From Camelus ferus (Eukaryota), in assembly GCF_009834535.1 (NCBI RefSeq), contig NC_045696.1, positions 11,100,001-11,164,000 on the forward strand: a stretch of 64,000 nt of DNA. Reading direction: 5' to 3'. Under the pieces are notes generated by a model. That model was not told where the DNA came from, searched no databases, and saw nothing but the letters and a program-made list of their open reading frames with translations. Positions 1 through 64,000 of this stretch are shown here, in pieces. Positions within the stretch are counted from its first letter, which is position 1, and each line of letters begins with the position of its first letter. A program made the position numbers and the translations under genes.

Positions 1-248
1 AAGGCTTCCAGCGATCGCTGTCCCCAGATTATGGGCAAATCATCTCCTGGAATGGAAGGGCCTGTGAGTATCACATGACATGCTTGGAGTTCCCTTTGTA
101 AGGTGTGGAATCACCTCGTTCCTTGGGAATGTATTAATTCACTGTCGCCTAAAAGTGACATTTCTGGGTTCTAAAAGCAAAGTGACTACTAACATAATTG
201 CTGCTTTTCTTAGAGAATTAGAATCTGTTTTAGATCAGGGTTAGAGGC

Positions 249-388
249 GGGAGGGTATAGGTTGGTGGTAGAGTGTGTGCCTAGCATGCATGAGGTCCTG
301 GGTTCAACCACCAGCACCTCCATTAAAAAGATCAATAAATAAACCCAATTACATCCCCTACAACAAAAATTAAAAACATAAAAAAGAA
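249..388 (+). mobile_element. tRNA-derived SINE (camelid vic-1-like), long form
   Basis: GGAGGGTATAG..GTGGTAGAG (A box), GGTTCAA (B box), A-rich tail, AAACCCAATTAC extension; degenerate TSD ending GTTAGAG. Confidence 0.85.
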
Positions 389-1594
389 GAACTGAGTTAG
401 AGTGCTTAATGGCATCAGATTTAGAAAAGGTGTGGGCCGCTTTCCAGAAACGGGTCACCAACATCCCCATGGGTTTGGATGGGGAGAGTGACAGGAGTCT
501 GGGTGAAGGCAGAACCATGACTCTGCTTAAAGGACGACAGCAACCAATTCTCCCTCCCAATTAGAGGGTGATGTGAGTGACTCATTCCTCCTTAATAACA
601 CATAGACACATGCGCACAGCAGCCAGGGCCTTCCAAAGACGGGCAGGGGGAGGATCTGCCTTGATGGGGATATGTTATCAATGATGTTACTTACAGCTGC
701 CAGAGCATGGCAATGGTCACGTGCAGACAGATATTTAGTCCCTTTTATTGTGTTCTTAAATTCTCAACAGACAGTGCACCCTACTATGGCCTACACCCAG
801 GGCAGAACACACCCCCTCACCCCCAACCAATGGTACATCACTGCCTTTCAGTCATTCACATCTTTAGCAAGAATTACTTTAACCTACCTCTTGGAAGAAG
901 AGCTACCAATTACTGAGCTCAACTCTATGCCAGGCCCTGTGCTAAGCATTCTACACACAGCACTGTATTTTCACAGTCTTGCAACGACTCTATGCAGAAG
1001 GTACTTTGTCTTCATTTTGCAATTGAGTTAGGGGGCCTCAGAAAGTTTCCCTCCCTTGCCAAAGGTCACACAGCAGCTACACAGGAGACAGAAATATGAA
1101 CCCAGAGCTGCCTAAATTCAAAGACTCACTGGAACCAAAATTCTCTGAGGGGATGAGATTCAGGAAGGAGGTGATGAACTTTAGGGAGGAGGTGAAATGG
1201 GAAAAGAAGGTTCTAGTAAGGATTCCTGGTAAAATATTCTCCAAAAGTAAACATATAAACGAGCCCTGTTTTGTAGCCTTTGCCGATCCCCCTGGTGTAA
1301 ATACTGCCATCGTGGCAGATTTTGCTGTACACGGGCAAGGCTAGGAAGAGATGGGTACAACTGGCTCCTGTGGTAACAGCTGGCTTCATGCACTCCTGGG
1401 TGCATCAGGGGAGCCTCTGGACAATCAGAGTGTTATTATGCAGGGGCTGGACCTGGGACCATGGAGAAGAGCTGCCAGAAATGAGAGGGGCTGCAGAAAA
1501 AGAGGAAGGTGTGGGGACCACCTCCTTCCTCCTCTATCTCACAGCAGCAACAGGAGCTGCCTCCCCAGCTGCAGTGCCTCTAGGTCACACGAGG

Positions 1595-1924
1595 TGCTCT
1601 GGTCTGAATGTTTGTGTCCCCCTAAAATGCATATGCTGAAATCCTAATGCCCATGTGGTACTGTTAGGAGGTGGGGCCCTCACGAATGGGATTAGTGCCC
1701 TTATAAAAGAGACCCCACAGAGATTCCTCCTCCCTCTGCCCAGCGAGGTTACAGGAAGCAGGACAGCTGTCTGTGAGGAAGCAGCCCCCTTGGCAGATAC
1801 CTAATCTGCTGGCACCTTGACCCTGGCCTTCTCAGCCTCCAGAACTGAGAGAAATACATTTCTGTTGATTACAAGCCACCTAATTAATGGCATTTTGTTA
1901 CAGTAGCTCAAATCGACTAAAATA
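1595..1924 (+). mobile_element. MaLR solo LTR (MLT1A-like)
   Basis: TGCTCTGGTCTGAATGTTTGTGTCCCC start; CAGCCTCCAGAACTGAGAGAAATA and TTTGTTACAGTAGC end motifs. Confidence 0.8.
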
Positions 1925-2929
1925 TAAAGGCTCTACCCCTCTCATCTGTACACACGGGGCAGCCAGAGGGGGTCCCAACCCCATCGAGGACCCACCCTGC
2001 AGAAATGCTGCCCTCGAGAGAGACTCCACCTCCTTCCCTGGCTGTCAGGACCCTGCGTCCTGCTCCAGCCTCTGCCTGGTGCTCCTTTTGCTCCCTCCAG
2101 CCCCCTGCACCCTCTGGTCACAGGCTTCTGTAAGGAGTGGTCTTCCTGTGCCCTGACCCCACCCCAGGAGTTCAACACCACTTGCCAGGAAAGTCTTGCC
2201 TGAAGGTCAAGTCCTCCTCTGAGCTTCTTGCACAGGACCAAGGGCACAGGGGTCTTATTCAGATGTTTTTTGGACAGTTATGATTTTTCTGGAGAAAGGT
2301 GATACTTGGCCTAGAATCTAAAGGTTGAGAAGCAACCAGCTATGTGAAGCTTTGAGTAAATGCTAACTGGATGAAAGGACATTGGAAACCACCCAAGACA
2401 GAACCACCATCCAGGAATCCTTTGCGAGATGCGAGTTCTCTTCAGAGCCAACACCTGGCCACCCCTGTGCATAGCAGGTGCTTAATAAGTGTTTGCTACG
2501 ATGAGATTAGCAAACAGACCTAACTGCCCGCCGTACAAACAAGGCTGTGTCCCAGCACTGGCTTATCTGGGGTTCTGCTAATTCACAAAGGCCTTTCACT
2601 TCTTCAAGAGGCTGGTCTTGCTTAATTTTTTATTGTGAACGGTTTCCAACACATAGAAAGCATGAGAGAATATCCCAATAAACAGGTGGAAGAGAAAAAG
2701 AAGGCAAAGCTAAGGCAGTCAAGGGCGTGGCCAAGGGCTGTGGCCAAAGGCAGGGCAGGGTGTGGTCACTTTTAAGAGTCAGCAGTGGAAGGATGCCACT
2801 AAGAACATGGGCATCTGGAAGTGATTTTCCTGAGTCTACTGAGGGGAGCAGGACTTAGTGAGAATTCCTAGAGGGGAGGGGAGGGAGTTAGGCTGCTCTG
2901 CAAAGTTTGGGCCAGCTTGTGGGAGTCTG

Positions 2930-3125
2930 AGATTGTGTGAACTTGCAAGTGTGTGTATGTGTGACTATGCGTGTGACTACGTGTGTGACAGTGCATCTGT
3001 GTGTAACAGTGTATACAGGTATGACAGTGTGCATGTTTGAGTGTCTGTGCATGTGCACTGATTGTGTGATAGGTGTATGAGGGTGTACGTCTGAATATGA
3101 GTGAGTCTGAGTGTGTCTGAATGCA
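2930..3125. repeat. Degenerate (TG)n-rich low-complexity tract
   Basis: GTGTGT/GTGTAT/GTGTGA iterations. Confidence 0.8.
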
Positions 3126-4227
3126 CAACATGGGAGCTGAGCCACCGCGTGGGTCTGAGGTATCTGGGCCCTAGCGAGGAAAGGGTTTGAGACAGAAGCC
3201 TGGATGTTTGCCTAAAGGATCCAGGGTTTTCTCCACAGCGGTGTGCCCGAGACCATTGCATGAGCGTGGCTGATGCCTCACCCACCGCGGGAACCCAGGC
3301 CACCCAGGGTCTCGGGAGATGCTGGGCTGCCGAAGCAGAAACCAACAGAGAACATAATGCAAAAAAACAAAAAACAACAACAACAAAAAAACAAAAACTG
3401 AGGACCATTACATTGGAGTGGCAGTGCAGAATTTTTAAAATATCATCCTTTATGTTTGGCTAAATGTTGTTGCTGTCTTCTCAATAAGTTTTTCAAGTAT
3501 TACTTGGAAACTGTGATTACCTACGGCTTGTCTCAGGCTGACCCTCCATGCCTGGAGGTGTGACCTACTCACTGAAGAGCAGCTATTTCTGGCCTGCAGT
3601 GGGTTAACTACAAAACCCATATGTGTTAGAAATGGCGAAAGTCAGTGAACAAAAGTGCAAGAATCAGACAGAAGAGGTTGCTCCCGCCAATTCCTCTTCC
3701 TCTTTCTTCCTCTTTCTTTCTCCTTGGGAAAGGACGCTGTTTCAGGAGCCCCCAACAAAGACAAAAGTGGGAAGGGGCTGGTCTGTAAAGATCTGGAACC
3801 GTGAGCTGGGCTGGGAGCTGTGCCACCGGCCCCCTTGGAGGAGCAAGTTGCCCTTCAGCTGGCGGGGACCCTCACAACACGCCTTCCTCAAAAGGAGGAC
3901 TGGGGTCCTCACATTGGGGACGAGCAGCTGCAGTCTCCTGCCACCCGGATGCCCCGACATCTTTGGCATCAGTACAACTGAGTTTTACATATTAGGGAGA
4001 ATTTTTAGAAATTCAGGGATTTGCAAGAACATACACAGGTAAGCGTGCACACACACAGAAAAACACACGAACTAAAAGGCCAAATGGGATGAGCCCCAAC
4101 ATTCCTATTAACAAGAGCTGCAAAGTTAAACGAATGCCAACTAGCAGAGAATTTTGGTCCAAGGTGTGAATGAAACGGGGCGCCCACACCACACCCTCCC
4201 CCGTTGTCCCCCTCGGAAGTTACTTAC

Positions 4228-4351
4228 TAGGTTGGCATTTAAAGGAGACCAGGAGGTATTTACTGCTTCCTGGACAAAGGTCAGGTCCAAAAACACGGCT
4301 ATTGACCAAGAGGTGGCAGGCCCGCTGGTTCTGGCATTCGTCCAGCACCTT
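4228..4351 (-). CDS. EVA1C: EVA1C coding exon 3 (SUEL/rhamnose-binding lectin domain 1, C-terminal part)
   Basis: 124 nt, ttttag|AAGGTG...CAACCTA|gtaagt; translates KVLDECQNQRACHLLVNSRVFGPDLCPGSSKYLLVSFKCQP; phase 0 matches the end of exon 2. Confidence 0.95.
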
Positions 4352-7180
4352 CTAAAATGAGGGGGTAGAAAAGGGACAGGCTTGAAAACCACACGCAGTG
4401 TCTGCGAGACCCCGCACCTGGGCTGCTCCGCGCCCTGAGGAGGGAGGGGCACCGGCCTGCCTGGCGGGGGGCTCACACAGAAAACCTCTGAGCGGGACGA
4501 GCTGCGTCTCAGACAGAAGCGCACACACGTGGCTGGTGGGGTTGGTGCCCCACCTCTCCCAAAGGGACACGTCTGCTCCAACAGCGCCAGGCTGTCAGAA
4601 AAGCAGCCTCCCGTGCGCCTCGCCTGGCACTCCTGCTGATGGTTCTGGCAAACTGATTTGGAGGCTGCTGGGGACGGAGGCAAGATCAGGGCACCGCAGA
4701 GTGTGGACTGGAAGCGATGTGGGGGTACCCCTGGGAGGGTACCCTGGCTGTAAAGCTGAGAGGGCGCTCTGGGGATGCGGACCTTCACTGCAGCTCCTCA
4801 GCCTTAGAGACAGCCCCACGCCGGCCGCAGGGACACTCAGCTTTCCGGGGACGCCTCGGAAGCCCAGACCCAAACCCAGGTCAACAAGTGAAAACTAAAA
4901 ATGCTGTTTCCCACCCTCGCCAACCTCAAGGGCGCGGCGCCCACTTGACTTAGAAGCTTTCCCTGCGTCTCCCCTGACCTTCTCCAGGCCGACCTCCCCT
5001 GCTCTGCGGAAGCGTGTGGAGCCTCAACGCGGGGTCGCAGACAGGCCCAGCGTCCCAGTGCTGCCCTCCCAGCTCCCAATCGGACCAGGCCCTGCCCGTG
5101 ACAAACACAGAGTTTCTTCACTTGGTTCTGGTAGAAAGGACATCAAAAACAGTACACATGTTCCCAAGAATCTACTGATGACTGTTGGACTGAATTTAGC
5201 ACAGAGTCACCAACCTGTCTGAGTCGCCAAGTTCTCACAGCAGCTCAGGGAATATCTCTGTAAAGGACGCTGGTCCTACCTGGACTCACGTGTCACCTCA
5301 AGGGCCCCACAGATGTGTATGAAACCAGGGTCAGTGTCCGGGGAAACCCTGAGCATCCCTAGATGACGGTGCACATCCTCGTGGCTGAGGGTGAGCCCTG
5401 GGATGGCTCCTTGGGTTACAACCACAGAATGGGACCCGAGGCAGGGCGGCTTCCAAACAGGATGACAGCTGAAAAATGCACACAGGCCACTTCCCGCGGC
5501 CGTTTAGTCACAGGCTAGATCAGGGGAGGTCCTCCTGTGCGATGTCAACCTGTTCTCGCCCACGTGACGCAACAGCTCTCTGAGGAGGCACCTTGCCTCA
5601 GCTCCCAAACGCGCTTAAAAGACACAAAGTAAAAGATCCTTTGATCTCTGGATGAAAGGGCAGCACACAGGGAGGTTTCTGGCAAACAAAGCCTCCGAAC
5701 AACATCAGAATTGTGTTCACAAACGCTGACTTGTCTGCCTGGTGACGGGAACATCCTCGTCCCGGGGGCTGCCTGGCAGAGGCAGGCGCCCTATTGAAGG
5801 ACGAGGTTGGTGCCCAGACTTTGGAACTGCAGGGTGCCAGGAGCTCGTACTTGCACAAAGTAGGTGGAAGTGTGAACTTCCGCCCTGGCGGCTCTTGCCA
5901 ACGTTCTTTTTATGCACCGAGGAGGGCAGCAGACAGCCTAGGCGCCAGGGACGGGTGGGCAGGACTGCTGGGGTGAGGAAGTGGGCATTTTGGGGATACA
6001 GGGAAGGATTGGGCACATAAGGAAAGTCACTGCTCGCCTCCAGAAGACATGTTGTCTCTCCTCAGGGTGTAGGAACCAGGGGATTCATTCAAGCACATCC
6101 CTTTTGGCTCCTCAGTTATCTTTACCAATCAGATGACTACCGAGATGCTACAGTGCTTGGAAGGGAAGCAAGACGTACTACACAAATAGAAAACTCCTTC
6201 CATTACCACATTACGTTTGCTTCTCCGCCGCGGGTCTCAGGGAGCGCTGCATAGCGTTAAAGCGAAGTCCATTTCTCCTCAGTCCTCCAAGGGGTTTACC
6301 TTCACCCACACTTCCCACAACTGACAATATCAAGCTGACATCCAGTTGCTACCTGCTCTAACCACCCTGACTTCAGCGGATTCATATGGAAATTTGTAGG
6401 CATTAAAAAAAATCGAAAGCCAAGTGACTCCGTAATCTGGGCCAATGACTTATCAATGTTGAGGGGCTGGGGACAGCAGAGTAGAGTTTGCTTGGATAAC
6501 TAAAAGCCACAGTAGTCTAACATCATCACTTTTGTATTAGTTTTGACCTCCTCATAGACAAAATATTTCCCTATCACCAACCAAAAAAAAGAATGAGTCA
6601 ACCCCCCACCTCTAATTCCTGGTACCATCCAGAAGGCAGAGACTGCCCAAAGTTTCCCAAATGAGATTACCTACAACTGGAGAAGCAAAGCATAAATAAA
6701 CAAAACAAAAAAACCCAAAAAAGATAATTATCGATGTTTGGCTTCCCTGAGTGCATTGTCTAAGAATTTGATGTGACCTCCGATGTCTGCCTTGTGGTTT
6801 CCACTAAAGCATCCGCAGCCTTGTCTCACTCCTGGGGTGCTGACGAGAGATACAGGCTTGGAGGCTGACGCCCCACATGGCTGTACTCTGCTTTCCTGCA
6901 GGGAGCACTATGGCTATGAAAAAATTCACCTGGCACGTGTATTAAGGGAGCTCTCCGATAAGTAGGAATTCTATTTAGACCTGTTTGGTAAGGAATCCTT
7001 TTGAGAAGCAAAGAATAGCTCACCTGCAAAATTGGTGATTCGTAGAAAGTGGGATTTTCATGGACTAGGTTTGCTTTGAGTGAACTATATAATCACAAAT
7101 ATATACACAGAGAGAGACAGAGACAGAGAGGGAGAGAGAAAATCATTTTGTCATCTTGAAACAGCTACAGAAGGCAATAC

Positions 7181-7377
7181 CTGCAGCGTGGTGGGCGCCA
7201 CACAGGTTAAGCTGTCTTCCCGCTGGGAGGCAGGCGGCTGTGTGCTACACGTTTGGTAATCTTGCCCATAAAATGCCGACTGGACACTTATCGTAGAATG
7301 CCGAGGGCACTGAAGCTTCAGGTGGTCCCCGTCGCAGGCATAGGCCGTGTGGTTTTGCAGGAGCTTGGTTAGGTAAC
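7181..7377 (-). CDS. EVA1C: EVA1C coding exon 2
   Basis: 197 nt, ttccag|GTTACC...CTGCAG|gtattg; (G)YLTKLLQNHTAYACDGDHLKLQCPRHSTISVQSAFYGQDYQTCSTQPPASQREDSLTCVAPTTLQ; phase 1 matches exon 1. Confidence 0.95.
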
Positions 7378-7909
7378 CTGGAAAATATTCAGCCGGGTTA
7401 CAAGAGGCCCGGGAACGCTCTGTTCCTTCAGGGGTTTCAGAGCAGGAGGACCTCGGCTCCCCCCGGGGAAGGGGCTGGTCAGTGAGGAAGGTGTGGATCG
7501 GAGCTTCCTCTGCTGCTCCCCGGAGAGGACACTAGGCAGGCCCGGAGCTGGGGCAGAGGGAGCAGGTGCCAGTTTTCACGTCTGGGCTGGAAACCTCAGT
7601 CTGGGATGGCCCGCTGCAAGGCTCCGAGAGATCTTTCCTTCCAGGAAGTGCCTAAGGGACTGGTCAGGGGCCAAGAAGTCCCAAATTGTCTCTATAAAGC
7701 AGGAAAAAATTGCGAGTGGGATGTCCCTGGGGCATGTGGATGCCTGTCCTGAGGGAGATGGAGTTCTCTCATCTCCTACTAGCTAGACTAGGCCTCCCTG
7801 GAGAAAGGGGGTGATATTTTATCTTAGGAAACCACTCCTGGCCCTGCCCTCAGTCCTGCAGGCACCTTGCACAGAATGAAAGGAGGGGAAGGGGTGGATG
7901 GCAGGGCTC

Positions 7910-8314
7910 TGTTATGGGTCGAACAGTGTCTCCCCCAAATTCACGTTCACTTGGAACCTCAGGGATGGGGTCATCGCAGATGTAATTAGCTAAGACGAAG
8001 TCACACTGGAGTAAGACAGGCCCTTAATCCTTGATGACAGGAGTCTTGATAAGAAGAGACGCAGAGGGAGACTGCCTCTTAAAGACCAGAGCGATGTCCC
8101 GACAAGCCAGGAACACCAAGGACTGCCAGGAGCCACCAAATGCTGGAAGAGGCAAGGAAAGATTCTTCCTTAGAACCTTCCGAGACAGCATGGCCCTGGT
8201 GACACCTTGATCTCTAACTTCTGGCCTCCAGAACCGTGAGAGAGGACATTACTGTTGTTTTCGGTCACCCGAGCTGGTGGGCATTTGTTCCAGCAGCCCC
8301 CGCAAACTCACACA
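7910..8314 (+). mobile_element. MaLR solo LTR (MLT1B/C-like)
   Basis: TGTTATGGGTCGAACAGTGTCTCCCCCAAATTCA start; GCTGGAAGAGGCAAGGAAAGATTCTT; CTTCTGGCCTCCAGAACCGTGAGAGA. Confidence 0.8.
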
Positions 8315-9924
8315 GGCCCCCGATCCCTGCAGCTCCAGCGGGCAGGGGGGAGCTGAGCGGGCCCTGAGTTCTGATGTGCTACGCAGATGGCCTGGCAGGC
8401 GCCGGTGGCCCGGACCTGTGGCTCAGAAAGGAGGAAGGAAGGTTCATCTGAAATGTAGATTCCTTTCCTCCTTCTCACACCTCACGAGGTCAAGTGCAAG
8501 GCGGCTGGGAGGGGAGCCAGGGACTTTCTGGTGAGGTGTGTGGGAGACGGGCTTGGCAGCCCTCGGCCTCCGAGCGGGAGGAGTGGGTGTGGAGGAAGGC
8601 CGTGTCACGGCTCCCCAGTTCCCACACAGATGGGCTGTGCTCGAGCTATTCCTGCTTAGGTTTCAAAATCCTCTGGACAGCAATGCTCCGCCAAAGGCAC
8701 CCCGTCCAGCTCCCTGGGCGTCCCTGACGGTCAGAGAAAAGGCACTGAGATGCTTTGCTGTAGGTGGGCAGCCGTGCCCATCCACACTTGCCCATCTGAA
8801 GATGGAGACTGGGCACCCGCCCAGCACACTTCATCCAGACCTTAGGTCTCTCGCTGCAACTTGTTTTTTTTTTTTTTTCTTGCCCTTAAAAACCATCATA
8901 AGAATGGCCAAGAAATCAGCTACCCTGATTTAACTTCACTTCGAGAAGCAGAATCTAACTGGAGCAGCAAAACTGCCCTCAGGCAGCAGGCAAGTGAGTC
9001 AGGGTCCTGCTTGTTGGAATGTCGTCATTCATACGGTGAACCCCACCAAGCACTGAGAAAGGTCAGGCAGAGACCCTCTGGGGGCCCAGGTCAGCATCCT
9101 CCTGCAGGACACACAGGTAGGTCCTGATAAAGCCACTATTTGTGAGAGTTGCAGCCTCCTCTGTGGGATTTCAGCATCCTGTTATGAGCCAAACCAGGGA
9201 ACTCAGGGTGGCCCTGATGCTGCCCCCCAGCCGGTACCCATGTGGAAACTCCTCTGGCTGGTACCCCCTTTCTTGAGTCTTTTCATCTTTGTCATTAAAA
9301 CTTTCTTGTCCATCACCCCATCACTCACCAGGACCATAAAGGATGATCAGCTGACTGAGATGTTAAATTAATTATAGGACCGTGACTTCAGCTTCATGTT
9401 TATGGTTCGTCCACAAGACCATGTGTTACTCTGGCTAAATGAAGGTAATGATAAGGCCCTGGGGCTGGTAGAGCCACAAGATGGAAGGGGGCTGGGTCCC
9501 GGATTCATGGAGGGAATTGCTGCCTGTTCCACAGACTATTACAAGAATGAGAAACTTCCTCTGTGTTCGGGCCATCACCTTTCTTTCCTCCATCTGTCAT
9601 GTGGTCTGTCCTCCATCCCCAGTAAACGAACTTGAGCTCTGTGGGACCATTTACATCAGAACACAAGACGAGTACAGTGCAGTGGCCCGAGCCCTGCTGT
9701 GTACCATATTCGTCTTGTGAGAGTGATCTTTGGGAGGCAGAAACTCACTGCACAGAATTGACAGACTCGAGGTCTTTCGAGCCCTTCTGTACTTTGAGGC
9801 GAGAGCGGGGAGCCTCCCTCCCAGGATACCAGCCTTAACACTGCACAAGGACAAAGAAGGTACTGTAGCAGTAAAACCTGCTCCAGACTCAGTCCACTTC
9901 TTTCTTTGAAAACCTATGCCTAGA

Positions 9925-10410
9925 TCCAACAACGGAATATTATTCAGCACTAAAACGAAGTGAGCTATGAAGCCGCAGCAGACATAGAAAACATGTAAAC
10001 ACATAGTATTACTAAGTGAAAGAAGCCAGCATGAAAAGCTTCCATACTGCATGATCCCAACTATATGATGTTCTGGAAAAGGCAAAACCATGGAGACATG
10101 GTAAAAACATTCGTGGTTGCCTGGAGGTTTGGGGGAGAGAGGGACGAAGAGGTGGAGCACAGAGGAACTATGTGATACTCCAGTGGGGGATGCGTGTCAT
10201 TACGCATTTGTCAACACCCGTAGAATGTACCAGACAAAGGACGAATCCCAGTGGAAACTATGGACTCTGTGAGAATCAGGCAGTCAAAGCAGGTTCACTG
10301 TGGTGTTGACAGTGGGGGAGGCTGTGCATGTGTGGGGACAGGGGTATACGGGAAATTTCTGAACTTTCTCTCAATTTTGCAAAGAAAGTCTATTTAAAAA
10401 AGAAAAAGTT
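9925..10410 (+). mobile_element. Old L1 (L1MC-like) 3' fragment
   Basis: CTAAGTGAAAGAAGCCAG, TTCTGGAAAAGGCAAAAC, GGGTATACGGGAAATTTCTG motifs. Confidence 0.7.
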
Positions 10411-10645
10411 TAAAGACCACCCATGCCTTCCCAGGATAGCACTACTTTGGGGAGGACAGGGGTTAGTGACAGGGGAGGGGTTTGAGGGGGAGTTCACGCG
10501 GACTGGCAAAGTTCTGCTTCTTAACCTGAAGGGTGGATACATGTTTTATTTTGTGAAAGTTCACCCAGCTACACACTTAGGATCTATGCACTTTGGTGTT
10601 GGTAGATACTTTAAAATGTTTGTTTAAAAAAACCTTTACCTGTAG

Positions 10646-10837
10646 GGGGCGGGAAGGGATAAATTGGGGATTTGAAATTTGCACCTCTTGGGGAGTGATG
10701 GGAATGTGAGCTATCTTGATTCTGGTGGTGGTTTCATGGGTGCACACATCTATCAAAAGTCATCAAATCGTACATATGAAATATGCATAGTTTACTGTAC
10801 CAGGATTACACCACAACAAAAGTGTTTTTAAAAAACC
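10646..10837 (+). mobile_element. Short retro-insertion: young-L1 3'UTR piece fused to an L1M-like 3' end
   Basis: Flanked by AACCTTTACCTGTAG (10631-10645) and AACCTTTATCTGCAG (10838-10852). Confidence 0.6.
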
Positions 10838-11236
10838 AACCTTTATCTGCAGTTATGTGACCAAAACTTTATACTAATTAAGAAAGTCTAGACACTATGG
10901 AGTCTGTGGCTGATTTATGGGGGAAGGGGAGTCACGGATCACTCTCTTCTGCAGCCGACCCCATCCACACTAGACCCTTCTCTACATTGACAGCAGGAAA
11001 CGCTCATGAGGATGGGCTCTGTCAGCCCTCACAGGTGCCTTCCTGTACCCCATTCTGATCGGTCGCAAGCTGCTAAGAGGTCAGGAAGGACAATCAGAAC
11101 TTCCCGCTGCTTTCAGCACCACGGAGACCATCAAGGACCATTTAGAGAGGCATTTGGGGCGGTGAGCAGGAAACAGAAGCTTCTTTAGAAAAGGTTGAAA
11201 AATGAGTGGAAGTTAAGGAAATTGAAGATGGTTCAC

Positions 11237-11692
11237 GTGACAGACAGAATAATGCTCCACTCCTAAAATGTCCACAGGTACCAAGCCGCAGAACCTGTGA
11301 ATATGTAGCTTTACATTGTAAATGGGACTTTGCAGTTATGATTAATATCTTGAGATGGCGAGATGATCCTGGATGATCTGGGAGGGACAAACATAAAGAC
11401 AAAGGTCCTTATAAGAGGGAGGCGAGAAGGTCAAAGTCAGAAAAAGGAGATGTGGCAACAGAACCAGAGGCTGGCATGGTGCAGCCATGAGCCAAAAACG
11501 TAGCTGGTTTCTAGAAACTGGAAAAGGCAAGGAAACAGACTGTGCCCTGAAGCCTCCAGAAGGAATGCAGCCCTGCCAACACCTTGATTTTAGACTTCTG
11601 ACCTCCAGAACTGTACGAGAATAAGCCTGTGCTGTTTCAAGCCACTAAGTGTGGGGTAATTTGTTACAGCAGCCGTAAGAAACCAGCAGTTT
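11237..11692 (+). mobile_element. MaLR solo LTR (MLT1D-like)
   Basis: CAGAATAATGCTCC, GGGACTTTGCAG, AGCCTCCAGAAGGAATGCAGCCCTGCCAACACCTTGATTTTAG, TTTGTTACAGCAGC. Confidence 0.85.
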
Positions 11693-12433
11693 ACACAGAT
11701 GGCCCTTGCAACCACTTGGTGAAGATGAGGAGAGAAATAAGGATATGGTCATAAGAACTGATGCCCAGGGAGAGACTTTTAAATAATTATGACTGGGTTG
11801 GGTTTGGGAAAGGTCTATGCATGTATGTATGTGTGTGTGTGTATAAATACATACGCAAATGTCCTGGGTCATATGTACATTGTATTTCTTCCTGTGAGTT
11901 AAGGTCAAACAAAATTGAAAGTAGGTATTAGCAAGAAACAGCTTGATTTGATGGACTGTGGGCTCCAAGCTAAACAAAGAGAAGGAAACGAGCACGGACA
12001 GGCCCGGGGGAACAGAGGTCCTGCTGAGGTCCAGAGGTCAGAGCGGGGCCAGTCACACCAGCCAGCTGGAGAGAACTCTGCAGACCCAGAGCTTGTGCCC
12101 AAAAGCTGTCTGAAAAGATTTCAAAGTGGAGCAGTTGCAGGTGATGAATGTCCGTGGACGTGGCCATGGAAGACGGTATACGAGGTGGGTGGAGGAGGTT
12201 ATTGGAAGTGAGATGCCAGGAGCTGGAAAGATGCGCTCTGGATCCTGCATCTCCCAGGATGCAGGTAGGAGCTGGAGGAAGCAAAAGCCTGCTGCCAAGG
12301 TTAATCTTGAACAAGGGGCAGATGACACATGACCTGCTCCCAGTCTAAAGCCCCTTCCAGTGTGCTGTCCGGCTTCCCCAATGAACACATGCCCTCTTTC
12401 CAATGTGTTGGGTAGAGTCAACACATTACTTGG

Positions 12434-12802
12434 TGTCTTAGTCCATACTGACTGCTGTGACAAAACAGCACGGAGAGGGTGGCTGACAAAAAACAGAAAG
12501 CCATTTCTCACAGGTCTGGGGGCTGGAAGTCTAAGGTCAAGGCACCAGCATGGCCACATTGTGGTGGGAACCCTCTTCCTGGTTCAGTGCTGGCCCCTTC
12601 TCACTGCATCCTCACATGGTAGAAGGGACAGAGGAACTCTGTAGGGTCCCTTTTGTAAGAGATTAATGGGATTCATGAATCTCATTCATGAAGGCTCCAC
12701 CCTCATGACTTGAGCATCTCCCAAAGGCCCCACCTCTTAGTTAGAGTTTTAATACATAAATTTGGGGGAAAGGGGGTAGACACAAACACTCGGGCCGGAA
12801 CA
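12434..12802 (-). mobile_element. MaLR solo LTR (MLT1A-like), reverse orientation
   Basis: TGTCTTAGTCCAT...ATTTCTCACAGGTCTGGGGGCTGGAAGTCTAAGGTCAAGG...CACAAACACTC. Confidence 0.8.
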
Positions 12803-13955
12803 CTCAGCTTCCCCACACCTTAGTTTCTTGGCTGGTTCAAATGAGATCCTTTCTAAAGACACAGCTTTTTGTTAACAGTTCTCTCTGTAGCAAATGCCCC
12901 ACCACGCTGGGTCGGTCAGAAATATTTACTGTGTTAATATTCTCAGCCAGCGTTTTCACAACTGAACTGTGTATTTGTGGGCAAATATTTACCACCCTGA
13001 AAGAAGGCAGAAGTGTACACTCTGTTAAGAAATCACTCCTCAGAGTCTGGTATGGCCTGGAAATGCTCCGTTGATCCTTGTTTAAACCAGGGGAGAGGGA
13101 AGGATGGGAGGGTGTCGACTTTTCGTCAGTTCCACATGACCCAGAGGCCTTGGAGCAGCTTCTGTTTAACTTAAGAAGCTTTCTGGACTGGTGAACCCTC
13201 CATCGTGTATCAGCAGAAACTCCTACAGCCCGGGCCACAGAAAGGCTTGGTTTGGGCCAGTCTTAGAGTAGTTTAGATAAAGGCTTTTAAGTTTCCTTTT
13301 TTTTAAAGGTAGGTGAATAGTTCATGGCACGTGAACCCCTAAGAGTGGCAGAAGTTCTTCTCTGTCTTCAGAAAGACACGGGGAAATCATTCCTGGGATC
13401 ATCACCCCATCGCATTCACAAGGAAAACCCATTTATACACAAACAATCCGGGGATCACTGAATGACGAGAATGATGGATTTTCAAAAAATGGGGGAGGGA
13501 GGAAGGCAAGGTGTTCCATGGGAGGAATGGGTGTTACGCAGGGCAAAAAGGAGGTTCTATGCAAAATAAGCTTGGAACGTTTGGGCTAAACCCAGGCAAA
13601 CACAACTCCCGCCCTTCAGTTCTTCACAGAGACACAGATGTGCCACCGTGCCCTGGGGCGAGGGGAGGGACGCAGTGGACAGAATCTCACACACGTATCT
13701 GACCAGCCCCCCAGCACCCCCTTTTTTGCATGAAGCATCTGAGGGCAATTGTTAAGCACATTATTCTGAAGGGAACATGCACTGGGTTCCGTCAAACACA
13801 GTCAGTGCTAAGAGCCGCAACTAACTCGGACGATTTCTGAAGGCATTTCAGAATCCCTGACGGCTGGAGAATCCTCATCCCAAGGTGGGTGATGGAGAGG
13901 GAAGAAGTGGGAAGCAGTGCATCAAAGGCTCCGAGATCAGAGTTCAACTTGGAAT

Positions 13956-14138
13956 TTTTTTAACATTTTTTTTATTGCATTATAGTCATTTTACAATGTT
14001 GTGTCAAATTCCAGCGTAGAGCACAATTTTTCAGTTATACATGAACATCCATATATTCATTGTCACATTTTCTTTTCGCTGTGAGCCACCACAAGATCTT
14101 GTATATATTTCCCTGTGCTATACAGTATAATCTTGTTA
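13956..14138 (-). mobile_element. Young L1 3' end (5'-truncated)
   Basis: Poly-T then TTACAATGTTGTGTCAAATT...TTCCCTGTGCTATACAGTA, typical of artiodactyl/camelid L1 3'UTR. Confidence 0.85.
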
Positions 14139-17100
14139 TTAAGGTGTGTGACTGTGACCATCACCTCTCAGAACTAGTGTCCTCATGTTTTCCTGTGAGG
14201 GTCAAATACTAGTGTGGGCATATAGCATCTTCCATCCACCATAAACCACTGCACAATACTAAGCTATTGCTTTTATATTGTTAAATGAATAGATCTTAAT
14301 AAATAATAGATAAATTATTAATAACAAATAAATTAATTAGGAGAATAAATACGTTAAATCTTGAAGAACATGAATTTACTCAGAGCTCTCATTGATGCAA
14401 TGCAATCACACTCCGAGTCAGCCTCCTTTGCTCTGAGCATCAGTCATCAGAGAGTCTGCTCAGAGACAAGCTCACGGCCCAGCAGCCACACTCATGGTCC
14501 AGAGAAGCCACTGCTGAGCTTGGAGGGAAAGGAAATTTTGCCTTCCCTCCCTCCCTCCCCTCCTTTCTTCCCTTCTTTCCTTCTCTCTCTCTTTCCTTCT
14601 TTTAAATAAATGAGGTCTTAAAAGTTACTAATATTTAAAAGAGGCCAAATAGGCTGCAAATTCTTCTTCCTCTGAAGCCAGACACTCTCCACTAAACTCC
14701 AAGTTTCCCAAGGGCTGATGTTGCTTGAGTCACTCCAAGCGCAGGATACAAGCGCACCAGCCCCTGGCCCCACATCCGTGCGCTCAAGTCCCCTAATCAC
14801 CAGCGGCCAATTTCACAGCCTTACTTCTGGGAACAGAATGGAATTCAACTGTATTGTCCTTACCCCCAAACCCCGTTTTTTTTTTTTTTTTTTCCAAATA
14901 AAGCAGCACCGCCTCTCGGTTCATACTTTCGATAAGAGACTACACCCTTTTATTCACAAATACTCAAAGATGTTTCTACATGTTTCAAGTTCTTTACCAG
15001 AAAAGGGCATTTCTGTCTTTTGTGTTTGTGAGTGTGTTTAGAAAACTGGCTAACGCACGAGGAAGTGCAGCCCACGTGGCTTTAGGGCAGTGAGTCAGGG
15101 ATTCTCAGGACGCAGGAAAGGCCCCCACAGTGGATAAAGGGCTCATGACTGGGCCCCACGCTCCCAAGAGCGTTAAGATCAAAAAGTGAATTTAGACTTT
15201 AAGTCCCTTCTCTAGTCTCCAGTTTGGCACACAAAAAAATGGAATCTGGAGGTTAATTCTGAGGAGAACCAGAACCCTCAGACTGTTTCTTCCATGTCTG
15301 CGGGAAATCATGGGGACAGGGACGAGCAACATGGTTGTGCTGCTCTTAAGGGATGAGCTCAGACTCTGGTCCCCAAACAAGCCAGAGGAGGACAGAGGTA
15401 AAGTGAGAGACTAAACGGGGCAGAGACAACACATTTCTTGCTAAGAACACGGGAGGAGCAAGCTTTCCCGGCTTCCTTACAATATGGGGACCAGTGGAAA
15501 GTGCTGGCCGATGGAAAGAGGGCAGAAGTGATGTTTGGCCACCTGCAGGTCTGGCCCTCGAGACCCCCGTGTTACTCTCTATGCCCTTTCTCTCTTCATC
15601 TGCTGTCACACATGGAAGACAGAAGGACAAGGACAGACTCCGAGGTCCTAGAAAATGGGGGAAGCATGATATGGAAGGACCCTGGGTCCCTGAATGACGA
15701 CACAGAGCACAGCCTCCCACCTCGTCCAAGCCCACTGGACCAGGGCACGAACAAGAAGTAATGTTCTATCCCCATTATTCCTCCGAGGTCTGGGAGTTGC
15801 TGGTTTCAGCAGCTGGCCTCCCCCGACTAACACTCCAGCATTCTGTCAGCTGGTACTTGTGTTAAGTCAGAAGCCAGTAGGTCTTTGAGGAGATCCAAAA
15901 ACTTTCACCAAACACATCTCACTGGTTTGCGGTGGGTGTTGACACCGTTCCACATGACCTTCAGTTCTCCCTGGGGGACTCATTTCTTTGACCTTGCTAC
16001 TGAAAGGCTACAACTGAAGGGAGTTAAATTACTAAGAAGACAAAAGGGATAAGAAGTCTCATTAATTAGCCTATGAGTCCCCATTCTTCATTATGCCACT
16101 GACTTTTAAAAACTGCATTAGCACAAGTGGAAAGCAGAGATGAAGTGGGCTTTTATGGAATGCTCACAGGCAGGCAAGTTTCCACGTGCTGGTGTGTGTG
16201 GGAGAGGGGACGGGGCTGTGGGCAGACTGGTGTGATGCTCCAAAGAGTTCTGCGCTGGGTAAGACGTCCCAAGCACAGAGAGGGGGCCACAGGCTATGAT
16301 GGAGGGAATTTGGGCTTTGAAACCCCTCAGCTCAGATGCTTATTCGGGCATGTTAAACATAACTGCTTTAGATTACAGTTTTCTCACTTACACCAACTTT
16401 ACAGGGTTGGTGTCCAGGTGATAAGAAATAGCGTTGGTAGGGCATCTTACACAGCAGGTGGGCTCATCGATTTCATCCCTAGGACAGTATGGGAGGACCA
16501 GGAGGAAAAGAGATTGGGAGTCCAAGTTCTATGGAAAAGGGAGCCCCCAAACAGGCAAGGACAAGCAGCCCCAAATCCACTGCTTCCCAGCTGAGCCTTG
16601 CTTTGGATTTAAGACTAAGACATCTGGAAAAAGAGAATATGATGCTTGCCTTCACATTCTATGAAACTACCCCAAGGACCGGCTCATCTTCACGATGGGG
16701 ACTATACCATTAATCATTTGTCCCCAAGTTTGAGGGTACCATGGAAGCGTTTTTTACAGAAATGAGCACAACACCTCCTGAGAAGAACCAGCGGAGTGCT
16801 AATCTGGATCAGTTTCCTGGCTTCTGATACGTTACTTCTAAATCTACAAATTTCTGATCCCTGGGGGCCTGTGCCATCTGGTCCCTGGCGTGGAGTGCCA
16901 TGTCTTCCTCCTGTAGGACCTGTGAGTGTAATCGATCCTTCAATTTCACATGCCTCTCTGAGTGTAATTTCCATGGCTCTGTTGGAGTGACATTTAAAGA
17001 GCCCACAGGGAGGAATTACTGCCCTATTCACAACACAGTATTGTAAGGCGTATATGTGTGTATGTATACCATACACAGATGAATATCTATATACGAATAT

Positions 17101-17145
17101 AGACAGAAAGAGAAAGATATGAATCAACTGATTAAAAATTATTAT

Positions 17146-17237
17146 TGATTTATTTACAGAGGAGGTACTGGGGATTGAACCTAGGACCTCGTGTATGCTA
17201 AGCATGCACTCTATCACTTGAGCTATACCCTCCCCCC
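17146..17237 (-). mobile_element. tRNA-derived SINE, short form
   Basis: GGGATTGAACCTAGGACCTC...GAGCTATACCCTCCCCCC; TSD TAAAAATTA(T/C)TAT. Confidence 0.9.
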
Positions 17238-18789
17238 TAAAAATTACTATAAATGCACTACGTTGGACCTGAATTACAATCATGTGATTACACTCACTAT
17301 TTTGGACGGTCTAGTAGAAGTTCCTTTGTGTCTTTTCAACCAAAGATTTCACATCCTCTAAAAATGAACACCTTATTCGGTAACCAGGTACCCACCCCAG
17401 AAAGTTATTCAGCGAACACCATCTGGATTAGGTTAGTTTAAAAGTAACTGGATCAATCCCCACTTGCCCAAAGCATTTACACGGAATACTTTTTCTTTTC
17501 TTTGGGGTGCAGAGTAACCCCCAAACTGCAGAGCACACTTGGCGATGAAGGCGGGCTCGAGGGGCATGTGGTAACTTAATGCAACTTCTTACCAGCACTT
17601 AAAACTCAGATATGAAATCTACACTTGATCTTTTCTACTTGGAATTGGCCAAATTAGTGGCTCTATCCCCATGGACAACAAAAGGCCTTCAGAAACACTC
17701 AGGGAAGCCGCCCAACCAGAGGGTCCAACACAGCCCAACAGATGGATGCGGGGGCGGACACGTGCTGTCTCCGCGACCAGCCCCTGCAAGAGTCCTTTCA
17801 ATGCCAGGCTGTTTCATTTCACGTCGGCCCGCTCTCAGGATGTGTAGGATGATCAAGGTAGCTGTGATACGCTCAGGGTAGAAGTAAAGACTTCAGGGCA
17901 TGCATTTTGAGCTTATTCAGTTAATTGGAAAATTATAGTGTGATTTCACTGCTCATAATAATAAAACATTTTCTTTTAACTTTAAAGATGATGGCTGGCC
18001 GGCAGCATTATAAACCTAAAAAAAAAAAAAAAAAAAAACCTATTTGGAAGGTTAAAAAAATTGGATTTAGGGGCGGGAGAGATTTGCTGGAGTTTTGACT
18101 GAACATGCTTTGTTCCCTAAGCAGTGAACAAAACCAGGGCAGGGAAGTTCCTAAAACTTGCAACAGATATAAACCTCATATCCAGAAGGCTGTGCTTAGG
18201 GAACACGGTGACCGACTGTATCTATTACAGCCTCCTCGCTGGTTTAACAGAGGATTTGGGCAGGTCATTTTGCATCTCCCTTCTTTGGTTTCACCTTAGA
18301 ATTAGGGGAAGTAACAGCATTTCTTCCATTGTATTTCACAGAAACGGGAGGCTGGCAAACGTAAAGAAATACGGGCACCTGCACGGTAATCAGGCTGGCC
18401 TGGCCTCAGTCTTTACATTCAACCTTAATTGAGCCCCTGGCACACTCACCCCCGCGGCCTGGTGTAAACCTTCTCCAGTGGGCTGAGCATCACTCAATGG
18501 CCCCGGGGACCCACATTCTCTTCCTTCTCCTCTGAGGTCTGTATTTACTCTGCTGTATCCTTCCTTTGCCAACACCTGTTACTTCTGACGGCCCTCATCT
18601 TACACCTGCTATTCTGAGTCTGCTGCTTTCTTTAATATACATCCATTTGGGTGACAGTTGAGTGATTACATCCCCTTATGTCTACTCTCATCACCACCAT
18701 GCTGGAGTCTCTTTCTACCGGTTGGCTCCTGGCCATCTATCTTCTGGATGGTGAAGTGGAGGAAAATTTGACCCTGGCTCATTGGTTGA

Positions 18790-19345
18790 TACAGCTAATC
18801 CTCATGATTCACAGACTCCGTGTTTGCAAACCCACCTACTCACTAACAGTTATTTGTAACCCCAAAGTCAATTCTCCTGGGTCTTTCCCACCCATTCCCA
18901 GGAAAATTGGAGTCACCCAACGTGCATGGTTTCTGCTGAAGTGGAACCAGTCGACACTCTGCCTTCTGGTTTCAACCCTCATACCGTGAACAAGTGTCCT
19001 TTTCATGGTCTGTCAAGTGCCCTGTGGTTCACATTTTCATGGTGATCCCCAAGCTTGGGGGTGCAGCACTGTCTCGTGTTCCTAAGCACAAGAAGGGATG
19101 GGCCTTATGGAGAAAATACGTGTGTTAGAGAGGTTTCATCCAGGCATGAATCACAGTGTTGTTGGCCACGAGTTCTATGTAATGAATCAACAGTACATAT
19201 TAAATAAGGGGTCTCAAAGCAGAAACATGCATAAAACAAGGTTGTATATTCCCCTAGGAGCAATGGCTCAGTATTTGCTAACTCAGTGCCTGTACAGCAG
19301 GGACTTTGTAGAACATACCACCTGGAATCATGAGGATCCAGTGTA
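18790..19345 (+). mobile_element. TcMar-Tigger MITE (MER44-like)
   Basis: TA-flanked imperfect terminal inverted repeats CAGCTAATCCTCATGATTC / GAATCATGAGGATCCAGTG; ATTTGTAACCCCAAAGTCAAT motif. Confidence 0.75.
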
Positions 19346-20306
19346 CTTACGAATTAGGGATAGAGTGGGATTTATCCAGCCACATGAGTGAGAGCTTTTA
19401 TATAGAATTCAAACATGCAGAACTGCTTTCAGGGACTGCCTTCAGATCAAGTCTCCATGTGAAGGAACTCTGTCTTTGATTTTTAAAAAATAGATGATTA
19501 TTCATTCCTCCTTTTTTATAAAATTTTTTGAGCCTTACTAAAAGCCTTGCCATCTTTAGCTCATGAGTATACTCATGGCAGCTCTCTGGGACGTCAGGGA
19601 AGTATTCTACTTTCAATGGCACAAAAGACCCCACTACCCACTAGTGATGGGACCGGGGCGAGTCCTGGCTCCGACTCTGGGCCTAAGTTCCAACTCCAAT
19701 TTCAAGGCTCCTCACTACGCCTGAGCCCAGGACACCGAATAAAAGAGGACCTGCTTGCGACTTCTCTCTCTACACTTTGTCACAACAGTATGCTTAGAGT
19801 GATTTTAAATCCTATGGCAGAGGAAGCACGGGGGGTGTCTGGTGGGTAGGGGACAATGACAAGAAACACCTGACGCATCTGAGGGGGAGGCCTGGAGGGC
19901 TTCCGGGTGGGAAGGGACGCCTGAAGAATGAGCAGGGGGCAACCAGGTGCAACTGAGGCTCGTGCAGCAGGGGCAGAGGAGCAAAGGCTCAAAGGGAGCT
20001 TCTGGACATTTGGCACAGCTGGGGTAGCGGGTGTGAAGTCAGGAGCAAAGGCTGGAGAAGGTAGCCGTGTCTTCCTATGGAGTTTGAATTTAACCTTAAG
20101 TCAGATGGGAGCGACTGGAGGCTTGAAAACAGCCATGCGATGCTGGTCAGATTTGCGATTCCAAGAAATCCTGAATCTGGCTGCCTGTGTTGGCTGGACG
20201 GGAGGGACCCATGAAAAAGTTAGGGTGGTCACAGTCCTGCAGGGGGCCAAGGAAGAAGGCCTGAGCAAAGCGGCAGTGGGGGGATGGAGAGGCAGGGATG
20301 GAGGTC

Positions 20307-21971
20307 AGAGGCGACGTCATGGGTGCACTTCCTGTGCTGTTGCGCACAGCCACCCCCGTGCTCAGGAGGGTCTGGCTCTCGCTTTAACACTCTGCTGTGA
20401 CCATCTTGAAATTCTTAGCAATTTAATCTTTGAACTTGTGTCTTATAAACGAAGCCCAGTGCGACAGTGGGGCAGGTGCGTGGGCAGAGGAGACACCAAC
20501 AATGTGAGTCCCTGCGGTTCCTGGCCACCACTTTGCCATGTTGCGTTTGAGATGCCCTGAGCATAGGATTCTGGCGGGAGTGCAAACCTCAGCAAAACTC
20601 AAAGTGAGCATCGGGAAAGCACGCTACATCTCCAACTGGGTAAGCAGAGATGCTGACGGCACCGGGACCACACTCTCCGTCAGACCAGGAATGAGCTTTG
20701 AATGAGGAAAGATGGCAAGGGCATCAAAAGAAATAGGAACAACCTAGAAACCCATCATATCTTTCCTTACTCGTGTTACATCCCTGCAGTAACCAGATAC
20801 TTATGCTGAAAATGATGAAACAGAAGGAAAGGGAAAGATAGACAAAGCTTCTTTTCCTTCCTTACACATCAGTAAGCCAAGGTAGAGCATGGCAGCAGTA
20901 TATATGCAAAATAATGTGTCATTTCTGTCATTCCACACACCCGTTCAGTGCTCTTACATTTGCATATTTAAAACCAGCATAGCATAACAAATGATAAATA
21001 CTGGAGAGGGTGTGGAGAAAAGGGAACCCTCCTACACTGTGGGTGGGAATGTAATTTGGTGCAGTCATTATGGAAAACAGTATGGAATTCCCTTAAAAAG
21101 CTAAAAATAGACTTACCATATGATCCAGCAATCCCTGGGCATATATTCAGAGGAAACTCTAATTTGAAAAGATACATGCACCCCAATATTCATAGCAGCA
21201 TCATTTATAATAGCCAAGACATGGAAGCAACCTTAATGTCCATCAACAGATGACTGGATAAAGAAGATGTGGTAGGTATTACAATGGAATACTACTCAGC
21301 CATAAAAAAGAATGAAATAATGCCATTTTCAGCAACATGGATTGGACCTAGAGATCATCATACTAAGTAAACTAAGCCAGAAAGAGAAAGACAAATACCA
21401 TATGATATCATTTATATGTGGAATCTAAAAACATGACATAAATGAACTTATTTATAAAACAGAAGCAGACTCATAGACATTGAAAACAAACGTATGGTTC
21501 CTGGGGGGGTAAGCAGAAGGAGGGATAAACTGGGAGTTTGGGATTTGCAGATACTAACTTCTATATAAAACAGATAAACAACAAGGTTCTACTGTATAGC
21601 ACAGGGAACTATATTCAGTATCTTGTAGTGACCTCTAATGAAAAAGAATATGGAAAGGAATATATATATATTTGTGAGTATAACTGAATCACCATGCTGC
21701 ACACCAGAAACTAACACAACATTATAAATCGACTATACTTCAATGAAAAAAAACTGGCACAGCTTAATATGAAGATGAACAGTAAAATCTATACTAATAA
21801 TTTAAAGTGTTGCTTTTTAAAATTTAGAACAACACTGAAGAGCAAATAAAAAACACAATGACAAGAACTTGGTATTTTAATGCCTTTAACAGCTCCTTCC
21901 GCCCCTGATTTCAGAACAAGGGGCCCCCATTTTCATTTTTCACCAGGCCCTGCCAAGGACAGCGGGTCCAG
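20307..21971 (+). mobile_element. hAT-Tip100 MER45-family element (long form) interrupted by an L1
   Basis: 5' end CTCTGCTGTGACCATCTTGAAATTCTTA; 3' end GAACAAGGGGCCCCCATTTTCATTTTTCACCAGGCCC. Confidence 0.7.
20984..21752 (+). mobile_element. L1 (end of ORF2 plus 3'UTR), 5'-truncated
   Basis: GTGGAGAAAAGGGAACCCTCCTACACTG, GGAATACTACTCAGCCATAAAAAAGAATGAAATAATGCC, A tail; degenerate TSD AAAACCAGCATAGC / AAAACTGGCACAGC. Confidence 0.9.
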
Positions 21972-22582
21972 TTAGAAACGACAGGAATTTAGCCCAAGCA
22001 TCAGTGGGGATGGGTGATGGGAACGAGGGGCACAGGGACAGGGAGGCTCAGTGATCCCTCCTGGGGTTTTAAACTGGTGGTGCCGTCCTTGTGGGAAATG
22101 CGGCATCAAAAACAGGGTTTGTGATTCTGTTCCGAGTGCCTGTGGGGCATCCCAACAGTGTCCAGCGTCAGGAGAGGGGCTTTGGAGGAGGGAAGCCGGC
22201 AAGTCATCAGCACATAGGTGGTGGCTGAAACCTGAGGGCACGGCCAGGGGGAGAAGAACTGTGGACAGGGATGCCGGAGAATGCACACCTTTAAGGGACA
22301 GGACAGCAAAGAAGGCCCCTTAGAGGGGGTAGAGAGGGAGGGAGGACAGGAGGAAGGACTAGGCACAGGGTGGCTGTGAAGGAGAGGCAAGAAATAAGAT
22401 GACAGCCAGAGGTCAGTATTACAGGGTTGAGCAAAGTGGGGTGTTATCAGCTCAAGGGACCTTGAGCAAACTGCCTGACCTCTGAGCCTCAGACAGGCAC
22501 CCACAAAATGAAGAAAATAAGAGCAACACATACCTCAGGGGATTATTGTCAAGATTAAATGAGTGTGCTGCTCAGAACTCTG

Positions 22583-22995
22583 CTGCATTAACTTCCTGTG
22601 GCTTCTGTAACAAGGTACCACAAACTGGATGGCTTAGAAGGGTAGAAATGTGTTGCCTCACAGTCCTGGAGGCCAGAAGTCCAAAATCGAGGTGTCAGTA
22701 GGACCAGGCTCCCTCTGCAGGACCCAGGGAAGGCTGTGTCCCAGGCCTCCCCCAGCTTCTGGGAGCGCCTCGGGTTGTGAAGGCATACTGTAAGCTTCAC
22801 ATGGCTTTCTCCCTGTGCGTGCATGTTCAAGTTTCCCCTTTTTATACAGACACCAGTCATATCAGATCAGGGGCCACTGTAATGACCTCATCTTCTTAAC
22901 ATGATCACTTCTGTGAAGACTCTATCTCCAAAGAAAGTCACAGGAACCAAGTAAAGACTCCAATGTACCTTTTTTGGGGGGACACCCAGAGTCAG
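22583..22995 (-). mobile_element. MaLR solo LTR (MLT1B/C-like), reverse orientation
   Basis: CTGTAACAAGGTACCACAAACTGGATGGCTTA, CACAGTCCTGGAGGCCAGAAGTCCAAAATC. Confidence 0.8.
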
Positions 22996-24069
22996 CTGTG
23001 TATAAACATTCACCTTTGTTATCATTACCTCCATTAGTTGCTGTTTGGTTCAAAGGTATGAGGAAGAAATCGAGGGACAACTTGAGTTTGGGGAACCTAA
23101 GTTTGTTGTGGTCACAATCTCCACAACAAAGTGACATTTCTGCAACAGCCCAGATGAAGGTAAATATATGAAGTAAGGAGAGGAAACAAAGAAGAGGGAA
23201 TGACACATTCTGATAATGAGCCAAAGACAACCATGAGCAGAAATACCGACAGCCATGCAAGAAAGAAGCCACTGGGGGGCCCTCAGGAGGCCTGGTACAT
23301 CAGATGGACAGAAATGAACAGCATCCCCTGTTCAGCCTTAGCCAATATGCTGTTCCCTACATGCTCACAGAAGGAATAGCAAGTTTTGCTAATTGATCAA
23401 AACAAATAATAGGTTTCATCAGTGGAGTAAGAAGGCCTTCTGAGCCAGAAGCAAAATGGATGCCTTCCACCAACTGAAGCTCTAACGCTCTTTGAAGTGG
23501 TAAGAACCACAGCTGATCTGGAGATAAGCTACAGTTAATAAACAGGCTGTTACCAGGAGTGTCAAACTGGTCATCATCTTAGCAGGAAGTATGTCTGAGG
23601 CTAACCTGAAAACCATCATTCCCCAAGGAAAAGACAGGGAGCTGTGAGGTGCACCAAAGCTTAGAAGAGAGTTGCTCTGTTTTAGAGGATTGAAAAGCCA
23701 TGGATCAGAATCTCTCTTCCCTGCCTCTCTCCCAAATCCAAAGCCCTTTCCAGAACAAATGCTCTCCTGCCATTTCATCCGACACCAGGAGCAAACATTG
23801 GCAGTGCCTTCCCTGGGCCAGCCCCCCTCGCCAAAGCTCCACATTCCAGAACCGTTTTTTCTTTCCCTTCTTTTGCTTTAAGAGTTGCGTCCCCTGAGTT
23901 CAAGGCCTTGACAACTTTGCTAGATAAACTGCTGACTACACTGATGACTCAGTCTGTGCAAGGATGGCTGATGATGGCATCTGTCATCTAAAAGTCACCT
24001 TCACCAAACATCAAAGTTCACCTCAGTAACTGGGGTGATGGACTTCCCATTCCTCTCCATGCAAAGCTC

Positions 24070-24532
24070 CAAGAAGAACACAGCTTCACTACTATGATGT
24101 CCTGCACAAATGCATAAGGATAAAACCATGAAAAAACGTCAGACAAATCCAAACTAAGGGACATTCTATAAAACGGCCACCTCGTACTCTTCAAAAATGC
24201 CAGTGTCATGAAAGATACAGACCGGGGAGCCGTTCTTGGTTGGAAGGAGACTAAAGAGATGTGACAACTGAAACTGCATGAGCTGGGATTTTCTTTTGCT
24301 CTTAAAGCACATTATTGGGACAACTGGTGAAATCTGGATGAGGTCTGTAGATTAGAAAACAGTATTGTAGCAGGTTAATTTCCTGATTTTGATCATTGTT
24401 TTTGGTTATGTAAGAGAGTGTCCTTGCTCTTAAGAAAGATACAGAATATAAAATAGATAAACAACAAAGTCCTACTGTACAGCACAGGGAACTATATTCA
24501 ATATCTTGTAATAACCTATAGTGAAAAGGAAT

Positions 24533-24573
<41 letters not shown>

Positions 24574-24815
24574 ACTGAATCACTATGCTGTACACCAGAA
24601 ACTAACACAACATTGTAAATTGGCTATACTTCAATTAAAATATTTAAAAAGAAAAAAAAACTCATGAAAGTGCTTGAGAGTAAGGGATGGACATCTTACC
24701 CGTAACTTAGAAAAGAACAAGGCAAATGTGATACAGTGGTAACATTTGGGAAGCTGGATGATGGGTATCAAGGCAGTCTTTGTATTAGTGTTACAAATTT
24801 TCTGTGTCCAGAAAA
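24070..24815 (+). mobile_element. Old L1MC-like 3' fragment interrupted by a young L1 3' end (about 24445-24660, with a (CA)n(TA)n microsatellite)
   Basis: TCAGACAAATCCAAACTAAGGGACATTCTA; inner AAATAGATAAACAACAA...CTATACTTCAATTAAAA. Confidence 0.75.
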
Positions 24816-25802
24816 ATAATAGAAAATATTTAATATTTAATAAATATACAGACAGATAAAAAAAATGCTCAGTGCTTTCCAGCAGGTCTCAACCTTGAGT
24901 GTGCATCAAAATCACCTCTGGAGATTTAAAAATATCAATGCCCAGGCCCCCGCCCAGAGATTCCGATTCAAGTAGCCTGGGCTAGAGCTCCAGCCATGGT
25001 ACGTTTGAAAGCACCCCAAGGTGATTCTAGCATGGGCCCAGAGGAATGATAAACAGCCAGTTCAGCCCATAGTACTGTCAGGTGAGGGGAGAGTTCTGGG
25101 CTGGGGTCTTTCTGAGCCTGGGACATCGGCTTCTTTTGAGAACCGATCCTGAGGGCAGCAGAGTGGCTCCAAACAGGAGCAGAGTCCTGGGTCCAACCAT
25201 GGTCTTGGTCTAATGATCTGGAAGACAGCCTGGCAAGCCCCTCACTGGCGCCCAGCCCGGGTTCTCTCTGCTGTGGGGTGAGGTTAACCAAAAGCGGCCT
25301 CCGGGTGAAGTGGGCTTTCCGGGAGGAGGATGCGTGGTCCTTGCATCCCCGGAGCCCAATGCCCCGCAGTGGGTTTGCACAGGACGACAGTCTGAAATCC
25401 TCGTGATGTCAGGTGGCAGAAAGGGATTAAGGCTTGACCAATTTCTGGTTCTGTTGGAAGGTTCTGTCACAGTTTGGTGATACCCAGCAGCCCTCTCCCT
25501 TCCCAAGGACCAAAGTCTAGATGGGTTCTTGGGAAAGGGGCTGGAGGAGGCAGGAGGACATCAGTCCTCTTCCAAGCGGCAAAGAAGCAAGCTGGGGGGG
25601 TAGGAGGGGCAAGCTCCCTGCGGTGGGGGTAAAATGGGGCAGCTGCTACTGGCCTCTTCATGAAGCAGGCCTGATGAGGGCTCTGTGGGAGGAAGGTGCC
25701 CCCACCAAGAGCTGAGGCCTGAGGCTCCGTCCTGATTTGAGACCTCAGCTCTGCTCTGGTCTAGACTTCTAAAGACTTCTATGCCCTGCTCAACTTCTAA
25801 AA

Positions 25803-26286
25803 CCGTGCTGCTCCGAATGTGGCCCCAGGCCACATGTGGCTACTGAGCCCCTGAGATGCGGCCAGTTTGAACTGAGATGTGCTGTAAGTGTGAAATACAC
25901 ACTAGGTGGGGAGGGTACAGCTCAGTGGTAGAATGCATGCCTAGCATGCATGGGGTAGGTCCTAAGTTCCATCCCCAGTACCGCCATTAAAAATAAATGA
26001 ATAAATGAATAAATAAATAAGTAAACCTAATTACCTTCCTGCCCCCCTAAAAATTAAAATAAAATACACACTTGATTTCCAAGTCTTATAAGAAAAAAGA
26101 ACATAAACTAGCTCAATAATTTTAAAAACACTGATTAATGTGGAGACGTTAATACTTTGGGTATATTGGATTAAATAAAATTTTCTATGGGAATCCATTT
26201 CACCTCTTTTACTTTTTCTAATGCAGCTACTGGAATATTTAATATAGCTTCTGTGGATTACATCATAATTCCATTGGACAGCTCTG
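25803..26286 (+). mobile_element. hAT-Charlie MER33/MER3-like element interrupted by a SINE
   Basis: GCCACATGTGGCTACTGAG...GAGATGTGCTGTAAGTGTGAAATACAC; 3' end ATTGGACAGC. Confidence 0.75.
25904..26061 (+). mobile_element. tRNA-derived SINE, long form
   Basis: GGGGAGGGTACAGCTCAGTGGTAGA...AAACCTAATTACC; TSD AAATACACACT on both sides. Confidence 0.9.
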
Positions 26287-28500
26287 TTCTAAAGTCTGCA
26301 TATTGTCCTTTTGTGACTTAATTCCCTGGTGATAATTTTATTAAAATCCAATCAAGGAAGGATTTAGCATGCAAAGACATCAGCCCTGGGCCCCGAATGC
26401 CCTGCCGTGAGAAATGCTTAACCCTCTCCCCTGTGGTTCTCAGGCTTCTGTGATTCCAGCAAACTCACTCTTCCCCTACAGCCCAGGGAAGTGCAGATAC
26501 GGTCAGGTAATGTCCCTTCCTTGCAGCTTGCTGGAGTAATAATCATAATAACTATATTAATTCACAGCCTAACACTTGGCACTGCAATTTTAACCCAATT
26601 GGTGAAACAATCACAAATGTCTGATATTCTTAAAATAAAACTCTAAGTAAGTCAGACTGCATATACTCCACCTAATAATGTACTTTGCCATGGGAAGAGA
26701 ATACGTAAGTGGGTAATGAGGATAAATGGTGCAGAGTAGACGCTCATCAAAGATGCTACGGCAGCAGCAAGTCACATTCCAGAAGGTTCCAGAAGCGTCC
26801 ATGAAGTCTGTAGTCTGGATTTGACTTGCACGTCACTGTGTGACTGCCTCCTAAGGATGAAAGGCCCCTCACGTGTGTGTGTGTGACAGTAGGAAATAAC
26901 TAAGCCATTCCCTTTGGTCAGGCCTTCCTCACAACAACCTGGGGCCATGGAGAGTCAAGATGGGTTTATCTGTGTTCTGTTTCCAGAGACCGATCTTGAC
27001 CATGGTCTGATTTTATTTTAGGACCCCAGCCTGGTGCAATCTATGTTGTAACGAGGTCTCCATGTTAAGTTTCCCATTATTTTAAAAAAAAACAACACCT
27101 TAAATTCAGTGACTGTCCAGGACTTTAAGGGAGTTTTCTAGAAACCAGGAAGAAGGAAATAGAGGTTATTTTGCCGAGGACCAGTGGTGTTGGATGTAGG
27201 GCCCAAAAGACTGGTTTGGGCAGAAAGTCACTCCCATAATGTGGACTGGTGCTTGGCAACACTGTGAGAAATTTCCCCGGCCCAGAAGCTTACATTCTAC
27301 TCACAGTTTAGCTGAACCCAAGGGCTAAACACGGTGCTTCGGTTCTTGTTTGTAAAACACAGTATATAATCTTTATTAACACAGAGGCATAGAGTATAAG
27401 TGTGTACTCTGCATTAAACTACATAGGTGATGAGAAAAATCTCTGTTCATGGTTTAATATCCTGGGAAGAAAACACCTAGGAAAGAGCATCTTCATAAAA
27501 AGTTTTTTCTGCTTATTTTTATAACGTCTATACCCAGAAGTAAATGCCAAATGCATGAAGCATTTGGGAAAATCAATAATGTCTCTAGGCTACATTTTCA
27601 AAAGTATATTAAAAAAAGATCTTGCAAGAAGATGCTCTATACATATATATATACACACATAGAGAGATGGTCAAATAATCAAATATACTATATACATATG
27701 TGTGCATAAATATATATCAATAGTAGAAAAATGTTTTTACTTTTACTGCAGGAAGTCATATTCATTTTAAAGACATACTGTACTTTGCTTAGGGACATGA
27801 TGCCTTTTCATTAAAAAAAGGTGTCAAGGAAAGATGCTCTGATTTCTTCCTGTGAACAGATTCTGAAAACTCAAGTTACTCTCATACCAAAATGGGCAGA
27901 AATGAGAAAAAGCAGCCAAGCCCCCTTCATTGGGCAGCATTCTTACATCACCCACTTTAAAATTAAATCTGAAACAGAGTTCTGACAGGCCTGCTATTTT
28001 CTTCAGTGCCAAGAGCCACACAATAGACCTTTTTTTTTTTTTTTTTTTGGACAAAGCTCTTAAAATGCTTGGAGATTCAGATGTACTGAGTCACGAAACT
28101 GTACAAATACTGCACACCCATTCCTGCTGGTGCCCCTGCTTGCTCTTTTGGAAACAATACTATATTTTCTCCGTATTTGGCAGAAGGAAAGAAATATTTT
28201 AATTAGAGTTGCAACCTGTTTGAAAGAAGGGTGACCCAAGAAGGCAAGCTCTGACAGTGGGGGGCTGTCCTCCGGGCTGGTGGCCTCTGAGCAGTGCTGG
28301 TGGTTATCATTTCAGAAGAATCCATTTGATTCGCCTTCTGCTAAGTGTGGGCCTACAATGCTGCCCAGTCCCATGACCATAGACGCTTCAAATGTGACCT
28401 GATAAGGTTATAACATTCGGCAAAGAGGGGTGAGTGAAGTTGCACCAAAACTGCGGACACGATTCATCCATGTAATTAGCACTCTTAGAACCATCTTGCA

Positions 28501-28599
28501 AGGGGCGGGTATAGCTCAGGGGTAGAGCGCGTGCTTAGCAAGCACGACGTCCTGGGTTCAATCCTCAGTATCTCTGTTAAAAAAAAAAAAGTTAAAAAA
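28501..28599 (+). mobile_element. tRNA-derived SINE, short form, CpGs retained
   Basis: GGGTATAGCTCAGGGGTAGAGCGCG...GGGTTCAATCC, poly-A; TSD AGAACCATCT (28487-28496, 28600-28609). Confidence 0.9.
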
Positions 28600-29356
28600 A
28601 GAACCATCTCTGAGCAGGTCTCTTTAGAGAGTGTATAACATGCAGCACAGAGAGGTGGACACGACATTGCACAGAAGTACTGCAGGTATATGTGCTGTCT
28701 GTGGGTGCAGAGGTCTGGAGAGGGTGCAGCTAGAGAGGGCACCGGAGAAACAGAAGCAGAAACTGAGGAGGTGGAAAGTAGGGGGAGACAGTGGGAGGAG
28801 CCAAAGGAAAGCAGATCTATGCACGGTTTTCAACACTTTCGCTCTCTCCCCTTTAAAAATTCAAATCAAATTGCTCCCCCCACCCCTTCAGCCAAAAGGA
28901 CTGTTTGGCTGAAGTCGTGAAATAATTGAGAGGTGTTGCAAATGCATCTTCGCACTGCAAGCGAACAACCGACTTCAAGTCTGAACACCTCTCCATCCAG
29001 AGGGATATTTTAGGTTGACTTTAATGATGGCAAGTATTTGAGCTTGAAATGAGGAGGACAAAAGGGCCAAAGACACAGGCAAGTTCCAAAGAGGAAGGTG
29101 CAGGCAGGGGGAGCCTGAATAAAACCCTCCTGGATGAGAAAGTGTGGAGATGTACAACAGCGCCTGGGTTGCCATGCCCTTGGCTTTGAGGAACTGAAGA
29201 CTTCTTCGTGGCTGCAGAAGGCAAGCTAGCCTTGAAACGCACCAAAGAACCATCTCTGGGTTTTCTGGACACAACTTTCATTTTTAAAAAATTTCCCACC
29301 TTCTTCAGATTCCAAACATGTAGAAAATAAAGTGAGGACACATCAGCCGGTCTAGC

Positions 29357-29563
29357 CCAGTATTCCTCGACCTCAGATGAGGATTGAGGACCAATCATTC
29401 CCTGCTGCAGGGGCTGTCCTGTGCATTGAAAGATGTCCAATAGCATCCTGGGCTTCTACTCACTAGGTGCCAATAGCGCCCCTAGTTGTGACAAAACAAA
29501 TTGCCTCCAGACATTGCCAAATACTCCTGGGGGGACAAAATATCCCTGGGTTGAGAATCATTG
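29357..29563 (+). mobile_element. MER20 DNA transposon
   Basis: GGGGCTGTCCTGTGCATTG, CCAGACATTGCCAAAT, GTTGAGAATCATTG end. Confidence 0.8.
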
Positions 29564-29930
29564 TTTTTTTTAATTGAAGTATAGTTGATTTACAATATTC
29601 TGTTAGTTTCAGGTGTGCAGCACAGTGACTCAGTATTGCTGCAGATTGTATTCCATTGTAAGTTATTATAAGATAACAGGTATAATTCCCAGTGCTGTAC
29701 AGTAAATCTTTATTGCTTATTCATTTCATATCATAGTTTGCATCTGTCATCCCCACATCCCTAATTTATCCCTCCCCCCTCCCCCCTTCCCTTCGGTAAC
29801 CACTAGTTTATTTTCAGTGTCTGTGAGTCTGTTTCTGCTTGCATTTACATTCGTGTTACTTTTTAGATTTCACGTCAGTGATATCACATAGTATTTGTCT
29901 TTGTCTGACTTATTTCACTAAATGTGATAC
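29564..29930 (-). mobile_element. L1 3' end inserted at the MER20 terminus
   Basis: Poly-T, AATTGAAGTATAGTTGATTTACAAT; perfect 12-bp TSD TGAGAATCATTG (29552-29563, 29931-29942). Confidence 0.9.
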
Positions 29931-31859
29931 TGAGAATCATTGGTTTAGACTAAACTGTAGAACAAGCTAAATTTTCAATAGGTGAAGACAGCCACTTTAA
30001 GGACCAGATGGCATTTCTGGTGACAGTTGACAACCCCAAATAACCTGCCTTGAACAGACAGAGATAAACATAAATGTCTGAGAGAGAGGTAGACCTTTTC
30101 CCTCAAAGTGCTGGTTTATGGCTTTAGGGAACCACAACACTATTCACAGATAATCCTGGGGGGAAAAATCCTAGGACACTTTTCTTACAAAAAAAAAAAA
30201 AAAAAAAAGGTAAATTAGAAGAGAAAGACCATCCACTTAAATACTGGGGTTTGAAGAGGCAGAGCAGGGAAGACAAGAAAGAAACTCTGCTCTGCGGATT
30301 TCTGCACAGCCTGCAGGACTGATTCCACCGGGCCTTCGACACCCCTTTTCATCCCGAGGCTGTGGACGGGGCTGAGTCTTTGCATCTGGTCTGACCTGCC
30401 CACAAAGCTTCTGGCATTGTTAGTTTGCACCTCACAGAATAGAAGAAGGTGTTGAAAAATGACTGTCCCTTAATTTCACCATCAAATGAACAAAAAAGAG
30501 GTGTGTAAACCTGAACTTGGGTCAGTGTACATTTTTTTAATGGGAAAGGGACTATAAAATTGTGTGCACTGCCTTAAAGCATATCCCTCAAAAGCTGTAC
30601 AAATTGGCCTTTGAGATAAGATCGTGCATTCTCATTTCCACCTGTCTCCCGTCGAACAAGCAGAGAGGAGAAAGGGCTCGGTGACCCCCGTCTCTCTCGT
30701 GCCAGAGTACAGTTCGATGATTTATGATTTCTAAGCCTGAGAATTTTGGGAGCTGCTGAACATGAAAAGAGTGGAAAATCTTCTAAGTCAAGAGAAAGAA
30801 AGGAAGGACGTGGTAGCAGAACGCTCTTCTCGGACTCTGAAACACTACTCTGAAAGCTGTCACGAGTAGGCATCGCCCGGGCCCTCGCAGACAAAAAGGG
30901 TTATTTTATCCAGATTATTCCCCCACATTGCAAGGGAAAAGGGACTCATTTGTAATCATCAAAAGAATGCTGACAGACTTGAAACGGGATTACATTCTAT
31001 TATCCTCATCCGAATTAAAGATTTGTTTTGGAGATCATTCTTAGGTTTCTTCCTCTCTGCTCCTCCCACCCCAAATGAGGTGATTTGTATTCACGGGACA
31101 TCCGAGGCAGACATGAAATCAGACAGTTTGCAAACATACATTTCAGATTCAGTGGCTTGAGTTCTGAATTTTAATGTTGCCTGGTTCTCTGTGCATGGAG
31201 AACTTGGCTCCTGGGTCAAAACTATCCCCAAGCATCACTTCATTCTCTAACTTGTTAACACAGGAGAAATTCAACTTCAGGAGCTTGAGTGAGCAAGGAA
31301 TACAGGTGTCCAGAAATACAGGTGTGGAAATGTAAAATCTATGCATGAGTGGTATTGTCTAGTAGGTCTATGGAAATTCTACCAAACCCTCAACTCCAAG
31401 CTCTGTGGTTTGGGTACCATTTGGAGAATATGACCTGCCAAGTCTAGTCTTCATCCCCCAAAGTGCTTTGTTACATATGTGACCATGAACCTACTGAGAA
31501 GGAAGCCTCCCCAGGACAGAACGGAGTCTTTAGAGTATGCCTGGGTGATAACTAGCACAGCATCTGATACGTGAAAGACTTGAGAACACTTCCTGTTCTG
31601 TCATACAGACCTCCCACAGTGTGGCCACAGTGGAGCTGATGCCCATCTGGGGAAGTACCTCGGCTGAAAGTCATAAATCAGTGGAAGAGTTCAACTGGGT
31701 CAAAAACTACCTCTTGACTTTAGTTGCCAAAAGGACAAGATACCTTAGGGAACATCTCTGTCAAGTCAAGGAGATGGGACTCTCTAAGCAGGAAGACAGC
31801 AAGGAACGTAGGTAAAGTACGTTAGAAGTTGTACCATTTTTTTTCTTTATCTCTTAATC

Positions 31860-33270
31860 CTTCCTTCTAGACACAATGTCCTTCGGGGTCCTTTGGCAGG
31901 TCTTTCAGTCAGGCTTTATTAGTGGTAAACATGCCCTTATTTTACACTCACACATGAAGATAGTTTAGCTGGGTATATAGCTCTGCAGTGACAGGTTTTT
32001 GGGTTTTTTTTTTTTGTTTTCTTCCAGAATCTGGGAAATGTTTTCCTGGCTTCTAGCTCTTGTTGATATGGCAAAGTCCTTATAGATGAAATTATTTTTT
32101 CCTCTCTGATTGTTTTAAGACTATCACTTTGCTTTAGTATTTTATAGTTTTAATATGATAGGTATAAATTTATTTTTATTTATCTTGCTTGGGATGCTTG
32201 AATGTGAATCTTTCATCGACTCTTGAAATTTGATCCTAAGTTATTATCACTTTGAGTATTGCCTCCTCCTCATTTTTCCTATTCTATCTTTCTGGAATGC
32301 TGATCTAATATATGTTGAACCGTCATTTGATCCTCCATGTCTTATAAACTTTGTTCCATGTCTTTATATCTTTTGCCACATTCTGGATGACTTCTCCAGC
32401 TTTATTTTCCAGTTCACTATTTCTCTCTTCACCTCTATCTAATCTATCCATCAAGCTTCTAACTTCGATGAATGTATTTTTCATGTTAGTAGATATACTT
32501 GGTTCTTTTAAGAATATGTCTGGTCTTTCTTGACAGCCTTTCATTCCTTCCTCATGTTTTAGATTCCCTCTTTTATTTATTTAAAAACTCTGTTGTTTTT
32601 GCTGCTGACTGTTGTTCATATAACGTAACTTTGGACTGTGTGTTCATAATCAGCAGAATTTTATCTATTGGAATCCTGTGGGGCCTGTGTTGATGTTTCT
32701 ATGCAAGGAGTATTAGTGTATTTTTCCCAGGTACCCTGGGAACCTGGGACAACTTTTTTAGTTTCTCAGCTTGGGTTTCCTGGTAAAGGCCATGTGAATT
32801 CAAAACCCGGACTCTTGAAAAGGCAGACCTGTGGTTACATGTTCTTAAGGGAGATAATTTTTTTTCCCTCCAACCCCAAACCCAGGCTGAGATGTTTCTT
32901 TGTCATCTTTCTTTTCTCCTCCATCTTTTTATGAATGTTTAGCCCTTTCAGGTCCCAGCCTTATGCAGAGAGCTTTATTCCAATTCCTCACTTGACATTG
33001 GTCTAATGTGTAGTCTCTTGCCCTCGATCACCTATTAAATCTGGTTGTAAAGACCATCAAAGGCCCCCGTGTAGTCATAGGGTCAGTGCCAGCTAACTTC
33101 TTTGGTTCTCTGATGTCCCCCTTCATTTTTGTTCCCTACAAGGCTATTCCTTGCATTTAGTCACTCACTCGTGCATTTAAACGATGTTTATTATATTTCA
33201 TTCAGCAGCTCTAGGTATTTTGTTAGGGAAATAATTTCAGAACACCAGTTTCACCATATTTCCAGAAATG
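31860..33270 (-). mobile_element. Highly diverged old L1 (L1M) fragment
   Basis: T-rich plus strand; GAAGATAGTTTAGCTGGGTATA and other ORF1-region-like motifs; boundaries approximate. Confidence 0.5.
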
Positions 33271-35367
33271 GATTATAGATCCTACACTGTAATCAGTTAT
33301 TTGGGGCTAAATGGTGCTATCGTGAGACACGATGTGGAATGGACAATACCTGTATGTCCTGGGAAAGATTTGGGTCTGGTAGATTAAGAGCTAAAACTTA
33401 CAGGAGGGGCACTGCTTTAAAGTACTTGTAATTTATGTGTTTTGGTATTAGAGATGCTGTCTGTGTTCAACTCCCCAATAGTTACTTAACCTCTCTTGCC
33501 TCAGTTTTTTCCACTTATTGTAATGCCATCCCCTTTGCAGTGATGTGAGGATTCAATGAGTTAATGAACATGACATTCTTAGAACACTGTCTGGCACAGA
33601 GTGCTTTATGTGCTTGATCCACCACAGCATTTTTAACTCACCAATTTCTCTCACTTGTGCTGAGGGAACCAAGTAGAGAAGTTACCCCTATGCTGGGTCA
33701 GAGTTTTAACTGAGAGGGTGCACACACAGGGGCCGGCCAAAGGGTAGCAGAATTAGGAAAGAAGCTTAGAGAAAACAGATCAGAATCTCTTGGTTAGCCT
33801 CCCTCCCATCTGAGAGTCTCCTTCCAGTACTAAAATCTCAGTGACCCTAGGACTGATGTTATTGAGGGAAGCTAGTCCCTGCCAGAAAGATACAAACACA
33901 CCAGCCTCATTCAGATAGTGGCCGAGTATCACAAAAGTTCAGAGTGCCTCACCCCTGGCTCCCAGAACCATTACTTAGCTTGAATGACAAAAGGATGGAT
34001 TTTTGCAGTAAGACAGTTACTAGATTCACATCCTGCCCCTAATTTTTACTAGCAGTTGTGGAACTGGGGTGGTGGGCAAGGTGGAAATAGGGCTGGATAA
34101 TAGGGGAGCAGCTGTCTCTCAGTGTATGGTACCCCCAAACTGGTGCTTTTTCAAGAATTTTTAAGTTGCTGACAGGATGGCTGAAAAAATCAGTAACTTT
34201 CAAATTTTTAAAATCATGAACCCCAGCAGTAAAAACTTTTTAAGAATGCATCTCCTAAATATATGTACATTTAGAAATTACATACTCTTCTACTATCAAC
34301 TTATATGTTAATTATAAGCAAGACATAACTCCTTTTTTTTTTAAGATAGAAAAGAAACAAATAGAAAAGAACAGAAGTTCTAACATTTTCCTCCTGTATC
34401 GACTGGTCGCCTTGTGCGTGAACCCACTCTGCATGGACCATGATGAGAAGACGCTGAAGGAAGGAGTGAGAAAAGGTCAGTCTTCTCAGAGGGCAGGCGA
34501 AACCACCGTGGTCAACCCATGAACTATCTAGAAAGGTTAAGCCAATTGTGGCACCTTTTTTTCCTGGCCTTGCTCCCCACTCGGCACCTATAAGCCGAGT
34601 CCCTCAGGCTGGCCCCACCCCTGGGCTCACCCTAGGGTCTGCCTCTGCTCTGCTTCCTAGCTGGGGAGGGGGGAGGCGGGGCTTGGGTTAGTTAGCTAAC
34701 CCCTCTGAGGATGGGTACTCATCTGTAAAGTGAGATTAATACTTAGCTCAAAGGGTTGCCATGAGGATGAAATCAGATAACACTCTGCTCAATTAATTTT
34801 TACTCCTTTCCTTACTATTCCTTCCTTGAAACGGCTGCTAGGCTGCCCTTTCCAATAGAGCACCTGGGAGACCAAAGCCATCAATAACGGATCACTCGCT
34901 TGCTCAGACTCCTCTTCTCTGCCTCAGAAAGAGCTGGCAGAACACTTTTCAAATGCAGTTACTTTCCATGGAAACAGACCAGCCGTTTGAGATACTAGCT
35001 CTTCATCCCTCTTCTTCTGTGACAGCTGGACAACTCCTTCGGACATTCGCTTTGTTTTTCTTTGGTTACAAGCTGGCTGTAAATGCCACAAAAGTTTTGA
35101 AAGTGAAGACAATCCTGAGGAAAAGGGTGATGTGACGAAGGCATAGATAAAATGCAGAGCTGTGTGTGCACATAGGCACACATGCATGTATGTGTAAGTG
35201 TGTGTGCGCACCTGTGTGTTGGAACAGCAGTGGCAACCTGAGAGCTGGGAAGATACATCCTGGAGTCTCCCTGGCGGTGAGAGGGTGGAGGGAGATCCAG
35301 TCCGCCCGTGTGCCCTCGGATGAACTGACACACAGGCAGGAGGCAGCCCTGCCCTCTGAACACCAGA

Positions 35368-35547
35368 GCAGTGGTTCTCAACTCTGGCTGCGCGCTAGAA
35401 TTGCCTGGGGAGCTTTGAAAAAGAGCCCAATGTCCCGGTCTCCCAGATCAATTAAATCAGAAGCCCTGGGGTTGCTGCTAGAGCATCCAGACATTTGTTG
35501 AGACTCTAAAGATTCTAGTGTGAAGCCAGGGTTGAGACCCACCACTG
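35368..35547 (+). mobile_element. MER5A-like DNA transposon
   Basis: TIRs CAGTGGTTCTCAAC / GTTGAGACCCACCACTG. Confidence 0.8.
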
Positions 35548-35649
35548 CTCTGAGCAGAACAGGAAGGTTCAAATCCTCCTAAAGGGGCATCCTCCATCAG
35601 GACCTTGTTCCCACCCCGAGCCCCCAAGAACAACTGAATGACTATTTTT

Positions 35650-35795
35650 CTTTTATTTTAAATTTTTTTGTTTTTAAATTTAAGGGTGGGTAATTAGGTT
35701 TATTTACTTACTTTTGATGGATTTACTGGGGATTGAACCCAGGACCTCACGCATGCTAAGCATGTGCTCTATCACTGAACTATACCCTCCCCCTC
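35650..35795 (-). mobile_element. tRNA-derived SINE, long form
   Basis: GGTAATTAGGTTT...GGGGATTGAACCCAGGACCTC...TATACCCTCCCCC; TSD GAATGAC(T/C)ATTTTT. Confidence 0.9.
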
Positions 35796-37914
35796 GAATG
35801 ACCATTTTTCTACATTCAGAAATTCTTGGCCAATGAAATAAGGAGCCAGAGTCAGGCTTATTTGCTGGTCTGTGAATGATCTGATAACAAGCACCACTTC
35901 TTGTTTGCTTGGGCTGCTGATGGAGGGGGGAAGACATCAGCCCGGAGACCCCCTCCCATCATGTGGTGCCATTTCTCTGAGGTCTGGGGACACTTTGGTA
36001 CAAGGAAGGCCTTAAAAGCTGCCTCTCTCCCCATGTTTCTCATTTCCTTTCTCTTCTGCTTCCCACATTCACCACTACATGCCCTAGGGTAAAACCAAAC
36101 GTGTAAACATATGGTCATGACTACTTTGTCAAAAGTCAGGAGTTTTCTAGGAATCTGAGTGAGGCCTTGATGAATTTTCCATCCTTTCCTTCCCTCCCTC
36201 CCCCCCATCAGCCCATCAATCACTTTGAACTTCTTTGAGAAGAAAGAAAAAACACACACAAGAGTGAGAAAGGAAAGAGAGGAGAGAGACAGCAGAGAGT
36301 AAAACCATAAAAAAAAAAAAAAAAGAACAAGACCTGAGGGACATGGGAAATTCAGTTCAGAGACACACTGAAACATCACTCTCAAGCGGGACCAAGTGTA
36401 GAGGATCCTTAGCTTTTTATGGCTGGAACCCAAAATGGGACCCCTCCCGCTCCTCTGCCCTCACCCCCTCCTTGTTCTTTGAACAAAGATGATGCTGACA
36501 TTATACTTCTATTAAAAAAAAAATCAATGATCAGTTTGGACCTCTCAGGCCAAATCCTCAATCTGGGAATGCAGTCAAAAGAACAGAAGACTATCCCAAA
36601 GAGGAAGATGGATGAAAGCCAGGCACATTTGCACACGGGATTAAGGATCAGAGGCACTAATTTTGCATGAACTGTTCTTGCCTTCCTGGGATGCGTTTTT
36701 AATGCAGTGATGATAGCCTTTCAGTGGCCGCTGGCAGCATCTCAATATCTTCAGGGATGAGGGGGAAGGGGGTGCCTGGGGAGCCTGTTTCCTAGTGGGC
36801 TGGGAGGTGATTAGCACAAGTCACGAGCCGTGGGGGGAGGAGGCTCTGATGCAGGCTCTGGCTTATTAAGAGTGAGATCCGATGCTGGAATCTCCGGGGG
36901 CAAAAAAAATCAATGACCCAGGAAAACTACACCAGCTGACAGCCTCAGGAAAAAACTCAAGGAAGAGGTGCAAAGAAGAGAAAGGCTGAAGTAACTTTCC
37001 AAAACCCTGCACTGCTAATCTCCTCGGAGCCCCCAGTCTGTACAGACAGTGGCTGGGACCCCTTTCATTCCAGCACTTTCTTTCACCTGGATGCACCATC
37101 CTTCCTCCATTCCCTTCTTCATGAAGGTTAAAGGGGTCCCACGTTCCCTCCATCCTCCCTCTGTTTCGGTTTTTGATGTTTTCTTGTTTAGAAAAACAAG
37201 CAACTAAGGGCATTGTCAAATGCTGCTCTCCTGAGCTCAGCTACTGTAAGGCTCTTCGGGGGAGGGTACACTGTCTCTTTACAAGCACTACATTCTGCAT
37301 ATCCCTCCAAGTTCATAAAAAGGAACAAGACTGCCTGTCCCCAGGAAAGCAGGCATCAGGCTTTGAGGCCAGGATGGGGTGGTGTGTGTGTGTGTGAAGG
37401 ATGGAGGGGGAAAGATGTTGGAGTCACATGATCAGGATCCACTGCTTCAACTAAAACATTCAGCTCATCTGAACCCTCAGACTCATCTTTGGAGCTTAGG
37501 AATTTCCCTCGATGCTATATGTCACATGTTTAGGGGATCCCTAAAGGTTCATCAAGTTTCAAGTCAAATTCATCAACTTTGGAAGACTTCCTCTTTCTCC
37601 CTGAGCCTTTTCTAATATTTCCCCAATGCCCCACAAGATAGATTTTAGATCTCAGTGTGAGTGTCTGTGGTTTAAGAGGAGGTTATTTTTCTTTTCTTCT
37701 CCCCAAAAGGCTCCCTGACACTTTCTCCCTGGTTTTCAGATCTCACACTGAGCAAGGCTGACCAGAGGCAACACAGAGTCTCCCTGTGGATGGACCTGGC
37801 AAAATCACTACCGACCGACCACTGGCTCAGGGAGTTTTAAACCCCGGAATTCAGGTTCCCACCGAGAAGAGAAGAAAATCCCTCTTGACATTTATGTCAT
37901 TTAAAAGAGTGTAT

Positions 37915-38045
37915 CTGTTATAATGGAAAAGACTCTGAAAAAAAAACTATATAGGTGTATGTATATGTATAACTGATTCACTTTGCTGTACACCCGAACC
38001 TAACATTGTAAGTCAGTAAGTCAGCTGTGCTTCAATAAAAAACAA
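37915..38045 (+). mobile_element. Short L1 3' end
   Basis: TATAATGGAAAAGACTCTGAAAAA...CACTTTGCTGTACACC...CTTCAATAAAA. Confidence 0.75.
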
Positions 38046-39439
38046 AATTTTTTTTAAAAAGTAAATAAATAAAGAACATGTATGAAAACATCCATTTCCC
38101 AGGGTAGAGCGGCCCAGTTTGATAAATCAAGTTCACCCTCTGTAACTGCTGCTACATACAGACAATTCCAAACTTGGGTGGTAACCTATAGACTGCTTCA
38201 AGGATTGCAACCGCTGCACTAAAGAAACAAACTCTTAAGTGTCTATAATCTGTGAAAACAATCTAATGGTTACACCGCAATTTACCTAAAGCAATATTTG
38301 TTCAGTTACAATGATGTCACAAAAGAAGGGCTTGTCAGCTTTCAGTTCTTTCCTTAACAATATTCAGACCCAGACTGTGGCTGAATTCAGAACTGTTTTC
38401 CATAGCTTAAATCAGCAAAGACAAAACTTTTCTAGCAGCCAAGAAAGTTCTATTGCAGAAAAAAAAAGTCGATAGCACTTGAAATTCAGCATTTTCCTAG
38501 CACATTTACCACAGCGCTCTGACCCTGTGGTGCACGATTTTAAGGACCACAGTTTCCTTGCCAAATAGGCATATCTTGGCTTCCTTTGCTAGGTAGAAAC
38601 GCTGCCTTGATATTAAATATTCAAAGCAAAGAACCTCTGACCCAAGGGCTTTCAGCTAACAATGACATTCTCTGTAAGTAAACTAGAAACCCAGCTCAGC
38701 TTCTGATTTGCCAGTGTTCCCTGCCATGTACTAGTCTACTGCACAAACAGGGCTGAGGAGTGACTCCCGTTTACCGTGATTATATTGCAAAAGACCCTCA
38801 GGCAGGGATACGGGAAGCCTGGACTTGGCAGAAGATGCTGGAGAAGCGGGGGGTGCGGGGAAAGAGTAGGGTTCAGAGCTGCTTCCTGGGCTGGGCAGGG
38901 GCGAGGAAAGGGTGAAAGGCCTCCAGCCTCGCCAGAGGGAGACCCGGGTCTGATATAATGGCAGAGACGTTGTTACTCTCAGCAAGCGCAACCAGTAACA
39001 GAAGAATGCAGCTCCTGTAGCCCTCATCAACCTAGAAACTTCTCTCTCTTTGCGGCGCCACGCCTACAACCCCAGAACAATCTGAGATCAGCAGCGGGAG
39101 CCTTGGTCCCAGTCCCCTAAAAAAAAAAAAGCCTCAACGTTTACTGGATGGGGGAAGTCATCAATTTTTAAGGCGGTTGGGTCTGGAGGGGGCAGATGCT
39201 GGTAACTTTGGGCGGTGAAGTCCTACCCCTGAGTCTCCGCTCTGCTCCATAAGCTTCTTCTCATTTCTCATTGCATCTCGACCAGACCTCCCATCCACTT
39301 GGGCTTCCCTCTGCTGTCGGCGCAGACTTCAGGTCAAGTGTCCCTCTGGGTTGGTCTCCTTACATGGGCACCCTAGAGGCTGGCTGGGGCACACCCGGAC
39401 TAGGCGGATAGGAAACCAAGTGCAACTCCTTGGACCACA

Positions 39440-41400
39440 ACACGTGTACCAACAGCGCCGAGCGCCGCACAGAGCTCAGCTTAAGGTGCTTCAAGCGGAC
39501 ACGCAACCGTGGGAGCAGGGTTCCTGACACTGCGAATTGACGAGGTCAACTCACGGGGAGAGAAACTCCAAATACCCTACCCACTCTTCCTTCTAGAAGG
39601 ACTTCCCTGCCACCAGTCCACACGCAGCTACTTCTCTGTTAAAGGCTCACGCCAGGCAAGAAAACTGGCTCTGAGCGCGACCCAAGTTTAATCCAGTCCG
39701 ACTGTGCCCTCTCGGGTGCCTGCCCCCAACCGAGGGCTCACCTGGGCGCACCGCGGTACCGGGGGCGCACAGCGAGGGAGGTCGCTTCTTACCCGAGAAG
39801 TCCGTGAGCGCTGCGATCTCCCTGGAGCAGACCAGGACAGTGCAGTAGAAGAGGCGCAGGAGCTGCCCAGGAGGCTCTACCTGCCTGCGGAGGCCGGGAT
39901 GCTGTGCCGGCTGGGGCACGGGCAGCGGGGGCGCCTGTCCTGGCAGGAGCATGGTGCGCAGCCCGACCGAGCTCGGGCGCGGGCCCGGGACGCGCAGGGG
40001 GTCGCTGGGCGGCGGGCGGCGTCACATGGCGGGGCGGGGCGGTAGCCAGCGGCTCCACGGCCCCCTGCCACCTCCTGGCCCAGGCTGCCAGAGCCTCCTC
40101 CCCGGCGTGGGCCAGCACCGGCTCCCCAGCAAAGAGGAGGGGGCGGGGAACTGGGGCGGGGCGAGGAGCCCCGGGAAGGATCCGCGTAGTTTCCCCGAGA
40201 GGAAATCTCCGCTGCGGCCGCGCGGGAGGAAACGAGGTGGGGGCGAAGGGAAAGTGTAGCCTCTCGCGCCCAGAGACTGCGGAGGCCGACTCCTGGCGCG
40301 CTGCCGGCCACGGAGGGCGCCCCCAACAGCGCGCCGAGGGCAGCGCAACCTGAGCGTCTTCCACGCCCGGGTCCCCGCCCCCGAGTCGGCTGGGCACCCC
40401 TGGCCCGGCCCGCGCTGGCCCCGTGCCAGCCTCGCCCTGGCCGCCGGAGGAACACGGCCGGTGCCCGTGACGCACTTTGGAGCCAGCGCCGCTGGTTGAG
40501 CCCGGGAGCTCCGGGGTGGGGCCGAGGCCGGGGTGGGGGCCTCAGGAAGGTGGGTCCTGGAGGCGTGGGACCGCATCATTGACCCACCGCGCTCCACTTG
40601 CAGAATCATGGAGCACGCACAGTTATCCCCATTTCACAGGAGAGGAGACTGAGACCCAGAGCATCGCCCAACGCCGAAGCTAACTGAGCCAGGACCTGAA
40701 CGGCTGCGGGGGCCGGGGAGGAGAAGGGGACGTTCTGCTCAAAACGGGTCAGATAGCTCCAGAGCCGATTTCTCTTCGCTGCGACTACTTTTCTTCTGGA
40801 TACTGGTTGTCCACGGCGCTCAAAGGATCTGACACTGGACCCGCACAAACAGCCTCCAAACGCTAATAATTAGGCTTTGTTTTAAAATGGGCCACAGCAT
40901 CTTTCTGAACCTCTCGATTACGCGCGCTATGACCCACGTTTGGACGCCCAGCCCATGGGCGAGGAGCGGACTGCACGGCCCGGGCTCGGGGAAACTGGGA
41001 CATGGGCGTGGGGGCTCCCTGGCTGTGCGCCGAGGGGTGCGGTACCTGGGGTCCAGCGACCCAGACCCGGCGGACTGCGCGCGGCGGCCGGGCCAGGCGG
41101 CGCCGGCGGGCGGGAGGAGGGCCGGCCGGGCGCTCGGCACAAAGTGTTCCCGAACACCGCGGGAGGGCCTGCCAAGTTCGCGGCGGGCCTGACGCGGAAA
41201 CGTAGATGATGAGGCCCAAGGGCGGGACCGGGCGCACTGGGTCCGCGGGCTGTGAACCGCACGGCAAACGCCGCAGAGTGCCGTGGGGAGGCCTGGAGCC
41301 CGAAAAACCTAGACTCGCTGTGGAACCCTCTTAGACGTGGGTCGCCAGGATCCCGGAGGGCTGGACGTCATGCGTCCCACACGGTGCTCCAGCAGGGGCA
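39440..41400 (-). promoter_or_regulatory. EVA1C CpG island/promoter (two GC-rich lobes)
   Basis: Dense CpG; GC boxes (GGGGCGGGG near 40031, 40140, 40153) upstream of the EVA1C ATG. Confidence 0.85.
39793..39952 (-). CDS. EVA1C: EVA1C coding exon 1 (N-terminus/signal region)
   Basis: ATG at 39952 in CACCATG context; MLLPGQAPPLPVPQPAQHPGLRRQVEPPGQLLRLFYCTVLVCSREIAALTDFS(G); 160 nt, donor G|gtaaga. Confidence 0.95.
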
Positions 41401-42112
41401 GGGGCAGGGGAATTGCGATTCGGGCCACTTCCTCCCTCTCTTGGGGTTGGAGGAGGGGGCCCGGGTGGCAAATGCAAGGATCAGTATTTGTTAGTGGGAC
41501 CCAATCTGACAGGCACAATGATTTTTAAACTCTTACTAAAATATTCAACCTTCTCAATAACCCTTGGACATAAGTATTCTTACGCATTTTCTAGGTTGAG
41601 GAAACTGAGGCAGGGAGGGTGGGTAAGGATGCCTAGCACTTAGGAGCCATTCAGTAAGTAACTCAAAATGCAGTTCCCTCATGTAGTTCCATTCTATTCA
41701 TCCATCTACTTTAGATGTGAATTAGGTACCTATGTGTCCAATCCTCTGCTGGGAGCTGGGGACAGTGGCACAGGAAGGGAACCATGCTCCCTCAGGGCTG
41801 GGGGCTGCCACCACTGTCCCGTAGGAATGTGCTGCCTTCCAGATAACCGTGTGGGCACTGTTACTAACTGTGACAGCACCACCAGGCCTCCCTATCTGTA
41901 GTCATCAGGCTTACTGTGACGATTTGATGAGTTGGTACAGGTGACATGGGTAGATCTGAGTCTGGAACTAGTTAGTAGGTGCTCAGTCAATATTAGTCAT
42001 TGTTACAGCAAGAAAGACGGACACTGAGCAGGTAATGCCACGTAAAGGACAAGGGGCCGTGGGAGAGACCAGATGGAGGGAAGGAGGTGTTAGGCATCTT
42101 TTTAAGAGAAGA

Positions 42113-42185
42113 TGGGTGGTAGAGTGTGTTCTTAGCACGAGGTCCTGGGTTCAATCCCAGTATCTCCATTTAAAAAAAAAAAAGA
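42113..42185 (+). mobile_element. tRNA-derived SINE, truncated
   Basis: GTGGTAGAGTGTG...GAGGTCCTGGGTTCAATCCCAG, poly-A. Confidence 0.8.
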
Positions 42186-42574
42186 ATATAAAGTTGGGGG
42201 GAAAAAGACAAGATAGGTGACAAAGATCATAAGAGTTGGCCAAACAAAAGCTAGGTGTTTGGGGAGGATGAGCATCTTAGGAAAAGGGACCAGCCTACAT
42301 GAAATCCAAAAGAAGCATGGCTCCTAGAGAAGCCTGGAGGAGATGGAGCAAAGAGAAAGGGGGCAGGGCAAGGGGACGTTGAGAGGTCAGCTGCCAGAGC
42401 TCAGGGACCCAGACACCTAGTGAGCACTTTCATCTTTATCCTTAGCCCTTGTGAGCATTTCCATGTTAAGCCAGCAGAGGGTTGTAAGCAGACAAGTAAC
42501 GCACTCAGCAGTATGCTGGTAAAAGATGACTGGCTGCTCAGGGCATCTGGACTAGGGCGGTCAACAGTGGGTCT

Positions 42575-43100
42575 GGGGGTTATACACCCAAAAGAATTGA
42601 AAGTGGGGATTCAAAGAGATATTTGTGCACTCATGTTCACAGGGGCATTATTCACAGTAGTCAAAAGATGGAAGCAACCCAAATGTCCATTGATGGATGA
42701 ATGGATAAACAAAATGTGGACTATTATCCAGTCTTAAAAAGGAGTGAACTTCTGATACATGGTACAACATGGGTGAACCTTAAAAACATTATGCTAGGTG
42801 GAATAAGCCAGAGACAGATGATAAATACTGTATAATTCCACTTACATGAAATAGCTAAAATAGACAAATTTATAGATAGGGCTTCTGTTTAGGGTGATGA
42901 AAAAGTTCTGGAAATAGATGGTGATGATGGCTGCATAACCCTGTGGATGTAATAACACCACTGAATTATGCACTTCAAATGGCAATTTTTATATTATTTA
43001 CCATGACTTCAAAAAAAATGTAATATGCCAAAAACCACTGGACTCTATGCTTCAAATGGGTGAGTTGTGTGGTATGTGAACTATATCTCTATAAAGCCTT
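42575..43100 (+). mobile_element. L1MB-like 3' fragment
   Basis: TGGAAGCAACCCAAATGTCCATTGATGGATGAATGGATAAACAAAATGTGG; GGGTGATGAAAAAGTTCTGGAAATAGAT. Confidence 0.8.
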
Positions 43101-43549
43101 TTTTTTTTTAAGATCAAGCAATGACAACAAATTGGGTCCAGGGAGATGGTCAGGAGGGGAGGGTAGCCTGGAGGCTATGACTGTGCATTGGGCTGGGCTT
43201 TACAGGACCAGAGAGAAGGGGAATGTGGCCAAATTGGAACAATGTCTGGGAAGGCTGGAGAGCGTGGTGTGACTGGCTGAGTGAGGAGCCTGGAGGACAA
43301 GCCCCTGCTTGCTGTCTGCTTTGCCCCTCAGCTGCTCCCTGTTAAATCAGATCTTAGTCCTAATCTGATCTCTTCAAGAATTTTGGAATCTTGCAAGAAA
43401 AATGTAAAAGTTCCATTTATTTTCCTCTCTGGTCCTCATACTTTCAAGTCTTTTTGTGCCCCCAACAAATGGAAGCCAATTACTCCCCACTTCCATTTCC
43501 ATCTCTGAAAATATGATACAATCAAATACTTAAACTCTGGGGTTCTAAC

Positions 43550-43722
43550 CGGGACCAGCTATATAATTCACAGGCCCAACACAAAGCGAAAATGCGTGGC
43601 TCCTTGTTCAAAAATGATTAAGAATTTTAAGATAGTGACTGCAGGGCATTGAACCAAGCATGCGCTTTTTGAGCACAGGGCCCTGAGCGACTACAGAGGC
43701 CACACGCCCTTGAAGCTGGCAA
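43550..43722 (-). mobile_element. MER45A-like hAT-Tip100 MITE
   Basis: GAAAATGCGTGGCTCCTTGTTCAAAAATGATTAAGAATTTTAAGAT. Confidence 0.75.
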
Positions 43723-45679
43723 GGCACTACCAGTACCTCCATGTCTCAGGTGCGGAAACCAACAACCCAACTCACACAGATCGTCTGCGGCAGGATTTGA
43801 AGCCCTCTTAAACTGTAAAGGCACAGCGATTAGGGGATGAATGCCAAGAATGAGTCAAATAAAAGTGTTCTTCCTTTCTTTATGATGGCAGCATTGGCAA
43901 TCTGGGCCCTTCCTGCGCACGAGTTTGAGACGTATCTCTGTACCTGGAACACGCATCCTTCGTGTGAGAGGCATCCTTGTAGCACATTGTAAATTACATA
44001 CCTAAGTTTCTGCCTTTTGTTTTTCTCTACTTTTGAAGCAACTTTGTTCCTTCTTTCCAGCTCCAAATTACATCCCTGTTTTTCTTCTTCCTGGCCACTT
44101 CCCTTCCCACATAGCCAAACCTGCTGTGGACGATGTTTGTGTGCTGCGCATTTAAATCCAGCCCCAACCCTGTCCTCTCACCTGGGCCATCCAGGTAAGG
44201 CTCTGGGGCTTTCAACAAAGATGGGCTGCAGCTGCTCCAAGAAGACATAAGTCACCATTTGTCAGCTGCAAAGAAACCAATCTTTCAACTCAGGACAGTG
44301 AGGCAGAATGGTGTCCAGAGCTAAAAAGACTTATTTTTAGAAAGCAACAAATGGTGGTTTGTTTATAGAGCTGGCACCAAAGAGCCACATCAATAGCAAA
44401 GAGTCTGCTTACTGAGGACGGTGAAAGCTGGGAAGGGGAGGGCACTAGAAAGGCCATGTGGGGAATGTTTGGCCCCGAAGCAGATGGAAGGAGGTCTTTA
44501 AGAATATGGGCTCAAAACTGGTGTCTGTATGGCAGACCAGCCAAGGTCAAAGGCATCGAGTGCAAGAGTCTGTATCCTGCTCCCGACAGACAGCCACCCA
44601 CAGAGGTGTTTACCTCCCTGCCTCTCCTTTTTCTCGAGTCTGCAAAGTGAAAATGCTGCAGGCTGAAGTCCACTTTGACTCTAAAGCTCATAACCTATTT
44701 ACATGAGATGTAGGATTTCAGGATATTGAGTTCAGCCTATACTGGTTCCTTGACATTCTTTAATGTTTTCTTAAATACGTGTTTTAATTAATTAATTTTT
44801 TTGCTCTCAGTTTGTTTCCCTGTTATTCATATTTTTCTCTTTATGAAAGAAGAATGCAGCATGAGAAAATTTGGGGGTGGGGTGGGGGTTCTTGGAGCAT
44901 TGTGAATGATTGAATTCTGCTCCGTGGGAGTTCTCAGTGTGAAAATTTCCAAGTATCCAAAGCAGTAAACTCAGTTTCTGAAGGAGGGCAGACACCATTT
45001 TCCCTTCTAAGGTTGGAGAATGCTGGGTTCCCACAGAAGCCCCGAGGCTGCTCTCTGCTGCCGCCTTCAATAAATGCTGCAGGGAACCCAGCCACCTGGG
45101 CCCTACCTGAGAGCGGGCTAGTTTGTTTCAGAGACCCCGGTCCCCGTCTCCACCCCCTGGCCTTCTCCTCCCTTCCCTCTCAGGACAGGCACTCTTCCTA
45201 CCTGGTCCTCTGCCATCAGAAAGGGAAGTATGCTGATGGAAGGGAGCTCCATAGTAGGTTGGAAAGAAGCACATCCAGCTCTGCACGACTGGGCTTGCCC
45301 TGCAGGCAGACACAGCGGGGGGCAGTGGGTCCTTGTACGGGCTCCACGTTCAGAGCTCACAGGTTCGACTCCCAGCTCTGCCACTACTGGTATCTGTGTT
45401 GTGGATGGTGGTACAGCTTAGAGCAAATGTAGCTGAAAGGCTACTCATAGCAGAAGCCCCTGCAGGGTAAGAAACATAACCATTTTGTAGACTTAGTGTA
45501 TTGTTGTTGCTTGAGCATAAGACAGTGTTTGGTTTCCATTCAAACCCCTAGGAATGTCTTTGTGATCAAATACCATTTGCCTTGTTAGGCAACAATGGAA
45601 ATAATTTCCAACTTGCTTACCTGGATGACAGTGGCCCTTGTCCCAGGTGGGCTTTTCCACCAGAATTAAAAAAAAAAAA

Positions 45680-45771
45680 TTTTTTTTTAAGTGAAGGTAC
45701 TGGGGATTCAGCCCAGGACCTCGTGCATGCTAAGCATACATTCTACCACTGAGCTATATACCCTTCCCACC
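45680..45771 (-). mobile_element. tRNA-derived SINE, short form
   Basis: GGGGATTCAGCCCAGGACCTCGTGCATGCTAAGC...CACTGAGCTATA; TSD TCCAC(C/T)AGAATT. Confidence 0.9.
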
Positions 45772-46439
45772 TCCACTAGAATTTTTCTTTCTGTGAACTG
45801 GCTGAGACACTCTCCCCCGCCCTGCTTTCTGAATATCCCCTTGTCTCCCCACCCCTAGCCCACTCTGTTGGCCTCCTCAGGCCTGGCTCGCCTCCTCACC
45901 TTCTTCCCCTGCCCAGAAGCATCCCTGTCCCCAGCCCTCTGTGACATGCCCGAGCTCTTGGAATCTTGCTTCCTTCCAAAATGCCAGCCGAATCTGACAT
46001 CAGCTCTTCCAATCCTCAAAGTCCTGACACTATATAATCTTTCTTTTCCTACATAATTTTTTACTGTGGTAAAATACGCATAACATAAAATGTAGCATCT
46101 TAACCATTTTTAAGTACATAGACCACATTGGTCCCTCTAGTAACTTTGTCTCTTGGAGAAGGAAGGAAAAAGAAGGATGGTCACATATGAGCCCAGTCTG
46201 CTTCCCTTTGGTCAACAGAAGTAAAAATCTTTCAGCAGAAGTCTCAGAAGGGTGAGGGAGAGTCTGGGAGGCCAAGGACTGTGGTGCTGCGTAAAGAGGT
46301 GACTGCAGGTTCAGAAGGTACAGTTCCTGCAACCCAGCAAGGGAATGTACTAGGAACTGACAAGGGCGCCCTCTGTAGGTGAGAATCTTAACTTACACCT
46401 TAGAAATGGTAACGGTGGCCCATGAATTTCCTAAATAAT

Positions 46440-46900
46440 TTTTTTATCGTAAAACACACATAATATAAAATTTACCATTTTAACCAATTAAAGTGTACAG
46501 TTCAGCGACATTGAGTACATTCACGTTGTTGTGCAATTATTGCTCCCATCCATCTCCAGAACGTTTTCCTCTTCAAAAATGGAAACTCTGTACCCATTAA
46601 ACTATAACTCCCCATTCTTTTGTCTCCTGGCAACCACCAGTCTATTTTCTGTCTCTATAAATCTAGTTACTGTAGATCCCTCATATAAATGGGCTCATAC
46701 AGTATTTGTCCTTTTGTACTGGTTTCTTTCACTGAGCATAACGTCTTCAAGTTTCATCCATGTTGTCAGTATTTCCTTCCTTTTTAATGCTGAATAATAT
46801 TCCATTGTATGGATACACCACATTTGGTTTATCCATTTATCTTTTGATGGACACTTGGGTTTCATCCACCTCTTGGTGCTTGTGAATAACGAACATGGCT
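46440..46900 (-). mobile_element. L1MB-like 3' fragment
   Basis: AAAATTTACCATTTTAACC...GCTGAATAATATTCCATTGTATGGATACACCACATTT. Confidence 0.8.
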
Positions 46901-48429
46901 GAAGAAAAAAAAGTTTTTTTTTAATTTAAATGATCATTCCCAAGGGGAAGTTTCAGGCTACTAAGAAGAAAACAAATCAAAGTCCATTGACAGGAATTCA
47001 GAATCAATGAAAGTAAGTTCCAATTAAGGGTATAGAGCAGAAGTTTCCAAACTTTCTAAGTTCTTGGCACCCTTAGTGTCTCAATGATATTTCACAGGAC
47101 TATTAAGCCAAAAAACCAAACCAAAACAAAACAAAACTGAACTGTTACAAATTTATTAAATAGCTAGATCCAAACAACAAGTATTTATGTTCTAACAATT
47201 AGGTAGCTATTTGGGGGAAAAAGTATATATTATTTAAAGGAAAAATATTTTTTATTTTACTCTTAAATAACTGATTTATTAAGGAGGTGTGTGCACCCGT
47301 TAGGCATGTCACTGTCTATCCGATCTTGAAATCTGATTGGACACCGTCACCCTCACTTTCTGTTTCATGTATATTTTTCTTGGTCCTTGCTTTTATCACA
47401 GTAACCACTGAAATCCCAGTTTTATGGAACTGTGACAGCTCTGACAGAAAAGTAGCTCAATCTAATGTTGAAATTGAACTACCCTGAGTTAGTAGTTTGC
47501 AACAGAAGTCAGGAATTGCTATATTTCCTTCAACTTATAAAAATATTCCAATCTGTGAGTTTCTTGCAGCGCTCTGGGCAGTTTGGAGCCAAGTTTGGCA
47601 GCTGCAAATCTAGATAATTCAAATACTATGGAGACCTTACTTTGTCAACAAGAATTGCATAAACTGTGTCCGGCTCACTCTCCAACTGACTTCATTTTTA
47701 CCACTCTAGCCCTCCCTCCCTCGCAGACACGCTGGCCCTTTTGCTGTTTCCTGACCGCTCTGATTACATTGCTACCTCAGTGCCTTTGCATTTGCTGTAG
47801 CTTCTCTCTGGATGCTCTTCCCCCATGGATTGCCACAGCTCTCCTCCATCACTCGTTCGGGGATGTCTGCCAGTCCCTGTGTATGCTAGTCACCACACCC
47901 CCCCCACCATTTTCTCATCTCCAGAGCTCTCAAGTTGGCCTACCTGCCATTCTATTGGTCTTCCTGCACTTCCAGGGGTGATTTGCCCCAAACAAACCTC
48001 TTTGAAATGAGTGATCTCCAATGACTTCAATAGCAACAAAGTCAGATTGCAGCGTTGATGTAATTAAAATGTTAATGGGCACCAAAAAAAGTAAATGGAA
48101 CTAATAAAGACCAAAGAAAGGAAAGGAAATAATGCAAATGCACAGAACTGTCACAATTTAAACTAGCAAAGCCAGGAGTACTCTGAGAAGGACATCACAT
48201 GAGGAGAAGATGGCAGCATGGTGGCCGTGGCACTCGGCTGCTAAGACCCCTAAATCCAAATGGCTCCTGGGCAGGTGAAGAAATGCTGCTCCCACCTGAG
48301 GGAGGAACTGCAAAGTCTTGTTGCCAAGAGCCCTGAACACCAGGCTGGGAGGGGTTTGTGGACATGCTTTGCAATCTATCAAACCATGCTTTTCCCATTG
48401 ATCTTAGGTGCCATCTTTTTTCCCTCATT

Positions 48430-50628
48430 ATTCTCCTCATTAAACTTAGTTTTAAGGGATCTCAAAATTCTGTCCCAGATTTTTGGTCAAGTTGTTTCTA
48501 TTAAAAAGTGCTAACTCACAGACATAGAAAACAAACTATGGTTACCACAGGGAATAGGGCTGGGTGGGATGGATAAATTAGGAGTTTGGGATTTAAAGAT
48601 ACACACTACTATATATATAAAACAGATAAACAGCAAGGCTCTACTGTATAACACAGGGAACTATATTCAATATCTTGTAATAACCTATAATAGAAAAGAA
48701 TCTGAAAAAGTATATATGAATATGCATAACTGAATCACTTTGCTGTACACCTGAAACTAACACAACATTGTAAATCAACTCTACTTCAATCAAAAAAAGC
48801 AGCAACTGTTGGCAAGAATGTGGAGCAACCGGAACTCTTATACGCTGCTGGTGGGGGTGTGCAATGGTACAAGCATTTTGGAAAAGTTTGACAGTTTCTT
48901 AAAAAGGTAAAAATACACTTACCATGTAACCCAATATTTCCATTTTTGAATATTTATCTAATAGAAATAAAAAAATATATCCACACAATAAAAAAGTGCT
49001 GATTTTAGAAACTAAAACTTAAAACTGCCACCCACCCACCCACCCACACACACACACAAATGGCTCACAAAACATTCCTTTCCTTCTGAAGGTTTTCATG
49101 ATACATTGTTATCATTAACCAGTCTTTTACTATTAAACCTAAATGGCCAATTGAGACAAACAGTTCTGAGGTCATTCTTTCACCACTGATTAATATGATC
49201 TTGACATTTTTTAATGAGAGGTGGCAGGTAGTGGGGATAATATTAATTTAGCCTCCCAAGCTTTCTGGGCAGACCTTGCCCGCTGCAGCAGCCTCCTTGG
49301 CCACTGCTTTGATGATACCCACAGCAACTGTCACAAACAGCAAAATGACCCAGAGGATGATCATCAGAGAAGCTCTCAACATACATGGGCTTATAGGAAC
49401 TATATCAACCATGGCAGCATCACCAGATTTCAAGAACTTGGGATCACCTTCTAGCTTCTTCCCAGAACAGCAATCAATGTCCTCCAGCTCAGCAAATTTG
49501 CAAGCAATGTGAGCTGGGTGACCATCTCACACAGGTGTGTAGCCAGCGCTGATTTGGCCTGGATAGTTCAGAATAGTCAGGAAGTCAGCTTCTTCCACTG
49601 GTGGATCATTTTTGCCATCACCAGCCATGTTGCTGTGGTGAACATCTTTGACAGACACCTTCTTAACATTGAAGCACACGTAGTCCCAAGGAAGAGCTTT
49701 ACTTGAAGCTTCATGGAGCATTTCAACAAACTTGACTTCATTGTAATGTTGACTGGAGCCAAGGTGACCACCATGCTGGGTTTAAGAATACCAGTCCCCT
49801 TGGGGACAGTACCAATTCCATCAATGTTGTAAATGTCCTGGAGGGACAGACAAAAGGGCTTGTCAGCTGGATGAGTCGGTGGCAGGATGCCATCCAGGGC
49901 TTCAGGCACTGTGGTTCCACTGGCATTGCCATCTTTATGAATGACTTTCCATGGCTCCAGCATGTTGTCACCATTCCAACCAGAACTGGCACAAATGCTC
50001 TTGTGTCAGGGTTATGGCCAATTTTCTTAATGTAGGTGCTGACTTCCTTAATCATTTCTTTATATCTCTTTCTAGCTGTAGGAATCCCTTTTGTTAACCT
50101 GAAAAATTAGTTGTTTCACACCCAGCGTGTAAGCCAGAAGGGCATGCTCATAGGTCTGCTTGTTCTTGGAGACACTTGCTTCAAATTCGCCAACATCATC
50201 AGCAACAAGCTGGACAGCACAGTCTGGCTGAGCTGTGCCTGTGATTGTGGTTTTGACAAAGTCTCTGGGTCCTGGAGCATCAACCATGGTCACATGTGTT
50301 GGTCTTGAATTTCCACAGGGATTTATCAATGGTGATACCTCCTATCAGTGGTGATACTGCACTCATGTTCATCTTTCAGTTCATCCAAGACCCAGGCATC
50401 CTTGAAAGGAGAACTTTCCCATCTCAGCAGCCTCCTTCTCAGATTTTTCAGTGCTTCTTTTGTCAGTCCTACCACCCTTGTGGATCATATGGCCGTCAGT
50501 GGTAGACTTGCCTGAATCTACATGTCAAGTGATGACAGTGTTGATGTGAATCTTTTTCTTTCCCATTCTGGCTTAGATTCAGTGGGGGTTTTCACAGCAC
50601 CTATGTTCTGGTGGAAAATTCACTGTTG
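48430..50628 (-). pseudogene. EEF1A1: Processed EEF1A1 pseudogene, near full length, with many disablements
   Basis: Intronless; 5'UTR exon1/2 junction joined (CCAGAACATAG|GTGCTGTGAAAAC); ATGGGAAAG at 50566; remnants [47 protein letters not shown]; full 3'UTR; stops, frameshifts and deletions. Confidence 0.95.
48513..48990 (+). mobile_element. L1 3' end (48513-48798) plus about 190 bp extra segment, inserted into the EEF1A1 pseudogene 3'UTR
   Basis: TSD AAAAAGTGCT at 48503-48512 and 48991-49000; the EEF1A1 3'UTR is continuous once the insert is removed. Confidence 0.85.
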
Positions 50629-50679
50629 TCTTTACCACATACCAAGTTCCTATGTATGCATGGGTCTTTGTTTCCTTTT

Positions 50680-53600
50680 GAATAAACTTTTAGTTTTGGA
50701 ATAATTCTAGATTTACAGAAAAGTTGAAGAGAGAAGGATTCTGTACACCTTCACCCAGTTTCATCTCATGTCCATTTTTTCATGCTTCTATGGTACATTG
50801 GTTAAAACTAAGAAACCAGCTTTTGCACATTGCTATTAACTAAACTCCAGACTTTATTTGTATTTCATCAACTTTCCCCCTAGAGTTCTTTTCCCATCCC
50901 AGGATCCAGTCCAGGGTATCACAGTGCATTCTGTTGTCATGTCTCCCCAGTCTCATCTGATCTTTGACAGTTTCCCAGTTTTTCCTTGTTTTTTTTTTCA
51001 TGATCTTGACAGTTTTTAAAAGTAGCAGTGATATATTTTTTAGACTGTCCCTCAGTTTAGATTTGTCTGACGTCTTTCTGGGGTTATGGATTTTGGGGAA
51101 GGATGCTATCAATGTGAATGCTATAAACTTTCTCATCACATCACATCAAGGGTCCATGATAGCAACACAATTTGTCAGTGATGATGTTAACCGTGATCCC
51201 TTGGTTAAGGCAGTGTTGCCATGTTTCTCCACTATAAAGTTACCATTTTTCTTTTTCCATGCTTGAATCTTTGGAAGTTGGTCACTAAGCCTGCACTAGA
51301 GGAGGGAGGAGGAACGGTTGTGAACTAAGCTCCATTTCTTGGAGCAGGGAGTATCTACATATTACTTGGATTATTTGTATAGGAAAAATTTGTAAAGACT
51401 CTCACTTTGTAAGGAAGATCTTCTCCCCCATTTAATATTTTTTGTAACAGCACAGACTTTGTATATTTATTTTATACCTGAAATTATGATCCAATTATTT
51501 GGATTTTTGTCACTCAGATTGTTAATTATCATGTCACACAAATTGTTCCATTGGGAACTACTTCAGGTTGGTTCCTATGTCCCTTTCACATACCACCCAC
51601 CCCCCCCTTTTTTTTAAAGGGTTCTTGTTTTCTAGTACTACAAGATACTCCAGGCTCATTTTATATGTGCCCGGTCACAGCCTTATATTTAGCCATTTCT
51701 CCAAGGATCACTGGTCCCTTTTATTTGATAATGGTATTAGAACTCAAGATCTGGGCACTGGGTGTGCTCATTGTTAACCGGGGTGTTGCTGCTTCTAGAC
51801 CCTGTCAATGAACAGAGCTAGGAAATGTATGCATGTGTATAAACTCAGGTAGAATACATATCTATACTTATTTCTGTATCCATCCACTTCTGTTAAGCTA
51901 AACATAAGATCATAATGTCTCCAACTCTTATCCAGTCCCACAGGGTTCATTCTGGACTTACCTTCTTGCTTACAAGTAACTTATCTCTTTAACAGTGAAA
52001 AAGCTAGTGGCACCCCCATCATCCTCCATTCACTTACTTATTCGTTCAATTCCAGGATACATGAAAGTAATTTCAGAATTGTTAACTTATATCTCAATGA
52101 CATAGGTCTGTTTTTGAGTCTGTATTCTGTTCTGCTGGGCTATTTGTCTATTCTTTTGCATTCTAATTTGCCATTCTAATTTGAGTATTATAACTTTTTG
52201 ACTTAGCCACTCATAGTCCTTTATTTTTCCATACAAATTTATCATGATTTTTTGAGTTTCTTAATTTTCACTGAAATGGCGTAGTTTTATAGTCTGAACT
52301 TCTTTTACAATTTTTTCCTTAAAGGTGCCGTGCAGTCTTTTCTAGCTCAGTTCTGAAATAATTTACAGGGTTTTTTTTCCTTTGTGAATGGTGTCTTTTT
52401 TTCTATTACATTTTTAAATTAATTATTGCTAGTGTAGAGGTAATGGTACTGATTTTGGTAACTTGATCTTATATCTGACAACCTTGCTAAACTCTTATTA
52501 AGCTCGTATTTCTGGTGAATTTTCTAAGTAGATGAGCATTGTATCTCTTATAATTCTTTCATATCTTATTTCTTTGTCTTACCTTATCTCATTAGCCAGG
52601 ACCTCTAGTAATAGATAGAAGTGTAAATAGTGTACATCCATCTCTACCTTCCTATTGTACCAGACATAATTCAAATGCATCTGAAATCTTTCCATTATGC
52701 ATACTAGTTGCTGCAGGTTTTTGGTACATATAGTCTTTATTAAAGAATGAAAGTGCCTTCTATTCCTAGTTTTGTGTGAATTTAAAAAATCATAAATAGG
52801 TATTTTTTCAAATGCCTTTTCCCATCTATTGAGATAATTGATTTTCTCCTTGAATCCATTAATATAAAAATGATATAAAAGCATCCTTGTATTTCTTGTT
52901 TTTTTTGAAGTGCAGTGTTGGATTAGGTGAGCTAATACTTTATTTACACTCATCTATGTCTGTAGCGAAATAAGCCCATCATTTTCTTACTGTGTATTAT
53001 CCACAGTTAGTTTTGTATCTGAGGTTTTATTAGTTTCATAAAAGAAGTTGGGGTGCTTTCTTTCTTTTCTGTTTTATGAAGCAAACTGAATAAAATAGGA
53101 AGTATCTGTTTCTTAAAAGATTGCAAGAACTTACCTGAAAAATCATCTGCACCTCAGGGTAAAGTTTGATTATCATATTGTTTTAAGAATTATTGATCAA
53201 TTAAAATTTCCTAGGTTTTTTTTTTTTTTTTTTTTTTGGTCAGCCTTGGGATTTTTACCTTTTCCCAGAAATGTATTCATTTCTTTTAGCTTTGAAAGTT
53301 TTGTGAATTGTTGTTTCTAATATTCTTTATTATTTAAAAATCTAAGTTTGTGTGTTGATTTCTCCCTTTACTCCTGTATTTTGCTGTTTTGCAGCTTTTC
53401 TTTTTTCTTCCTCATTAAGCTTGCAACAGGTTTGATGATTTAATCTGAAAACAAAAAACAGTCAACTTTTGATCTGTGAATACTTTTTAGTGTTTTTTTA
53501 TTCTCTTTGTAATTGATTTCTCTCCTTACCTTTGCTTGTTTTTACTTCTTATTTTTTGGGTTGGTTCTATTGTACTTTTTCCAGTTTTTTGATTTGAATA

Positions 53601-54100
53601 TATATTAGTTCATTTGTTATCAACTTTTCTTCATTAATGTGCTTAAAACTATACATTTTCCTCTAAGACTTGTGTCTCACAGGTTAAACAACATAAAGTG
53701 TTCATTTTATTGTATTTCAAGTCTTTCATAATTTCCCTAATGTTTTCTGAGGATTACTTAGAAGGTTTTTTTTTTCCCTTTCCAAGGCTTATGGGATTTT
53801 TAAAAGCCTATCTTCTTCTTATCAAGGTCAAATTTTATTGCCTGATGGTCAGAGAACATGGTCTGTATGATGTTGATTTTTTTAGACTTTACTGGGGCCT
53901 CCTTTGTGGCCTAGAAGGTAGTCAGTTTTTATGATTGTTCCATGTTATTTTAAAAGAACATACATTTTGCTTGTGGGTATAAAATTTTCATACCATCTAT
54001 TAATTTGAATACATTGTTATCCACATTTTTAATATTTTCTCTTATTTCTGTTCAATGATTAAGATGTTAGACCAGTTTTCACAATAGCTTTGAAATTTAT
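50680..54100 (-). mobile_element. Old L1 fragments (L1MC/L1ME-like)
   Basis: AGACTGTCCCTCAGTTTAGATTTGTCTGA; TTTTTCAAATGCCTTTT; long T-rich stretch; boundaries approximate. Confidence 0.65.
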
Positions 54101-54189
54101 CATTGATATTTTAATTTCTAAATTGGGTATGGATTTTGCTACATCCTGCTGTGCAAAGAATAGGGCTATGAACTCAATAACCTAGTATT

Positions 54190-54341
54190 TTTTTAATTGA
54201 CTAAAAAAAATTTTAGGGGAGGAGGAGGTAATTAGACTTTTGATTTTTTAATTTATTTTTTTAATGGAGGTACTGGGGATTGAACCCAGGTCCCCGTGCA
54301 TACTAAGCACACACTGTACCACTGAACTATATCCTCTCCCT
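54190..54341 (-). mobile_element. tRNA-derived SINE, long form
   Basis: GAGGTAATTAG...GGGGATTGAACCCAGG...CACTGAACTATATCCTCTCCC; TSD AATAACCTAG. Confidence 0.9.
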
Positions 54342-56104
54342 TAATAACCTAGAATTTTTGAGTAGTCTGATCTGAGACCCTGGTCAACATAATACATATT
54401 TATTGAGGATATGGCTCTTGTGGGAATTGTCCCAGCAGGATCAGTGCATAATTTCCTGAATGGATTTGAAAGTATATTTTTAAACATGGAGGCATGCCCC
54501 TAATTATAAAATGTAACCTATGGGATAATGGCCAGAATTCAGAGGCAGCTTCCTGCACAATGTTCAGAAGTTCTTCTTCTCCTGGTCCATGACCTGCCTG
54601 TCCGTAACCCCACTCCCCAGTGCCCATTCAATGCCGTAGTGACTAAAATGCAACTACTAAACATTCACTTGCAGAGTTGTGATCTCCAAATGTCCTCTTT
54701 TAAAGTGTAAAAATATTCATGGACTGGCTGTAAATTGGTATTATTCTCCAACACCTTGTGGTAAATTTACCAAATTTCTCTACTTTCTGATGGCTAGCTA
54801 AAAACACTTTTGTAAGGAAAGAGGTTAAGGGGAAAGGGTGGGAAAGAAGGGAGACATAGCATGGGGAGGGAGGCAGCAAAAGGCATTTTCCAGGGAGATG
54901 ATTTCCGGGAAAGCTGCAACTGTTGGGGTTTTGGAAGATGGGGGCAGCAAGAAGGTATATGTTTGTGGGGAGGTGGATGAGCAGACAGTGGACCTGGGGA
55001 TATTTATGAAGTCAAACATCATCTATGTTATGATTTTTATCAGCTGGCCTCACACATATGGCTAGCTTCTTCCCTATTAGACAAGAGGCACATTTTCTAC
55101 TCTTCTTCTGTGTTGCCTCAGAGAAATAAAAAAGGCAAATTTGATGTTTCTGTTTTCTTCTCTGCTTTATTATCATTTCAATAAGAATCTCACAACGACC
55201 TAACCTGGATCATACTAATGTGATATATCTATTGCTCAAATAATTCATTTGATAGTTATTATATGGCCTTGTAGCATCTCATATCTTCTTGGGTTCTTGG
55301 TTAAGTTCTTTATTGTGACTGAACTTAACAGGTGTGTCATAGTCTCAGTGATACTGTAGGTCTCTTGAGGGTAAGTCCACTGGGTAATATTTTTTTGAAT
55401 CTGTGATGGCTGGTTATATAATGCAATGCACATAGCAAACATTGCTGTAGGTTTATTTATCTTTTTAGCCTATGGACACTGTGTCCTTCACTAGAGTTCA
55501 TAGTGACTGCCTTTGAAGGAATGCTTCAGTCTTACTGATAACCAAGCAGATAACATTCTTGATCTCAGATAAAAGTCGTACTAAAACATTCATCACCAGA
55601 GATTAAAACTTGTATCAGAATAGAGAAAGAAATTCCATATCTCTCCTCTTTATCGTGTAATTGCATTAATTAGCTTTTAACTAGATGAAATAATGCAGGG
55701 TAACCTGTCAGGACGACTTCATCTTGTGTACAGTAATGCATACTTCTCAGATCCTGAGAGTCCATGATAAACATGCTCTAATATGAACTTGACATGATTG
55801 AGCCTCTCTTTTTTACCCCTTTCCAGAAGTTGAATTTAACCCTGTTAGATTGAAATGGGAATAAATAAACACACTTACTTAAAGGTGTGAATGAGAAGTA
55901 TGGCCACTGGAGATGAATTGATTGGCTATTAAAGGCCGGACTCTTGCGTTGGTTAATTCACCACAGTTCAGGGGCCAGTTCACAAGGTTGTAGACTCGAA
56001 AACTTGCATTCTGAGGCTTTTTGACAGCATTCCTGGTCAACCTGCCCTTTAGGATGGATTAACATTAACCAAGCCCAAGACCCAGGTCTTTGTATCCAAT
56101 TATA

Positions 56105-56445
56105 TCAACATTTATTTATTCAACACGTATTTATTGAGCCCTACAAGGTGACAAGCCCTGTTCTAGGCACTGAGAATGGAGCACTGAACTTTGTTTTGTG
56201 CCATTATAGAGTGCACATTTTAATGAAGGAGTTTGACAAACAAATGAATATCTAATATCACCAGTAGGTGATAAAGGCAATAAAGGAAAATAGAGGAGGG
56301 TAAGAAGATAGTGAGAGATAGACAGGAAGAGCCCACATGAAATGAGAATATGAGCCATGTGAGGTCTGGGCAGTTTCAGAGGGAGGGAACAGCAAGTGCA
56401 AAGGCCCTAAAGTGGATACCAGCTTAGAATGTCCCAGGAACAGTA
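56105..56445 (-). mobile_element. L2 LINE 3' fragment
   Basis: ATTTATTCAACACGTATTTATTGAG, GGGAACAGCAAGTGCAAAGGCCCT. Confidence 0.75.
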
Positions 56446-58041
56446 ATGCCTACCTTCAATAGACCAGAATGTTTTGGGGGCAAATAAAGTCCTTTCTCTC
56501 CGTGCAGGTCTTTTACCTAGAAAGCCATGTCACTATCCAGAGGCTAACTGGTGAGCTTGGTATCTGAACAAGTGGGGTTAAAGACCCAGTATCAAGGATC
56601 CCCTGCATTGGGCTGACTTGGTCTGAAGCATCGATCTGTACTTCTGCTTCACACCTCATCTCCTATGTCTCTGGCTAAAGATGGGATAGGCACTGGCAAC
56701 TTCTGTTCCTTTGTTTTTAAATCAGGCTTAAGATACACTGATGAGTGGCTCCACCACTTATCAGCTGAGTAATACTGGCAAGTTCTCCCACTCTCTCTGT
56801 CTTTGCAAAGAGACATGATAATTTGCCCAAGGACACACAGGCAGAAACTGAATAGAGTTTTTGACTGTTTCCTACCTCTCCCTGCGGTCTCTCAGGTCAG
56901 GTCCACTCTGGTTGAAAACAAACTTGGTGGTTGCAATTAACCACAGAAAAGAAAATAATCTGTATGAACAATTAGAATTCAATCTGCCTTTACTAACACG
57001 AGTATTGCCCTTTACAGCCTGAATTTTGAGCACACCCTTGTCTCTTAATACTGTTCCATCAGTTCACAACTGCTCAGGGTGCTCCCCCTGGCCTGCCCAC
57101 AACTAGTCTTTTCCACAGGCATAGCAGGCTTGCCAGACCAGGGGCTCAGGGTCAACACCATGGGCTTTTCCTATTAGAGACTCTAAATCCCCAATAAGCC
57201 ATAAAAGGCCATGTCCTCACGTGCTCACCACAGATCTCCTAACAGAACACAGAGCAGTATTTCCTCAGACTAGAAGACAAGCTGATAGGAATTCCAGGAA
57301 TCACCAAATTACTCATCTAATGACCTGATTCATGATTTATTTGACATATAACCAAGTATTGATGAAATTTTATTTAAAAATGCACCAGCCTATTTTCACT
57401 TATTTATTTATACCTCCATTTTATTTCAGAACACTTAATGCGGCTCTCAACAACTTAAAAAAACACAGTATTTTTTTTTTTCCTTTCAAAGCAGTATTTC
57501 GTACATTGCATCATTTTACCCGCTCAGAACAGCTGGCTTTGCTGTCTCAATTTTAATGACGGGGACTTAGATGTGAAGGCCGCTGAGCTGTCCACGAGGA
57601 GTTTTCACAGACGTTACTTCACTCGATCACCCCCTCCCGCCCTGCACGGCCGAAAGGGCACGCGTCCTCCCTTGAGTCTGGGGAACTGGAGGTCAGTCGG
57701 GGGCCACATCCCATCAGACAAGCCAGTCTGGTTCAGGATATGAAAGAAGCTAGGGGTCAGGGTTAGGGGCACCCTTTGGAGCAAGGACCTCCCCACAGAA
57801 GCCCCCCTGGCATCTAGCCAGGGGCATCCACCCTCCCGGCAGATCCGCAGGACCACGAATAGGCAAAGCATCGAATCCCGCTGCAAGTCAATCAAGTTCA
57901 AGAGGCACCATTAGGGCGCCCTCAGGTCAAGAACTGATCTGACTGCGCAACTACCAAGCGTCTGGGCTCCTGCCCTCCGGGAGTGGCGGTTCTGGGGGTT
58001 CTTCGCCAAGAACCCTCGAGGCCCGATGGGCCTCTCCCAGC

Positions 58042-58185
58042 TGAAAACAGAGCTGACAGCCACGGTAGCAGAAAACCGGCTCACTGAACAGCCCCGAGCT
58101 GACTCACATTTGGGACTCGATAAATACTTGTTGTGTGCATGAGCAGTACACTTATTTACTTCCTTGAAATTTCAATAAAGAGGTT
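58042..58185 (-). repeat. Left arm of 144-bp inverted repeat
   Basis: Reverse complement aligns without gaps to 58873-59016, 13 mismatches by hand count. Confidence 0.95.
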
Positions 58186-58469
58186 AAGTGTCGGTCGCCT
58201 CCGGCCGCGAGCGAGCCAGCTGCGACCGCAGCATCAAGGCGGAACCGGGGACTCCGAGTTCCCGCATCCTCACTACCTGCTTCGCGACGGACCGCCCTTC
58301 CCACAGGCCCCGCCCCTTCCGCCGACCTCCCTCACGAGTCCCCGCCTCTTCCGCCAGCCCCGCCCCTTTCAGCCCACGTGTGGGTCCGAGACGTGCGTAC
58401 GCTGTCTCTGCGTGTCCTCCAGCCAAGTCTCCAGTGTGTGGATCTCGGCGCGCCCCCTCCCTCTCGGCC

Positions 58470-58611
58470 ATGGGGGTCCCCAAGAGGAAGGCCCCAGGCG
58501 GCCAGGACGGCGCGACTCCCCGCGCGGGCGCAGCCAAACGGGCCCGCACCGAAGAGCTTACTGGCGTCCGCTTCAAGGCTCAGCTGAGGGACCCGCAGGG
58601 CGCGGGGCCAG
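58470..58611 (+). CDS. URB1: URB1 (nucleolar pre-ribosomal-associated protein 1, Npa1 homolog) coding exon 1
   Basis: GCCATGG Kozak; MGVPKRKAPGGQDGATPRAGAAKRARTEELTGVRFKAQLRDPQGAGP; 142 nt, donor AG|gtgagt. Confidence 0.95.
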
Positions 58612-58872
58612 GTGAGTGCGGGGGCCCGGGGCGGCGAACGCTTGCGGGCGAGGCGGCCTCTCGGCCTCTATCTGAATGGCTTCCGTGTGCAGACACAGCC
58701 GCTTCTTTCTGCAGCTTTTCTTACTGAGCGTCAGAGCCTAGCCTCCCGATTTGCTGTCGGGAAACCGAGGCCCGGGTGCTTGGGAGTCCAGGGCCCCGAC
58801 TTGCTGGATTGTGACAGCTCTATGCGAACACACACCTCCTTTGCCCGCGCAGCAACCCTCAGCAAGCTCTAA

Positions 58873-59016
58873 AACCTCTTTATTGCAATTTCAAGAGAAT
58901 AAATAAGGGTACTACACATGCACACAACAAATATTTATCGAGTCCCAACTGTGAGTCAGCTCGGGGCTGCTGAGTGAGCCGGTTTGCTGCTACCGAGGCT
59001 GTCAGCTCTGTTTTCA
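58873..59016 (+). repeat. Right arm of 144-bp inverted repeat (URB1 intron 1)
   Basis: AACCTCTTTATTGCAATTTC...GCTGTCAGCTCTGTTTTCA; matches the reverse complement of 58042-58185. Confidence 0.95.
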
Positions 59017-60149
59017 CTAGCTTTAATCCTCCTTCCAGTAGTCACCCTGACCTGGTAACATGTAATAAGCTACCACACGAAGCCACCACGGGACTTGTCA
59101 GTTGACCAAGATTAGTTGACTAATACGGAGAAGATTTTCTAATTTCACTTTTTGAAAAGTGTGACCATCCTTCACAACTCCTTGTAACCCATTAAAAAGT
59201 ATAAAGGTTATGAAGACAAAACACAATTGAATATACCAGTATGTGGAAACACTAGCACTGTGTCAAAGTTAAAAAAAAAACAATGAATGTTTACTCTCAA
59301 GTGAAAAGTTAAGTTAATGGTCAGAATATCCTCAATTTCTAGGTTGTCTTCCACAGATTTTGTTTTTATTTCTGTTAATTCTTAAATTTTTAATTAATTA
59401 ATTAATATTAAATGGAAGCACAGCCACAATGTGTCAATTTTTGGTGTACAACAGATTTTGTTTTTAAACATTTGATACCTGCAACTGTCTGCAACTGCCA
59501 GCTAGTGCTGGGAAGATAGTATCTGCATTAGCACAGAACTATACATTTCATTCATTCATTCATTCATTCGTTTATTATTTACAAGGGGCTGTTATTTGCT
59601 AGAGTAGGGATAAAATGGTGAGTAAGAATCAGATACAGGCCTGCCATTGTGAGCTTATGAATAGTCAGTTGAGAAGGCAGATGTAAATCAGTAAAGTTGC
59701 ACACAAACTGTTTTCAGCACAAATCCTCTGAAAGATAGGAATAGGAATCTTTCTGGTAGAAGAAAGAGTATATTTAATTATTTGAAAGGTTGTATCCATA
59801 GGCATATTCATGGTTTTGCCCAGAGAGTTCCATTTCTTTTGGGCCCTGCATTTGAACAGGTTTCAGAAGAAAACCAGGGCTGATGGGTAGTGGGCGCAGG
59901 TGAAGGAGCTGGGAGATGAGGTGGAGCTGAAGTTAGTGGGTCAAAGTGGGAATCCCTTTAGGAGGCTCTGTTGGATTTGTGTTTGAATCTGGTCTCTATC
60001 TTGGATTCTCTCTCCATTTTGTTTCGTTCTCATAACTCTGTGTGGTAGGCTCACCTGACTGAAGATCGGGGAAGTGGAATTGGTAAGTGTTAGGGGGTTT
60101 CGTTTTCATCTAGATATTTGGGAAGGTTTTTTTTCTGTTGTGTTTTGTT

Positions 60150-60705
60150 TGTCCAGCTTTATTGAGATATTATTGACATATAATGTATGTAAGTTTAAGA
60201 TGTACAGTGTGATGATGTGATACATATAGATAGTATGAAACAATTACAATAAGGTTAGTTAACGCTGCCATCCCCTTATATAACTACCACTTTTTTTTGT
60301 GGTGATAATGTTTAAGATCTACTCTCTTAATAACTTTCAAGTATATGATACAGTATTGTAACTGTAGTCACCACGCTGTACATTAGATCCTCAGAACTTA
60401 CACATCTTAGAGCTGTATGTTTACACCCTTTGACCAACATCTCCCTATATCACCGCCCCCCCCCCCCAGCCCCAGGCAACCTCCACTCCACTCTCTGTTT
60501 CAATGAGTTCGGAGTTTTTAGATTCTACATGTGAGTGAGAACGTGCAGTATTTGTCTTTCCCTGTCGCACTTTTTTCACTTAATGCCCTCAAGATCCACA
60601 TATGTTGTCGCAAGAAGCAAGGTTTCCTTCTTTTTTAAGGCTGAATATTTTATTGTGTAGATTTCTGAATATAGATATAGATATACCACATTTTCTTTAT
60701 CAGTT
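60150..60705 (-). mobile_element. L1 (L1MA-like) 3' end in URB1 intron 1
   Basis: CAGCTTTATTGAGATAT, GCTGTACATTAGATCCTCAGAACTTA, GCAGTATTTGTCTTTC. Confidence 0.85.
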
Positions 60706-61084
60706 CTCTGATTATACCCCCTTTGTGGTAGGGGTGGGGGGCAGGTAAGCAGGGTTAGATTGATAAAGACCCAGAGGGTGCTCGGGGGTGGATCAGCGTC
60801 AGCACCGGGGAGGACCCCTGGATCAAGAACGGTTCTGCTCTGGGCCAGTTCCTTTTAAAATTGTTGCCCATGACTTAACTGGTGACAGAGAAGAAGCCGT
60901 GTCCTAACCCTCGGTCTCCCCGTCTTCACACTGCTGCTCTTTTCTCCAGCTCAGAAAGTGGCAAGTCCCATCACCTGGACGTTCCTGCCAGGACTGTCAC
61001 TCTGTGACAGTAGCAGCTGGGTTTTTTGTTTTTTTTTTTAAAGAGACTGTCTTTGTTAACATCTGATCATAACTCTTCTTTCAG

Positions 61085-61224
61085 CCTTGGAAGCATTTGT
61101 TTCTGCTGCCAAGAAGCTACCACGAGAAGACGTGTACGACGTCGTGGAGGGGTACATAAAGATTTCTGTTGAGTGTGCGGAGATCTTCCAGCTCCTGAGT
61201 GGGGACAAGCGCCCTGAAAGTGAA
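61085..61224 (+). CDS. URB1: URB1 coding exon 2
   Basis: 140 nt, tttcag|CCTTGG...AGTGAA|gtatgt; (A)LEAFVSAAKKLPREDVYDVVEGYIKISVECAEIFQLLSGDKRPESE. Confidence 0.95.
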
Positions 61225-61952
61225 GTATGTTACTCCTTACCTGGCCTGACGGAGAGAAGAACATGCCAATGCCACTGTTGTGTTAGGTTGATGAAGAGAA
61301 ATGTGATACACATTTCTAAGACGTTACCCCCTTCCTACAGAAAGTGATGCCTTGTCCCTGTGCTGTAGGAATACATTCATTTTGACATCATGACCTTTGA
61401 AAGCATTTTAGTGAGAAGTCCTAACTTCTTATTGGTGAATAATACTGGATGGAATGATTATAGATTCTTAATCTAAACGCACTTGTTTCACTGCGGTTTG
61501 CTCTGACAAAAGGGAAAAAGGTAAAAACTGTCACACAGTTTTTATGTCAACCAATGCAGACTTATATTGAGTTGACATATATATTACTGTTTTCTGGTTC
61601 CAAAGAGGTTCAGAATTTGGGACATTTATGAACCTGTTGAAGTCTCAGGATTATTGCTGTAAGGCTGTAGACCTGCGCATGCCCCAAAGTAGTGAGGCCC
61701 AAGCATTCATATAAATTTCTCTTTTCATTTCACTTTGTTTAATTGTCAAGCAAGCTGTTCTCTGTTTAGCTAAACTGTGGGCACAGGACTAAGCTGTCAG
61801 CTTCCTGCGTTTGGCTCAGAATGTGGGTAGGCCCAGGCCTGCCAGTGGAAGGTTTGACACCTGCGAGTGACTGCGGCTAAGACAAGAGGATGACGTATGT
61901 AGAGGAGGGAAAGAAATGAGATGACTCGTCAGCCTTTCCATTCTCTTTACAG

Positions 61953-62104
61953 ATGCTTTCAATATTTCAAGTTTTCGAGGCCATATTGTTGCGGACAGCC
62001 GGTGATCTTTCCCATTTTCACGTTGTGGGAACCAACATTGTGAAAAAGCTAATGAACAATCACATGAAGCTCATCTGTGAGTCCCTGTATGCCTCGGGTT
62101 ACAA
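61953..62104 (+). CDS. URB1: URB1 coding exon 3
   Basis: 152 nt, ttacag|ATGCTT...TACAA|gtaagt; MLSIFQVFEAILLRTAGDLSHFHVVGTNIVKKLMNNHMKLICESLYASGY(K). Confidence 0.95.
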
Positions 62105-62998
62105 GTAAGTTGCCTGCCTTTACGTGGCAGGACTGGCCTTGGGCTTGGTCTGCGCTCAGCTCCCCACGAGCGCACTTGCCCTTTCCTCCACCTGCAGATA
62201 GAGCGGAGCCAGTTCCAAGGCCTTGACTGTGGCTCTAACCCCCCCTTCCTCTGTTGACCGGCCCGTCACTGTCACTGACTCCTCTCCTCCCACGTGTCCC
62301 TCTGCTCCCATCTGCTGCTCTCCTCACTGTCTTGGGAACACTCCAGACTTCCTTTATGCCGCCTGTCCTTTTGCCCCAAGGGCTCTTCTCCTTCAGGGCT
62401 TTGCAGAGGTGTCATCTCAAGGAGGCCTCCTCTGACCACCCCATCCATCTACAGTTTTATGTGTGATGTGACAGTCCATGTCAGTCTGTTGACTCTGTCT
62501 CCCTCCTCTTGAGTGCAAGGTGCATGTGGGTGGGGGCCTTGACCATCTTATAAAATCCTGTCTTCCCAGCTCCTAAACAGTGTCTAGTACGTAGTAGGTG
62601 CTCAGCAACCACAGATTATGAGTACCTGCAGGATGGAAAGGCAGCCCAGAGCTTGCTTTTGGAGATGCCCACCACGCGGAAGTCTTCTTCTGTGCCGTAT
62701 AAAGGCAGGGGTGATGGGGGTCTCCCAGCTATGTGAGGATTTCCTGGAGACGGAAATTGCCATCTTCTTTGTGTCTTGTGTCTTGTGTTCTTGGATCCTC
62801 CTCAGACTCAGTTTTTTAGCTTTCGTTGAAGATCTTGTTAGGATATTTTAAAGAAAGCGTGTCTTCATGTCTCCTCCATTCTGTTTTCTGCTTTGGGGAT
62901 AGCAGAGCACACAGCCAGGTGTGCAGTTGGCTCGTGGTGAGGTGGCTGTGTGCTCCTGCTGTCCTGACGTGCCTGATTTCCCTGTTGTCCCTGAACAG

Positions 62999-63132
62999 GA
63001 TGGCCCGAGCCTGCCTGAACCTGATGGCCGCCATGGTGACCCAGGGTCCGGAGGCTGCCAGAGACGTCTGCAGCCATTTTGATTTGAATAAAAAGACCTT
63101 TGTACACCCTGGTGACCAAGAGGGATTCAAAG
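62999..63132 (+). CDS. URB1: URB1 coding exon 4 (apparent +1 frameshift at 63099-63101)
   Basis: aacag|GATGGCC...TCAAAG|gtgaga; MARACLNLMAAMVTQGPEAARDVCSHFDLNKKT, then LYTLVTKRDSK only in the shifted frame. Confidence 0.9.
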
Positions 63133-64000
63133 GTGAGAGGCCAAGTGTCTTGTACCCCTTGAGTGTTTCCGTTGCCTTTGTGTGTCCTCTTCCCTCTGGC
63201 CTCGGTCCTCATGTGGATGGAAGGGAGGCTTCCCCGTGGAGAGTCCGGGGCCTTGGCAGCCTCTGGGGTCCATGAGGAAGGGAGGCCTTTCTCGTGGCCG
63301 GTGGTGGGGCCCAGCTGCCTACAGAGCCTGAGTGACAGGGTCACCCGAGGACAGCTCTCTCGGGGCTCAGCATCGCCGGGCCTTCCTGGCCCGTGAGGAC
63401 GGCTGAGCTTGTGAGATGGCCTCCAGGTGCCTCGTGGTGTGAACCTCGTAGTGTCCTGGCCGCCTGCATGGGTTCCATCCACTCTGCAGAAATCTGCTGC
63501 AAGGCTCAGCCAGTGACATCACCAAAGAGGACACTTACTGGCTTTTTAATATATTTCTTGCACCTTCCAATTATAAGTCTTCTAATGAGTAGGGGCTGCT
63601 TTGTGCCAAAGAGAATGGAAGTGTGAATGGCTGGTTTTCAGAAGAACTGTCGGAAAAAGAAAAGTTTCCTGGTGGCTCCAGAAGTTTCACTTGGGTTTGG
63701 TTCTTGAGGAAGAAGCACAAGCTTCAGGACTCCTGAGCTGGTGGAGGGGTGGCCTCCCGCCCACGTGCTGGCTGCAGGCTGTCCAGGCCTCTTTCCACGG
63801 GCCGGGCCGGGCCGGCCCTCCTTGCCGTCGCCGCGGTGCTATGGCAGCCCTGGCCTCATCCTCCACACCCTCCTCCTGAGCAGAAGGACCAGGCCGCCCG
63901 ATGGCCGCCTGTCCGCCCAGGCAGAGAGCCATGTTGGAGTGGTGGACTTCTGCAGCCACGTGACCTTGCTCTCTGACTCTTCTTGGGAGTTGAGAGCTTC

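Follow-up and report, generated by a model that had tools for sequence, protein, structure and literature searches.

An inverted repeat bracketing the camel URB1 promoter and its probable origin as a copy of an intron-1 segment

The URB1 promoter and the repeat around it

The window, i.e., the whole stretch of DNA that was analyzed, comprises 64,000 nucleotides of Camelus ferus, and all positions are counted from its first letter. The gene downstream of the promoter described here is camel URB1 (nucleolar pre-ribosomal-associated protein 1). The peptide encoded by its first exon (47 residues) was 100% identical to the URB1 N-terminus of Camelus dromedarius and C. bactrianus (three Camelus records). 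The other 37 matches, out of 40 proteins found at E ≤ 0.001 among 78 candidates, showed 68–94% identity to it. A repeat search of the window gave an ungapped inverted repeat with two arms of 144 nt each (58042–58185 and 58873–59016), separated by a spacer of 687 nt in which the promoter and exon 1 are located. The features of the locus are as follows:

58042..58185, + strand: left arm, the putative derived inverted copy of an intron-1 segment, 284 nt upstream of the URB1 ATG
58116..58133, + strand: old-repeat core motif of 18 nt in the left arm, MIR/L2-tail-like
58174..58179, + strand: AATAAA hexamer in the left arm, close to its inner end, directed at the promoter
58186..58872, + strand: spacer of 687 nt, containing exon 1 between the CpG-island promoter of URB1 and the first part of intron 1
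58292, 58310, and 58360 (CCGCCC) and 58629 (GGGCGG), + strand: GC boxes, motif positions in the spacer
58375, + strand: E-box CACGTG, motif position in the spacer
58470..58611, + strand: coding part of URB1 exon 1 (ATG at 58470, 47 codons and one base)
58612, + strand: GT of the exon-1 donor motif (AG/GTGAGT)
58873..59016, + strand: right arm, the putative ancestral source in URB1 intron 1, beginning 261 nt past the exon-1 donor
58879..58884, − strand: mirror copy of the AATAAA hexamer in the right arm, about 10 nt from its inner end, directed at the promoter
58925..58942, − strand: old-repeat core motif, MIR/L2-tail-like, in the right arm; the P0007 peptides (see below) read through the equivalent place in another mammal

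By our own count, the arms are complementary at 131 of 144 positions (91%) with no gaps. The 13 mismatches read from the mismatch list (6 transitions and 7 transversions) are scattered along the arm, and the longest identical run is 20 nt. Differences occur about once in 11 nt, so 31-letter words are specific to each arm. The edges are sharp, with no similarity in the 80 nt beyond either arm end. When the left and right halves of 56000–61000 were compared by sensitive blastn, the arm pair was found with an E-value of 1.9e-45, and the sole other match between the halves was an A/T-rich one of 37 nt (E 0.37). The E-value of the arm pair was 2.2e-45 in the window and 4.7e-50 against the whole assembly, which is far beyond chance. 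An earlier note on this DNA, made from the letters alone, had given the same arm coordinates, the ungapped alignment, and the count of 131/144, and the repeat search and the recount agreed with it. The GC boxes, E-box, ATG, and exon-1 donor that it had placed in the spacer were all located.

The GC content is 0.44 in the left arm and 0.45 in the right arm. The left arm sits between DNA of GC 0.60 and 0.68, and the right arm is located where the CpG island fades into the AT-rich intron. As the earlier note had stated, CpGs are retained in both arms: there are four in each, at matching arm positions (22, 36, 54, and 77). Neither a poly(A) tail nor a target-site duplication was found in the flanks and outer flanks of the arms. 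The right arm contains a further AATAAA at 58898 on the + strand, which is the sense of the URB1 pre-mRNA.

The spacer has a GC content of 0.68 and a CpG observed/expected ratio of 0.88. Within the core promoter, a small tandem duplication was observed at 58275–58368: two units of 44 nt at a spacing of 50 nt, with 70% similarity, both of which end in a GC box. A second CpG-rich patch (57400–57700, CpG observed/expected 0.85) is found on the far side of an AT-rich stretch, about 0.8–1 kb before the URB1 ATG, and could mark the start of a divergent transcript. Further into intron 1, an interspersed repeat with at least 12 genomic relatives at 73–82% identity occupies 59358–59467, and a direct repeat pair of 23 nt (59346–59368 and 59444–59466) was found in it.

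Copy number and content of the arms

The searched assembly comprised 2,087,093,976 bases in 2043 contigs. Because the DNA search passes over very common words, its result was cross-checked in three other ways. The earlier note had proposed searching the genome with one arm and had allowed for a young repeat whose copies are generally this similar. In the 2.09-Gb assembly, the DNA search returned two arm copies only, at E ≤ 0.001 and likewise at E ≤ 10. A 32-letter arm pattern with up to three mismatches matched both arms alone, genome-wide. A 20-letter pattern from the outer end of the arm, allowing as many as two mismatches, gave two exact matches and 39 scattered ones, all 39 with exactly two mismatches; these are noise and not a family. 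With 57600–59500 as the query, the same DNA search yielded 12 matches at 73–82% for 59358–59467 and nothing new for the arms, and a second copy of this whole 1.9-kb stretch was not found in the assembly. In the window, no third arm copy or weak relative was detected by blastn, nhmmer, or a 42-nt ungapped scan, and Rfam yielded nothing beyond a sub-threshold chance hit (sar RNA, E 0.18). The arm does not belong to a young repeat of many copies.

The arm core had been described earlier as resembling the 3' end of an ancient L2, while the arms themselves were held not to be independent old copies of such an element. The first of these statements was only partly supported, through the 18-nt motif. 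This motif (16 specified bases) had 936 genomic matches against 4 for a reversed control. The consensus of 28 sampled motif loci contained a conserved block of about 70 nt, ending just past the motif, which in our reading is the 3' tail of MIR/L2. The rest of the arm scored 7.0 against the family consensus, compared with 6.46 ± 1.24 for shuffled sequences, and 830 of 2000 shuffles scored as high or higher. The arm also extends about 50 nt past the end of the consensus. An HMM of the 28 repeat loci matched the arms with an E-value of about 5e-5, but this value is circular, the loci having been picked by the arm's own motif. Any old repeat in the arm would be no more than a decayed fragment, accompanied by unique neighboring DNA. 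Such a content is expected of a segmental copy and not of a new retroposition, and the second statement, on the arms not being independent L2/MIR copies, was borne out.

The arms in other mammals

The protein search with exon 1 also returned 30 short "proteins" of 86–362 aa, in which a gene caller had read through URB1 exon 1 of other mammals into the promoter and intron 1. These read-through ORFs (P0005–P0041) in public protein collections are annotation artefacts on short host contigs and are usable as proxies for orthologous non-coding DNA. After back-translation into the bases possible at each position, they were aligned with the camel DNA; the outgroup comparison is one with degenerate translated ORFs, not with DNA. 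A search of metagenome contigs for relatives of URB1 exon 1 gave 596 pattern matches, none of which was confirmed. Plain tblastn of the ORFs forced low-identity alignments through the arm and was uninformative. A frameshift-aware protein-to-DNA alignment gave shuffle scores that were too high (P0009 left flank 36, shuffles 36.5 ± 5.8).

On the intron side, P0010 was colinear with camel from the ATG to 59017, one base past the outer end of the right arm. Its identity at non-degenerate positions was 82/86 in exon 1, 96/119 in the intron, and 60/72 in the arm. The last 70 residues of P0010 scored 49.6 against the right arm, compared with 9.2 ± 1.2 for 25 shuffled arms (z 32.9). Four of 11 ORF tails beat all 25 shuffles against the right arm, namely P0010, P0028 (z 5.7), P0007 (z 4.7), and P0016 (z 3.7); the remaining seven reached only the first few arm codons or had no match. 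These translated tails indicate that the right arm is an old resident of URB1 intron 1 and represents the ancestral state.

The upstream side was covered by nine ORFs extending at least 100 aa beyond the ATG. Three were informative, having a left-flank match above all 25 shuffles. The camel left flank (144 nt) scored 35.6 against P0032 (12.5 ± 1.3 for shuffled sequences, z 17.9), 19.1 against P0025 (12.0 ± 2.1, z 3.4), and 16.5 against P0009 (11.9 ± 1.7, z 2.7; a short match). The left arm itself was unmatched in P0032, P0025, and P0009 (z 0.9, 0.7, and 2.0, respectively). In a long-gap alignment, P0009 skipped 58041–58177 in one piece, and P0032 and P0025 skipped 130 and 129 nt, respectively, each in three pieces. 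The camel left arm has stops in all three + frames, and the three ORFs are open across the site. The other six upstream ORFs had no left-flank match and were uninformative; borderline left-arm scores were obtained for two of them (P0020, 12.0 with a shuffle maximum of 11.5; P0005, 12.5 with a maximum of 12.5). The exon-1 peptide of P0009 was closest to that of Physeter (45/47 residues), and the one of P0025 to that of Pongo (44/47). Judged by these proxies, the left arm is absent from a cetacean-like lineage (P0009), a primate-like lineage (P0025), and a third lineage (P0032). Promoter length varies among species in the ORF proxies, and the distance from the left-arm site to the ATG was, by our own reckoning, about 100 nt longer in P0032 than in camel.

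Since the right arm is present and the left arm absent in other mammals, the right arm would be ancestral and the left arm derived. In the simplest reading, the intron-1 segment was copied in inverted form on the camel lineage, giving rise to the left arm. An AT-rich left arm in GC-rich DNA, with no poly(A) tail or target-site duplication, fits this reading. Spurious read-through ORFs can thus substitute for orthologous non-coding DNA when genomes are lacking.

Origin of the repeat, alternatives, and known systems

We consider it likely that 144 nt of URB1 intron 1 were copied once, in inverted orientation, to a place 284 nt upstream of the ATG in the camel lineage, and that drift followed. 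The starting state would have been a right arm in intron 1, common to other mammals and carrying a decayed MIR/L2-type tail. A template 687 nt away (arm to arm) would then have been copied as its reverse complement into GC-rich upstream DNA, after which both copies would have drifted to 91% identity. Most likely, the nascent strand at a replication fork changed over to the opposite template, or a break was repaired from a template, which is equally possible. The form of the event would correspond to type "1-4-3-2" of the four-point model, in which the strand leaves its template, copies a nearby reverse complement, and returns. The CpG-island promoter is a plausible site of fork stalling.

Several properties bear on this assignment. 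The left arm has its reverse complement close by on the chromosome (131/144, at a distance of 687 nt), and no other copy was found in the genome. By proxy, the insertion is derived, as P0010 has the source and P0032, P0025, and P0009 are without the insert. Neither microhomology nor a size and distance within the published range was found. No microhomology was seen at either junction, where the neighboring bases differ between the target and source flanks, and this is a weak test given the 9% later divergence. The earlier note had offered a local inverted duplication as one of two origins, and this was the right class of event, with the source present and the copy absent in the ORF proxies.

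The divergence between the arms is 9.0%. Between camel and P0010, 12 of 72 positions in the arm and 23 of 119 in the intron differ, i.e., 17–19%. If rates were equal, the inverted copy would be roughly half as old as the split of the P0010 species from camel, and it would then be older than the separation of Old World from New World camelids and occur in all living ones. At the rates usually given for mammals, its age would be some tens of millions of years. With P0010 as the outgroup, six of the 13 arm differences had the right-arm state in P0010, two the left-arm state, three both, and one neither; one was unaligned. The P0010 tail also scored nearly equally on the two arms (49.6 on the right and 51.6 on the left). 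Both arms appear to have changed since copying, and no asymmetry between them is claimed.

The inverted repeat is probably an old copying scar without present function, neutrality being assumed. An acquired function, which we regard as unlikely, would be that of an RNA stem (editing, exon-1 circularisation, small RNAs), of a poly(A) signal shielding the promoter, or of a DNA structure affecting promoter firing. It is favored by the presence of the repeat in every DNA-like run listed (see below), by the inward-pointing AATAAA near the inner end of each arm, and by the predicted fold. The 975 nt as a single RNA fold with the arms fully paired at −532.1 kcal/mol, compared with −376.6 ± 8.6 for shuffled sequences (z −18). 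In the genome, however, the two arms lie on either side of the promoter motifs, the left one upstream of them and the right one in intron 1; URB1 pre-mRNA would therefore carry one arm only, and the normal transcript should hold the right arm alone. The 13 mismatches have accumulated with no compensating pattern. With a spacer of 687 nt, extrusion of a cruciform from duplex DNA is very unlikely. The more specific proposal that camels now use the inverted repeat around the promoter seems to us improbable. In that proposal, a read-through or alternative-start transcript with both arms would form a double-stranded RNA stem around exon 1, serving editing, circularisation, or promoter-associated small RNAs, or the inward-pointing AATAAA of the left arm would stop upstream transcription short of the URB1 promoter. 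No new regulatory mechanism is indicated by the URB1 inverted repeat.

The other origin offered earlier was arm-to-arm gene conversion, in which two old copies are kept alike by concerted evolution. The arms are 91% identical although old MIR/L2 copies are far more diverged, and all four CpGs are retained in both. CpG retention is nevertheless expected beside an unmethylated CpG island. The left arm is missing in all three of the informative ORF proxies reaching the left flank, which stand for at least three lineages, and the right arm is present in another mammal. Mammalian recombination needs roughly 200 nt of identity, against a longest identical run of 20 nt here, and the P0010 outgroup supports six right-arm and two left-arm states. 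We therefore find gene conversion very improbable. The identity of 91% would be high because a single copy event took place later. The 9% divergence is most simply the copy's age, and homogenisation is not needed. High identity of nearby inverted copies need not imply gene conversion.

An ancestral mammalian repeat, with the left arm deleted independently elsewhere, is of the same very low probability. The ORF proxies show absence only, and the direction of change is not given by them alone. Yet at least three separate, near-exact deletions would be needed (in the cetacean-like, primate-like, and P0032 lineages). Homogenisation would be needed as well, the arms differing by 9% versus 17–19% between camel and P0010.

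Mis-assembly of one arm is very unlikely, judged by indirect evidence. The layout is based on the assembly and on the word shares of DNA-like runs, and the arrangement is given as assembled. Fourteen DNA-like runs contained 0.98–1.00 of 181 sampled 31-letter words from 57700–59400, and these words are arm-specific. If one arm were missing, about a tenth of the words would be lost by our estimate, and the share would fall to about 0.9. Eight of the 14 runs were not marked as a possible source of the assembly; they came from four studies, and one had a second organism label. The word shares of RNA runs were 0.28–0.75 and were left out of the evidence.

Two young interspersed insertions (SINE/MITE), or a transposon-like cassette with terminal inverted repeats carrying the promoter, can practically be dismissed: the arm edges are sharp and the core has the motif of an abundant repeat family, but there are only two arm copies in the genome, target-site duplications are absent, the arm outside the 18-nt motif is no closer to the family consensus than shuffles, and the spacer and right arm occupy their place in species without the left arm.

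A DNA transposon or foldback cassette was also considered and rejected, there being no outer-flank duplication, no second 1.9-kb copy, and a spacer that is orthologous in other mammals. The cassette-like or invertible layout suggested in the earlier note was not supported either, as species that have no left arm do have the spacer and right arm in position, and neither a target-site duplication nor a further copy was found.

Invertible promoter segments between inverted repeats are known from the bacterial fim and hin switches, and inversions between long inverted repeats from FLNA-EMD on the eutherian X. The URB1 locus is like them in that a promoter-bearing segment lies between inverted repeats. 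Near-identity extends over kilobases in the FLNA-EMD X-linked cases, whereas the URB1 arms measure 144 nt at 91% identity, with no identical run longer than 20 nt. Arms of this length and divergence would not recombine with each other, and identity tracts of 20 nt argue against inversion by that route. We know of no recombinase system for promoter inversion of such a kind in mammals.

Inverted Alu or MIR pairs flanking exons promote circular RNA formation or ADAR editing; these pairs lie in both introns around an internal exon and are co-transcribed. As in these pairs, the URB1 copies are inverted, enclose an exon at a spacing of about 1 kb, and would be able to pair in RNA. Unlike them, one URB1 arm lies upstream of the exon-1 promoter, and the arms appear to be one local duplication and not two transposon insertions.

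The likely single inverted copying at URB1 is closer to replication-based events. The four-point template-switch model covers reverse-complement copies from a nearby template that create an inverted repeat, as types 1-4-3-2 and 3-2-1-4 (PMC5453318; Loytynoja & Goldman 2017). The URB1 repeat is like the inverted repeats treated there in its nearby reverse-complement source and its insertion-free outgroups. In one great-ape screen, fragments were assumed to be about 10 nt in expected length, and the template had to lie within 100 nt (PMC7954356). With 144 nt copied from 687 nt away, the URB1 copy is well outside that range. Compared with the four-point events as described, the URB1 switch points are without visible microhomology.

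In our literature search, no description of an inverted repeat at the URB1 locus was found, as the earlier note had also held. FoSTeS/MMBIR inverted duplications are usually of kilobase to megabase size, have junction microhomology, and are studied as pathogenic copy-number changes. The URB1 event would share with them a switch of replication to a template in inverted orientation, possibly where a fork had stalled, and differs from them in being fixed and 144 nt in size. Copied from about 0.7 kb away, these 144 nt fall in size between the short ape events and the kilobase-scale disease rearrangements. Events of this kind are already known, and the URB1 case is an unusually large, well-polarised example, fixed beside the promoter of an essential gene of ribosome biogenesis.
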